A DNA stretch of 61,913 nucleotides, the filler included, from Globobulimina sp. (taxonomy: Eukaryota), in assembly GCA_003354225.1 (NCBI GenBank). It is 29 parts of 29 records of this genome, joined end to end, with 100 filler letters (N's around TTAATTAATTAA, not from the genome) between each part and the next. Parts side by side here need not be neighbours in the genome. Positions count along the whole stretch, not along the records: positions 32,085 to 34,122 come from PIVH01009526.1; 28 more parts are not named here. One strand, given 5' to 3'. The notes under the pieces are model-generated. The model ran no database searches and was not told the DNA's origin. It saw only the letters and a program-made list of their open reading frames with translations. This document shows, one piece after another, positions 1 to 61,913 of the stretch (positions are counted from its first letter, which is position 1; each line of letters starts with the position of its first letter). The position numbers and the translations under genes are program-made.

Positions 1-384
1 ACAAGAAATATAACCCAATTTATTTAATTCTTTGTTGACAAAATCTAAATCTCCGCATAACAGCAATATGCCACCTAAAGAGACTAAAAATAGTTCTTGA
101 AAGCATATAAAATCGGGTTCTTCCTTTCTGATTTTGTTGATTAATATTTGTAATCTCTCTCTTTTTTTAGCACCACCAACAACGGGAACACACCACGTGT
201 TTTGTGATAAAACTTTAAATTTGCTCGGAAACACTTTCTTCGATGATTTGTCATTATTTATAATTACAAGCTCGAAATTCTTTGAACGTAATGATAAGCC
301 ATACAGCCAATGCAACGTCAATAATCCAGTGGCTCCACCACATAATAAGGCAGACAAAATATGAGGCCAATATCCATAAACCAT
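1..384 (-). CDS. Endonuclease/exonuclease/phosphatase (EEP) family protein, neutral sphingomyelinase-like, N-terminal part (truncated by the window start; absent from the ORF track)
   Basis: Hand translation from ATG 384: MVYGYWPHILSALLCGGATGLLTLHWLYG...FKVLSQNTWCVPVVGGAKKRERLQILINKIRKEEPDFICFQELF. It has the EEP motifs 'vlS.N' and 'D.icfQE' after a hydrophobic anchor. Confidence 0.75.
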   Translation of the reverse strand, partial: MVYGYWPHILSALLCGGATGLLTLHWLYGLSLRSKNFELVIINNDKSSKKVFPSKFKVLSQNTWCVPVVGGAKKRERLQILINKIRKEEPDFICFQELFLVSLGGILLLCGDLDFVNKELNKLGYISC

Positions 385-530
385 TTGCATTTGTACCGGC
401 TTGACAATTGAATAATTTTCTAGTGTCAAAGCATGGGTCTTTTGATTTAGCGTGCAAAGTGAAAGCGGTAAGTAGATGTTTTTAAAATTACAGTTTAGAT
501 CATATCTATCCCAAAAACCTAGTCAGCATA

Positions 531-1865
531 ATGGTAGAATCAAACTTTGATACCATCAAAATTGTATATGCAATATTTACAATAATTATAGATATCTTAG
601 TACATCTTGCATTGCAATTAATAGCAACCAAAGGTCCAGGATCAGAAACCAAAAACAAAAACAAAACACACCACCGAGCACCAAGCACCGCAAAGGAAGA
701 TGATGAGAAATACGACGACGATCAAAGTGTAGATGATATAAACATAGAATATGACAATGAACCTTTTCAAACACAAGCATATGACTTTTTATTCACAGCC
801 CAATATCCGATAATAAGTAACAAAGATATTGAAAACGCTATCTTTGAAAATGTAAACGAAGCGGATTCCAATTATTTTGTAGACACAACAGCAATGCGAA
901 TATTCTCCAATTGCACATGTTATAAATATCTCAAATACTCAATGCAACTCTGGGCATTTTGCTGTGGCTTTTTAGCCATATATTTATCATTAGTTTTTTG
1001 GATCAATTTAGTTGCCGAATTTGTATTTGCGTCCATTGGAAGATCTGGCACCGATCCCGGCAGTATATTTGCTTTGGTTGCTGCATATTTTTTGGTCGAA
1101 ATAATATTTTTTTGTGTGAGACGCCAGGTGGAATCCATTGCATTGCTCACTAGAAACGTTGGAGACATGTTTGATGTCAAAATAATTTTACTTTGGCGAA
1201 TTTATGATGTCTGCTTCGTGATAATTTGTACAGGATGTTCTAGAATCGATTCCAGTGTCTGGTTTTTCCAAACTTTAATGTTATTGATGGTTATTCGAGG
1301 CACCATATGGCAAATTGTACATACTTTAATTGCATTCCTTGCCACTGTGGGTATTGTTTTGTATCAATTTACAAACGCAATCGACGGATTTAAGCAAGAG
1401 AACGAGTGGTTGAACTGGAAAGAATTTATGTTTGTGATTACTGATCGTCCGGAATCAATGTCTGAGTGTACATGGTATAAATATGGCTATGTTGTATGTG
1501 TCTGGTTATTAATGATCATATTTTTTGCAATGATGCCAATTTATAAAGAATTATTTGCATTTTGTGGCCTTATTATGATTATTTATTATTTACTTATTTT
1601 GTTTGATTCTGCTAAATATAATACCTGGTATTCGTTATGGAGCGGAAAGTTTCATTCGCAATATTTTGGCTATAAAACAACAGCCAATGATCATATTAAT
1701 TGTGATGCTGTGGAACAACAACAACAAGATATTGAATTGGTTGCTGCTTCGGGTAAATACCAAAAAGTATCCGTTTTCGAAGAAGATGCAAAGGAAACAA
1801 AAGATGAATATGAGTATAAAACGGATCCGATGCAAACAACAGCAAATGTTGTGACTACAACGTAA
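531..1865 (+). CDS. Multi-pass membrane protein, unknown function
   Basis: 444-aa ORF with many hydrophobic segments; divergent from the EEP gene across ~146 bp. Confidence 0.7.
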   Translation: MVESNFDTIKIVYAIFTIIIDILVHLALQLIATKGPGSETKNKNKTHHRAPSTAKEDDEKYDDDQSVDDINIEYDNEPFQTQAYDFLFTAQYPIISNKDIENAIFENVNEADSNYFVDTTAMRIFSNCTCYKYLKYSMQLWAFCCGFLAIYLSLVFWINLVAEFVFASIGRSGTDPGSIFALVAAYFLVEIIFFCVRRQVESIALLTRNVGDMFDVKIILLWRIYDVCFVIICTGCSRIDSSVWFFQTLMLLMVIRGTIWQIVHTLIAFLATVGIVLYQFTNAIDGFKQENEWLNWKEFMFVITDRPESMSECTWYKYGYVVCVWLLMIIFFAMMPIYKELFAFCGLIMIIYYLLILFDSAKYNTWYSLWSGKFHSQYFGYKTTANDHINCDAVEQQQQDIELVAASGKYQKVSVFEEDAKETKDEYEYKTDPMQTTANVVTTT

Positions 1866-2040
1866 TTATGTTATGAATTTAGTGTATTGTTTGAAAATAA
1901 TGAGTGAATCATATAGATATTTTAATCAATAAATACACTAAATTCATAAAATAAAAGTGATAGCATGGTTTTTCTGGATTTTTGGGAGAGAGTGGATTAT
2001 AAATATAACCATTATATGTGTTCTTGTTGTTGGTGTATAC

Positions 2041-2140
2041 NNNNNNNNNNNNNNNNNNNNNNNNNNNNNNNNNNNNNNNNNNNNTTAATTAATTAANNNN
2101 NNNNNNNNNNNNNNNNNNNNNNNNNNNNNNNNNNNNNNNN
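2041..2140. other. Artificial contig linker N44-TTAATTAATTAA-N44 (first of 28; the others start at 4180, 6319, 8458, 10597, 12736, 14875, 17014, 19153, 21292, 23431, 25570, 27709, 29847, 31985, 34123, 36261, 38399, 40537, 42675, 44813, 46951, 49089, 51227, 53365, 55503, 57640, 59777)
   Basis: Identical 100-nt spacer with a six-frame stop every ~2138 nt; contig lengths decrease from 2040 to 2037. Confidence 0.99.
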
Positions 2141-2356
2141 GTATTTGGCGGTTATGTCACGTGATTTATATATTTGCATATAGTAGAATGTTCTCGAATA
2201 TCCTGTTTGTCTTGTCGCTCGCTCATTCATTCTTTGTTTAGTTTAATATTTGATCTCGCATAGTAGCCGGTCGATTATGATATTCGCTCTCGTCTCGTTT
2301 ATAAAATAAACCTTTTTATACCTACAACGTGTCTTCGATATCGGTCGGCCGCTACA
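2141..2356 (+). repeat. Putative 5' LTR
   Basis: The contig starts GTAT (possibly a clipped TG...), has a TATA-like stretch at ~2166 and AATAAA at ~2305, and ends in CA 5 nt before the PBS. The second LTR is not in the contig. Confidence 0.6.
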
Positions 2357-2361
2357 TTTAA

Positions 2362-2387
2362 TGGTGCCTACAGAGCAGGAATCGAAC
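2362..2387 (+). promoter_or_regulatory. Primer-binding site
   Basis: TGGTGCCTACAGAGCAGGAATCGAAC; the reverse complement GTTCGATTCCTGCTCTGTAGGCACCA resembles a tRNA 3' end (T-loop...ACCA). Confidence 0.7.
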
Positions 2388-2559
2388 GTCGCGGATAGTA
2401 TACAGTAATCGTACAGTTAATAAAAGGAAAGAAATAATATAAAGTAGACAGATAGTTACGTTATACAGACACAGTAAATAATAAAGTTACGGTTGTAAAG
2501 AAAAGAAAATACGGCCGTACAGATTTAATAAAGTACGTTCACAAAATAAATTAAACAAA

Positions 2560-4128
2560 ATGCCTCCTAAATATAAACCATCACAAGGAGATTTACACTT
2601 GTGGCTCAATCAACAGCAGTCGTATTCTGAACAAGCACAGGAGTATGAACAAAGAGCAGAAGAGTACAGCGTAAAGTTCTTAATCGAACAAAAAGAATTC
2701 ACAAAATTGGACAAACGTGATATATTTAAAGTACAGAACGAACTGGACGCTTTACTCACAAACTCATTACAAATAAATACAGATATCATATTGGCAACGG
2801 AACAAGATGACGAAAAGGAAGCAGTAAATAGAGGAAATAATTTGACAAAACAAATTCGAGGTTCGATGTCAACTCTTGAGCTTATTCTGCAAGAACAGGA
2901 AACAAAGGAAACACCAATAAAACAGATTGAAGTACAGGCACAACAACAGAATGGTGCAGAACAAACTCAATTAATACAGTTACTACAGCAACAGATGCTA
3001 GTACAGGAAAAGGCACGCGAGGATGCTAATAGACGTGCAGAGGAACAATTAACGTTACAGAGAGAGCAATTGCAGTTACAGCGAGAAGATACAGAGAAAC
3101 GGTCAAATGACCAAATGCAATTGATACAGGAACAGATAAAGGCTCAAACAGTCAGAGATCAAATCGCAGAAGAACGTATAGACAGTCATAACAAACTCCT
3201 CTATCAACAGTTAGAAGCACAACGTTTTGAATCAAATCGACAGCTTGAAATGACAGTAAATACGCACAAAGAACAAGTGGAAATATTAAACAGTCAAATA
3301 GAAAAACATACAGATAGCAATAGCAGTCAGTCCAGAAACGGAAACAAAACAGTCAAATTACCACAATTAATAATCGAACAGTTTTCTGGTGACATTTTAC
3401 GATGGCGTCAATTTTGGGACAGTTATAATACAGCAATACATTTAAATGAACGTCTCAGTAATATCGAAAAGTTTAACTATTTGAAAAGTTATTTAAGAGG
3501 CGACGCAATACGAGTATTAGACGGTGTGCCAATAACAGAAAACAATTATCAAGTAGCAATCGACTTGTTGACAAAAAATTACGGCAACGAAGGAGTAATT
3601 ATAGCTTCATATACCAACGATTTGTTAAATTTAGCCCCAATAGCAGACAATTACGTACAAATTAAACAGTTCTGTCATAAAGTTGAAGGACATATTCGTA
3701 GTCTACAGGCGCTGGGAGAGGACGTGCGTAAAAGTACAGCTATTATCGAGAGTATCCGAACGAAATTGCCATACAGAATTCGACACGATATATTCAAAGA
3801 TACAAAGGGAGAGAAAATTGGATCAACAAAAGTCATACTTGATAAGTTAAACGAGGAAATTAGAATACACCAAATAGAAACAGTCCCAAATACATCAAAA
3901 TCAAGGGAAGTCACTCAAAGTTTGCCACAGACTCTGCTTCACCTGCCCTCCATGACGAGTCTACGGAGGCACAGAACGAACCAGAATCAGATGGGAACAA
4001 CTTTTCATCTAAAGACAATCTTAAACCTGCTGACAATCATGTCAGTAAGGACAAGCAAGTTGCTTACCCGACTGAAGCACGGGAACGCCAAAAGGCCCGT
4101 GAGAAACGAGCCAAGGAAACAGGTGTGA
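2560..4128 (+). CDS. Bel/Pao Gag (DUF1759) with N-terminal coiled coil; probable -1 frame switch after ~3870
   Basis: VKLPQLIIEQFSGDILRWRQFWDSYNTAIHLNERLSNIEKFNYLKSYLRGDA...NYQVAIDLLTKNYG is the typical Pao Gag signature. Confidence 0.88.
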   Translation: MPPKYKPSQGDLHLWLNQQQSYSEQAQEYEQRAEEYSVKFLIEQKEFTKLDKRDIFKVQNELDALLTNSLQINTDIILATEQDDEKEAVNRGNNLTKQIRGSMSTLELILQEQETKETPIKQIEVQAQQQNGAEQTQLIQLLQQQMLVQEKAREDANRRAEEQLTLQREQLQLQREDTEKRSNDQMQLIQEQIKAQTVRDQIAEERIDSHNKLLYQQLEAQRFESNRQLEMTVNTHKEQVEILNSQIEKHTDSNSSQSRNGNKTVKLPQLIIEQFSGDILRWRQFWDSYNTAIHLNERLSNIEKFNYLKSYLRGDAIRVLDGVPITENNYQVAIDLLTKNYGNEGVIIASYTNDLLNLAPIADNYVQIKQFCHKVEGHIRSLQALGEDVRKSTAIIESIRTKLPYRIRHDIFKDTKGEKIGSTKVILDKLNEEIRIHQIETVPNTSKSREVTQSLPQTLLHLPSMTSLRRHRTNQNQMGTTFHLKTILNLLTIMSVRTSKLLTRLKHGNAKRPVRNEPRKQV

Positions 4129-4279
4129 CGCTCAGTGTACAGAAACGAAAGAAACACGTCGAAAATAATTTCGGTGATTNNNNNNNNNNNNNNNNNNNNN
4201 NNNNNNNNNNNNNNNNNNNNNNNTTAATTAATTAANNNNNNNNNNNNNNNNNNNNNNNNNNNNNNNNNNNNNNNNNNNN

Positions 4280-6208
4280 TTTGGATCGTAAACCATATAA
4301 TCCAAAAACAAGTTATTCGTCCATGCTGTTTTAGAATCCAATCTCTCGACATATACATCAGCTGAATTCGCACTAATTGAACTTATCGTAGTTACGAATT
4401 GTTTTCCATCACATGCTGTATTTCTAACTGAAATGAATAATCTTGGAATTGCAGCAAATGCATTTTTGAATGTAATGGTGACCTTGACAGTGGATGCAGA
4501 ACCTGTTGGTTTTGGGATTGATACTGATCCAATCTGCTGCGTATCAACCAAGCGGGAATAAGTTGGATTATTAGTATCAAATACAAGGAAATCTAACAAT
4601 GGCTTTTGTCCCCATGCATTACTTCTATCCGCTCGGTAATATTGATAATTAAAACTGGGGACACTTTCTCCCGTATTCATACCGCATATCATTGCATTAA
4701 AAGTATCAGCGTATTGTCCTTGATCCGCATGTGTCTGTACAATAAAGCCTGGAGACGCATTTCTCGCTAATTTCTGTCGGAATTTAACATTTGTATTTTT
4801 ATTCTGAAGCGCTCCATTGTTGTTACTTCCTAATCTTAAGCGATTATCTGTTGCTGGTCGGAATATATAAGCTCCTGAGTTTGGATCGCCATCATTGTAA
4901 ATACCGCCCGATGGCACATATTGACTGAATTGGTGTTCGACTTGGAAGGTTTGGCCTAAATTATTATTTGTAATGGTCGCTAATCGGTTGCTTGTACCAT
5001 CCATTGTTAATGTATAATATCCGCCATTTCCAACTTTGAATGTTTCTCCATTGTGAATAGGGACAGTTTGTCCGACCACAGAATTGGTTGAATTGACCCC
5101 AATGAAAAATGTTTCGAAAGCTAAAGGTGCCATGTTTTCTGCAAATATAAATAAATTAAATTTATTCGGATATTGGAACATATTCTCCTGCTCCGCTACC
5201 GGATTGATTTGCGATTTCACAATGTTTTTTTTCGAATCATATACTATTAAATCGGATCTGTTTGCAGGAATTTGTAAGAATTCACTCACATTCCATGCCA
5301 AAGAATTGTAAGCAACCATAATAACAAAATTATTTGCTGTTAATTGCGAAATTAAATCGTTTTCGCGGATCAATTTTGGCATTGCACCTCCGGAGCCACG
5401 TAAAAATTGACCAACCACACTCTCATCCCAATGATCAATCCGTTTCGTGCCATTTGCTACATTTCAGTGCAATGTTGTATATACAAATGAAAAATATATA
5501 AATTGTGTACATACAAAGTTGAGTCATATACTCCTCAAACACCGCTGTTTTTTCTGTCCCAGTAACAGCGTCATGATGTTGGGAAACATCCAAAGCGTCT
5601 CTTAAAAAAGTGATATTAAACATTCCCGCTTTAAAATCTGCGCTAAAATTTAAGTTTTTTGCAAATAAATATAACTGCTCAGCGACGCGCAACTCATTCA
5701 TTCTTGACCTTGTATATAACTTTAATACCGGTCTTGACGTAAAATACCCGCTCCACCACGCATGGGCCCGATCGACATACGTGAAAAAATCAGGTTGTTC
5801 CAAATCCCATACTAAGTCCAAGTCATTTACAGCTTTGACGTAATCCGCCAATGACGAATATAAAATGGTGGCATTATAGGTGTTGTTGCTATTGATATAA
5901 TTAATCAATTTATCCATTTGTATATAGGACTGATAAGCGTTTTGATGTGCAAAATCTTCCCCAAATGGTATTAATAATTGATTATGTCTGTACCACGCAA
6001 GCCGTGTCCTGGAATCTCGAATTAATGACTCGGCGATGTCCACTTGATTCGGAGGGTAGGATGGCAACAATGGATCGGTATTAATCCAACTGGCACCATT
6101 CCAAAACTCCATTTCTCGCGGACAGCCATAGCCACTGTCTAAAATATGAAAAAATATATAACCTTCTTCGCCTAATGAGTTTGAACCTTTCCATATAAAC
6201 TCTAAATC
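4280..6208 (-). CDS. GH38 lysosomal-type alpha-mannosidase (partial; intron 5514-5457) with inserted H-type lectin-like repeats
   Basis: Motifs LEFIWKGS, FGEDF, DFFTY...WWSGYFTSRP, QHHDAVTGT and SGAYIFRP. A 58-nt GTATGT..GTAG intron joins ORFs 5435..6112 and 4228..5418 in frame. Confidence 0.92.
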
Positions 6209-6418
6209 CTATATAGTTTAAGAGATATATTGTTTGTTTTTGATCGAAGTCATTTATTTTGTAATAAACTTGATTGGCTTTTCTTCGTTCAAGGTCTAAA
6301 TAATTTATTCTATGAACANNNNNNNNNNNNNNNNNNNNNNNNNNNNNNNNNNNNNNNNNNNNTTAATTAATTAANNNNNNNNNNNNNNNNNNNNNNNNNN
6401 NNNNNNNNNNNNNNNNNN

Positions 6419-7087
6419 CTCAAATAATTGATCCATATCAGAATCACCGCAAACAAATGGTACATTTGTAGCTAATTCGGCCAAAATACAGCCAACACCG
6501 AATACGTCGCAGGCATTGCCATAGGTATTGGAGCCCAGCAATATCTCCGGCGGTCTGTACCATAACGTAACCACTTCATTCGTCAATTGAGATATCGGAT
6601 ATGTACATTCGCGGCCCAATCCAAAGTCCGCTAACTTTAAAATGCCTTCTTTCGAAATCAATATATTCTGCGGTTTGATATCGCGATGCAAAATACGCCT
6701 CGAATGACAAAATCGAATACCTTCCAAGATCTGATATATCCATGTTTTGATTTGCAATAAAGGCATAAATTTGGATGCTTCGTACATTTGTTTTAAATAT
6801 ATCTTGAGATCAAATTCCATACATTCGAAGATTAAATAAAGTTTGTTGTCGACGCACAACCAGTCTTCTAATGAGATTATGTTTAAATGTTTTAGACATT
6901 TTAATAGTGATATTTCTCTTAATGTGGTTTGCGACACACCTTCGTCGTGCGTGTCTAATTTAATTTTTTTAATTGCTACAATTCGGCCGTTTTTATCATT
7001 TAAATCGAGTGCTTTGTAGACTAAGCCGTAAGTACCTTCTCCTAATTTCTCCTTTCTTTGATAGCGCGCTAATCCGGTAAAAGACAT
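6419..7087 (-). CDS. Cyclin-dependent kinase, CDK1/CDK2-like (3' truncated)
   Basis: GEGTYGLV, VAIKK, HRDIKPQN, LADFGLGR, EVVTLWYRPPE; the PSTAIRE helix reads SQTTLRE. Confidence 0.93.
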
Positions 7088-7597
7088 TCTAAATTGTGAA
7101 TGCTAGATAACTATGAATGGATTTTAATGTCAAACGACAAGATATGTGGTAGATTATGAGAATACATTATGATTTGGTGATATATGCAGTACATCTACAC
7201 AGTTGCAGTGTAGTCTGGTTTTGCAATCGATATGCGGCGCCATGGTAAAATAAAAAAACTTTGTTCAAAGTAAGTGTGTTTGTTGGATTTGTTGCTTTAA
7301 CAGCTTCTTCATTTCATACACATTTTTTATATGATATGGTTGATGAATTAATTGGCACATTTCATCAATGTTTGTTTGTGTTATATCGTTGAATTCGTTG
7401 ACATTGTTTAACATGAAATCAATAGGGGTCTCCGATATGTACTGAATTTTCATTCAGTTTGACAGAGTTTTTCATTTTTTTTAACAATCCTGTCGAACAT
7501 GTCTTCGGTTGCTATGTCCGGTTTATTCTGTCGAATATATATCGGAGATCGAGAGACATCGTCGGGTTCTCGCGAGCCTATCTATCGAATCTGTGAA

Positions 7598-8457
7598 ATG
7601 ATATCCATTGAGGACTGGAAGCGTCGTACACACTCACTGATAATCGGACCACCATCTCCCACGGCTTGCTAATCGCGCACGGCCGCAATGAGCGCGTGTT
7701 CAAAATCGTGCAAACGAGCAACAGTCAAAAAGAATTCCAACAATGGAAGCAAACCATGCGTGATGACGGCACAAAAACTTCAAATACGACGCAAATTCCA
7801 TCGCATTGATGCGGGAGAATAAGAACAAGAATTTCAATGCGCGGCAGCTGCCCAATCCGCATAAGGAAAAGCTGCGGATTACGACTATTATCTCAGGCTT
7901 GCAAGACGATGATACCCAGGAACGGATGCGGTACAGGAACGGATGCGGTATGAACGGTATTTGACTGAGATTATATGGAGATCGAGCGTAGGAACAGCAT
8001 ATCGAGTGCGGGCATCAAAGTAAGCATTGCGAGCATCAATAAGAAGAATAAGATTAAGAATAAAAAGTTGATGCTGAAAGCGAGGGAAAAGGAGCGGAAG
8101 TTCCTGCTGAAAATGCGGGGACTGGGACAGAAGCAGTTTGCGCGGGATCCCTTTACGAGGGCGATAACTGCGCCAAAGATCGAGAGTTTTAATTCCAATT
8201 TGCCGGCGATGGAGAGGTGGCTAAGCAGGAAAAATAGAAAAAAGGAAAATAGTGAGGATGTTGACTTGGATTTGAGTATTTTGGAGGATCATAATAAGTA
8301 TAATAATAAGAAAGGTTTGGTGAGCGGAGGAATGGAGGAAGGCATTGGTGTTGGTGTTGGTTTATGTGGGGATGTGTTATGGAGCAATGTGGTTAATGTG
8401 ATTGCGAAAGATTTTGTGTTAAAATGTAAAAATATTGATTTGGATTTGCATGCTGAT
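7598..8457 (+). pseudogene. Frame-disrupted coding-like sequence, unknown product (includes ORF 7975 onward)
   Basis: Protein-like segments in changing frames; 17-bp tandem duplication CAGGAACGGATGCGGTA at 7917-7950. Confidence 0.4.
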
Positions 8458-8657
8458 NNNNNNNNNNNNNNNNNNNNNNNNNNNNNNNNNNNNNNNNNNN
8501 NTTAATTAATTAANNNNNNNNNNNNNNNNNNNNNNNNNNNNNNNNNNNNNNNNNNNNAGTAATTTGCATTCCATTAAGCACCGACATCGCCAATCCACAA
8601 ATCCATCAAAAATATTTAAAATCCAAGTATATAAACACAAACGCGACGCGTTTAAAA

Positions 8658-10596
8658 GTGAGCGATAAAAATAAAATCAAATTGCTTCATTTTAAAGAAT
8701 CAGACTTAGAAAACGACGCAACAAATCCAAATTACATCATATTGGAAGGGAGCATCAATATCAATAATTACACCATCCGATGGAGCGATGGTTCCTCGTG
8801 GTCCAAACAAGGCGTTGTGGTGAAGGAAGAGGAAGAAATCGATCATTCAGTCACCCATTCCATCACTGACAACAACAGCAATATCATCACCACGCAGGAG
8901 ATCATTGCCTTGCGATCGCAGTTGGAAATACTACGCGAAAAGGAACAAATGGCAAAGTCACAAACGCAGGCCACTATGGTATGGTATATCTGATCTAATT
9001 TATGTAATAATAATGTATTTTAATGTGTTGCAGGGTCAATTTGCGGACTTATCGCAAGATTATGCAAAGCTGACCACTGAGCATGGTCAGGTCGAGAAAG
9101 AGCACAAAGAGATGAGCGCCAAATATGCGTTGATGAAGAAAGAGTTGTCGTCGATGCGGGAGATATTGAATAAGAACAACATGGAATTAGAGCAAGTGAG
9201 AGGCGATATGGTATTTACAAAACAGATGGAGATCCAAGAAAAGTTAACTTCGTTAAAGAAAGAGAACGGCCAATACAGTGCGTCTATAAAATTGCAGCAA
9301 GAGCGTATATTGTCATTACAGGATCAATTGCAAACTGGTCACATTGCCACGAGGCAATACACCAAAAGCATTCAAGACTTAGAGGCCAAAATATCGATTA
9401 TTGAGAAAGAGAAACAAGAAACAAAGCGAGTATTGAATGAAATGAATAATAAGTTTGTAAAGTCGCAGACCAATTTAGACGATTTAAAACATAAAGAAAT
9501 GATTATTAATGACAAACATATTAAAGATATCAATGCCTTGAACGATAAACATTTGAATGAAATTGATAAATTAGAACGTGGATTCCAGGAAACATTGCGC
9601 CAAAATGAACGTAAAATGCAAGAAATGCAAACTTTGAGGTATGTGACATGACCATTTTCTACTTGACTCAAAAGTTTTTTTGCTTTGCAACATGGCACAA
9701 AGATTACTTTGCTTACTTTGCACCATTATTAAATCACATGACTTTACAGGAACAGCTATGAGAAAAAGAATGCCTCATTGAGCAAAGATGTGAAAAGATT
9801 AATAATTCAGTTAGAAAAACAAGCAAAAAACACATATCACAACTCAGTGTCCAAAAATATAGATTTTAGCAGTATTATGGATGAAACCGAAGTAGTAAAA
9901 AAACTACGCGGCGAAAACGCGCAATTATCAGAAGAGTTAATGCGAAAATCGCAATCATTAGTCGATGCATTGCGTGCCTTGGCCGAATTCAATCGCAATC
10001 CCGTCGATATTACAAAAGCAATCACCTCAAATTTATCACATGCGCGAAAATATATATATAATGAAGAAAAAGCCGACATCACATATAACGACGTCAGCAA
10101 TCAAGTAAAACTATCCATGGAAAGGCAAAATTCCATCTCAGCCACGCCGCCAATCACAACCGCATCGTCCACCATAATTGGCGCAAAATATAGCATCAAT
10201 GATATAAATGCGTTAAATGCCGCCCCCGCAACACGGAAACACGAGAAAAACGTCAAATTTAATCGATTGAAACATAAATTTGAAAATAAAATGAAACAGC
10301 AACTCACCAAAATGCAACAAAAGAAAGTGAATGAAGAGATTCAGAGACGGAAGGAATTGTATGTTGGGATGAGCGGTGATGAGGCTTTGAGTGAATTGAA
10401 CGCAAAAACAGTGATCAAAGAGAGTGAGAACGTATTAATTACGAAAAGCAAACAACAATTAAAGCCGCTTGTAAATGGGACTTATACCAATATCAGTAGT
10501 CGCTCTGTCAATATAAACCCGAGTGCTTCATTAATTTATAAACACCCCAAGGCCTGGGGGTATTATGAATATACGCTAAAGTTTGAATATTATTAT
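8658..10596 (+). CDS. Long coiled-coil protein (partial; introns 8979-9033 and 9639-9749)
   Basis: Two GT-AG introns join ORFs 8658, 8905 and 9778 in frame; heptad-like, E/K/Q-rich composition. Confidence 0.75.
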
Positions 10597-10976
10597 NNNN
10601 NNNNNNNNNNNNNNNNNNNNNNNNNNNNNNNNNNNNNNNNTTAATTAATTAANNNNNNNNNNNNNNNNNNNNNNNNNNNNNNNNNNNNNNNNNNNNCATA
10701 ATTACTACATCAGCAAAATATAATGTTTCAGATTGGTTGAATTATATACATAAATTATTAATGTTTGTAGTGTGAATAGTGGGAACAACTGGTTATGTCC
10801 AGGCCCACGTGATCTCACTTATACCCTCTGCTGCAACACAAACTTAGCTAAACCCAAATGTATATAATAATAATAGTGTGTATCTGACCGAATACTGATA
10901 TCAATACGTAATGATTATCACACTTGCAATGTGTTGTTATAAAATATATTTAATAAATTATAATAAATATATTTAG

Positions 10977-12245
10977 GTACATCTACCGCAACAAAATCAA
11001 ATAACCAACGACCAACTCCAACAATTTGCTCGAAAATTAGGTAGTACAACAAAAGCATCAAATATTCCATATCGATTTCCAAAAAGTACTCTCGAAGTCG
11101 GCACATATAAACAAGATCTCGCACATCATTTCAGAATACATCGCCATCATTCAGATTCAGACAAATTCGACGCATTAGTCCAAAGTCGAGCACTACCAGA
11201 ATCACAATATCACCAATTTATCCGTTATACAGACGATCTTACACAAACTCACAATGCTGCAAATCCAAATGATCATTATTTAACATTAACAATATTCTTC
11301 CAATGGTTAGATGTTACATTTCCATTTTTTATTCAAAATCGCACACATTTACTTGAATGCATTGGTTGGTATTTTACACCCGATACAAATCCATTACAAT
11401 ATTTAGCACACATACAAGCACAAATGGAAAATGCAAATAAATTAATCCAAACACATAATGATAACCTTCCAAATGGAATTCCACATTTACGTTTATTAGA
11501 TGATGAAGAAATAGTCGATTTAATACAGGAATTATTTATTACCAAAAATCATAACCCTGACTATAACAACGAAACTGAAATCTGTGCAAATATTGTTCGC
11601 GAAGTTAAAAAACTAACATTTTATACACTTACAGAATTCAAAACTGCATTAACTCGAATAACACTCGCAAATAATAACCGTATTATACCACAACATCGTA
11701 CCAAAGAACTCAAATATCGTATTACTGCACCAAACAGAACCATGATTAACTTACAAATAACCAGAGACAAAAAATTTGAAATATGGCAAAAAACATTAGA
11801 ATTTTATAATCAGAATACTCGTAATCAGAATACTCGTTTCAATCAGAATACACATAATCAGAATACTCGTTTCAATCGGAATACTCGTAAACGTCACTTC
11901 CATCAATCACAATCTGACCATGCCAATCAACCACCATTAAAAAAACAAAAAAGACATCGTTATTTCGTTTGTAAACATGGTACCAAATGTAGACAGATCA
12001 AAAACTGTTCTTTCTGGCATCCTCAACAGAATAAAACGCATTGCAAATTTGGAACAAAATGTAAATTTATCAAAACAAATAATTGTAAATTCGAACATTC
12101 TCCAAGCGAGAAAGATGGTATACAAAGTTATCCCTATAAACATAAAACAAATAATACAGATAAATCCAAATCCAATGATACACCCATACCGAGATATAAC
12201 CCGATTACGAACTCAACCAATCTCCGCACAAAAAGAGTTACATAA
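10977..12245 (+). CDS. CCCH zinc-finger protein, possibly retroelement Gag/ORF1-like, followed by frameshifted downstream sequence
   Basis: The frame of ORF 11424 is open back to 10977, just after a TTTAG acceptor-like site. Two fingers: CKHGTKCRQIKNCSFWH and CKFGTKCKFIKTNNCKFEH. A/C-rich strand bias. Confidence 0.55.
   Translation, partial: VHLPQQNQITNDQLQQFARKLGSTTKASNIPYRFPKSTLEVGTYKQDLAHHFRIHRHHSDSDKFDALVQSRALPESQYHQFIRYTDDLTQTHNAANPNDHYLTLTIFFQWLDVTFPFFIQNRTHLLECIGWYFTPDTNPLQYLAHIQAQMENANKLIQTHNDNLPNGIPHLRLLDDEEIVDLIQELFITKNHNPDYNNETEICANIVREVKKLTFYTLTEFKTALTRITLANNNRIIPQHRTKELKYRITAPNRTMINLQITRDKKFEIWQKTLEFYNQNTRNQNTRFNQNTHNQNTRFNRNTRKRHFHQSQSDHANQPPLKKQKRHRYFVCKHGTKCRQIKNCSFWHPQQNKTHCKFGTKCKFIKTNNCKFEHSPSEKDGIQSYPYKHKTNNTDKSKSNDTPIPRYNPITNSTNLRTKRVT
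11808..11888 (+). repeat. Coding minisatellite AATCAGAATACTCGT(TTC), about 5 copies
   Basis: Encodes NQNTR(F) repeats. Confidence 0.85.
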
Positions 12246-12889
12246 ACAACAGCAACATCATAATAACAATCACAATAATTTTTCTATGGAGTCCACCATT
12301 ATGGCATTAAAAGCACATAATGATTTATTAGCTGCACAAAATGCAGAACTTCAAAAGAATATTAACAAACACAATACCAATCCATTAAATCCTACATGTC
12401 CCCAAAGAGACACAACATAAAGATCCATTACAGGAACAAGAACATTATGTATTTCATGAACTACCACCATATGTAGCCACAAATACAAATAATAACACTG
12501 TTCCTCACAACCGAATTTCACAACCGAAATTCAAATCTGGATCTATATTCAACACATATCAGCATAATATTAACGAATATTGGAACAAATATTTTGTTCC
12601 AACCTGCAATATTATTAAATCCACACCAATCGTTACACCAACTTATGACACTGACGATGTTTGCGAAGCAGATACTGAATCATCAGAAACAATGTACAAC
12701 ATTTTTCAATCACATCCAGTATTCAGCCATCAAGCNNNNNNNNNNNNNNNNNNNNNNNNNNNNNNNNNNNNNNNNNNNNTTAATTAATTAANNNNNNNNN
12801 NNNNNNNNNNNNNNNNNNNNNNNNNNNNNNNNNNNAACGCTTATTTATCATACAAAAATCCAAGAAAAAAACAATGTTCACGAGCAAAT

Positions 12890-13697
12890 TTGCGAAGTCC
12901 CAAATTGGCCATTCCTAAATACAATGATGTGAATGATGAGAGTGAGAGTGATATCGATATTGAAGATGTTATTGGACAAAATACACTAAATATGTTTATA
13001 AACGATGATGTATCGGATTCATCGGAAGATCAGACATTTACCATACACAATGATAAAAAACCGATCAAGAAAGGTTATAATTATAATTGTACCTGTTGTG
13101 GGGTCAAGATTGTGAGTAAGAAATGCCATGAAACCACCAAAATCGATTGTGTTGTGTTTATTGTTTGGTTTATTATGATGACAGGCACATTATTTGGTGT
13201 TGGTTTTGGTTTAGTTCGGGTTGGATTTGGTATCAATAAATTCAATGAAAGCAGCAAAGTTACTCAGGTACGTATTATATTTGTTAATTGTTTTTATATA
13301 TTTAACAGTTTATACCTACAAATAGGAGATATGTTCCATTGTTAATTTGACAAAAACACAATGCAAACATCAAAACAACACAAACTTGTACAATGATTTC
13401 CGATATGATTATATTGTGACTGCCATATCAAAGTGCAACAATGATACATTGGTTAGGAGGGAAGAGGAGAAAGTTAGTGATGAATGTGGTGTAAAACATT
13501 ATGATATGGCTATGAATGTGAGTTGTTATGTTGCGGCCTGTGATAAAAATAAATATTCATTTATTGGCTCTGATACTTTAACATTGGATGCTAAGTACGA
13601 CATTGAGTTGGGATGCATTGTCCTCATCGTGACTACAGTTCCCTTTATTTCCTTTATTTGTTGGCTTTCTTTCTGTTATAGGTGTGGCCCCAAATAA
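12890..13697 (+). CDS. Two-TM membrane protein with Cys-rich extracellular loop (intron 13268-13325)
   Basis: A GTACGT..ATAG intron joins ORFs 12890 and 13347 in frame; start codon uncertain. Confidence 0.65.
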
Positions 13698-13921
13698 ATC
13701 TTTTTTTTCTATCGTTTATGTTTTTAATAGTAGTAATTTACAATTTTTATTTTTATTTTAGTTTTTTAATATTCTTTGATCTGCTTTACAAATTGTGAAA
13801 AATAAATCTCATTCGTACCCCCCTCTCCCTGCTATTTTTAATTTTTTCAAAATTCTACTGAAGACTGAGGCTGTTAATTCCACTGAGGACATTGTAACAT
13901 TGTGTAAAAAAAAAATACAAA

Positions 13922-14824
13922 ATGATTGTATATTTTTGGATAGCACTAATTTGTCATATTGCATATTCACAAAATGACACAAATGCTACCTTCACAACAA
14001 CAGCAACTGCTTTTACAACATCCGAATTCTTCACATCAACATCAGGAACACAAACATTTATGCCTACAAAAGCACCAATACCAGCACCAACAGCAAATCC
14101 ATCCGCAAAACCAACTGCATCACCTACACAAACTGCACCTGACGAAGATAAATCCTTTTTAGTTAGCTTATATTTACCTATTTATGGAAGAACGGTAGAA
14201 TTTGTGATTACCAATGAAGAGCTTCTTATTCGATTATTCAAAGACTCCGCTGGTCTTGGAGTTGGCGACACAGTTTAGATCATTGTATACGTACACTATA
14301 TGCTATATTTTTACGCAAAATCGCAAATTAAAAATCAATGTAAGGTGATAATTGGCAACGTAGTCACTATAACACGATTAACGCGAAGACGTTTACAAGA
14401 GACAGAAACAGGCGTTGAAATAGAATATTTAGTCACCATCGATGAGCCGCAAGCATTGGTTGTGTTTGAAAAGTCAGTGGATTCGGGTTCGTTCAGCAGC
14501 GAATTTCAAGAGGGATTGGATGATAATTTTGAAGGCATCGAGGTGGACACAGAAAATGTAGCATATGAAACAAAAGTAGGTGACCCCGATGATTTTTTGG
14601 GTGTAGAAAAGGACACTTTTGGTGATAAAATAAATTCGCCGTATATTTTATTAGGCATTGTGTGTATTGCTGTAGGTACGGTGTGGTTAATGTTTCTAAG
14701 ATCCAGCATTGACACGAAATCGCCAACCTATTTCACAGAATCAAATGCCGGGGATGGAGGTGCTGGCAATACGCAAGCAAGTGTCGAAATGCATACAATA
14801 GCATCAGGATCAGATGGAGATTAA
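13922..14824 (+). CDS. Type I membrane glycoprotein with a mucin-like PT-rich stalk (intron 14273-14344)
   Basis: Signal peptide, T/P-rich repeats, RRRL motif and C-terminal TM; the intron joins ORFs 13922 and 14300 in frame. Confidence 0.75.
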
Positions 14825-15012
14825 AATAAAGTCGTGACGGAATTTTTGTATTTAACCTTTTCATATATCTCTCANNNNNNNNNNNNNNNNNNNNNNNNNN
14901 NNNNNNNNNNNNNNNNNNTTAATTAATTAANNNNNNNNNNNNNNNNNNNNNNNNNNNNNNNNNNNNNNNNNNNNCAGTTATCCCATCACATAGGAACTGA
15001 ATCCACAGAATC

Positions 15013-15659
15013 TCGCGGGACTTGACAAGAAATATCATGATTTATGCATTAAGAGTATGTATACACTGTCAGATTACCTATTGTGTTTCTAATAATTTAT
15101 TAAAATAATTTGATAGAGCAAGAAATACAGACTACATAAGTATTACAAAATTACAATGATTATAGGAATTGAATTAATTGTTTTGATTAATATTTCGTGT
15201 ATTTATGGTTTGCAAATATTTTGGAGATATTTTGGAGAGCAAATAATAGCTCAATATTGGCGTTAGAAAACTTACAACAAAATAGGTCTTTGCAATGGCA
15301 ATAAAAGACATAGGTGTTTTGTTTGGAAGCAATGATGATTTTGAGAGAGCAGTTACATCACGAAGCAAATAATGTGATTGAAAGTATTGCGTATCGGTTA
15401 AAATATTGGATTGTGTTTGCTTGCGTGGAATGGATTTATTTATTGGACACAAATGGGTAAAAGCATGCAATAGATATAAATATGATGGGGGTTTGCGTCA
15501 AATAGTGACAAATACTGATAAGTAGCTATTATTGAGTTTGTATTGCCTTTGTTGTGGAATATTTATGACAGCACTTACAAAAATGAGTGGGGAAAACATA
15601 TTTGATTACGTATACAAATGGAAAGAATAAATCATTAAGTTTCTTGTCAAGAACCGCGA
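15013..15659. mobile_element. Putative non-autonomous element with terminal inverted repeats (TIRs), ~650 bp
   Basis: 33-bp inverted repeats at 15013-15045 and 15627-15659 (28/33 identical); no clear target-site duplication (TSD). Confidence 0.55.
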
Positions 15660-16273
15660 AAATATGATTAAAGTGTTTAAATATTCATTGCTAATCGATT
15701 CATGACATAATATTTGATATTTCCATTTTTTTGACAATTTTTGTCGTATAAACGCATTTACGCATTGCTAGTATGTTCAAAGTACTTCAAAGTAGATGGT
15801 CAAATTACGCTGTTTTTCACAACTGTGTTAAGTAAACAAAACCCATGGGAAGCTCAAAAAATCGCTTTTCCCAAGGGGATAAATGCATAATAAACACATG
15901 CAATAAATACTTAATTAGGTTTCATAGATCTGTGATGGTTAACGATCATTTGATGATAGCATTTTGGATGATTGGACGTGTTGACGGGAGCCATGATAAA
16001 AGATGAAAAAAAATGTTTTTTTAAGTTACTTAGTTAGCTAAATAGAATCTCATGTCTCGTTTCGAGATATTCAAATTCGTGATTCGTCCAATATCAATGC
16101 CAAAGTTATCATGGAATTGTTATGGATGGATTTGATAGATTTTTTTGTTTTGTTTTGTGTTTTGTATTTTTTTTCCCATAAACCCAATCAATAAATCAGA
16201 ATTCATAAATATGTTTTGTTATGTAATACATAAAATTCGTTCTATCACATTTTCTTTTTTTGGTAAAACATTG

Positions 16274-16395
16274 TATCAGAAGTCAGTAAGTATCTTGTTT
16301 GGTAACGTGTTTCTAAAAACAAAGTTTTTCGCACCAAGGGGGTGCGTCTTAGGCGCGTAGCGCCGCACCAAACGCGATATAACTGACTTCTGATA
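16274..16395. mobile_element. Putative MITE, ~122 bp
   Basis: Perfect 14-bp inverted repeat TATCAGAAGTCAGT / ACTGACTTCTGATA with a degenerate inner extension and a GC-rich core. Confidence 0.5.
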
Positions 16396-16450
16396 AAATA
16401 CTATAAACAATAATTATTCCATAAAAGAATTGCAACGAAGAAATACTAAC

Positions 16451-16872
16451 ATGAATGAAATGATTGATTTATCATTACTGTGCTCAGGAAATGGAACATC
16501 ATCAAATCGATGGATTGTAAATGAAACCATATTTACGATTGCAATTAAATCGTTGTCAGAAACAGTGAGAACAATATATTTATCATCGGGACATTATTAT
16601 TCTCCGTCATCAATCCATATTGATTTTGGTCAAATATTGAATGATAACAATGCATATAATATGTTTCGTGAAGGAATTGGGATCATTGGGAAATTTGCAA
16701 AAATAGAATTTGCTCCATCAAGAAATGAAAATAAAGCATCTTTTCACATTGAATGGACATCATCAAATGGAGAAACTGTCGGATTGTTCTTTTGGGAAAT
16801 TAGTGGAATATCCTTTGCTGGAGATAATGATTATGAATTGGTACGAATTGGATCATCTGATCCAGGTGATGA
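16451..16872 (+). CDS. Hypothetical protein, N-terminus loosely like a beta-helix/pectate-lyase-like cap; interrupted by a probable chimeric junction
   Basis: AT-rich ORF with TIYLSSGHY; composition changes abruptly near 16873. Confidence 0.35.
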
Positions 16873-17013
16873 CAGGCCGGGATTTCACATTTCCGGACTT
16901 GAATTTCAACGCTCACCCGAGCCTCTTTTCCGATACAGGCTAAGGCCTGCCGATGCAGCCTGGTCCAGGTGGAACTCCAGCAGAGATTATAAACTTTCAG
17001 GATTAAAGCACGG
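16873..17013 (+). other. Bacterial-type Y_Y_Y domain fragment (sensor kinase extracellular region)
   Basis: FHISGLEFQRSPEPLFRYRLRPADAAWSRWNSSRDYKLSGLKHG; markedly higher GC than the rest of the contig. Confidence 0.55.
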
Positions 17014-17608
17014 NNNNNNNNNNNNNNNNNNNNNNNNNNNNNNNNNNNNNNNNNNNNTTAATTAATTAANNNNNNNNNNNNNNNNNNNNNNNNNNNNNNN
17101 NNNNNNNNNNNNNTATTCCTCCTATATAGCTGCCGCTTGCGATGGTGCTTTAATTAATCCACTTATGATAACGAGGTAACAAATGGTGATTTTAAAGTTT
17201 TTGTTTTTTTTTTGCTTCAGCTTACTTCACTGTATAACCATACATTTATTTCAACCCTAACGGGCTAACACTCCATTCCCTTACACAATGCGTTGCTTAT
17301 AATTGTCAATATTACAAGAATAAGTAATTAGTAATAAATTATTTGAGAAAGTGTGAGATAAATACAATTTTATGTTATATAGACGCTCTATAATAACTAT
17401 TGTCATTTATCCACAAATGGAGCAATAAATACTCGAAAAAAAAAACACAGAGAGATTGAGAAAAAATACAGAAAATATTTATATATAAAGTCATCAAATC
17501 AAAACAATTGTTTTTTTGTATGACCCACAAAATAAATATTAAAAATCTGCCCATCTCTCTTAATTCTTGTAATATTGTTAATTTTGAAACTAATTTAAAT
17601 CTTTTTGT

Positions 17609-19152
17609 TTAATTTGAGTCAACATCCATATCTTCACCAAAAATGGTCGTAAATTCATAATAATCCTCATCCGGAACATTATCACCTTCCACTTGTTCAT
17701 CATAATCAGTGTCCGCTGTATCTTGATCCTCATTTGCAGCACCATTCATTTTTGAGATAATTTTAACAAATTCATCGCTATCATCACCATCTCGATCATT
17801 TGTACCTGGCTCAATTTCTTCTTTTTTCTCATCAGCATCAAACATATTTATATCCCCATCTCCTTTCAAAAAGCCTTTATAAAAAGTGGAGGATTTCATA
17901 ACTCGCACTCCGATGTCATATAATCGCAAAGTTAGCTCTCTGTCACTCGTAATCACTAAAATATTTTCATTTGCTTTTTTATTATTTTTGCTAAAAATCT
18001 CCACCAATTTATCATCCACAATCTGCTTCTTTGTCGAAAACGTGATCTCAATATCACCGCACACCTCATTCACGCCATTGCCATCAAAGAATAATTTAAT
18101 AATTGGCACATAATTCAATTTTAAAACATTCTTTTTTACATATTTATTTATAAACTCTTCCTGTAACAATTTGGTCAATCTCCGACGTGATTTCTTCATT
18201 CCACCGCCTCTCTGTCGCATACTTTTCCGGCACAAATTATCGCAGCCAATGATATTGTAGCCATCCACATAAATAAATAACTCATCGCCACCTACATCGA
18301 CTGGCAATTCCTGCAATTGCGCCAAGGCTAATTTCTCTTTTTTTTCTTTTTTTAATCTCTTTCTTTCTTCTTTTGCCAATTTCCTTTCTTGTTTTGCTTC
18401 GCTTCGAGCGTATTTTGTGCTTTTTTGGTTACGGTTTCGCATCGTTTTTTTTTTGTTTTTAAACGATTTGGCAATGTTTTTAATTTCATTGCGTAATGTG
18501 TTCGCATCCAAACTGTCGGCAATATCCAATAATTGTTGTAATTGGCTTTCTTGTTCATGCAATATAGCAACTTCATTTTGCTTTTTCTGTTTTAATTCGT
18601 TTGTTTTTGAGATCATTTTTGCCAATTTTTCTTTTACTTTTTCTGTATTTTTACCACATTTGTTACTACGACGGTTCGTTTGTGGCGTCGGATACATCAT
18701 AGCATTGCCATTGTCATTGTCATTACGATGTTTTTTACCTGTATTCATTGGACAATGTCTCTTAAAATGACCGGTTTCGCCACAAATATGACAGATTTTA
18801 TCATGGGATTTGCCATGGCGATGACCGCGACCATGTTTGAATAATTCAACATGAGGTAAACGTTGCTCATCATTGGAAAAATGCGCAAATTGCAATCGTA
18901 AATGTACACATAATTCATTTAAATCACCTGCAATTTTGCATGATTTTGGGCTCCATTGATGTATTGTAAATGTTACCGGTGCTTTATTATTGCCGTATTT
19001 TTGTTTGATCCAATTGTCGGTTTCTTTACTCATTAATTCGATTTCTTTGACTGTCCATTTTAAACCACGGCCACCTCGGTAAAGTATGGTCAAATGTTTA
19101 TTCTTTGCATTTCCAGGCAATGTGGCGTCTTCTAATGACACTGCGATAGCAA
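17609..19152 (-). CDS. 2H-phosphoesterase-like + CCHC zinc knuckle + coiled coil + NYN (YacP/Rae1-like) ribonuclease fusion (5' end may be truncated)
   Basis: HLTI (aa 16) and PHVEL (aa 97); CHICGETGHFKRHC; YVDGYNIIG, LFFDG, VDDKLV and VITSDREL as in NYN_YacP; acidic tail. Confidence 0.8.
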
Positions 19153-19259
19153 NNNNNNNNNNNNNNNNNNNNNNNNNNNNNNNNNNNNNNNNNNNNTTAA
19201 TTAATTAANNNNNNNNNNNNNNNNNNNNNNNNNNNNNNNNNNNNNNNNNNNNTATAAAT

Positions 19260-20811
19260 TTACAATCCTTGTAGCTTCCTCAATGTCGGTAGATATTTAA
19301 CTTTATTTAGAAAATGTTTACATTCCTTTTCATTTTCCAATTCATACAATTGCTGTCTGGTGCCCGCATGTTGTGGTTTCCTATATTTTATATTAAATTG
19401 CTTATTGTCTTTATCGCTGATATGCAACTCAATGATGCTTGTAATATCAATGGGGACGTGGTCATTTGTGCCAATATTGTAATCATCCATTGCTTTCTTA
19501 ACAATCCGATGTCGATCTACAATTAATAGTCGTTTCTTATTTTTCCTGGCATTTCTTATTTTTGTACAATGATATTCGCGCGTTTCATTTGCCAAACGCA
19601 CCAAATTAAAATTATACGCCTCATTGATGTCATCATTTTTGCTCAAAAATTTGGGTAACAATATCAATTGACGCGGCTCAGCTAAATCAATAATACATTT
19701 TGCTAAAGATAAGGTGTCCTTTGCTTTGCATTTTTTATTGAAATAAAAATTGAAATATTGCGCATGGAAATGTGCACCGTGCTTTTTTTTATTTAATAAT
19801 GAAATCAAATCGCGGATAGTCAATGCAGTCGCATCCTTATCAATGGCCAAGACATGCGATTCGTTATTTGGTCCGGGGATGGACACACGAACTAATATTT
19901 GCTGTGCCGCATTCTTAAAAGCAATCACTTTATTCTCTGCAGATTGCGATTGTGAACCGACATTTTTTATAATATATTGCAAACCGACATATTTCTCATT
20001 CAATGTATGAATTTTTAAATGGCGACCAAAGGCAGGCACATCCTCTTCAATTTCAACGATTCCATCCATCTCAATCTCAACTCCTCGCATTAAATAATCA
20101 GAGGCCACAGTGCCTTTTAATTTGCGTAGAGGTCTCTCAATTTTCCACTTCTCAATACACCGAAAGATTGTTTCTGAAACACTCCATGCTTCAATGATGG
20201 ATAATTGTATTGGTTCTTCGCATAGATATTCGCCAAAATAGACGGTTAGGATAAAGGTGCCATTCTGCTGACGCATATATTCTGATTCTGGCTCATAGCG
20301 CGCATATTTACTAAAATTTTGTTCTAACTCATCATCATCGCCTCGCAAACTTCGCCCTTTGCGTGATTTTGAATGCATGCGACCGATATGCGACGAGTTG
20401 AAGACTGGAGCACTTGATTGGATTAGCATGGATAATCCGGATACGCCATTATTTTTTTTATTATTTTTATTCTTATTCTTGTTGAATATATCAATTTTAT
20501 CAAAGGATTGTTGGTGTAATTGTTTCCCAAACTGTTTTAAATCATTGTTTGCCGCTTTTTCATCCGATGAAGATTCGAAATCTGAATCATTCTCATAATA
20601 TTTGGGATCGTATTGTCGTTTTCTTCTTTGTCGCGCCCGTTGTTGTTGACGAAGGTAACCGTTTCTATCTGCTTCATTCTCACAGTCTTCATCAGAGTCC
20701 CCAATATATACCTATTTCATCACATGTTTGGTTTAAAACTTTGGTGTCGTATAATTACTCAACATCATGAGGCACTACTTTTCTTTTAATTATATGTTCG
20801 GTATTTATCAT
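19260..20811 (-). CDS. SIN1: SIN1/MAPKAP1/Avo1-like TORC2 subunit (CRIM, RBD-like and PH domains); first exon uncertain
   Basis: CRIM-like SVSETI...YLMRGVEIEMDG...EEDVPAFGR; C-terminal SIN1-type PH (KKRLLIVD...YELENEKECKHFLNKVKYL). The frame is open back to an acceptor at ~20712. Confidence 0.7.
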
Positions 20812-20922
20812 TTTCTTGAAAGTATCAGTGTATTAGTTGCTATTATTAAAAGTCACCCGTAACATCAGTAAAGTCCTGTATTATTAAAAGTTTTCGAGAC
20901 ATAAACAACAAATCTTTCTGTT

Positions 20923-21291
20923 ATGGCCTTTGACGAACTGGACATAAGTGGAAATGCAGCACTTTTGATAATAATATTGTTGACATGCATGTATGTGTTG
21001 TTTTTAACACCATTGTCATTGTATTATGCACATAAATTGTGGATTTTGAGTGGTCAAAATATCAGTTTCGTAACTAAACGACACCCACGCGTAGTAATAT
21101 TCAGTGTATTTCTATTTAATGGGTATTCAGTTATAATCCGCCCATTGTGTGATATATCGAAATTATGTGGATTAGATTTAGGTTTATTTGGTATATTTTT
21201 ATCAAATTTATCCCAATTTGCATCTATTATTATATGTCTTCGGGTTTGGCTGTTATTTTATGATCATAAACACCAAAATACCACTTATATG
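20923..21291 (+). CDS. Multi-pass membrane protein, 7TM/RGS-receptor-like N-terminus (truncated)
   Basis: Hydrophobic helices with FVTKRHP and LRVWLLFYD motifs. Confidence 0.5.
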
Positions 21292-21969
21292 NNNNNNNNN
21301 NNNNNNNNNNNNNNNNNNNNNNNNNNNNNNNNNNNTTAATTAATTAANNNNNNNNNNNNNNNNNNNNNNNNNNNNNNNNNNNNNNNNNNNNGTATGTTGA
21401 GAAGCACACAAAATATAAAGATTTAAAAGGTATGTTTTTTTTTTGTATGTTATTGTATGTACAAACAACTTGTTTATATGTACATGTGTAATATATATAG
21501 AATGCATATTAGCGGAAGTGATGAAATATAAATAAAAAGAACGTGTTCATCATATTTGAAACGGGAACGCAGCAACTTCTTTTATGTGTATTTATAGTTG
21601 CATTATCGTGTGGTCTTATTTTGTGATAATTAAATGTATTGTGGCAATTGTCTTTTTTTTACTTTTTTTATAGCATATTAAACCGATGTACTGTAATTAA
21701 AGAACCAGTTTACTTTTTTCAAACGTAAATTTTATGCCGATGCCAGGAATCATTTTTGAGTGAGGAATCCTTGAAATCTTTTTGAGTGAGGGTAAGTCCT
21801 AACATCTTGCATGTCGGAGGATTCGATGATATTTCGATCCTCGGCAAACGCAAACGTTCTCAGGAAGGACTGGAAGCGGAAGTGAACGAATTCTGTACTA
21901 GTCATATGAATGGAAACTGAACGACTTTTTAATTACTAATTGAATGACAACAACAACAAATTATGAATA

Positions 21970-22605
21970 TCAACCGCAATGATAAATTCTTTTATGTTTT
22001 TGGCAATTCCACTTGAAAGTAAAGGTAGCATCGCATTTGTCGCAGACATAACCATTTCCATCTCCTTTTTTAGAATGCGTTTGCCAATGTTTTTGCAATG
22101 AATCTTTTCTCGCAAATCCTTTCTTGCATTCTCTGCAAATGAATGGCTTCAATATTTCGTTCTCCTTCGTATGAATATATTTAATATGTTTCCGTAAAGC
22201 AGATGGATCCGTAAACGATTTAAAACATCGCTTGCAACGCTCACATCTGTCATTTGTATGTATTCTTTCATGAATGTTCAAATGTTTTAGAGATGAAAAA
22301 CATTTGCTGCATTTCTGACATTTATGCTGTTTAATATGCACTTTTCTATGTTTATTAAAAATCGCTATCCTTTGGAATATTTTGTGACATCCCGGATAGT
22401 TACAACAATGTATCGATTTCATCGTCTTTTTGGGCTTCAATATGGATGTGATTGGTTTCATTATTTCTGATTTATGATTGTATAAATTTTGATGTTGAAT
22501 CAAAGTCGTTCTGTCTCCAAAAATGGAATAACATTCTCGGCAACAAACGACTATGTAAATAATAACAAAAACCATACAAAAACCATGCAAATGATACAAA
22601 AACAC
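21970..22605 (-). CDS. C2H2 zinc-finger protein (5 fingers; likely start at 22461)
   Basis: Five CX2-4C...HX3-4H fingers, e.g. CQKCSKCFSSLKHLNIHERIH. Confidence 0.9.
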   Translation of the reverse strand: MFLYHLHGFCMVFVIIYIVVCCRECYSIFGDRTTLIQHQNLYNHKSEIMKPITSILKPKKTMKSIHCCNYPGCHKIFQRIAIFNKHRKVHIKQHKCQKCSKCFSSLKHLNIHERIHTNDRCERCKRCFKSFTDPSALRKHIKYIHTKENEILKPFICRECKKGFARKDSLQKHWQTHSKKGDGNGYVCDKCDATFTFKWNCQKHKRIYHCG

Positions 22606-23284
22606 CTATAATAAGGCATTATTGCTGGATTTTTCATGAAATTTCAACCAGGAAAAATACGCTGAAATTTCCTGACAACGGCAAAGCAGAGAGATGGTAC
22701 ATTAACGTACAAGAATGTGAACAGATCCATCGGTGTTTATTTATTTGATGTTTGTTTTTGGGGATACTGGCATTGCAAATGCATTTGGTGTGTGTTTGTG
22801 TTTGTGTTTGTGATTGGTTTTGGTTTTCGGTTTGGATTTGGGCAGTTTTACTGTAGGGGACATTGATTTTGTTGTAGGGGATGCAGACTGATATAATAAA
22901 CAGTGTCTGTTGGGACAGTTGTTGATTCCATGGATGATATCACTGATTGGCTCTCATTCTCTTCATTATCAACAATCCGATTCATCCAAATTAAATGCTT
23001 GGGATCCGGGCTACGTATACACGACCTGGTTTAAGTTAATTTGATTTGTGTTGTTGTTATTTTAATGTGTTGTGGCGTGAGAGTGAGACTGACTGTATGA
23101 GACTGACATACATTAACAATTGATTTTGTGGCTTATGAATGTTTGCTTCAGTAATGCAAGGATTATCTCCGTTGAACAGTGAATCAAAGTAGGAAAAAAT
23201 GGCAAAGTCAGTGAAAAACATCAAATCTTGAAACATGTACCAACTTTGCCTGGATTTGTGAACCGTTAACATGAATTCTGTTTA

Positions 23285-23429
23285 AGAGCATCCGGTTTTC
23301 AGCGTCAGATTTTTATTGTTTCTGAGAAACGAAGGCAAACCTATATTATTTTTCCCTTTATCAGTCACCAGAAACGGTTTGCTTATACCTTACCCCAATA
23401 AAAATCTGACGCTGAAGACCGGATGCTCT
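23285..23429. mobile_element. MITE, PIF/Harbinger (Tourist)-like
   Basis: 34-bp TIR AGAGCATCCGGT(T/C)TTCAGCGTCAGATTTTTATTG with 1 mismatch; TTA on the left, and the right flank begins with T at the contig end. Confidence 0.8.
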
Positions 23430-23770
23430 TNNNNNNNNNNNNNNNNNNNNNNNNNNNNNNNNNNNNNNNNNNNNTTAATTAATTAANNNNNNNNNNNNNN
23501 NNNNNNNNNNNNNNNNNNNNNNNNNNNNNNTTAGTGGAATCATGGAAATTATTTTTTTCACGGAAATACAAAAATCGAAAAAAAGTACTGTTTTAGGAAA
23601 TTAAAAGTTTTGAGGAATCAAAAAAAGCCACACTTACAAAGTTGCATCGTTTCGAAAGTAGTAATACAGTTTGAAATATTTTTCTATATCAGCATCAGAT
23701 AATTATATCTATCATCAGAAGTGAGTAACTAGTTTTTAACAAGAATTCTGCCTCTCATTTTCTACTAAGC

Positions 23771-25569
23771 ATGTCTTTCCGCCCGCCATCCAGAAGCAAC
23801 AGACCCGTTTCAGGTTGGTTTGTTTAATTCAAATAAATAGAGAGTATATAACAAATTACAAAATAAAGACAGGAGTCCGAAGCAGTAATAGACCAAACAC
23901 AGGATATCGTCGTTTGGATACAGCAAACGGCCAAAAACCATTTGGGAGTCGAACGGTCGGTTTGGATACAAATGTCAAAATTGAAAACCGCCCAATCACA
24001 CAACATGGAATGAGTGGAATGAAAACATCATTAAAGGGACCAAACAGAAAAATTGCAGATCGCAATTATTATGAAAACAAATTAAAAGAAAAATTAATAT
24101 TTATTGTGAAAGAAACAGACACAATAAAAGAAAAAAGAAAAAATTATAATTCCGATAAAATACAAATTAACAAATTCGAGAAACAGCGAAATAAATTAAT
24201 GAATGAAGTCCGTGAATTTGAAGGAAAATTAGCAGATTACAACCTGGCTCTCGATAAAATGAGGAGTGGTGCTGACATTTTAAATTTACAACAAATAACA
24301 AAACAAACGCAACATAAAAATGAACAGGAAAAAATGCGCGTTGATGTAATATTTTTAGAGAGAAAAAGTTTAGAAACACAAATAAATGAAATTGAAAATA
24401 ATATATTAATAATATATAATGAAATGATGAGTGAAATAAGTGAAGGAGAGAGGGATGAATTTGATTCATTATATAATGAATATGAAAGAATGCGATGTTT
24501 GATTGCGGAAAAAGAAAAAAGTTTACATGGTATACAGTACAAATATCATGAAATCAGAGAAAGTTTATCGTCAAATGAATATTCACATCATTTGAAAGCA
24601 ATTGAATTACACAAAGAATTAAATCAGTTAAACAAACATAAAATTGAATTACAACAAGAACGCAATGGCTGTATTTCTATGGATCCACAACAAATTAAAC
24701 AGCAAATTCTAGACAAAGTAAAAAATGATAATAAGGTACCTAAACACATTTGTTTTTGTATATTATATTTTATATAAATTACGAATAATAAGGTATTGCA
24801 ACAAAGTATGGAAGCAATTAATTTAACGGACGATAAAATTGAAGAATTCCAAAATATTTTAAGTGCGAAAGAGAAAGATTTGAATACAATGAAAGAATTT
24901 ACAAAACAGAGTCATAAATATGAACAGTTATTTGATCGCGATGCAAAAATGCAAATATTTATCGATAAATTTGATGAGAATTTAAAAAATATACAAAAAG
25001 AAATTGCCGAAGTACAAGATGATAATAACGGGCTCACGTTACATATGTCGCAAAATGAAAACAAAGACGACATTTCATTGGAAAAACAAGAGACAAATGA
25101 AGAAAAAACAGTAGTTTATGATGAAAATGAATTAAAAAAAAGAGAGATTGAATTGGAAAAAATAAGTAAATTGGATAATAAAATTGGTGTTGAATTAGAA
25201 AATATTGATAAAAAAAGAAATGAATATGAAAATGACATGAATTCATTTAAAACGCACGAACAAATACAACATGAATATAAAAAACGGAAACAAGAATTAT
25301 TTAAAACAAAAATGGAACTGCAGCAAAATAAAGAATTAACTGAAAAAAATGTATTGGAAATTGCCCAGAAATCTGATAAAATTAATAGAAAATTAAATGA
25401 AAACGCATATCATAATCAATTAAAAGAAATGGAAATAAAAATTAGTAAATTATCCCAAAATATTTTTTCTGTACAGGAAAGTATTAATCAATATAAAAGA
25501 GAGGGGGACTATAAAACGATTGAAAAGCAAGTCATTAAAATGCAGCAAGGAATAAATGCTGCATTGTTG
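23771..25569 (+). CDS. IFT74: Intraflagellar transport protein 74 (introns 23814-23872 and 24736-24792; 3' truncated)
   Basis: RPITQHGMSGMKT..GPNRKIADRNYY and EFEGKLADYNL followed by a long coiled coil; both introns restore the frame. Confidence 0.92.
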
Positions 25570-25858
25570 NNNNNNNNNNNNNNNNNNNNNNNNNNNNNNN
25601 NNNNNNNNNNNNNTTAATTAATTAANNNNNNNNNNNNNNNNNNNNNNNNNNNNNNNNNNNNNNNNNNNNCCGAGGACGGTCTTTTTTGGCCTGTTTTGAA
25701 CGGACGTTATGTGTATCCTCGCCAGTAATTGGCTCGACCAACAATTGGTTGAACCAATTTCAATCGTCATTTAGTATTGACGTCAATCTTTCATTTCTCA
25801 TGCGTGCCGCGCTACTCGGAGATTTTTATGCCTCAATTTACGACCCGCCCGGAAATCC

Positions 25859-26389
25859 TTGGTAATTTTGGCGTCGTTACAACGACCCATTGGCGTAGAA
25901 ACCAATATGAATTTATCCATGTTATTTCGAATGACGCATCCCTTGCTATATAATACCAATCGATACCATCATCACCAACAATTATATGTATCTGGGCCGC
26001 TATTAATTGCCTTAACGCATAGCATTGCGAGCAAAGAGTTATACGAAGTGATCTATGAAGAATTATTAGATTCACATATTATAAATAAAGCATCACCAAA
26101 TGATTGCGTCTCGTGTATGACGTATATTGTTGACATAAATGATAGCAAATATGAATATTTTCAAGAAGTGGAATGTATTACTATTGGATTAAAAAATATT
26201 GATATTACGAATCAATTAAATAATGTTAAAATACCATCCTCATTATTTCGACCTGGAATATATCCGAGAGATGTTGAGAATATTTGTAACAAATTTATAC
26301 CGCAATTAAAAAATAAAATTGTGACTCATTCGTATAGGAAATTATTAAGACACAAACCCAAGGATGACACAATGATACCATTATTATAA
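25859..26389 (+). CDS. Hypothetical protein
   Basis: 176-aa ORF with no recognised motif. Confidence 0.4.
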   Translation: MVILASLQRPIGVETNMNLSMLFRMTHPLLYNTNRYHHHQQLYVSGPLLIALTHSIASKELYEVIYEELLDSHIINKASPNDCVSCMTYIVDINDSKYEYFQEVECITIGLKNIDITNQLNNVKIPSSLFRPGIYPRDVENICNKFIPQLKNKIVTHSYRKLLRHKPKDDTMIPLL

Positions 26390-26578
26390 CTTTCTGTATT
26401 TTCTATGTTAGACACTTTCTTTTCTTTTGTTTTATAATTATATATTAGACGTACAAGTGACAAGTCAAGCAAAATAATATTAATAGTAACTGCATAAAGC
26501 GACTTGAAATGATCTAAGCTTATAATTTAGTGTAGAAGTACACCTTAAGTTTTTGAAGAAACCACAAGAATTTAAACC

Positions 26579-27708
26579 ATGACAGAGTTTAAACCACAAG
26601 AATTTAAACAAGCAATAACTGGAATGAGGAATGCTGAAAAACAATCCGATAATGCATTGAATACTGCATTGCAGGATAATGTTGAAACTAACAAGAAATT
26701 AAATGCAATCGCGAAAGATACTGATGGATTAATGGCAAAAATCCATCAAATTGGTAATCGATTAGCTGATCCACATCAACGATCTGAAAAAATGCAGGCA
26801 AGAAAAGAAGCAAGAATACAGAAAAAAATACAACGCCAAGCAGAGAAAACTCAGCAATTAATTAACTTTTGGACCACAAAATTTATAAAACATATTGAAA
26901 TAAATAATATTTATGATGATGACATGAGAAACGATGATGAGACATTGAAACAAATTGAAATAAAATTACAAAAATATGGTGTTGATACTGATGAATTGTT
27001 TAAAAATAGAAAAGATATAACCCATATTCATAAAGTAAATAATATAAATAATACAATTAATATCGATAAGAATAATGAAGAGGAAAAGGAAGAGTTAGAG
27101 GATGATGATGAGGAACAACTAAAAAAGCTTGAAACTATTCCATTCGTTGATGTCGATTATGTTGATGTTGATGATGAAGTGGTTGATGTTGATACTCATA
27201 TTGGTATTGACATTATTGACATTGAGAAATATAATTTTAAACCATCACACAATGCATATCCTGGTCTCTCAAATGTTAAACCAGTGAGTTCATTGAGCGT
27301 ATATGAACCAATTAAATCAATTAAACCAGAAACAGAGAAACCAGAAACAGAGAAACCAGCTCATGATCAAAATAAAAATAATAATAACATTGCTAGCAAT
27401 GCCTATGTTTATCCATCAATGAATACATTTAAATTAAAAACAAATTTTACAAAATATGTACCAATCAATCCATCAAATTATGATAATAATAAGAATAACA
27501 GTAACAATAATACAACAGCTCCAAATTATAACTATATGGCACCAAATAAACCATTAACTAATTATTATCCATCAATAAATTTGAAACCTATGCCAACATT
27601 TAAAAAATATGAACCAATGAATGCAAATGATGTTCAAAGTCAGACTGAAACAAATAAGCAAACAAATGACAATGATTATGAAATGAGTGAAGATGATTTG
27701 CTGGACGA
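26579..27708 (+). CDS. Hypothetical protein with coiled coil and N/D/P-rich low complexity (truncated)
   Basis: Long ORF open to the contig end. Confidence 0.6.
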
Positions 27709-27808
27709 NNNNNNNNNNNNNNNNNNNNNNNNNNNNNNNNNNNNNNNNNNNNTTAATTAATTAANNNNNNNNNNNNNNNNNNNNNNNNNNNNNNNNNNNN
27801 NNNNNNNN

Positions 27809-28584
27809 TTAATGAATACTAATTCTGCTGGATATACTGTGCCATTATCAGCCACTAATTTTTCTTTGATATCAATTTTCTTCTTTGTGTCACATTTTAC
27901 ATCATCGTTATCAAGTTTATTTTGTATGTGTCCATCTATTATACATTTAGATATTATCATTAATTGATGTTAAAAAATATGAAAAGAACGATACCATATA
28001 ACATCATTTTAAATCTCTCAAATAGCATATGATCTTTTTTTGATTTCAATTTCATATATCTGAGAAACAATATTATATCTTTAAATTTGTTGATAACTTA
28101 CAAAACAAAATCATATATATATATACTAAACAATTCCTTTGCATCTAAACCAAACGCATCAACATTTCCATCTTTATCCAATAAAATGATTGTTTTCTGT
28201 TTTATAACATCTCTATATTTATCTGAATTCCATTCACTGTGAACCAACACTTTATCGTCAATAGCATATGCCAGACCTATATTGTATTCTAGTTTTTATA
28301 GCATATGCCAAATGTTTATAGTTTTTATGCTTAGAAAGTATATGTTGATTTTTTTGGCGTTGTTCCTGCTTCATTTGGTTAAATATTCATCGATAAAGAC
28401 AGTTCAGACACACCGAGAGTGTCACATGTTTTCATAAAAAATCAGTCACGAATTCCCACATACTCTCAGCATATCTGATTTTTTTTGCTAGAAATAAAAT
28501 TATCAAATCATATTTCATACCCAATCCGTCTGTTCCAAAATCCACTGCAATATGCAATTCGAATCCCGCATCTTCTTGTGTCAT
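27809..28584 (-). CDS. HSPA12-like atypical Hsp70, 5' exons (first intron 28520-28277, further short introns downstream)
   Basis: Spliced translation: MTQEDAGFELHIAVDFGTDGLG/LAYAIDDKV...KQKTIILLDKDGNVDAFGLDAK...ERFKMMLY...LVADNGTVYPAELVF. Confidence 0.8.
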
Positions 28585-29946
28585 TGTCACTATATATTAG
28601 ACTAGTACCAACTAAGTTCGAACCTTGATAAGTTAAGACAATGGCTTCTTCACGGTCACTTCTAGTTGAGATTGGATTTTTAAACTACGATAGCAGTTTC
28701 TATACGAAATATTTATGAAACATAAGCATATGCTATATTAGTTTAAAACCCATCTAAAAAACAACAGGCGATTCGTAAATCCGTCGTCATAATAAAATCA
28801 AAAATAAACAATATATATGGTATAAAGAAAATTTAATTGTTGTTTGTTTGAGGTGGTTGCTTCAATTACGAGAGAGTTTCCGTTTAACGCTAAAACGTTA
28901 TGCGTGAACGAGAGCGGTGCGCGCTTTGAAAATTATAATTATGTTTGTTGATATGGATATAGATATTTATATTTAAAATCGGTAACTTATCATTTAATCC
29001 AAATAATTCAGTGTTAGATATAGATATTACTGAGTTAAATACACAGCAATTGGATGAAAGCTTAATTATTTCGTATGAAAACAATACAAATTTGGATTTA
29101 AGTTTGGATTTTAATATGGTGGAAGAAGTAGGAGATATTACGAAGTTATTAGAGGACAACGAAGAAGATATAAACGCCAATTTATTAGATCTGTTTGATT
29201 GTTACATATTATATGATGTAAGAGACTCCCTCTAAATTATTGCAATTTAGAATTTTGTAGCGTTGTGATGAAAATATAGTCTCTAAATCATCATATAATA
29301 ATAATTGAATGGGTTTAATCATTTGTAAAAGTGCAAAAAAGCTCTAAAAGTATTGTATTTGTTATTTTGTATGTTTTTTTGTTGTTTTTTTTATTTTATT
29401 TTTTTTATAATTGTTATCTCAACAATTATTCATATATAAATAATGCATTACTATTAAATCGACAAACCCTTTTTTTGAATATTTTCTTTCTTACATTCTA
29501 TTTTTTTATTTTATTTAATAACGGCAACTATGAGAGGAAGGATATGAATTGTTTCTATTTATGAATAAAACATATTATATTGCAACTGTGCATATATATT
29601 TTTTTACAATTTTATTTGGTTTTTTGTTATATGTTATTTTGTTTTATATTTTGCAGGAGTTTCTGCACATTTCAAAATAATTTGTGTTAAGAAAAACATT
29701 ATATTATGATTTTTGGATTCTGCACCGCTTTGTGCAGTTTATTTATTTTTCCAATCCATATCTTATGATTATATTTATTGTTTTTCATGTTTTTTTTTTT
29801 TATTTGGTTATTGTTATTTATTTTTATGTTGTGGTATTGTTGGGGGNNNNNNNNNNNNNNNNNNNNNNNNNNNNNNNNNNNNNNNNNNNNTTAATTAATT
29901 AANNNNNNNNNNNNNNNNNNNNNNNNNNNNNNNNNNNNNNNNNNNN

Positions 29947-31968
29947 TTGGTGTTTTTTTTGTTTTTTATTCTTTTGCTTTTCTTTTTTTTGCAATTCGTG
30001 TTCGGCTGAAATATTTTTCTTGATTCCATACAATGTAAAACACCAAATTGCTTCTCGTGGCAATGAGGAATAATACAAATCACTATTCGCCGTAGAAAAT
30101 GTGCACTGCTCTTTGGGCATTTTGATATTATCCGACATCATCGCAGTCGGTATCCGAATGTCCCACGAACATTCTTCAAACACTTCGGTGCCAAACATCA
30201 ACTCAATGCGTAGTATGTACGTAAAATAGACATTGAATTCATTCTTTATGCGTGGACAAATGGTGATATTTTTTAATGATTTGATATTAAAAACGATTTC
30301 GTGCTCAAATTCTGATAAACGGACAGCTTCATTTTCAACGCGTTGCCATTCAATGTCGTATTCGTTCTCCTGCTCTTTTAACAGATCACCGAAGCCAAAG
30401 GTCGGTGTGTCTGCAAGCACCGAGGTCTGGGCACCGGCATTAAACACCGATGGGATTTGCTTTTGGATATATAACAGCTCATTACTTATATCGTCGTTTA
30501 ACCGCCTCAGGGATGACTTTATTTTATTATCATTTATAGTCTCTTGAATGGTGTCCGCAATGCAGTTATATCCTTTGTCTTGATATGGCAATGCAGCGTC
30601 AATTAATTTTAACTCTGACATTTGTCCCAACGAATATGCTTTGTATTTCTTATTGTCATATTCAGTCAATTTGTTATCATAAATCAACACCAACTGCGCA
30701 TTATGCATACGATGCAGCGGATCATTGCTCTGATTTTGCCGAATCTCATTCCTTATAAAGCTCAACGACATAATCTTAACATGATTGCTCTGGCCATCAT
30801 TTTTCAAATATTCCTCCCGCCCACAAACTTTCAGTATAAAACAATGCCGATCCAATTTCAGCAAAAAGTCCAAATATGTTTCGTGCTCACTGCGCGATTC
30901 AAGTTGCAACGCCAAATTATCCACACCCATTTTCACAGTGGTTTCATGTCCAAATACTAGCTCAACATAATAATCGCTCGAGTCTTTGATGAATTTACCC
31001 GATATCAACCTACTCATATTGTACTTGACCGATATGACATAATGTTTTGATTTGGCAGTCAGCGGCAAAGCCAACGAAGATAACATGGTCGGATACATGA
31101 CGTCCTTTAACGGCGGGACTAACTTTGTATAATTTATATGTTCGCATTGCTTGTGATACACTTTGACATATTCATTATCAAAGTCCCAACCTGCATTGTT
31201 ATCAAATGCTAGCATGGAATTTATCATTTTTGCACTTTCCTCGTATCGTTTGCTGACATTATGATTGAACCATAAATCTTTCACACTGTCTCGCTTCTTG
31301 CCATCCAATGGCAATGAGACCAACTTATGTTTTACGTCAATATGTTCAATGTATTGCGTAGGCGATGGCTCCTGTTCTGGTGCCGGACTGTCTTCGTCAT
31401 TGACTGTCACCGCATCATCGTCAATCACATCCAATTGCAATTTGAAATCGAGTTCGCGTTCGAGTGGATTCAGACCGATCATGTTTGCCATATCATCATT
31501 GGTATAAAATTTGCTCCGCCGATGTTGGCTTCGAGGGGGCTGAACACCGTCGATTTTATCCATAAAGGAACAGTCATTAATGGCTGACGACATTGTTGGA
31601 GTATAGACGATGGTATCACTGTTTCTTCGCACTCGCGGTGGCTTTTCGTGCTCTTTCTCTTTCTCTTCCTCTTCGTGTTCCTGTTCCTGTTGTATATCAT
31701 CTCTTTTTTCATCACTTGGAAGCATTATTATTGGTGGTACAAATTTGTGTACACTCTGTACACTTTCTGTACGATTCTGTACTATATTTTGTCGTATTTT
31801 TGCTACTTTTGGGGCACTTCCAACTATTTTGTTTATCATTTCATTCTGTTGATTTTGTAAGATTTCATCGTTGGTTTCATCGTTGAATGGTACTGGTTTC
31901 ATCGTTGGTTTTGTGGATTGTTTCACCGCTGGTTCACTCATATTGGCTCTGTTATTGTTCCTATTCAT
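29947..31968 (-). CDS. Class I-like phosphoinositide 3-kinase, N-terminal region (RBD and C2; truncated)
   Basis: FILKVCGREEYL (RBD) and LYYSSLPREAIWCFTLYG (PI3K C2). Confidence 0.8.
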
Positions 31969-32123
31969 ATTATTATTATTATGGNNNNNNNNNNNNNNNN
32001 NNNNNNNNNNNNNNNNNNNNNNNNNNNNTTAATTAATTAANNNNNNNNNNNNNNNNNNNNNNNNNNNNNNNNNNNNNNNNNNNNTCAAAAAAAACACAAA
32101 TTGATAGTGTATGGTATGGATTA

Positions 32124-33703
32124 ATGTTTTATGCCATCCAATTTCTGGTTGTTGCAAGCGATATTAATGTATTTGTGGAAATAATGTTGAACAATGAGCC
32201 TGGAATCTGTACAGATTTATTGCCTGGATTCTGTCCATCGCATTTGTTATGTCCAAAAATATTACGAAATCCAAACAATATCCGAGATAAACGGTCCTAT
32301 TGTCCCGATATTAAAGTCGTATTAGATTTGCCGCCATTTAATGAAATCAGAGATTATAAACAATCATTATACGACCGTGCCAACTCGCAGTTTGATGGTG
32401 GTGGCGAACTGAAGCCTGAATCCATAAGCATTGACAAGAAAGTATGCCGTTTGCAATGTGAGATTGAATTGGATCAACATACAGAAGTGGTGGGGAGTGT
32501 ATTTGACATCGCATTCGACGGCAAGATCACCACAGATATTGCTTATTTAGAGCCGCAGCATATTGCCATGGAGAATGGTTTCCAGATTGGAATGATTTAT
32601 GGGCCATCGGGCAGTGGCAAAACAACCACTGGCGAACGCTTGTTTGGAAGGATTAATGTGTTTCAATGGGATGGAAATAAACGAATCTGTCAACATTTCA
32701 GATCGTTGCAGGATATGGAGGAGAAGTTCGAAGCCTGTTCGTTGAGTGTCACGTTGGGTTTGAGCACATACTCACAATTATCGCAAGGCGAACAGGATCG
32801 GGTTAATATTGCTATACAGTTAGGACGGGATAGCATATTAATTGATGAGTTTACATCTAATTTGGATCGGGCGACTGCGAAGAAATTAGCGTTGGGGGTT
32901 GGAGCTTATATTCGTTGTCGTGTCATTGTGATTTCATTGCCGAGTTACAACCAAATTGGTTGTTTGATATCGAACATAAAAAAGTAAGGAGATATATGGT
33001 TAGTTCTGCACTTAGGCCGCCGTTATATGATAATAATAGGAATAGAATGGAACAAAAACATGAATATATTGATCATGAAACCATGTGGAAACTACCAGTG
33101 ATTCGGTTATATTTACGACCGACATTTTGGAACGATTTTAAACCAAAATTCTCCAAATTTCATTACATGACATCAGATATAGCTGTGTCTGCGTTGTGTT
33201 TTACAGTGTGGGCGGATTTTAAAGGCGGGGAAGCAAGAAATGAGCAGGAAATTGTTGGATTTATCAGTGTAATGAGCAATCCGTTTGTCGATACCCCACA
33301 TATGACAGACGAGCACAGGTTTCATTTTCGTGAACATCGCACTGTCATATTACCGGCATATCAAGGCTTGGGATTTGGTTCTCGAGTATGTGATGCCGTG
33401 GCGACCTATTTAGCAATGTATGGCAAACGATTGCAATCAAAAACTGCGCATCCTCGTTATGGCAAATATAGAGATAACTCACCGTTGTGGATGGCATTGG
33501 GGACAAATCATCAGAGACAGAAAAGAAATAAATGGAAAAATGAATCGGAGCGGAGAAGAGGAGTAAAAACAGAATCTGAAGAGCAAGGTAAAATATTTTA
33601 TTCTCATGTGTTCAAATTAAAACATCAAAGAAGTGCAGAGGATCAACAATATTTGGATCAAAGGGTTATTGTTGTTAAAAAAAATATGGATTCATTTGAT
33701 TGA
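32124..33703 (+). CDS. Soluble ABC ATPase + GNAT (Mom-like) acetyltransferase, split into two overlapping frames at ~32915
   Basis: Walker A GPSGSGKT, signature LSQGE, Walker B/D-loop ILIDEFTSNLDR. The -1 frame supplies the H-loop SCHCDF...LQPNW, then FHY, REHRTVILPAYQGLGFG and KTAHP. Confidence 0.85.
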
Positions 33704-33912
33704 TTGATAATGTGCCATTTTGTTGTTGTGTTTTTTTATTGTGTCAAAGATTTCATTGTGTCTTAAATGTCATAATACTTTCTATTTATTAACTTTCTAT
33801 TTATCCGACCCTGAAAACTGTAAAATTGGAAAACTGTTCGTACCATCGACCATTTTGCAGACACAGTCAAATATTTGAAAGCAAACACAGTCATATATTA
33901 AGCGCAACAGTC

Positions 33913-34122
33913 ATGATGAGCTCTCGCTTCTGTGTAAATATTATTAATTATAACTTGTGTTTATTGTAGCACAGCACAGAAATACATCTTTGCTAATAAA
34001 TCATTAGCATTTGCTGATGCAGACGCGTATTGCTCATTTAATTATGGTACATCTTTGGCATCAATACACAACCAAGTTGACAATGAAGAGGCAAAATCAT
34101 TATGTTCAAACAATACACTAAA
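33913..34122 (+). CDS. Secreted C-type lectin domain protein, 5' part (1-nt frame break in the signal peptide)
   Basis: ILLIITCVYCSTAQKYIFANKSLAFADADAYCSFNYGTSLASIHNQVDNEEAKSLC matches the CTLD pattern 'A..yC....g.LAsI.n..eN'. Confidence 0.75.
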
Positions 34123-34222
34123 NNNNNNNNNNNNNNNNNNNNNNNNNNNNNNNNNNNNNNNNNNNNTTAATTAATTAANNNNNNNNNNNNNNNNNNNNNN
34201 NNNNNNNNNNNNNNNNNNNNNN

Positions 34223-34399
34223 TATGGCCATATCGATTTTAAACTGGGCACAACCTTAGGAATTATACAAGCAATAGGCGTTGTGATGGGTGCCTGGATT
34301 GCCCATAAGATTCCCGCAAAGCAATTGCGTCAAACTGTGGCTATAGCACTCGTTAGTGTTGGCCTGTTTTTAATAGGCCGAACACTTTTAGGTGTATGA
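34223..34399 (+). CDS. Bacterial TauE/SafE (TSUP) membrane protein, C-terminus
   Basis: YGHIDFKLGTTLGIIQAIGVVMGAWIAHKIPAKQLRQTVAIALVSVGLFL. Confidence 0.75.
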   Translation, partial: YGHIDFKLGTTLGIIQAIGVVMGAWIAHKIPAKQLRQTVAIALVSVGLFLIGRTLLGV

Positions 34400-34803
34400 T
34401 CCCCCATAGTTTTCAGTATAGAGGCTTCACTTGGTGTACAGAATACCGAGGGAAGATAGGGTCACCTGTTAAAATGTATTGAGTGCCTGACCTACTGAGA
34501 CTGATTTACTGAGAATCATATAAGTAGCGATTAATTTTGAATCTACTCAACAAAATTGATAATTATAATCAAATGCGTTTTTGCAGAATTGGTTCATATG
34601 AACCGATAATGGTGGTGCATATGAACCATATACCTAATTTTACATGCAAAATAATGAATACTAATACCTCCAAACGCATTGGTAATCGGTCTTATCCCAA
34701 ATAAAAAGCAGACAGGTATTCTTTTTGCAACCTTATTTTTGCAACCATGGTTATTATGATTAATTGATGAGCCCAAACAGGGGTGGAATAAAGGATAAAG
34801 CCT

Positions 34804-35004
34804 ATGACATACAAACCCTCGACATGTCCTCACTGTGGTGGAATGGAGTTTCATCCTTGCCAAGATGCATATGTAAACAGCATACTTTACCAGGCGAGCG
34901 TACTGGTTATTTGCCAGAAGTGTTACAATCTCATGGTAGTTAAACCTAGCCCGGCAATATCCTCGAAAGAGGCAAATCAACAACACTATTCGATTACAAA
35001 ATGA
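34804..35004 (+). CDS. Small zinc-ribbon protein (bacterial)
   Basis: CPHC...CQKC; AAGGA RBS-like sequence upstream. Confidence 0.5.
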   Translation: MTYKPSTCPHCGGMEFHPCQDAYVNSILYQASVLVICQKCYNLMVVKPSPAISSKEANQQHYSITK

Positions 35005-35431
35005 CATATTGTTTTAACACCATGTTATCTTTTAATAAATATAATAAAACTCAATGAGAATTGTTCTATGGATAACTGCAATCATACATCTGAAGTATCA
35101 CTTATACCATTTTTAATCCTGATAAAGATTTGACGATATTTAAAATTTTAAGAAGTCGGGACTTCTGACTAAAATCACTGCCATACCTTAGGTAGGTGTC
35201 GTGTAATTATTCTCCCCAAAAAAAGTTATTTAGGTATATTAAATCACAATAATTTATATTTTTTCATATCTCTTTACAGGTATCAGAGATGTTGATATGC
35301 CATTGTAAATCAGACTTTTAATTCATTTGGTCGGATGATATTTAAAATTACAAGGTATTCAGGACTAGCCATTAACAGGTTAGGCCTCAATAGCATATCT
35401 AAGATATGAATATGTTGGAAAGTTATAAATT

Positions 35432-35929
35432 ATGGCAAGGCTGAAACAACAATACAAAGGAAACGGCTTTTATGGAATTGGTATCCTAAACAATGCGAAT
35501 GAATTTAACATCGGCACGTTGTGGCGGTCTGCATATATCTTGGGGGCATCTTTTATTTTTACGGTAACAAAGAAATATAAGCCTCAAAGCAGTGATGTAA
35601 CCAAAGCATGGACAAAGATCCCTTTATATCATTATACAACGATCGATGAATTAAAAAACAACTTACCCCATTCAACAAAATTAATTGGTGTTGAAATGGC
35701 AAAGCAGTCAATCCCTTTAAGTCAATTTGAACATCCAATTAGGTGCGTCTATTTACTTGGGAATGAACGATTTGGCTTATCTGATAATATTCTTAACGCG
35801 TGTGAGTCAGTCATAAAACTGCCGGGAGAGTTCAGCCTGAATGTGGCTGTAGCCGGTAGTATACTAATGTATGATAGAGTGTCAAAAATGAGGGACTCCA
35901 TTTGTGACTTGAGTGATAGAACTCAATAA
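35432..35929 (+). CDS. SpoU/TrmH family RNA 2'-O-methyltransferase (bacterial)
   Basis: NIGTLWRSA, LLGNERFGL and SLNVAVAGSILMYDR SPOUT motifs. Confidence 0.93.
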   Translation: MARLKQQYKGNGFYGIGILNNANEFNIGTLWRSAYILGASFIFTVTKKYKPQSSDVTKAWTKIPLYHYTTIDELKNNLPHSTKLIGVEMAKQSIPLSQFEHPIRCVYLLGNERFGLSDNILNACESVIKLPGEFSLNVAVAGSILMYDRVSKMRDSICDLSDRTQ

Positions 35930-36150
35930 TGACCCTGCTGCCGGAAAAACAGAGAATGTTAACGGTTTAACTATATTTTCTGATAATGTTAATTGAGTAC
36001 ATTTGCCCACATTCAAACTTATATTATGTTAAACCATAGAATAATCAATATTACTAAAAGGTTATGTTAGTCATTTTTTTTGCACTTATTTTATAGACTT
36101 GGTAAACTAATCACTCATAATTGATTATTATTCAATATAGGAGTTGCAAA

Positions 36151-36260
36151 ATGAGGAATAAATGGGCGAATAAGTGTTTATTGTTTTTTAAGGGATGGGG
36201 CATAACTTTCATTGTTGCTCTTTTGATTACGACATCATTCAAATCAGCAATTGCAGACTG
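36151..36260 (+). CDS. lepB: Signal peptidase I, N-terminus (bacterial, truncated)
   Basis: AGGAG RBS; TM followed by SFKSAIAD(W), which precedes the catalytic Ser box. Confidence 0.7.
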
Positions 36261-36408
36261 NNNNNNNNNNNNNNNNNNNNNNNNNNNNNNNNNNNNNNNN
36301 NNNNTTAATTAATTAANNNNNNNNNNNNNNNNNNNNNNNNNNNNNNNNNNNNNNNNNNNNTTGTAAAATATTTGCTTTATGTTCTTATTTTTAGTTATTT
36401 AATGAGAT

Positions 36409-36514
36409 GAGCCTATGCTTCCTAAATAGTTGCCTAAATAGTTGCTCATTTTCGTTTTTAGATTGGAATAGCAACTAAATAGTTGCGCGGCAACTATTTA
36501 GGAAACCTAGGCTC
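36409..36514. mobile_element. 106-bp MITE with 8-bp target-site duplication
   Basis: 26-bp TIR GAGCCTA.G.TTCCTAAATAGTTGCC (2 mismatches), flanked by AATGAGAT at 36401-36408 and 36515-36522. Confidence 0.88.
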
Positions 36515-36797
36515 AATGAGATAAAATTAATTGCACAAATATCAGATGAATTAATTTTAAACAAAACGATTAAAGAGACACATTAAAGAAAAAGATTTCA
36601 AATATTCAAACACTGCACACTTCACACAAACACAAACTTAAAATAAGAATATCAGCTTCGATAAACTAACCAATATGATGTACATTCAAAAAATTAAAGA
36701 TAAAGAAGAAAAAATAGGAATTTTTGCTTTTTTTCCGTTAAACATTAGCTATATTCTGTTGGGTGAAAAGCAAAAATACCAATTAATACAATGCAAC

Positions 36798-37571
36798 TTA
36801 TTCAGAACAAACGGATGCTAAATTTGCGTGGGCCATACGCTGTTTTAGTCCATCCACCCATCGATGTTTCATTTGTAAAGAACCGGCCCTCCAAATATAT
36901 TCCCTGTTTTTCAGAGCCAATTTAAATTTAAATTGAGCGTCGCTCCCCGCAAACACTAATGACACCGCCTTGATCTTCGTTAAAGGAACACATTTATTCC
37001 ACCGCTTCTTCTCTTGGGCACTCACACCTTTTCGTACAGTCATTTGCCGATCACTCCATAACATATATCCGTCCTGGACCACCACCCATCGCTTGACATA
37101 TTTGCTTAAGATTTTAGAGGAAGACTGTTTGTGCGACAACCATCCTCGTAATGGCTCTAAACGTAATGAATCGGCCTTCACTGTGCGTTGGATATCTTTA
37201 TATATATCGTCCGCAATATTATTCAATGAATCAGAAGGTGAATGTACAACACTTATGTCTGGTTTTTGCGCTTTTTGTCCGGTAATGGTAGTTACGGTAT
37301 TTGCACGTGTTTTATGTCTGGTTTTTGTCGTTTTTGTAGGTTTTGTGGTATGTGTTCCTTCATCACTTGGTTGGGAATAACTGCTCATTGATGAATGAAT
37401 TATTGCTTCAATAAATTCGTCGTATAAAACGTTCTTCACATTACCTTCAAACGAATCGTATCGGTCATGTTGCGGTTGGGCGGATCGTGTTTTCTTTGAT
37501 GTTGGATGTGGTTCAAATTCGTTGCATGAACAGAGTTCAATCACTTTATTTCTTGGACAGACTGCTCCCAT
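36798..37571 (-). CDS. PH-domain protein with a possible N-terminal acylation motif (MGAVC)
   Basis: LRGWLSHKQ...KRWVVVQDGYMLWSD...REYIWRA...RWVDGL. Confidence 0.85.
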   Translation of the reverse strand: MGAVCPRNKVIELCSCNEFEPHPTSKKTRSAQPQHDRYDSFEGNVKNVLYDEFIEAIIHSSMSSYSQPSDEGTHTTKPTKTTKTRHKTRANTVTTITGQKAQKPDISVVHSPSDSLNNIADDIYKDIQRTVKADSLRLEPLRGWLSHKQSSSKILSKYVKRWVVVQDGYMLWSDRQMTVRKGVSAQEKKRWNKCVPLTKIKAVSLVFAGSDAQFKFKLALKNREYIWRAGSLQMKHRWVDGLKQRMAHANLASVCSE

Positions 37572-37731
37572 GGTACAAAGTTAAGTTTTCTGCATACAGA
37601 TGGTAAAAATTGTAGGTTCATCAGGACAAAATTTGCGATGTCTTTTCCATTCACGCATTTGTGGTTTATGCAGCTGTTGGTAACTGCTGACATATATATT
37701 CCGCTAATTCGCATACAATTCATTAATTTCA

Positions 37732-38398
37732 TTGCACGAAACGTACAGTATGAATTGTAGTAATACGCCACTTTGTGTTGCGAATTATTTTCTAAATTAT
37801 GATGATGAGAAATTCATACAATTTAATAATTCTGTCAGAACTCAACAGAATTGTATTTCCAACTATGCCATGCAAAGAAGACACATAAATGCCTCTCTAT
37901 TAAAATCCAGAAATCAGTTCATTAAAAAATTCAGATCACAGACACAAAGTAAGATGAATGTTGACAATATTAATGAAGATATAGATTATGATTCCGATCA
38001 ATATCGTCAAAGTGATATTTATTACAATAATTTTACAGAAGTTAATGCGAAAATTGATCACTTTGATTCAAATTATTTTATTAAAATCGATCGTATCAAT
38101 TTAAAAGATTCATTTTATTCATTAAAATGTCCATTATGCAAAATTAAATTACAATGTATTCCAATTCAAAATGGTAAAATATCATTTATTTGTTTTTGTT
38201 TTCCAAAATGTCAATATCCATTCAATTATCCATTGGAGATATATTGTAATAAATTTGTATGGCAGAATGTAAAATATATTGGACCCACTCAAACCATGTT
38301 ATCTGATGCAACAAACAGGTCATTGTTTGCTGGAAAGCAAAACAAATTCAAATTGAAAAGATGGGAAAACTATCAAAGTAAATTATCGAAAGCTTTGC
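37732..38398 (+). CDS. Hypothetical protein with a C4 zinc ribbon (likely start 37870; truncated)
   Basis: CPLC...CFCFPKCQYP. Confidence 0.5.
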
Positions 38399-38498
38399 NN
38401 NNNNNNNNNNNNNNNNNNNNNNNNNNNNNNNNNNNNNNNNNNTTAATTAATTAANNNNNNNNNNNNNNNNNNNNNNNNNNNNNNNNNNNNNNNNNNNN

Positions 38499-38790
38499 GG
38501 ACTGAGACGGATACTGTTGGCGGGCAAAGTCTCTCTGGCGGGATTTCTACTGATTCTTTCGATGAAAACAATCATCATCGTAGTCACGGCCATGATGGGT
38601 ACCATTCGCTCTCCTATCACCGCGTCTCTTCTGGTTACGGACGTCAACGCCGCATTGGTATTCGGAAGAAGAGGAATAATTGTAGGCACAATTTCAAGCT
38701 CCCTCGCAATATTCGGATTGATACAGGCAGAAAATGCCGGGCTTCTTCCCACTCCGGATTACACCAACAATATCACTCAATGGATTACCC
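38499..38790 (+). other. Bacterial-type membrane sensor fragment (TM region), probable chimeric piece
   Basis: About 50% GC; the hydrophobic frame ...GTIRSPITASLL...AALVFGRRG...LIQAENAGLLP...NITQWIT collides head-on with an intron-containing gene. Confidence 0.5.
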
Positions 38791-39865
38791 CAATCAGATG
38801 CATCGACATTTGGTGGCTTGATTTGCTCGATTTGTTTCTGATGTAATCTTGATTGATATCCAGCAATAACATCAACTAATTCTTGTGAGGAATTAATATG
38901 TTCCACATGCAATCCAAACAGTTGCAATTGATCAACAATGGATTCCAACGGTTTCAATTCTTCATACACGGCTGTAGAATTTATGACGATTATTAATTTC
39001 TCCTCAGGAGTGAAAGTTTGTAATAACGAAGTTACTGTCTGTGAATCAACGAGAAAATCATCAAATTCGTCATCAATGTGATGATTAATAATTGTAATAT
39101 GAGCTCCGGCGCTAAATAATTGCTTGACTGCTTCGAAACGACTGTCAGTATGAACGTCGTTGATGGAATAATGGATTTCTTCATTCGGTGATGAATCATA
39201 AATAATTATCTCAGGATAACCCACTGAAATGTAAACATAAATTGCGATAAAATATTTTAATGATAAATTGGTTACATTACTCAACTGATGGCAGCAATAA
39301 CAGTGAAAGGATGATCAAATATTGCACATAAGTTGTTGTCTTTACACTGCTGTGAACACAAAGAATCTAGAAATTGTGTTTCATTGTGCGATGGGTTTAC
39401 GGATTTAATAAAGACAACTGGTGGTATATTGCTGTATAAGTCCCGATGCAAATAAATGATGCGTGCACATGAAATATGACTTAACTCTACGTATTCGGCG
39501 TTTGGAGATGAAGGAGAACCTACGTTCATTTTCCCATTTTCTATTTGTTGATATATTCCTTTGATCGATTCTACAATTACGTGACGCCAACTATTGTTCA
39601 AAGTAAATGCAGACATATCAAACGGAGGAATAATGTAAATTGTATTTGATACAGGATTTGATTCAAGTTGGACGGAAATGTTTGGTATCGATACTGGTAA
39701 AAACGGACGTTGCGCTGTGTCAAATTTCATAATCACACTGCGTTCGTCTTGAAGAAATATGTTTTGGTCTGTGATCACATTGATATCTCTTGCATCATGG
39801 GATTGTTTCAAGAAAGAAGCTGTTAATGCTGTGATAAAAAGCAATGTCAAAGTCAAACAAAGCAT
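38791..39865 (-). CDS. Hypothetical secreted or membrane-anchored protein (intron 39285-39224; 3' end lost at the junction)
   Basis: A 62-nt GTTGAG..TTTCAG intron joins ORFs 39281..39865 and 38694..39284 in frame. Confidence 0.6.
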
Positions 39866-40437
39866 GTTTGTGGTCGACTAGTAAAAAACTTGAGATTTAT
39901 GTTACTGTCATCTGCATTTTTAATATCAAATAATAATATATCACCAATAATATCCATTTGGTTAGAATTGTAATAATACTGCAAGCAGATATTTCCTATT
40001 TTCAGAGGTACAACTTTGGAATATTGATTGATATATGCGAATACAGTGCGCATTGCAGCATCTGCGAATAAAATATGAGCATAAATAGTGGCACCTTTGA
40101 CCACTGGATACCAACAATGCCATTTATATAGTTTTTTACCACTAAATATTTGTTTAATAAGTTGCTGCATTTTGGGGATTTTTGTTGAACCACCAACCAA
40201 TACAACTTCATCCACATTACATTTATCCAATTGATTTTCCATCAATAATCGTTTTATCACATTTGGTAAATTCATATGTTGCCGAAAATATTGCATGAAA
40301 AAATCTTCAGGCTTAGCTCTACAAATTGATGCTGCAAAATCAATTCCATTATGCAATGAATCAATGTCAATGATAGCTCTTGAAGTGATTGATAATGTTT
40401 CTTTAGCTCTCATACATTGATGTCGTAACCGTCTCAT
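39853..40437 (-). pseudogene. Divergent Hsp70 nucleotide-binding-domain fragment
   Basis: RRLRHQCMRAKETLS, IDSLHNGIDF and DEVVLVGGSTKIPKMQQL; no substrate-binding domain, and it diverges into unrelated sequence. Confidence 0.75.
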
Positions 40438-40636
40438 TGCGCGCTTATTGTTTGGACAGTCAGTTTTGTGTCTTCTTTTAAACTCTCTATAGAGTACTGA
40501 ATTATACTATCTTTGTACTCCTTGTATAAATATTGTNNNNNNNNNNNNNNNNNNNNNNNNNNNNNNNNNNNNNNNNNNNNTTAATTAATTAANNNNNNNN
40601 NNNNNNNNNNNNNNNNNNNNNNNNNNNNNNNNNNNN

Positions 40637-40755
40637 ATGACTAACTAAGGTTTTTAATTAAATTTTATATTCATTCATTACAATTGCAAGATGTTCATGA
40701 ACAGACAATATTTTCAATTATTTTGATGATTTTCCAATCAGGCATTAAATGGAAA
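40637..40755 (+). repeat. 119-bp terminal direct repeat, copy 1
   Basis: Identical to 42556-42674. Confidence 0.95.
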
Positions 40756-42137
40756 ACTATGCAGTAGTTGAACTGTATTAATGATAAAGATGGCTTTGGT
40801 AATTTGACATATTGATTTATTAGAAATCGACTCCTGTCATAATTATTCATTTTATTCCATTTATCCAAGCTCATAACCTTTTTATTATATACCAAATCAT
40901 CTTTAAGTGTATTCATAATTTCATCTAAAGTCAAATCCCCATCTTTCCATTGTCTTGGATCATATTTGTTCATAGTTTTTTCATCACGAAAACACCAACC
41001 TCGATACACCATATTTGCTCGGATATTTCGCCAAGAGTATGTGTGATTTGTTGGCTCATTATCAACATATAGTCGCCAAACATTTCGCTCCTTATCAAAT
41101 CTCAAAAATGATGTAACGTGATCATCGAAATGAATTGGTTCGATAGCTGGTTTGTATGTAGCGGCGCCATGAATAATTTCTTGGTCCATAATTATGGCTG
41201 TTCGTGAATTTGATGCCACAATGACAGGCTTATTTTCTAACCCTGAAGGATAGAGCACAAATTCACCACCAAATTCGCTGTGTTGTGTCTGTTCAGATTG
41301 ATTTGCCTCTTGCCAATCATGTATGTATGCAATGGATATGACTTGACGAATGTTGTGTTGTTTGAATAAATTTGATTGTTGCATGACCTGCACCAGCCAG
41401 TCTGGGAACAAATAGCTTGATGGTCCGCTCAATGTGTCTCCATGACCTCGATTGATGAAAAATGGCGCATCCAAGTGATATGGTGTTAATTGTCCTGGTA
41501 AATGAAATATAAAATTTAACTCATGACTTCTGAAATAAGGATGTGTCGTGCCACAAATATCCATTCTTTTGGTTTGAAATAATTCATTCGATAAATAAGT
41601 TTCAAACATTTCCATACGTTCTTTGTTATTAAAGTTGTTGTAGTGGTTGAATGTATTTGTTCTATCTCTAAGTTTGTGTGGTGAATTTTTCCATCCTTCA
41701 TAACCACCAAACTTTCCGAGATGAAGGAAATTATGTATGTATCCTTGGTTTTGACATCTGTTTGTTGCATTGATTAATTTGGTAAGTGGTTTATGGCATT
41801 TGCCATTGATTGGTTCATAATCCTCTCCAATATTGTGCCACTTTCTACTTGCGTAATAATTGGGAGCTACTGTTGCTGAGTCGATTTTACCCAAGTTTTC
41901 AACCGCTTTCTTTAACTTTCGGTGTAGTGCCACTGATATGAATTCTTCAACTACATTGTACTTGTATCGAGTAGGGTAAGATGGGGCTGATAAGTCTGAC
42001 GGTGTTGACAGCGACCATTTGTATGCTATAAAACAGCATAAAATAACAATGAATGTATTCGTGATTTGCATGATCATACTTTTAATCAGGATACTTTTTT
42101 TTGCAGAGAATTGAATGACAAGACTAAAAATAACCAA
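40695..42137 (-). CDS. Membrane-anchored 2OG-Fe(II) oxygenase-like protein
   Basis: Intronless ORF; N-terminal TM; PGQLTPYHLD (HxD), SIAYIHDW, GGEFVLY and IIHG (distal His). Confidence 0.7.
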   Translation of the reverse strand: MVIFSLVIQFSAKKSILIKSMIMQITNTFIVILCCFIAYKWSLSTPSDLSAPSYPTRYKYNVVEEFISVALHRKLKKAVENLGKIDSATVAPNYYASRKWHNIGEDYEPINGKCHKPLTKLINATNRCQNQGYIHNFLHLGKFGGYEGWKNSPHKLRDRTNTFNHYNNFNNKERMEMFETYLSNELFQTKRMDICGTTHPYFRSHELNFIFHLPGQLTPYHLDAPFFINRGHGDTLSGPSSYLFPDWLVQVMQQSNLFKQHNIRQVISIAYIHDWQEANQSEQTQHSEFGGEFVLYPSGLENKPVIVASNSRTAIIMDQEIIHGAATYKPAIEPIHFDDHVTSFLRFDKERNVWRLYVDNEPTNHTYSWRNIRANMVYRGWCFRDEKTMNKYDPRQWKDGDLTLDEIMNTLKDDLVYNKKVMSLDKWNKMNNYDRSRFLINQYVKLPKPSLSLIQFNYCIVFHLMPDWKIIKIIENIVCS

Positions 42138-42555
42138 AACTTTCCATAATTAGCCATAATTTCGACGAAATTATGCTTAGCAGCAAATTATGCTTAGCAG
42201 CAGAAATTAATATTTCTCTTAAACATATCGATGTAAATTTTAATAGATCATTCTACGAAATATTCAGTAACTTGTTGATATATAATTTGTATAACTGCAG
42301 TGGTAACTAACAGTATGTACAATAATCATTTAAAAGCGAATAATTGCAATTTACTAAAACCACAAATATTTTCAATGTTTCCTAATATTATTAGTCAAAT
42401 ACAAATTAACAACATAGCGTGACACTGCTGCTTCATGGATACATTATTCCGAATATAAAATTTATTTGTTAGAATTGTTAAAATGTATCGACCACACGAG
42501 ATCATCACCTGATTTTGATAAAAACAGCTGGTTGTTTATAATGGTTTATCCGTGT

Positions 42556-42674
42556 ATGACTAACTAAGGTTTTTAATTAAATTTTATATTCATTCATTAC
42601 AATTGCAAGATGTTCATGAACAGACAATATTTTCAATTATTTTGATGATTTTCCAATCAGGCATTAAATGGAAA
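42556..42674 (+). repeat. 119-bp terminal direct repeat, copy 2
   Basis: Identical to the contig start; unit length 1919 bp. Confidence 0.95.
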
Positions 42675-42774
42675 NNNNNNNNNNNNNNNNNNNNNNNNNN
42701 NNNNNNNNNNNNNNNNNNTTAATTAATTAANNNNNNNNNNNNNNNNNNNNNNNNNNNNNNNNNNNNNNNNNNNN

Positions 42775-43207
42775 GGTTGCGGATAGATATTTTGTTAAAA
42801 AATTAAGGACATTTATTTATATTTTGTTTGGATTGACATTGGCTGTGTTGCTCGTGTTGTTGTTTGTTATTCCAAGTCCATTTTCAAACACTTCATTGAT
42901 CATTTTATCAAATGATAGTTCGCGATTAACAAAGAATATTGTTTTGAATGTATTGATTGGACTGTTGGGGTTCTGTGAGGGTGGTTTGGTTCCGTTATTT
43001 TATGAGTTATCGGCTGAAGTATCATATCCTGTTTCGGAAGGATCATCAGCGATGTTATTGGTGGTTGTGAACAATATCACGGGTTTAGTGTTCATCGGAA
43101 TTGGCAATTGGTTGAATACAAAATGGGAAACTTTCGCTGGCATTATTGTGTGCTCTTTGTCTGTGCTGTTGATATCAACAATTAAGGAACAATACAAAAG
43201 GAAATAA
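42775..43207 (+). CDS. MFS transporter, FLVCR/DIRC2 (SLC49)-like, C-terminus
   Basis: PLFYELSAEVSYPVSEGSS motif and IKEQYKR. Confidence 0.85.
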
Positions 43208-43321
43208 CATGACATTTTTTTAGATATTTCATTCAATATAATAGAAGTCTGTACTCTGTAAATCCGAAAATTCCGATCTAGTAATTCTTAAGACATTCCG
43301 ATCAAGACATACTGTCTCCAA

Positions 43322-43735
43322 ATGTCACAACAACAGCCTTCCAATAAAGGAAATAATATATCACGTGCACGTACAGCATCTTTGTACAATACAAATAATA
43401 CCATCAAACGCAATGATTTCGAAAGAGCAGTGCGTGCAACCAGTTATATGCATCGATTTAATAAAAGTTAAATGCGTTTTTCTATATTTCATTGTTGTTG
43501 CAGCAATGTTACCGTTGTTGTATACTGTTTTAATTCGTTCGTTGGTTTAGATCACGGCAGGATGCGACCGCAAAATGGAGGATTTAAAGTGAATGGCACA
43601 TTGGTTCAACCATCAAAGTTATCAAACAATCGCAAAAATATTGTTATTACTCAAAATAATCAAAATACCGGAAATCGACCAGTATCAAAAGTAGCAGCAC
43701 ATTATACTGATAATAAAATTGATAAATCCGCATGA
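43322..43735 (+). CDS. Small hypothetical protein with a probable intron (~43467-43550)
   Basis: The MSQQQPSNKG... exon joins the frame of ORF 43472 through GTTAAA..TTAG. Confidence 0.4.
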
Positions 43736-44912
43736 ATTATACATTGTATTAAATAGAAATAATCACAACAACGTTCATCGACAACATAATTTTTCGTTCG
43801 TTAACTTGATATTGTCTCTGATATTGTCTTTGTATGGCCTTTTGTGGCATTTTTGTGGTGTTTTTCTTATTATTTTTTCCTCTCTCAAACTGTTTAATTA
43901 TCCCTCCATTTATTATTTATTTTCTAATTTATTCGCGTTCTCTTTTCGTGCATTTCTTCATCTAAAATTTAGCAACGGTCCTCCGTTTATATGCTACAGA
44001 AAAGCGTTCCTGTATCCACTCAGAAGCAGAATCATGGCAACAATGCGCAACCAAACCAAAACAAAAAATAGAAACGATATTATCATAGATTGTTTATTCA
44101 TTTTAGAACTTATCGGAAAGCCAAAATAATCAGTTAAGCTCCAACAATATCAAATGATACGTTATAACAGAAACATATAGAAGATGTATAAAATAAATCA
44201 GATTGCGCATTTCGTGTCAATAGTTCAAAAGGCAGCTAGAATTATACTATTATGATCAAATTAAAACATAATTAGTTCTGTATCATTGATCAAACTTAAT
44301 GTTGTCTGTATATCAAAATTAAATTACACCTGCAGAACATAGGAAGTGGTTGTTTCTATTAACAACATGTGACATCGTAACGGCGTGTTGTGTCATATAC
44401 TCATATTGTGCATTTCCTTGAATCTGATTGTTTATGAGATATACAACAGGTAAGTAAGTAGTAGTAGGACAAAATTCAATCAGGCCTTAGGTCTGATTCC
44501 AGGCTCGCAGATTGCTGAAAAGAGCATTTCGTAAACTGAGAAAAACGTTTACTAAAAAACACAACAAATATTGAAAGATACAGTACTGTATAACGTTAAA
44601 AATCAAAATGCAAAGAAATGCAGACGGAAAATAGCGCGTAATATTATGCTATACATTGACTCCTTTTTTTATCCATTTTTTATTGATATCATTTTTATCG
44701 TTTTTTTCACCACATTTTAAACATACTGATATTTGATCACTATTTATATTATAACACTCATCACATTTCCATGTTGTTGCTTTATTTATATCAATTACTG
44801 GGAATTGTAATTNNNNNNNNNNNNNNNNNNNNNNNNNNNNNNNNNNNNNNNNNNNNTTAATTAATTAANNNNNNNNNNNNNNNNNNNNNNNNNNNNNNNN
44901 NNNNNNNNNNNN

Positions 44913-46510
44913 ACTGCTAAAGTGCAGTCCTTATTATTTTCAATTTTTCCACAAATAATAATATCATTTCCAGAATATAATGTATTAAATTTTGTGTTTG
45001 TTAAATTATTTACGTTTTTATTGTTATATTTAACATCAATATTTGATAAAATTGGTTTTGATAAAATACTAAAATATTCACTTAAAATAGAATCAGTGGA
45101 GGTTTGTTTAATTCGTTGATAAAAACCATTATTATTTACAGACAATAATTTCAAAAATGAATGATTTAAATCCTTAATCCAACCCGAATCATTTCCATCT
45201 CTCCCCACACCAAATGAAAATATACCGATTTTATTATTATATTTATCAATTTGAGCCAAATCGTTTGCGTTTTTAACATTTGTTAATATTTTTTTAGTGT
45301 CTGTTTGACCAGAATTTGCTTCGCCGTCTGTAACAAACACAATTTGATTAATAAAAAAATTATATGCACATTTATTATCATTATTTAACAATAATATATC
45401 GATTTTAATCAATTCAATGGCTTTTAATAAAGCATCATTAATATTGGTACTTCCGTCTGTTTTTTCATTTTGTAGCATCTCAATGCAATCTAATACACAT
45501 TGATCGTTGGTCAATATACAGCCTCTGGCATTTTTGTACGGCAATAATTGGATATTATTATCAAATAAAATAATCCCGAATCTATCCACTCCATTTCTTA
45601 ATTGTTGTATTGCGCAAATGGTGGCTGATATTGTTTTATCCCATTTGGACCCGCTCATACTTCCACTTCTATCAATTACAAATATAACACGTCGGGGGAT
45701 CAATATTTTGCTTTTATTGATTGCAATGTTTGAATCAGTGACAATATCAGAAATAATATGACAAAATGTATTGGAATTAGTATCAAATAAAATATGTGAA
45801 TCATTTTCTTCTCCCTTAATTTTATATTTTATAATTAATTCATTCATTGCTGATTGCAACATAATTCTGCCATTTATCTGGTATTTTTGGTTCATTTTAT
45901 CCATGATTTGCTGCTTAATTATTATATTCTCATTATTTAGCATTGGAATATTTACATTGAAAATGCCACTTTTATCCTCAATGTTGATTTGAAAAGAAAT
46001 ATGATCAAACTTTTGAGAGATATTATATTTAGCGAAATTTCTTAATATCTGAATGTTTAATTGATTGAAATCGAATTGTTTCTGTAAATATTGTTCGATT
46101 TGAAGTGTTAATAAAACCTTTGATTTTGCATCAATATTTGTTTTGATTTCAAATACATTTGGAATATGTTTGTGTGGCTGAGATATTAAAATTGCATTTT
46201 CATTTTTTTGTTTTGCTACTTTATATTCCTTTGATGCAGTTTGTTTTTCTTTTGTTTGTCCGATAAATAATTCACCGTCGATTGAAGCTTCAAATTTTGA
46301 AATAAATGCATTTGGATCAATGGTTATTTCAAACTTGAGTTCTTTGCTTCCGTTTTTGTTTAGATTTTCAAAATCAAACAAATATACAATAGTTGAATAC
46401 CTATTTTTGATACTTGCAGATATTTCATGTTTATGGAGCGCAATCATTTCTCCTTTCACTTTGCTTTTACGAGTTGCCATTCCTGGTTTCATGCGTTTTC
46501 GAGTTGCCAT
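44913..46510 (-). CDS. VIT + vWA domain protein (ITIH-like; truncated)
   Basis: VIT-like AFISKFEASID..FIGQTKEK; MIDAS motifs DRSGSMS, STNINDAL and FVTDGEAN. Confidence 0.92.
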
Positions 46511-46579
46511 TTGCAGAAGATATTTTAGTAATATCAGTTGATAAAAAAACCATTTTGAATTTAATCATTATTTGAAACC

Positions 46580-46950
46580 ATGTCGCTGGTTGCTTTAATT
46601 TTAATTTCGTCACAATTTGTCGCACCTAATAATGCATACACAGAGATTATCGACACTAATTCCCCCGACCAATACAATAATACAGAAATAAAATGTTCGG
46701 GCTCTCGTAACTGCAAAGTCATATGTGATGAAGATAGATCTTGTTCTGGTGCTACCATAACCTGTCCAGATCATTTCCCATGTGATATTACATGCTCTGG
46801 TAAGCAATCCTGTGAAACTGCAACAATAACATGTCCATACGGTCAATCTTGTATAGTAAATTGCAATGATGCCCGTTCCTGTCAATCTACAACTATTAAT
46901 GCTCAATATTCATCACAATTTATATTAAAAGACTGTGCTTCGGATTTATC
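46580..46950 (+). CDS. Secreted Cys-rich repeat protein (truncated)
   Basis: Repeats of C.v.C....SC..atI.CP. Confidence 0.75.
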
Positions 46951-47066
46951 NNNNNNNNNNNNNNNNNNNNNNNNNNNNNNNNNNNNNNNNNNNNTTAATT
47001 AATTAANNNNNNNNNNNNNNNNNNNNNNNNNNNNNNNNNNNNNNNNNNNNTTAAATAATTTAGTAA

Positions 47067-48132
47067 ATGGTCAGTGGCAAGGGACTCTACAAAGATGCAA
47101 AGTTGTGCTTACCTTGCGCGGGGCGGGGTATGATACATTTCGCTTTTGGGAAAATGCCGCATGCAATGCGTTACACATTTCAGAGGAAATGCCACTATTT
47201 ATTCCAACCGCGCTCAAATACAATTATGTTTGAAGAATTATGGCAAAGTAATATCAGACTGCGACCGATCGATAGCATTACAGCCAAACACTTACAAATC
47301 ATATTGGAGGGCAGCTACTGCTTCTCGTGCATTGTCAAAATACGACCGAGCTATAAAATATTGCCACGATGGGATTGTTATAATGCACAAACTGATTGAA
47401 AACGAAAAACAAAACCCAACGCTGACTAAATCCGATCAGCAACGAAATGAAGATTCAGACAGTTCATCGGAGGAAAGTTCTGAGGATGATACTAAAAAAA
47501 AGAAAAAAAAAGTCGTAAAGACTGAATTGGAAAAATTGAATGGACAGTTTTTGAAATTGAAAACGTTGAAAGAAACGTGCGTTTCTCAGAAATTAGCTGT
47601 GGAAACGGAAAAAAAATTAAAACTGCAAAAAGAAATGGAGTTGAAAATGAATGTAGAGAATGAAAAGAATTTGGTGATGGATGCATTGAAAAAGAGAGAG
47701 ATTGTGCTTGGAAATGAGGATAAATATAATTTGAATGAAACGTATGGGAGAAAATACAAAATTGTGTATGATGCGAAAATGGATAAATTGGTGTTTCCGG
47801 TTTTGTTTATTTATCCAGAATATGATGAATCGGATTTTATTAAATCGTTTGGAGAGAGTCAACATTTTATGGATCATTTTACGAATATGTTTGCGCCAAA
47901 TGCAAGCGGGCCAGGTTGGGACAAACGGAATAAATATGTATCGCATCGGTTGTGTGTTTATTATGAGACAAAGGATAGATTCGTGAATGTGAATGTTAAC
48001 AAATCATTGAGGGATATTGTTGAGAGAAAGGATTATGTTATACATGTATTGCCTGTGTTTTTTGTGTTGTCAAAGGATTCTGAGTTTAGGCAAAAGTTTG
48101 TGAAACGGAAATCTGATGCTATACTCAAATAA
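47067..48132 (+). CDS. TTC4: TTC4/Cns1-like TPR co-chaperone (5' end frame-broken or uncertain)
   Basis: TPRs IYSNRAQIQLCLKNYGKVISDC and wheel domain LVFPVLFIYPEYDESDFI...MF...PGWD. Confidence 0.85.
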
Positions 48133-49255
48133 ATTATAAATTTTTAAAATAGTGCTGTAAATACATCATTTAAGACGTCTCGCTCAAAAATGGTTCAAAA
48201 ATAGCAAAACAACCGGCGCCTAAACCCAGCCCAAAAGCAATGACAAATCTCATAATTATAATGCCATCCCAAAGCCTATAAAGCACCAAACATTACAAGC
48301 AATGACAATGATCCACCAAACATTGTCCGCGGCGATGGCTGCCATTGCAAAGCCATACAGTCAGCAATATACTGTGCAGATACACTCCTTTTGTGGTGAT
48401 TGGCCATTTGATGGGCGGTGAGGACAAAAAAAAGCCGCATATTGGATCACTTTGAGAATAATGGAGCGTTCAAATTGGATTTGCTTCAATGGTTCGTGTT
48501 GTACGTCCTATTGAATTATCACATTAACAAAAGGTATATCCAGCGCTCGCAAAGCCACATCGGTACAGAATAAAATGGCGTTTCTCACATTACAAAATGA
48601 GAAAAAACTGTGAGTCGAAGTATTTTATGTCAGCCGGCAACACAGTCTCTCGAAATAATAATTTCTTTGCCTTTTCAGCATAGAACATACGTAACAAACC
48701 AATGAATGCCACCGATTTATACTCTCTTTTGACGCAAACGGAATTATGCTTCAATGAGTGTGGAATCAACGTATCGATATCCGCACCAACCAAAATATGT
48801 GGTTTTTGAATTTAGCAAAACCTAAAATCAATAAAATATCAGCTTCGTCCAAAGATTATATCCATCGCAGCGGGCGGACAGCGCGAATGGGAAAAGCTGG
48901 CCAAACTGTTTTGTTTTTATGCTGGTGCGGGAATTAAGGAAATGACATATTTGGACATTTGAAGAAGAATAATTTTAAATTGGAGCAGGTTTCTACACTC
49001 GATGTTATTTATGACCACCAATTGGATATAATGGACGATTTATATTTGGCATAACGGATTTTTTCGATACGAAAACATATGACATTCANNNNNNNNNNNN
49101 NNNNNNNNNNNNNNNNNNNNNNNNNNNNNNNNTTAATTAATTAANNNNNNNNNNNNNNNNNNNNNNNNNNNNNNNNNNNNNNNNNNNNTTTGTATTTTGT
49201 ATTTTTGTTTGTGTATATTATCGGATAATGTATATATATTTTATAATTATCATAC

Positions 49256-49670
49256 GTTATCGAGTGAATCTGGTACACCGTCACCATCAGTGTCTGGACC
49301 ATAATAAATTGGGACACCATCGCCATCGCTGCAGGCATCACCCACACCATCACCGTTACTATCGGTTTGGTCATCATTTGCGACAAATGGACACTGGCAT
49401 TGGTATTGGTATATGTATTGTTAATTGGTTTGTTTTTTTTAGATATAACTAAACATTGTCGCATATATCACCATACATATCACCGTCATAGTTTGCTTGG
49501 TTTGGATTATAACCGGGTATGGCTGAGCCATTAACTATGCTTGGATCTGATGGTTGACAATTATCTGCTCTCTGTTGGTTGCGTGTATCTTCAATACCAT
49601 CTTGATCAAGGTCAGCCGCATGCAATCTCCATACATTAATTGTTAATATTAATAAAAGTTTGAGTTTCAT
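49256..49670 (-). CDS. Secreted thrombospondin type-3 repeat protein (intron 49454-49394; next intron from 49255)
   Basis: DLDQDGIED, NPNQANYDGDMYGDICDN/CPFVANDDQTDSNGDGVGDAC, DTDGDGVPD. Confidence 0.85.
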
Positions 49671-49767
49671 GAGGTTTGTTGAATTTTTAGTTGCTATGAT
49701 TAAAAGCAACTCGACTGGAAGTTTTTGTAAAAAAAACCGTTACGAATTCCGACATTATCTTCTGTAC

Positions 49768-50057
49768 CAAAGAATGTGTTGTGATTTTGGCCAAATGTTG
49801 TATTAGCTAATTCGTGCAGATTCTGTATCCCTGTGACCAGGAAGTACCTCTCCTACCACTCACTTGCCCTGAAACGTTTAAATTTATAATTCCCTTGACG
49901 ATTATACGCTATGTATGATGAAAGTTCCACCATGTTAAGTGAGTGGCATGTTTCAGGACAAGTGAGTGGTAGCAGATGTCTCTGCTGGTCACAGTGATAC
50001 AGAATCTGCACGAATTGGCTGTTACAGATTGTGGCAAAAAGCACAACATGTTCTTTG
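49768..50057. mobile_element. Foldback/MITE-like element with ~108-bp inverted arms
   Basis: Arms 49768-49875 and 49950-50057, with the near-perfect core AATTCGTGCAGATTCTGTATC.CTGTGACCAG. Confidence 0.75.
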
Positions 50058-50321
50058 TTTTAATTGACTTTGCGCTGGATTTGCAAACCTAAGACAAAGT
50101 TATAACAAACCCAGTACAAATCCAAGACAAATCTATAGCAAACTGTTTCTGGATTTGCAGACCGTTTCTCAGATAATTGAAAAAATGTATACAACTTGTC
50201 GACCAGGGGGTGGTTGTTATCTTTTGGAATATATCGTTCACATTGATTTTATATTTTCAGCAGATGAAATAGTGTTAAAAACATTCGTTCCATCACCCCG
50301 ATCATCAGTCTTAACAGCGCA

Positions 50322-51226
50322 ATGAAAGCAATATTAGCATTATTATTAGGCGTAGCGTTTGTTTGGATACCACAGTACAGCTGGGATCACGAATTTACCA
50401 CACTTACATTCAATGAAAAAGATCCAAAACAATTATGGCAAGACTGGATGGCACATCATGACCGGAAATATGCCAATTTAGAAGAAGAATCCTATCGATA
50501 TTCCTTATGGTTTGCCAAAATGCAAGAAATTATTCAATCCAATGATGAAGACCGCTCATATAAATTAAGAATGAATAGATTTGGTGATTTAACCAGCGAT
50601 GAATTTAAATTAGAGGTTCATGGCCATACAGGTTCCTGTTTAGATGTCCCAGTGTTGGAATCCTTAGTGGACCCAACACATATCGTTGATTGGCAGGCAG
50701 TGTGGATTGTGTGGATTGGCAGGCAAGCGGTGATGTGACACCCGTTAAAAATCAAGCCTCATGCGGTATGCAGACGTTTTTATGATATACGCACATTCGC
50801 ACCTCAATGCCTACGTTTTTGTGTGTTTTATACCCTTTAGGTTCATGTTGGGCATTTGCGTCGACCTGCGCATTGGAATGTGACTATGCAATCACAAAAG
50901 GAAAATTAACCAGTTTAAGCGAACAACAATTAGTTGATTGCACCCTTGATTATGGTAATTATGGCTGTAATGGTAATTATGGCTGTAATGGTGGTTGGTG
51001 GTATAATTCATTTAATTATGTCAAAGCAGCTGGTGGTTTGTGTTCAGAATCTGAAAAACGGTCACCACGTGTAAGGCAAGCACTTGCGGCACCAAACATG
51101 ACCCAATCAGTGGGGATGTGAAAGTAACGCCGGATAATGAGGCTGCCGTAGTCAACGCGGTTGCGATTGGTTGCAATGCGGTCGGTATTCAGGCGGATCA
51201 AACTGCATTTCAACACTATTCGAGTG
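50322..51226 (+). pseudogene. Cathepsin L-like papain protease (I29 + C1A), frame-disrupted; intron 50766-50840
   Basis: MNRFGDLTSDEF, DWQASGDVTPVKNQASCG/SCWAF, SLSEQQLVDC. A duplication near 50688-50725 shifts the frame, there is an 18-bp duplication at 50952-50987, and the frame breaks again after LCSESE. Confidence 0.85.
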
Positions 51227-51326
51227 NNNNNNNNNNNNNNNNNNNNNNNNNNNNNNNNNNNNNNNNNNNNTTAATTAATTAANNNNNNNNNNNNNNNNNN
51301 NNNNNNNNNNNNNNNNNNNNNNNNNN

Positions 51327-53364
51327 ACCACGCAGCTCATGGGCTTACTGTCGGGTTTTGGTTTGGAGGCTTTGATTTTAATTAATTTCAAATGTGCGGG
51401 ATTTTTCCATTCGGTTTTACCTAAATTTGTACCCAATGCATAACATATTCCATTGGTATCCAAATCTGATTCATACACAAAGGTTTGGTCAATTTTGATG
51501 CCAGAATCGTCACCGTCGTCGTCCGCACCTTTGCTCTCATTGTAATCACCGCTATTTGCTCGTTGTTGAACTAAATCCTCGTCCCGTTGCAGTAAATCAT
51601 TTACATTTAATGTGCTTGCATCTGTTGGCGATTCACATGGTTCTAAAATACGATGTTTTAATTTCAATTCTTTCTCCTTTTCTTCGTCTAAATCGGTTTG
51701 TTTTTTATCCACCACTAGCTTCATTTTAATCTCTTTCCGTTTCTCCAATTGTTGCTGCAATATATCATAGCCGAGCCCATCTAATTTGATATCTCCTTCT
51801 TTCTGTTCCTCACTCCTTTGGTCCCGTCCTTCAATAATGCGATTTTCATCTTGTTCAGTCACAAATAAATGACCAATACTCAATATATTCTCATTTTCAA
51901 CACATTTTAATTCATCTTCATCAATCTCAACAACCTCATTATCTCCGTGTATGGTTTGGAAATATTTGCCATTCTCTTCATAATCAATAAACCGCATCGG
52001 TTGCAATGTGTCGCTATTAATTTGTATAAATGTATGTGGCTCAATCCCTTTACATCGAAATAACAATCTTAAATTCGGTCTCGTTATGACCAACAACTGC
52101 GAGTGTTTTCCATTGAAAAAATCCATATTTCTCACATAAATTCTACCCTCGACAGTGCCATGAAAGCCAGTGCCAACTTTAAGCAATCCATAATTACAAT
52201 GTATGTATAAATATTTGCCATCAGATTGCATGCATCCAATCTGTGGAATGGGTCGGCTTTTTTTATGTTGCCCCGCCGTTTTAATTATCTGTAGCATGCA
52301 TCTCCGTTTGCGTTCAGCCACAATCTTATTGTCCCGCTGATATTTCTCATTCATGATCTCGTCCATGCGACGAAACGAAGTCTCTGCCAAATCGCCATAT
52401 AACTCAATGCCGCTACAGGCCAAATTATAGAGATTATGATCAATGGGACCGGTTAATAATACCCGAAACCAGGAATAATATTCATTGCAATTCTCAATAT
52501 CAAAAGTGCATGTTTTACTCATTCCTTTTAGACTCATATCATTCTTGTGTTCCCGCAACGTGACCCAATTGTAGCCATTATTGCTCCCTTCCAACAGCCA
52601 GCTTTTCAAATGATGCGTGGCCTGCGACTTATAATGGCGTAAGCTATATTTATTGAGACGGACGCCGTATCTTTTCAAATGAAACCAAAACGCAGACGGA
52701 CGTTTGTTTTGTGTTAAACAGCGTACTCTTTCTCGTCCAATGAAGGCATAAACGGGATTACTATCACTATTTAAAGCCGTGGAATATATTTCTATTTTTT
52801 TACTTAATCCTGGATTAATATATGCTGCTTTACCTAAATCAGTGCCAATGTGATATAATACACCATTGGTATCAAAATCCGCCACATACGCACATTTTTT
52901 CACACTTTTAACCGTGAATTTTTTATTTATATGTTGTAAGGGCAATGGTTTATATCCATTTGGTATTGTCTGTTTAAAATATTGCGCATCGGACACAAAT
53001 AAAAACCTCCCGCCCGATTGAATGGTCAATGACGGTGCGATGCCATCGCCGATATTAAAATCCTTATAAGCAACACCTAAATCCTCACCATTCAGATGAA
53101 AATTCATCACTTTATTCTCCAAATCAATGGTCGCTCCAATGATGTCATTTGGCTTCCATTTTTTGCCATAATTTACATCTTTGCCGTTCCATTTTTTCTG
53201 TCTATATCCATCATAGGCCCAGCCATGGAGATCATCGCCAGTCCCTAAGCCACCATCACTATCATTGGCTTGTATGCGTTGTCCCCAACCTATTTGTCCG
53301 CAGCGCGGTGTGATTAGCACGATTTCATAGTACCATTTCCCTTTCGACAGTGTATAATTGCCAA
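51327..53364 (-). CDS. Internal fragment of a large SPRY + HECTD1-like (Sad1/UNC-type) domain protein, probably a giant E3 ligase
   Basis: SPRY GWGQ...GTGDDLHGWAYDG...DIIGATIDL; DFDTNGVLYHIGT-type motif twice; SDGKYLY...GLLKVGTGFHGTVEGRIY as in MYCBP2/HECTD4. Confidence 0.8.
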
Positions 53365-53464
53365 NNNNNNNNNNNNNNNNNNNNNNNNNNNNNNNNNNNN
53401 NNNNNNNNTTAATTAATTAANNNNNNNNNNNNNNNNNNNNNNNNNNNNNNNNNNNNNNNNNNNN

Positions 53465-55502
53465 ATTACTGCCGCTTGGGATCAATAATATCCATTCAAA
53501 AAACCCCCAATGCTGACACACCAAACCAATATAGACCCATAACATTGCTGCCAATAATATTCAAAGCCTACGAAAGACTCATACTGTGGCACATGAACAT
53601 CAACCATAAATTCAGGAAAAATCTGCACATATTGCAAGGTGGCAACAGAGCCCGTCGAGGTGTCCCTGAACAATTAGGCACTCTCCATCTCGTCTCTGAA
53701 ACTGCAACAAAACACAACAAACCCCTTTACTGCGCTTCCTTAGATATTAAGAAGGCATTTGACACCGTTTGGAGGAAGGGTCTGTTTTACAAATTGCACC
53801 ATAATTTTAAAATCCCTATAAATCTCTGCAGACTCATCAAAGCCATCTACAATAACTCCCATTCTGCCATACGAGACGTTCCATTCATCACTCAATTGTT
53901 CCAATTACAGAACGGAGTCCTTCAGGGTTCAGTCCTAAGCCCCATTCTCTTTGCTGCATTCATCAATGATATGATTGACATTCTACAACAGTCCCAAAAA
54001 GGAGCCATCTCACCAGATCCAAACCAACTAATTTCCTGCATTTTTTATGCTGATGATGTGGTTTTGGTTGCTAACACCATAGACAATCTCGCCGCGCTTT
54101 TAAAAATATGTGAGCAGCACAGTAATAACTGGGCGTACAATTTTAACGCCAAAAAATGCAAAATGATGATCTATAATGACCCTTCGACCCTCACCAACAA
54201 CACACACCACCACAGCACTGCGCAAAAAACAAAGTTAACCATCGAATATCACTCCAGAATCCCAGATCCCACCCACAAGCAAGCACCCATGGTTCTGATA
54301 AAGCACATAACAAATGATCAAATAATGGCCATCGATATTGATGGCATAGTCTGTTCATACCGCACCAATGAGATACCATCTGACATATTAAATGATTTCA
54401 AATCACATTGCAAATACTATAAAAATAAAATTTCAAACAAACCATTTCATATAATATGGCAAAACATAATAGAGGACCATAGCTGGTCTATTTCCAAAAT
54501 GCACCATCTCTGCCAAATGAATAATAAACCATTACAGATTGTCACCTTCCTTCGCTATCTTGGTGCGCATCTCTGTTCCTATGATGCAGACAATCTAGTT
54601 TCCACGACTTGCACCAATAATGTATTCCTCAACAAATTAGATCAGAAAGCCAGAATACTTTCACAGCTGGACTTTAACCATGATTTTATCTCGTTAAGCG
54701 ATAAAATACGTCTCTTAAAAACTTTCTACTTAGTTTATACCGAAATATTCGCTCAAGTTCTAGATAGCAAAGCAATAAACTTAACAGCTGCAACAGAGAA
54801 ACAAATAAAAATAATTGCCAAACACACCAAAATAAAACACTTTGTCTTTGAACAATTCTCAATATTTGCAGGCATCCCTTCACCTCTTGAGCGATGGGTG
54901 GTGCTTAAATTGGCCTTTTATTGGAAGCTACGCCATATTAAACCTATCTCCTACATGCATATCTGGTCCCTGCTCCCTAACATTACCGATTACGTCCTTT
55001 ACAAACAATATATAGACCTAAAAAATCATTGGTTGCCGACTACCCTCCAAATAAGCAATGACATCCCAATCACTGTTGATCCCTTCAATAAAGTCACGGG
55101 CCCTTCAGAACTCCGCCCCATTATAGTAACCAAACAACACCGTGAATTAGTGTCTACTTTCAATGACAAACATCCCCTCAAAGTCCTACAGCACCATTTG
55201 TCCGATTACAAAGCAATGAACACCTATGAAGTTCAAGACTTAGCAGATTATGTAAATAAAAAAATGGTACTCCAATACCGCGAATTATTCTACTTTTTCA
55301 ACCAAAAACCAAACTTCTGCAAATTGTGCCAACACCAAACCCAACATCCGATTGAATATCATCTCTGTATCAGTTGCCCCACCCTTCAGCGTTTCAGACA
55401 TTCCTATTGGAATAATGCGAGATTGGCCCTCTCCAAAATTGGCTCCAAAATAAATAGATGCCATAATCAAATCTTTATGCAGAGAGTGATTGAATTCCTC
55501 TC
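53465..55502 (+). mobile_element. Non-LTR retrotransposon (LINE) ORF2 fragment: RT and C-terminal Cys/His finger
   Basis: YRPITLL, LDIKKAFDTV, GVLQGSVLSPILF, YADD, RYLG, CKLC...HLCISCP; uninterrupted frame. Confidence 0.95.
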
Positions 55503-55612
55503 NNNNNNNNNNNNNNNNNNNNNNNNNNNNNNNNNNNNNNNNNNNNTTAATTAATTAANNNNNNNNNNNNNNNNNNNNNNNNNNNNNNNNNNNNNNNNNN
55601 NNTACATATAAT

Positions 55613-55858
55613 ATGACAGCAAAACAGAAAGAGTTTTGTAAAAAAGCTATAATTAAAGGAAATGATGCAGGAGAAACAAGATTACATCGGTTACAAATAA
55701 TTCAACGATTGGTGGCAAAAAAATATGGTTCTCCAGTGATTGTAGTCGAAAGCAAAGATACCTATCAATGGGCTCCAGATGTTATTTGGGGTTACATAGT
55801 CACTTGGAGTGGAAATGGATATAATTATAATATCAATTGTTATAACCGTGGTTATTGA
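55613..55858 (+). CDS. Small hypothetical protein or terminal exon
   Basis: 81-aa ORF at the contig start. Confidence 0.35.
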   Translation: MTAKQKEFCKKAIIKGNDAGETRLHRLQIIQRLVAKKYGSPVIVVESKDTYQWAPDVIWGYIVTWSGNGYNYNINCYNRGY

Positions 55859-56512
55859 CACCGGGCCAATTGCTAATAATATGACTATTTTTAAGTAATA
55901 ATAATCCTAATCCGCCTTATCATTCTCAAATGTTGCGCAAATTGAGGCTCTTAAAATAAAATAAATACAAAAAAACGTTGCTATATATACGGGAGTAGTA
56001 TTTCTCCTAATCATAGGATGAGCGGGGAACCAATCTGGCCTCCCTAGATATTATCTATCCTGTGCATATTCATATTTTTTTCTTTTTTTTTTATTTTTGT
56101 TTTAATGGCCTCAATTATGATACCGTGATACAAAAAATTGACTCAAATATATCGATGATATCAAACCATTCATTTCATAAAATAAAACAGATTCAAATCC
56201 AATCAATCATCGATATATTACAGTCAAATATACATCTCAAAATGTTAGCTTTTATTTCGATCTCAGACTTGAGCTCTTCCAAAATTGCAAATGCTTGTTA
56301 CCATACGTGCTGGGTATCAGACTTGAATTGCTACACCAAACTCAAGTTGATGTGATACACAGACATTAAAACACAAAAAAACAAAATGTAAATTAAAAAA
56401 AAAGTCTTTACTTCAGAGGAACAGAAGGAGTGCGAGAAGGAGATATGGAGAATTGAACAAAAAAATAAAACACAAAGTAGAATCTGATAATATTACAAAA
56501 AAACAGCCTCTA

Positions 56513-57639
56513 TCAATGTGTATAATTATCCCAGCATTGTAAACAATAAAATTTCATATCACCATCATAAACATTTCCTTCTCTGACATTCCCGCAATCT
56601 GAACACGTTTGCATACGTAGTTTTGCATTTTCATTATCTGAATCATTAAATCCGGTCTCATTCGGAACCATTGTAGGTAGCGCATCGTGCAACGTTTGAT
56701 TTTCAGAATGTGACTCATAAGATTTATCAGCCACCATACTACGCATTGTTGCTTTTGGCAACTCCAATTTAGCACCTTTTGTCTTTCTCTTATCCCTTCC
56801 CACTGCTTCAATATTACGACCAAAGGTCTTATCTGCCCTCTTCTTATCCCTTTCTTTACGATGTGTATCTTTTTGTTGTCTCTTCACAAACACAACAATA
56901 ACAATAACACCAATTACACAAACAACAATCAATACACACACAACAATTATAACTATTGGTGTATGCCCACTTTCATCACGATTTGCACCAATTTCTGTCA
57001 CATTTATAGCAGTCGTTGCTGCATCAACGTCTGTCGCATTTATATCAGCCATCGGAACTGTGGGAGCTTGTACATAATGCGTAGGACCAGCAGAGGGTGA
57101 CAATGTATATAAAAAATCAGGCATTAAGCAAGTTTGAACTGGGCATATATCCGCAATATAATCACGCATCAATGCTTCAAACGTAGCAATATGTGTAGCC
57201 AATGAAGCATCGCTCATGAGATTAACGGCTTGATTTGGATCTGCAGTGAGATTATAAAGTTGTTCCTCGTCAAAATAATAAGGATGAATGTCTGTTGCAT
57301 CGTTACCTCCGGTGTTTCCATTTGCTCTGTAAATATATTGAGACTCAGCGGTTACAATGGAGTGAGAATTATACATATCAACAAATCTGTAGTTACAACA
57401 GGTTTGCTGTGCAGCTGCATTGCCAATATATTCGACTACATCATGAACCCAAGAGCTTGCATCTAAGCTGTAATCGGCAGGCGGTGTAATTCCGGCGATT
57501 TCAAAGATGACTGCAGGTAAATCCATATTGCTGGTCACAAATGAATGCGGTAAGGTATACGGTGCATTATCCACAATCTTCTTGCATTCATCCGAGTTGC
57601 GACCCAATCGTTTGCAAATGATATCAATAAACTGTTGGT
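56513..57639 (-). CDS. Sulfatase-family protein, C-terminal part with TM and cytoplasmic tail
   Basis: VTSNMDLPAVIFEIAG...LDASSW and EQLYNLTADPNQAVNL; single TM; terminal CSDC..CLQC. Confidence 0.8.
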
Positions 57640-57739
57640 NNNNNNNNNNNNNNNNNNNNNNNNNNNNNNNNNNNNNNNNNNNNTTAATTAATTAANNNNN
57701 NNNNNNNNNNNNNNNNNNNNNNNNNNNNNNNNNNNNNNN

Positions 57740-59475
57740 GCAGACTTAAAAATGTCGCCACCTTCGGAGGCGACGATGCGTGCTACTCGTTCTAGATAGC
57801 GATTTAGATAAAAAGCCACCTTCTCCCCACCCCATGGACCTTCCTGGTCCAACAGCTCCGTCATTTTAGTGAAGCCCGACACGTCTATGAACATTGCGAC
57901 TGTGTCGTATTCGTATTCGTATGGACAGCGAATGAAGCCGGTGTCCGTCAGCGCGGAGTTCTTGATACTTTTCATGGACTTTACAATTTTGATAATGGTC
58001 TGCGGCAACAGCTGTTCATGCATATGGTAGTCCTTATTCATCATCGCATTCATACGCCGCTCCGTATCGGCTGAAGTTGCCGTATTCGCAGATTGCGGCG
58101 AATCCTGCCGAGGGAGATCGGGGTCGCCCTCCGTTAGCATCGAAGCTTGCAAAGTTTGCAAGCCTTTACTCGGATTTTTATGTACCAGCTGAGCCTGCAA
58201 TGCTGTCAACGAAATGAACGAATGTTCTGTCCTCCACTGATACAAAATAAATATGTGCTTTTCGGCAATACAGATCACAAACAATATACACTTAACGTTA
58301 CTATTTGGGTCATTGACAGTAAATCTTTTTCGATCACAAAATACAAAGTTGTCCGGCAATGAGGATCTCCGCCGTTTCATCGGATGAGCTCCGGCCATAT
58401 GCTCTGCGAATTTAACCTGACATACACGAAGAAAATATATTCATTTGACATATATACAAGAAAAAAAAACACAAAATTCAACCGTTGGCCCAGTGGATAT
58501 AATACTCGGTACATTCATGTCATTGTCGTCGAGCTCTTTGTTTTCAGTCAATATGGGCGGAGGCGTGGCAGCGTGCAAATTGTCAAACGAATACATGGAT
58601 TGCCGCTTGGAAGCGCCTTGGATGATGCCCAGCTTCTCGGCGATGCTCCCGATGGCATCGAACAGCGTTTTCTGTCTGGTATGGTCCCGGGAATGCATTC
58701 GTTGGTGGTGCTCTACTTTGGTGTTTTCAATATCTTCCTTCAAGCGCTGGAAATCAGAAGCTATGAAGTTATCGTACTTCTCCTCCTCACTCTGTTCCTC
58801 CTCGTCTGAATCCAGGATGCCTCCATAAAAAGTATTGGTTATATTCGCAGAATAATCGTCCAATAAACTGACGCCGATATGAGCCTCCTCTTCGTGCGCA
58901 TCCTGGCCATGATCCTGCAGTGTAAACGGGATGTTATGCGCATGCATATTGTCCTCGTCATCCACTTCCATGCCCACTGACTTCGATTTGGACATCTCGC
59001 GGTAATTGGGAGTGGTTTTGATCTTTTTCAACTGCTTTTTTTGCAGTTTTTTCTTATATTTGGCCTGTTCATCCGGCGACATATTTGCTGTGGGGCCTAA
59101 ATGTTGGAACTGTAGATAGGAGGCGTAGGTTTCGCGCCGTTTGAAGACACCGTTGCCTTTGTTGGAGGGTAAAGTGTCAAAATTGCGATGCATGTAATTG
59201 GCATAATCGATGTCGCGGTCCTCGTTTTGTTGGTATTTCTGGAGTATTTGCCTGTAATCTGTGATGGGATTATCTGCCGAGATGGTGAAGCTGCGGCGTG
59301 CATTGTGGTTTTTTTTGATGGGAGAGGTGACTTCGATTTGTATGGTGTTGCTGCTGTGTCTGGTGTTGATCTGGGAGTGCTGTTTGTGGTTTATATTGAT
59401 GTCCTGATGAACGAACTGAACGTCAGACATTGTGTTATTGTCAGAGTCTATGTCGAAAGAGACCATATTGGGCAC
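57740..59475 (-). CDS. ADCY10/soluble-type class III adenylate cyclase with a long N-terminus (introns 58482-58417 and 58296-58237; truncated)
   Basis: AMFIDVSGFTKMTE...GGEKVAFYLNRYLE...GGDIFKS. Confidence 0.85.
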
Positions 59476-59876
59476 TTTTGGAGTGGGTTGCGGTATATCA
59501 CCGAAAGGTGATTTGTCTGCATTGGTGTTGTTTATATTGGATATTATTGGATCTATGTTGATATTATTTATGTGCTGGTTATTTTCATGTTGCTCGTGAT
59601 TGTGATTGTTGTATGATGCGATGGTTAGATTTGATTTTTCGGGATCGTATACTTCGAAATATAAAGTGCGATCTTTATAAGATTTGCCGTTTAAGTCTAA
59701 GAGATTACGGATGTCTTTTTGCGAGGATAGGTACGCATGGCAGGTGATGGTTGGTGTGGGAGCCCAGGTTGGTATGNNNNNNNNNNNNNNNNNNNNNNNN
59801 NNNNNNNNNNNNNNNNNNNNTTAATTAATTAANNNNNNNNNNNNNNNNNNNNNNNNNNNNNNNNNNNNNNNNNNNN

Positions 59877-59877
59877 C

Positions 59878-59911
<34 letters not shown>

Positions 59912-61820
59912 GCAACAACAACAACAACAACAAAATATAGTTATCCCATCTATGTGTAATAATTACTCAACACTTACCAACCAACCAATCAATCCACCAC
60001 AAATACCTATAAATTATTTACATCCAGCACAGCAAAATAATCAAACAATAATACCTTTACAACACAACAATATCTCAGAACAATTAAATCAACGACAAAC
60101 AGTACCCCAACAACAACAACAGCAACAACAGCAACAGCAACAGCAGCAACAACAACAACGATATGAAACACCATCACATCCGCAAAAATCACAACACAAA
60201 CACAGACATCGACGTCATAGACATAAAAGACATGAAAAGGATCAGAAAAGAAATGAAACATTACATAATATACTGACTGTAGATCACTATGGTTATAAAC
60301 CAAACGATGATGATAATCATACACAATATTCAGAAGATGATGACGATGCACCTGAGAAGGACAGCCCAACGAAAAGAGACCGGGCATCATCCAGGATATC
60401 ATCAGTGCGCTCAACAGATAGAACAAAAGCATCTTTAGATGGCTCCTTTAGAAATGCAGTGTTTGAATTTACAGTAATTCAAACAGGAATTATTACAATA
60501 ATTAAATCAAAGGATGAGAATAACTATAAATGTATTTTGTGTGGTGACGCAAAGACGATGAAATATCTATGTCCAGTATCAACAAAAAGGCATTTTAATT
60601 ACAATAATGATAATCATCAACAAATGAGAGACAACATAAAGTTAATATGTTTTAATATGTTTCAATTTGTTTCAATTTGTTTTAATATGTTTTAATATGT
60701 TTTAATATTGATTTAATATAAATTGTTATTAATAGTAAAACAATTGATGAAAAATTTATGAACTGGACTGATCTGCAAAAGAAAACATTCGTGGACAAAT
60801 ATCGCGCAACTTTATTAGGCGCAAGAATGAAACTTATGATATCTAAGAACCAATTAGTGTCTTTGAAAGGTCAACCTATGCCACGCCTATTATCTGATGT
60901 AAACCGTAAAGTTTTAGAAAATATCATTGAAAAATATAATAATAACAATTTAAATACCAATATATCACCAGTTTAGATATGTTTTAATATGTTTTAATAT
61001 GTTTTAATATGTTTTAATATTAATTTAATTAAAAATAAACTATTATTTTAATGATCAGTTAAATGTAGCTGATGATGTAAAAGAAGCGGTATATTTAGAC
61101 GCTACAAGGATGAATACAAAGGAATTTACAAAATCGCATCCTGTTTTTAAATGTGAATTCTGTTGGAATGGATATCGGTCGATACCTAGTTATTTAGACC
61201 ACGTTGATATTTGTAATTGTAAGCAATATTATTCCACAGATAAACAAAAACAACCGTATTTACGTGAGATATTTGAACTTTTTACAAAAAAAACAAAAGA
61301 AAAAGAAAATAAAACAAATAGTAATAATAATGTGAATAATAATAATAATAACATTGGTGTTAATTTATATGATAACATAAGTACTGTGTACAACAATAAC
61401 AATGATGATCCATTAGGAGTGTACCCACCGAAATTAAATAAATCCGTTGCCCCCAAGAAAACAAAATATAAATATAATATTGAAGAATTTAACAATGTTA
61501 ACAGCATCCAGAGAAGAGAAGGTATACGTACTGTTACAACGGTCACTGACATAAAAAAAAATGATGATAAAAATGATAAAAATAATAAAGATATTTGCAA
61601 TGGATGGAAAGTAAATGATTTATGTTTTAGAAGGGGTGAATTATGTATTATAAAAAATATTGATTACTCAACGGATCCAGTATCTGTTATAGTTTCAATG
61701 GTTAACAATCCATCACGAGTTATATCGACTGAATTCCAATATTTAACAAAATCGACAGGAAACTGCAATAATCGCAAACATGACGAGGTTGAAGAGATAA
61801 GGAATGATTTAATGATTTAA
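59877..61820 (+). CDS. PolyQ protein with zinc-finger-like motifs (introns 60641-60735 and 60971-61058; 5' truncated)
   Basis: The introns join ORFs 59952, 60758 and 61110 in frame; CAA/CAG runs; CILC...RH...H and CEFC...H...C. Confidence 0.7.
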
Positions 61821-61913
61821 TTAAATGATTTAATATAATTTAATAATTTAATATGATTTAACAGATTTAATATGTTTTAATATTGATTTAATATGATTTA
61901 ATTAAACAATTTA

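Follow-up and report, generated by a model that had tools for sequence, protein, structure and literature searches.

How an ABC ATPase and a GNAT acyltransferase of phage and bacterial type come to lie together in a eukaryotic assembly (Globobulimina sp.), whether the gene to which they belong is resident and intact, and on what substrate its product would act are the questions raised by this locus. The window, that is the whole stretch of 61,913 nucleotides analysed, is composed of 29 unlinked contigs of 2037–2040 bp each, concatenated in order of length and separated by artificial spacers (N44-TTAATTAATTAA-N44). The sole contig of relevance is that at positions 32085–34122, which has no linkage to anything outside it. 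Any context across contigs in this window is therefore meaningless, of which the locus serves as a warning. An Rfam search of the whole window gave 0 matches. The features of the contig and its borders are as follows, with P0075 being a protein of Nonionella stella and X6 and X8 sequencing runs containing related contigs.

31985–32084, no strand: artificial spacer (N44 + TTAATTAATTAA + N44) dividing the contig from the unlinked preceding contig
32085–32255, + strand: 5′ segment without homology to the gene family, holding a "CCCH-like" stretch (BLASTP, depth, Pfam)
32256–32915, + strand: linker between the ABC domains (KILRNPNN..DIKVVLDLPPF), followed by the second ABC ATPase domain as far as the break (63% identity, P0075 811–1021)
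32915–32916, + strand: site of a 28-nt deletion relative to the X6 and X8 contigs (contig comparison, frame arithmetic)
32918–33703, + strand: H-loop, LQPNW, linker, GNAT acyltransferase domain and conserved C-terminal tail (Acetyltransf_1, phrog_11143, P0075)
33704–33912, no strand: intergenic spacer of 209 nt
33913–34122, + strand: first part of a downstream ORF that runs off the contig
34123–34222, no strand: artificial spacer before the next, unlinked contig

The ABC and GNAT halves

Two open reading frames were recognized, ORF A (32124–32987) and ORF B (32915–33703), and all of the motifs quoted in an initial annotation of this DNA were found in the sequence. The frame of ORF A contains the Walker A motif GPSGSGKT (32601–32624), the signature-like LSQGE (32778–32792) and the Walker B motif with its catalytic glutamate and D-loop, ILIDEFTSNLDR (32835–32870). 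The H-loop SCH (32918–32926), followed by ..LQPNW, lies in the frame of ORF B together with FHY, the acyl-CoA-binding RTVILPAYQGLGFG (33338–33379) and KTAHP, with the stop codon at 33701–33703. ORF A was matched to the Pfam model ABC_tran with an E value of 2.1e-4 and 22.3 bits, under the 25-bit cut-off, and ORF B to Acetyltransf_1 with an E value of 2.2e-5 and 25.2 bits, over the cut-off of 20.7. Positions 6–159 of phrog_11143 match ORF A (E 3.6e-26) and positions 189–349 match ORF B (E 1.6e-23), and the colinearity of these matches in both halves places the ABC-GNAT resemblance far beyond chance.

Judged by sequence, both halves are homologous to the ABC-GNAT fusion with a single ABC that phages and bacteria possess (phrog_11143). 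The contig has the two domains of this fusion in the same order, with a colinear profile match to both halves, and the same family motifs (GPSGSGK, LSxGE, DEFTSxxDR, (S/T)CH..D..L.P(D/N)W, HHY, R.V.LP..QG.G.G, HP). The ABC set of the family (GPSGSGK, LSxGE, DEFTSxxDR, (S/T)CH) is complete in the window copy, and a GNAT with the HHY motif and the R.V.LP..QG.G.G acyl-CoA loop is present, colinear with the ABC. The description of a soluble ABC ATPase fused to a GNAT, in a family common to phages and bacteria, was borne out by phrog_11143 and by homologue searches.

It is scarcely credible that the two halves represent an ordinary ABC-transporter ATPase subunit beside an ordinary protein N-acetyltransferase. 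Searches of Pfam, NCBIfam and the PDB do return transporter nucleotide-binding domains (NBDs) as the generic best ABC matches, but all of the NCBIfam matches are far under the curated cut-offs (e.g., 29 bits against 750) and ABC_tran is below gathering. Ordinary transporter ATPases as best matches had been named in the initial annotation as evidence against it, and those found were generic matches only, none near an NCBIfam cut-off. The two domains also occur in one conserved polypeptide in 1240 clusters (50% identity) at E<=1e-30, the ABC-GNAT family has its own signature motifs, and no membrane-domain or permease gene was found among the annotated neighbors in three phage loci, nor any membrane-domain gene among the top neighbor families listed.

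Tandem relatives in foraminifera and the origin of the gene

The window copy is 63% identical over 220 aa to residues 811–1021 of P0075 and 59% identical over 268 aa to residues 1032–1294, and the colinearity with the last 485 residues of P0075 covers the C-terminal tail and the position of the stop. P0075 (EukProt P097642, 1295 aa) and P0078 (P013320, 1233 aa) are from Nonionella stella and P0081 (P015018, 1594 aa) is from Elphidium margaritaceum. These proteins and P0005 are EukProt transcriptome proteins, the three foraminiferal ones being unannotated predictions. The placement of the gene in a eukaryote is supported by such proteins, 59–63% identical, in foraminiferal transcriptomes. The contig holds the 3′ two-thirds of a eukaryotic gene of foraminifer type, namely the linker, ABC2, the GNAT and the C-terminal tail; compared with P0075, P0078 and P0081, it is missing everything upstream of the inter-ABC linker as well as 10 codons before the H-loop, and it is frameshifted.

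Full-length relatives consist of a variable N-terminus followed by ABC1, ABC2 and GNAT. Using the family profile A1, two ABC matches and one GNAT match were obtained in 12 of the 14 long proteins examined; P0079 is N-terminally cut, and P0086 and P0087 have a single ABC. A Chromo domain was identified in three of the seven long proteins scanned, a zf-CW domain in P0078 under its cut-off, and a Tudor domain in P0202, a distant relative. The contig stops or diverges short of the corresponding N-terminal region. In the foraminiferal proteins ABC1 is without the H-loop histidine. P0076, P0077, P0079, P0080, P0082–P0085 and P0088 are termed eukaryotic on the basis of architecture and clade. The phage and bacterial forms possess one ABC in ~350–400 aa and often have a ParB-like partner adjacent or fused, whereas the clade of the window copy, at ~36% identity to the phage forms, has tandem ABC domains and, in some members, chromatin-reader domains, with no ParB-like part found on the contig at 32085–34122 or in the tandem relatives.

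In the trees, which were unrooted "quick" searches, the window copy is sister to P0075 (SH-aLRT 94; 70% identity over 350 columns) inside a foraminiferal clade (99). All 13 tandem rows, including P0084 and P0088, which are long or without a resolved position, fall to the same side of one branch (94) and adjoin the ParB-less phage forms (99 split), with the ABC1 and ABC2 domains each forming a clade (90 and 96). A single acquisition of the tandem eukaryote-type forms would fit this unrooted topology. Such forms, some with Chromo, beside ParB-less phage forms are possibly new; in literature on chromodomain, ABC ATPase, acetyltransferase and foraminifera nothing relevant was found, Iyer et al. 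(2013) being outside that search.

It is very improbable that the contig, in place of host nuclear DNA, represents contamination of a mixed assembly by a phage, a bacterium or a giant virus. Most of the family is viral or bacterial, neither a spliceosomal intron nor any other feature exclusive to eukaryotes was demonstrated on 32085–34122, and the assembly has bacterial-looking contigs, the next one in the window encoding a TauE C-terminus and a SpoU methylase (Pfam). The nearest relatives, however, at 59–71% identity, are tandem forms from foraminiferal transcriptomes in EukProt/MMETSP, compared to ~36% for the phage forms, and the window copy has the eukaryote-specific inter-ABC linker. The Chromo, zf-CW and Tudor domains of the tandem clade also speak against contamination, as do other contigs of the window, which carry eukaryotic-type domains and retroelements (PI3K_rbd, SPRY, VIT+VWA, DUF1759, RVT_1). 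A giant-virus origin of the tandem clade as a whole is possible.

The window copy is defective as assembled

The ABC ATPase had been described as running into the GNAT. The halves are instead in different frames, with a frameshift at 32915/32916, and a single uninterrupted ORF for both domains is absent from the window copy. Contigs from X6 and X8, which are 90–95% alike, have 28 extra nt behind 32915. The gap in the window takes out the strand before the H-loop, corresponding to P0075 residues 1022–1031 (10 codons), and shifts the frame (32915 − 32124 = 791; 791 + 28 = 819, which is divisible by 3). A 585-nt contig of run X1, from the Logan re-assembly, has the same gap with 0 differences across the break. 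No run other than X1 agrees with the window at the deletion, and as X1 is probably the assembly's own source, this agreement is not independent; depth over the break is ~5.7.

Homology to the relatives begins at 32256, residue 58 of the query in BLASTP against P0075, and the frame of ORF A contains no stop as far back as the first base of the contig. The supposed CCCH-like N-terminal extension (~32196–32250) falls outside the conserved protein, in non-homologous sequence of high depth. In the three runs that cover both, 32085–32205 is covered 2–5 times as deeply as the gene segment behind it, and there are contig branch points at 32160, 32205 and 32254/5. The N-terminal 57 aa (32085–32255) gave no Pfam match and no second copy within the window. 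This segment is repeated sequence or a rearrangement or assembly junction. A first ABC domain was not found directly upstream of the linker, 32085–32255 having no similarity to ABC1, and an X1 contig spans 32160 through 32419 without ABC1. In the relative from run X5, a loose end before 32254 resembles the terminal part of ABC1 when read in frame (cf. P0002 and P0075).

As assembled, the window copy is defective: it has the 28-nt deletion, and upstream of 32256 unrelated sequence of high depth stands in place of ABC1. We interpret it as a pseudogene or a paralogue in decay. This reading is drawn from contigs, and amplification or assembly could have produced the 28-nt loss artificially. Relatives keeping the 28 nt are found in other runs, one of which (X8) has the same organism label. 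The "RNA" labels of X6–X8 are guesses, no listed run being recorded as RNA. Regions without cover are 32833–32968 and 33717–33852 in X5, 33717–33852 in X6 and most of X8, where divergence may exceed the 90% threshold; these regions were left out of the evidence on linkage and transcription. The 21 listed differences of X6 in ORF B occur at the third (11), second (6) and first (4) codon positions, as counted by hand.

We consider it rather unlikely that the gene is intact and functional, with the 28-nt gap, the ~32255 junction and the frameshift of the downstream ORF being artefacts either of collapsed paralogues or of an assembly that is fragmented, low in coverage and possibly amplified. The contig is one of many ~2 kb pieces of a highly fragmented assembly, its depth across the break is low, and the branching at 32160, 32205 and 32254 is typical of graph ambiguity at repeats. 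Both genes on the contig have frame errors relative to other runs, which could reflect sequence quality, and apart from these lesions neither half has a stop and all catalytic motifs are kept. Logan's independent re-assembly of X1 nevertheless matches the window exactly across the break and also has the ABC1-less contig, a clean 28-nt loss is atypical of short-read error, and X8, under the same organism label, holds a distinct copy that is 90–95% alike. Since the X8 copy differs and keeps the 28 nt, there are two copies and not one that has been mis-assembled.

A eukaryote-type C-type lectin gene had been reported ~210 bp downstream. An ORF does start 209 nt downstream on the same contig (ATG 33913), but its identity as a lectin was not confirmed, with no Pfam match at E<=0.1, no homologue and no PDB sequence match, ~45 residues of the putative domain being on the contig. 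The ESM Atlas gave a sub-threshold lead (score 0.89, <0.9), with Lectin_C on 11–24% of cluster members. The ORF, frame-shifted after 18 codons, has a signal-peptide-like start and then a +1 frame change near 33936, past which it looks weakly C-type-lectin-like. The X5 and X6 relatives lack 1 nt and 1+6 nt there, respectively, which would bring both parts into one frame. An intron at 33934–33969 (GT...AG) was considered and rejected, since a stop codon remains in frame after splicing and the differences in the relatives amount to 1 and 7 nt instead. Behind 33787, in the intergenic spacer, X1 carries 7 nt that the window does not have. The proposed linkage to this ORF was not supported, being bridged by an X1 contig alone, from a run that is probably the assembly's own source.

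Gene context, substrate and meaning of the family

At least 443 relatives of the family were identified in viral contigs and at least 533 in prokaryotic genomes. A ParB-like gene was found in 71 of the 80 best bacterial and archaeal genome loci (59 directly upstream, 1 fused and 11 "other") compared to just 1 of 80 viral loci of the subgroup nearest the eukaryotic clade. The ParB-like partner is therefore a mark of one subgroup rather than of the family at large and, since it is rare near the eukaryotic clade, the strongest argument from DNA context comes from the other subgroup. ParB-ABC-GNAT fusions also exist. Terminase-like ORFs are often downstream of the ABC-GNAT gene in bacterial genomes, and the order ParB-like, ABC-GNAT, terminase was present in two of the three annotated phages inspected. 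Another phage subgroup has the gene among replication genes. The immediate neighbors in the 80 viral loci examined include replication genes, ASCH/DUF3850 (3/77), a C5 methylase (1/77) and Mom, the genes for which lie directly downstream of the ABC-GNAT gene (3/77). Among the PADLOC defense models, mads_3 and mads_8 are matched over short stretches at the P-loop and signature, with no full-length match and no match for ORF B. The GNATs mentioned in literature on BREX and Dnd belong to other systems.

The comparative-genomics literature referred to in the initial annotation does exist, and it removes the claim of an undescribed system, as the phage and bacterial system had already been predicted in print. 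In the passage of Iyer et al. (PMC7824862) dealing with these proteins, an ABC-ATPase-coupled GNAT is predicted to acylate a DNA base, the prediction being credited there to Iyer, Zhang, Burroughs and Aravind (2013) and exemplified by Tenacibaculum phage pT24. This phage is among the tblastn matches of the family member P0008. No experimental test of the predicted DNA acylation was found in literature aimed at the family, and nothing was found on COG2401 or on "ATP binding cassette-like protein" plus phage.

The same paper treats the ABC-coupled GNATs as separate from Mom of phage Mu, described there as a member of the GNAT superfamily that places an acyl group on the N6 of adenine in DNA (PMC7824862). 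The label "Mom-like" was not sustained by our searches either. The Pfam Mom model (PF25680) matches Mu Mom at 2.4e-75 and none of four members scanned (ORF B of the window, P0008, P0046 and P0049) at E<=1, and alignment of the A1 profile with Mu Mom by hhalign gave a probability of 0.07% and an E value of 0.71. Mu Mom resembles the ABC-GNAT family in being a phage GNAT-superfamily protein proposed to acylate a DNA base; it differs in matching the Mom model alone and in having no ATPase domain in its 241 aa, as annotated. An analogy in working is offered by TmcA and NAT10 (Kre33), RNA cytidine N4-acetyltransferases in which an NTPase is fused to a GNAT, and ATP hydrolysis and acetyl-CoA are used to acetylate a base. 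The analogy extends to the mode of working only, as their ATPase is of helicase type and not ABC and homology is limited to the GNAT superfamily; the TmcA/NAT10-type family is absent from the Pfam matches of both window halves.

The AF2 model of P0008 (pLDDT 86.2) comprises an ABC NBD at residues 1–195 (Z ~12.6) and a GNAT at 196–355 (Z 12.7), the structural neighbors of the latter including RimI (5isv, Z 11.9), Naa50 (6yzz, Z 11.7), NatA (4kvm, Z 11.2) and an IAA acetyltransferase. For the model of P0076, the best Foldseek matches are soluble proteins with twin NBDs, namely ABCE1, component A2 of methyl-CoM reductase (MCR), ABCF1, EttA and UvrA. ABCE1/RLI, the ABC-F proteins (EttA, ABCF1), UvrA and component A2 have, like P0076, two ABC domains per chain and no membrane domains, but they have no GNAT, and they align over ~500–600 columns with modest target-normalised TM-scores of 0.30–0.47 and 12–15% identity. 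Soluble twin-NBD ABC proteins act on macromolecular complexes or DNA and not in transport. Prediction of a two-copy complex of P0008 gave scores of 0.37–0.39, with one control at 0.62.

On balance, we favor a reading of the contig as a defective copy of a foraminifer-type ABC1-ABC2-GNAT gene, homologous to phrog_11143, whose product would act as an ATP-driven clamp that acylates a DNA base. Two ABC domains would form a sandwich dimer with ATP enclosed between them, intramolecularly in the eukaryotic tandem form and across two chains in phages. Given the ABC1 without the H-loop histidine, one ATP site of the foraminiferal proteins would be degenerate. The clamp would engage a polymer substrate, most likely DNA, and position or flip the target for the GNAT, which would move an acyl group from acyl-CoA onto the exocyclic amine of a base. 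In eukaryotes, the chromatin-reader domains may steer the enzyme to particular chromatin. The nucleic-acid substrate is deduced from the genomic neighborhood and a single computational prediction.

A possible, if somewhat unlikely, alternative is that the family acylates proteins, namely histones or other chromatin proteins in eukaryotes and, in phages, a protein of DNA binding or packaging (e.g., the ParB-like partner or the terminase), with the ABC dimer as an ATP-gated clamp or chaperone. Chromo, zf-CW and Tudor are classic companions of histone-modifying enzymes, and the Chromo-type fusions found here are just as compatible with an acetyltransferase of histones or proteins. The structures that match the GNAT best include the protein acetyltransferases RimI, Naa50 and NatA, and small-molecule GNATs too, with no known nucleic-acid acylases among them; nor is there any link by sequence or profile to Mom, the sole GNAT-type DNA modifier described in the literature. 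Z scores of 11–12.7 to many unrelated GNATs are, however, generic and do not discriminate between substrates. The coupling to ParB-like proteins (71/80 genome loci, as well as fusions), together with the terminase, replication, Mom, C5-methylase and ASCH neighbors, represents a pattern of phage DNA modification, and the sole published prediction, in the passage cited (PMC7824862), is of DNA-base acylation.

Taken further, the favored reading of DNA-base acylation leads to a tentative proposal, which we regard as quite unlikely in its full extent. Foraminifera and other, probably protist, lineages may have domesticated a phage ABC-GNAT and duplicated its ABC domain to give an asymmetric intramolecular clamp, several of these proteins having been fused to readers of methylated histones. 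The enzyme would write an acyl mark (e.g., N4-acyl-cytosine or N6-acyl-adenine) on nuclear DNA, and the window locus would be a decayed paralogue of an expanded family. If true, this would represent an epigenetic acyl mark for which no writer of such a type is known in eukaryotes.

The window locus itself, as a broken fragment, is of little value alone, and its value is as a pointer to the family. The phage ABC-GNAT is very common and is among the few predicted DNA-modification enzymes for which no experimental test was found. The tandem ABC branch, some members of which have Chromo or Tudor domains, suggests a recruitment of this chemistry to chromatin in protists. If it has been so recruited, phage DNA and foraminiferal chromatin would provide two experimental entry points to the same reaction.

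Organization and integrity of the ABC-GNAT locus

The window (positions 1-61913) is a pseudomolecule of 29 segments, each of 2037-2040 bp and sorted by descending length, with one and the same artificial spacer (44 N, TTAATTAATTAA, 44 N) at all 28 junctions. Since the spacers are artificial and the segments unlinked, no finding that draws on sequence from both sides of a spacer is valid. The ABC/GNAT finding is confined to segment 32085-34122 (2038 bp, 37% G+C), to which neither the PI3K-like ORF upstream nor the TauE/SpoU contig downstream is linked. The latter contig (34223-36260) looks bacterial, and the assembly may thus mix host contigs with bacterial ones of symbiont or contaminant origin. 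Two retroelement ORFs are found on separate contigs, one of them with DUF1759, a domain which occurs in gag-like proteins of BEL/Pao-type retrotransposons.

Features of the ABC-GNAT contig and of other contigs in the window
2560-4125: retroelement ORF, DUF1759 domain (E 2.5e-35)
32124-32987: ORF A, ABC half; carries Walker A GPSGSGKT, LSQGE and ILIDEFTSNLDR
32915-33703: ORF B, GNAT half; carries SCH...LQPNW, FHY, RTVILPAYQGLGFG and KTAHP
34223-34396: C-terminal end of a TauE/SafE-type exporter (E 1.3e-7)
35432-35926: SpoU-family RNA methylase (E 2.5e-20)
53476-55502: retroelement ORF, reverse transcriptase RVT_1 (E 5.6e-32)

All ABC and GNAT motifs quoted in the initial annotation are present on the contig, and the frame of ORF A stays open as far back as the first base of that contig. 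Using Pfam, a weak ABC_tran match was obtained for the ABC half (E 2.1e-4, below cut-off) and Acetyltransf_1 for the GNAT half (E 2.2e-5, above cut-off). The phage family phrog_11143 (357 positions, labelled 'unknown function') matches both halves colinearly, with positions 6-159 aligning to ORF A (E 3.6e-26) and positions 189-349 to ORF B (E 1.6e-23), so the observation of an ABC domain and a GNAT is real and specific. The ABC domain had been described as running into the GNAT; both domains are there, but in two reading frames, and the gene is interrupted.

The nature of the lesions was apparent from Logan contigs of four public sequencing runs aligned to the segment. Two runs, X6 (organism C) and X8 (a different study, labelled organism A), have contigs that are 90-95% alike to the window and contain 28 additional nt immediately after 32915, the last base of an ORF A codon. 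With these restored (791+28=819), reading enters the ORF B frame. The nine codons added parallel residues 1022-1031 of P0075, a transcriptome protein of Nonionella stella, ten residues with no counterpart in the window. The X1 contig is identical to the window across the gap; this run, sharing 93% of sampled words, is probably the assembly's own source.

At the 5' end, BLASTP similarity to P0075 starts only at window residue 58 (32256). Across three runs covering both, depth at 32085-32205 reaches 2-5x that of the gene segment behind it, and contigs branch at 32160, 32205 and 32254/5. This 121-nt stretch lies within longer X1, X5 and X8 contigs (1166, 1578 and 1733 nt), each diverging from the window on at least one side, and there is no second copy of it within the window. 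It appears to be a repeat that abuts the truncated gene on its 5' side, and the supposed CCCH-like N-terminal extension consists of repeated sequence unrelated to the gene. Just upstream of 32254, X5 (organism B) is in frame and resembles the end of the first ABC domain in comparison with P0075 and a further relative, P0002. The start of homology at 32256, together with the high-depth, branching 5' sequence, indicates that the window copy is without ABC1. As assembled, the locus is a broken partial copy.

The ORF following the GNAT (33913-34122) changes frame after 18 codons, near 33936, where X5 differs by 1 nt and X6 by 1+6 nt, differences which would restore one frame. Annotated as a lectin gene, it does stand on the same contig, joined to the GNAT end by the X1 contig only (1552 nt, from 33435 onward), but its lectin identity was not confirmed. 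Its last 26 nt (34097-34122) match 1878-1903 of the first contig at 96% on the opposite strand, which could reflect a paralogue or contig ends that overlap. A weak H-type lectin match (E 1.6e-4) was found on a separate contig, in an ORF at 4280-5418.

Tandem, eukaryote-type relatives

Of 762 candidates in a search for proteins of similar length, 53 reached E<=0.001. The five best are fragments with 50-68% identity, one of them from the foraminifer N. stella (EukProt), and the remainder are ABC+GNAT fusions of ~355-390 aa with ~36% identity. Among 4634 longer candidates there were 14 matches, including N. stella P0075 (1295 aa) and P0078 (1233 aa), Elphidium margaritaceum P0081 (1594 aa) and other proteins of 596-1426 aa. 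The nearest relatives thus being foraminiferal, with 63% identity to P0075, the proposed eukaryotic residence of the gene is upheld. Using a profile built from the short family, the order ABC, ABC, GNAT was identified in 12 of the 14. Pfam detected Chromo in three of seven long proteins scanned (P0078, P0081 and P0088, the last with three copies) and a sub-threshold zf-CW in P0078, while a Tudor domain of the PTM/DIR17 type precedes the ABC domain in a more distant relative (P0202, 900 aa). Foraminiferal ABC1 domains keep the Walker A, signature and Walker B motifs and have lost the H-loop histidine (ATSK/ASSK), which is kept in ABC2 of most of these proteins. One family member, P0140, has an intein (Hint and LAGLIDADG homing endonuclease) before its GNAT half.

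The trees come from 'quick' IQ-TREE runs, are unrooted and carry SH-aLRT support. A 58-row tree pairs the window with P0075 as sisters (94; 70% identical across 350 columns) within a foraminiferal clade (99). The 13 tandem rows all fall to the same side of one branch (94), and a further split (99) sets the tandem group and stand-alone, ParB-less phage-type forms against ParB-associated forms. A tree of ABC domains only recovered an ABC1 clade (9 rows, 90) and an ABC2 clade (11 rows, 96), a pattern that fits one early duplication; the rows P0084 and P0088 are long and take no resolved place in it.

The AF2 model of the short single-ABC protein P0008 (18-sequence alignment; pLDDT 86.2, pTM 0.80) comprises a compact ABC nucleotide-binding domain (NBD) at residues 1-195 (VIA-align, e.g., 1vpl, Z 12.6, rmsd 3.6, 165 aligned) and a GNAT at residues 196-355 (1y9k, Z 12.7; RimI, 11.9; Naa50, 11.7). 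Foldseek agrees on the NBD, and a PDB sequence profile search returned generic ABC NBDs only. The model of a 942-aa tandem protein, P0076, is of moderate confidence (pLDDT 67.7, domains about 80-90), and its best matches are soluble twin-NBD proteins, namely ABCE1, MCR A2, ABCF1, EttA and UvrA.

Phage and prokaryotic relatives

The link drawn initially to phage and bacterial ABC-GNAT forms is borne out by the phrog_11143 match to both halves and by relatives in phages and bacteria. Searching with P0008 (tblastn) gave 61 phage records, 28 with coverage >=80%, among them Aeromonas PX29-like, Vibrio, Gordonia, Porphyromonas and Tenacibaculum pT24 phages. At least 443 relatives are present in IMG/VR and at least 533 in GTDB genomes, and a representative library of 1.84 billion proteins holds 1240 clusters at E<=1e-30. 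As the family is much more diverse among phages and bacteria, phage-to-eukaryote transfer is the simpler reading of these unrooted trees.

Planctomycetota (Planctomycetaceae, Pirellulales, Tepidisphaerales, Gemmataceae, Phycisphaerales) dominate the best 80 GTDB loci, several of which lie on megabase contigs in the order ParB-like gene, ABC-GNAT, terminase-like genes; such loci look like prophages or prophage remnants. In two of three annotated phages, Pasteurella Pmp13 and Gordonia Axumite, the end of a ParB-like gene overlaps with the ABC-GNAT gene, and the terminase lies downstream of the latter; the third, Pseudomonas Komp_PAO1_1, shows neither feature. An HMM built from 12 ParB-like sequences identified a ParB-like ORF in 71 of the 80 best genome loci (59 directly upstream under a strict criterion, 1 as a fusion, 11 with an overlap or a distance of <=1 kb) and in only 1 of the 80 best IMG/VR loci. 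Forms of ~570-620 aa are ParB-like-ABC-GNAT fusions. The largest cluster of downstream ORFs in genome loci (16/73) is a small helix-turn-helix-like protein, which may be a small terminase subunit, followed by a terminase-large-subunit-like protein (10/73) matching that of Axumite. Neighbors in the best 80 viral loci are mainly replication genes, with one C5 DNA methylase; directly downstream of the ABC-GNAT gene are Mom (3/77) and ASCH/DUF3850 (3/77). The description of the GNAT as Mom-like was not sustained, comparisons with Mom having come out negative.

Predicted activity and substrate

Iyer et al. (PMC7824862) predict that the ABC-GNAT family acylates a DNA base. The suggestion of DNA or RNA base acylation made for this locus agrees with this, and the phage/bacterial family, already predicted in print, is not an undescribed system. 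No experimental work on the family emerged from literature searches directed at it, and nothing was retrieved on COG2401 or on a chromodomain or foraminiferal version. Membership of a curated NCBIfam family and a PADLOC defence protein were rejected by the respective searches.

As established for ABC ATPases, paired NBDs clasp two ATP molecules between them in a head-to-tail arrangement. Single-ABC phage forms would need to dimerize to form the NBD pair, while tandem eukaryotic forms would supply the pair within a single chain, one of its sites being degenerate. The resulting ATP-gated clamp would engage DNA, brought to it in phages by the ParB-like protein and in eukaryotes by readers of the Chromo or Tudor type, and the GNAT would then move an acyl group from acyl-CoA onto a base amine. 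Acylation of a protein (histone, ParB or terminase) is the chief alternative and the less likely of the two; the generic GNAT fold matches it, and the chromatin-reader fusions suit it equally well. Acylation of a base is the activity that the published prediction names. The tandem clade to which the locus belongs, with its chromatin readers, seems to be a novel form of a known, predicted enzyme type, and merits experimental work.
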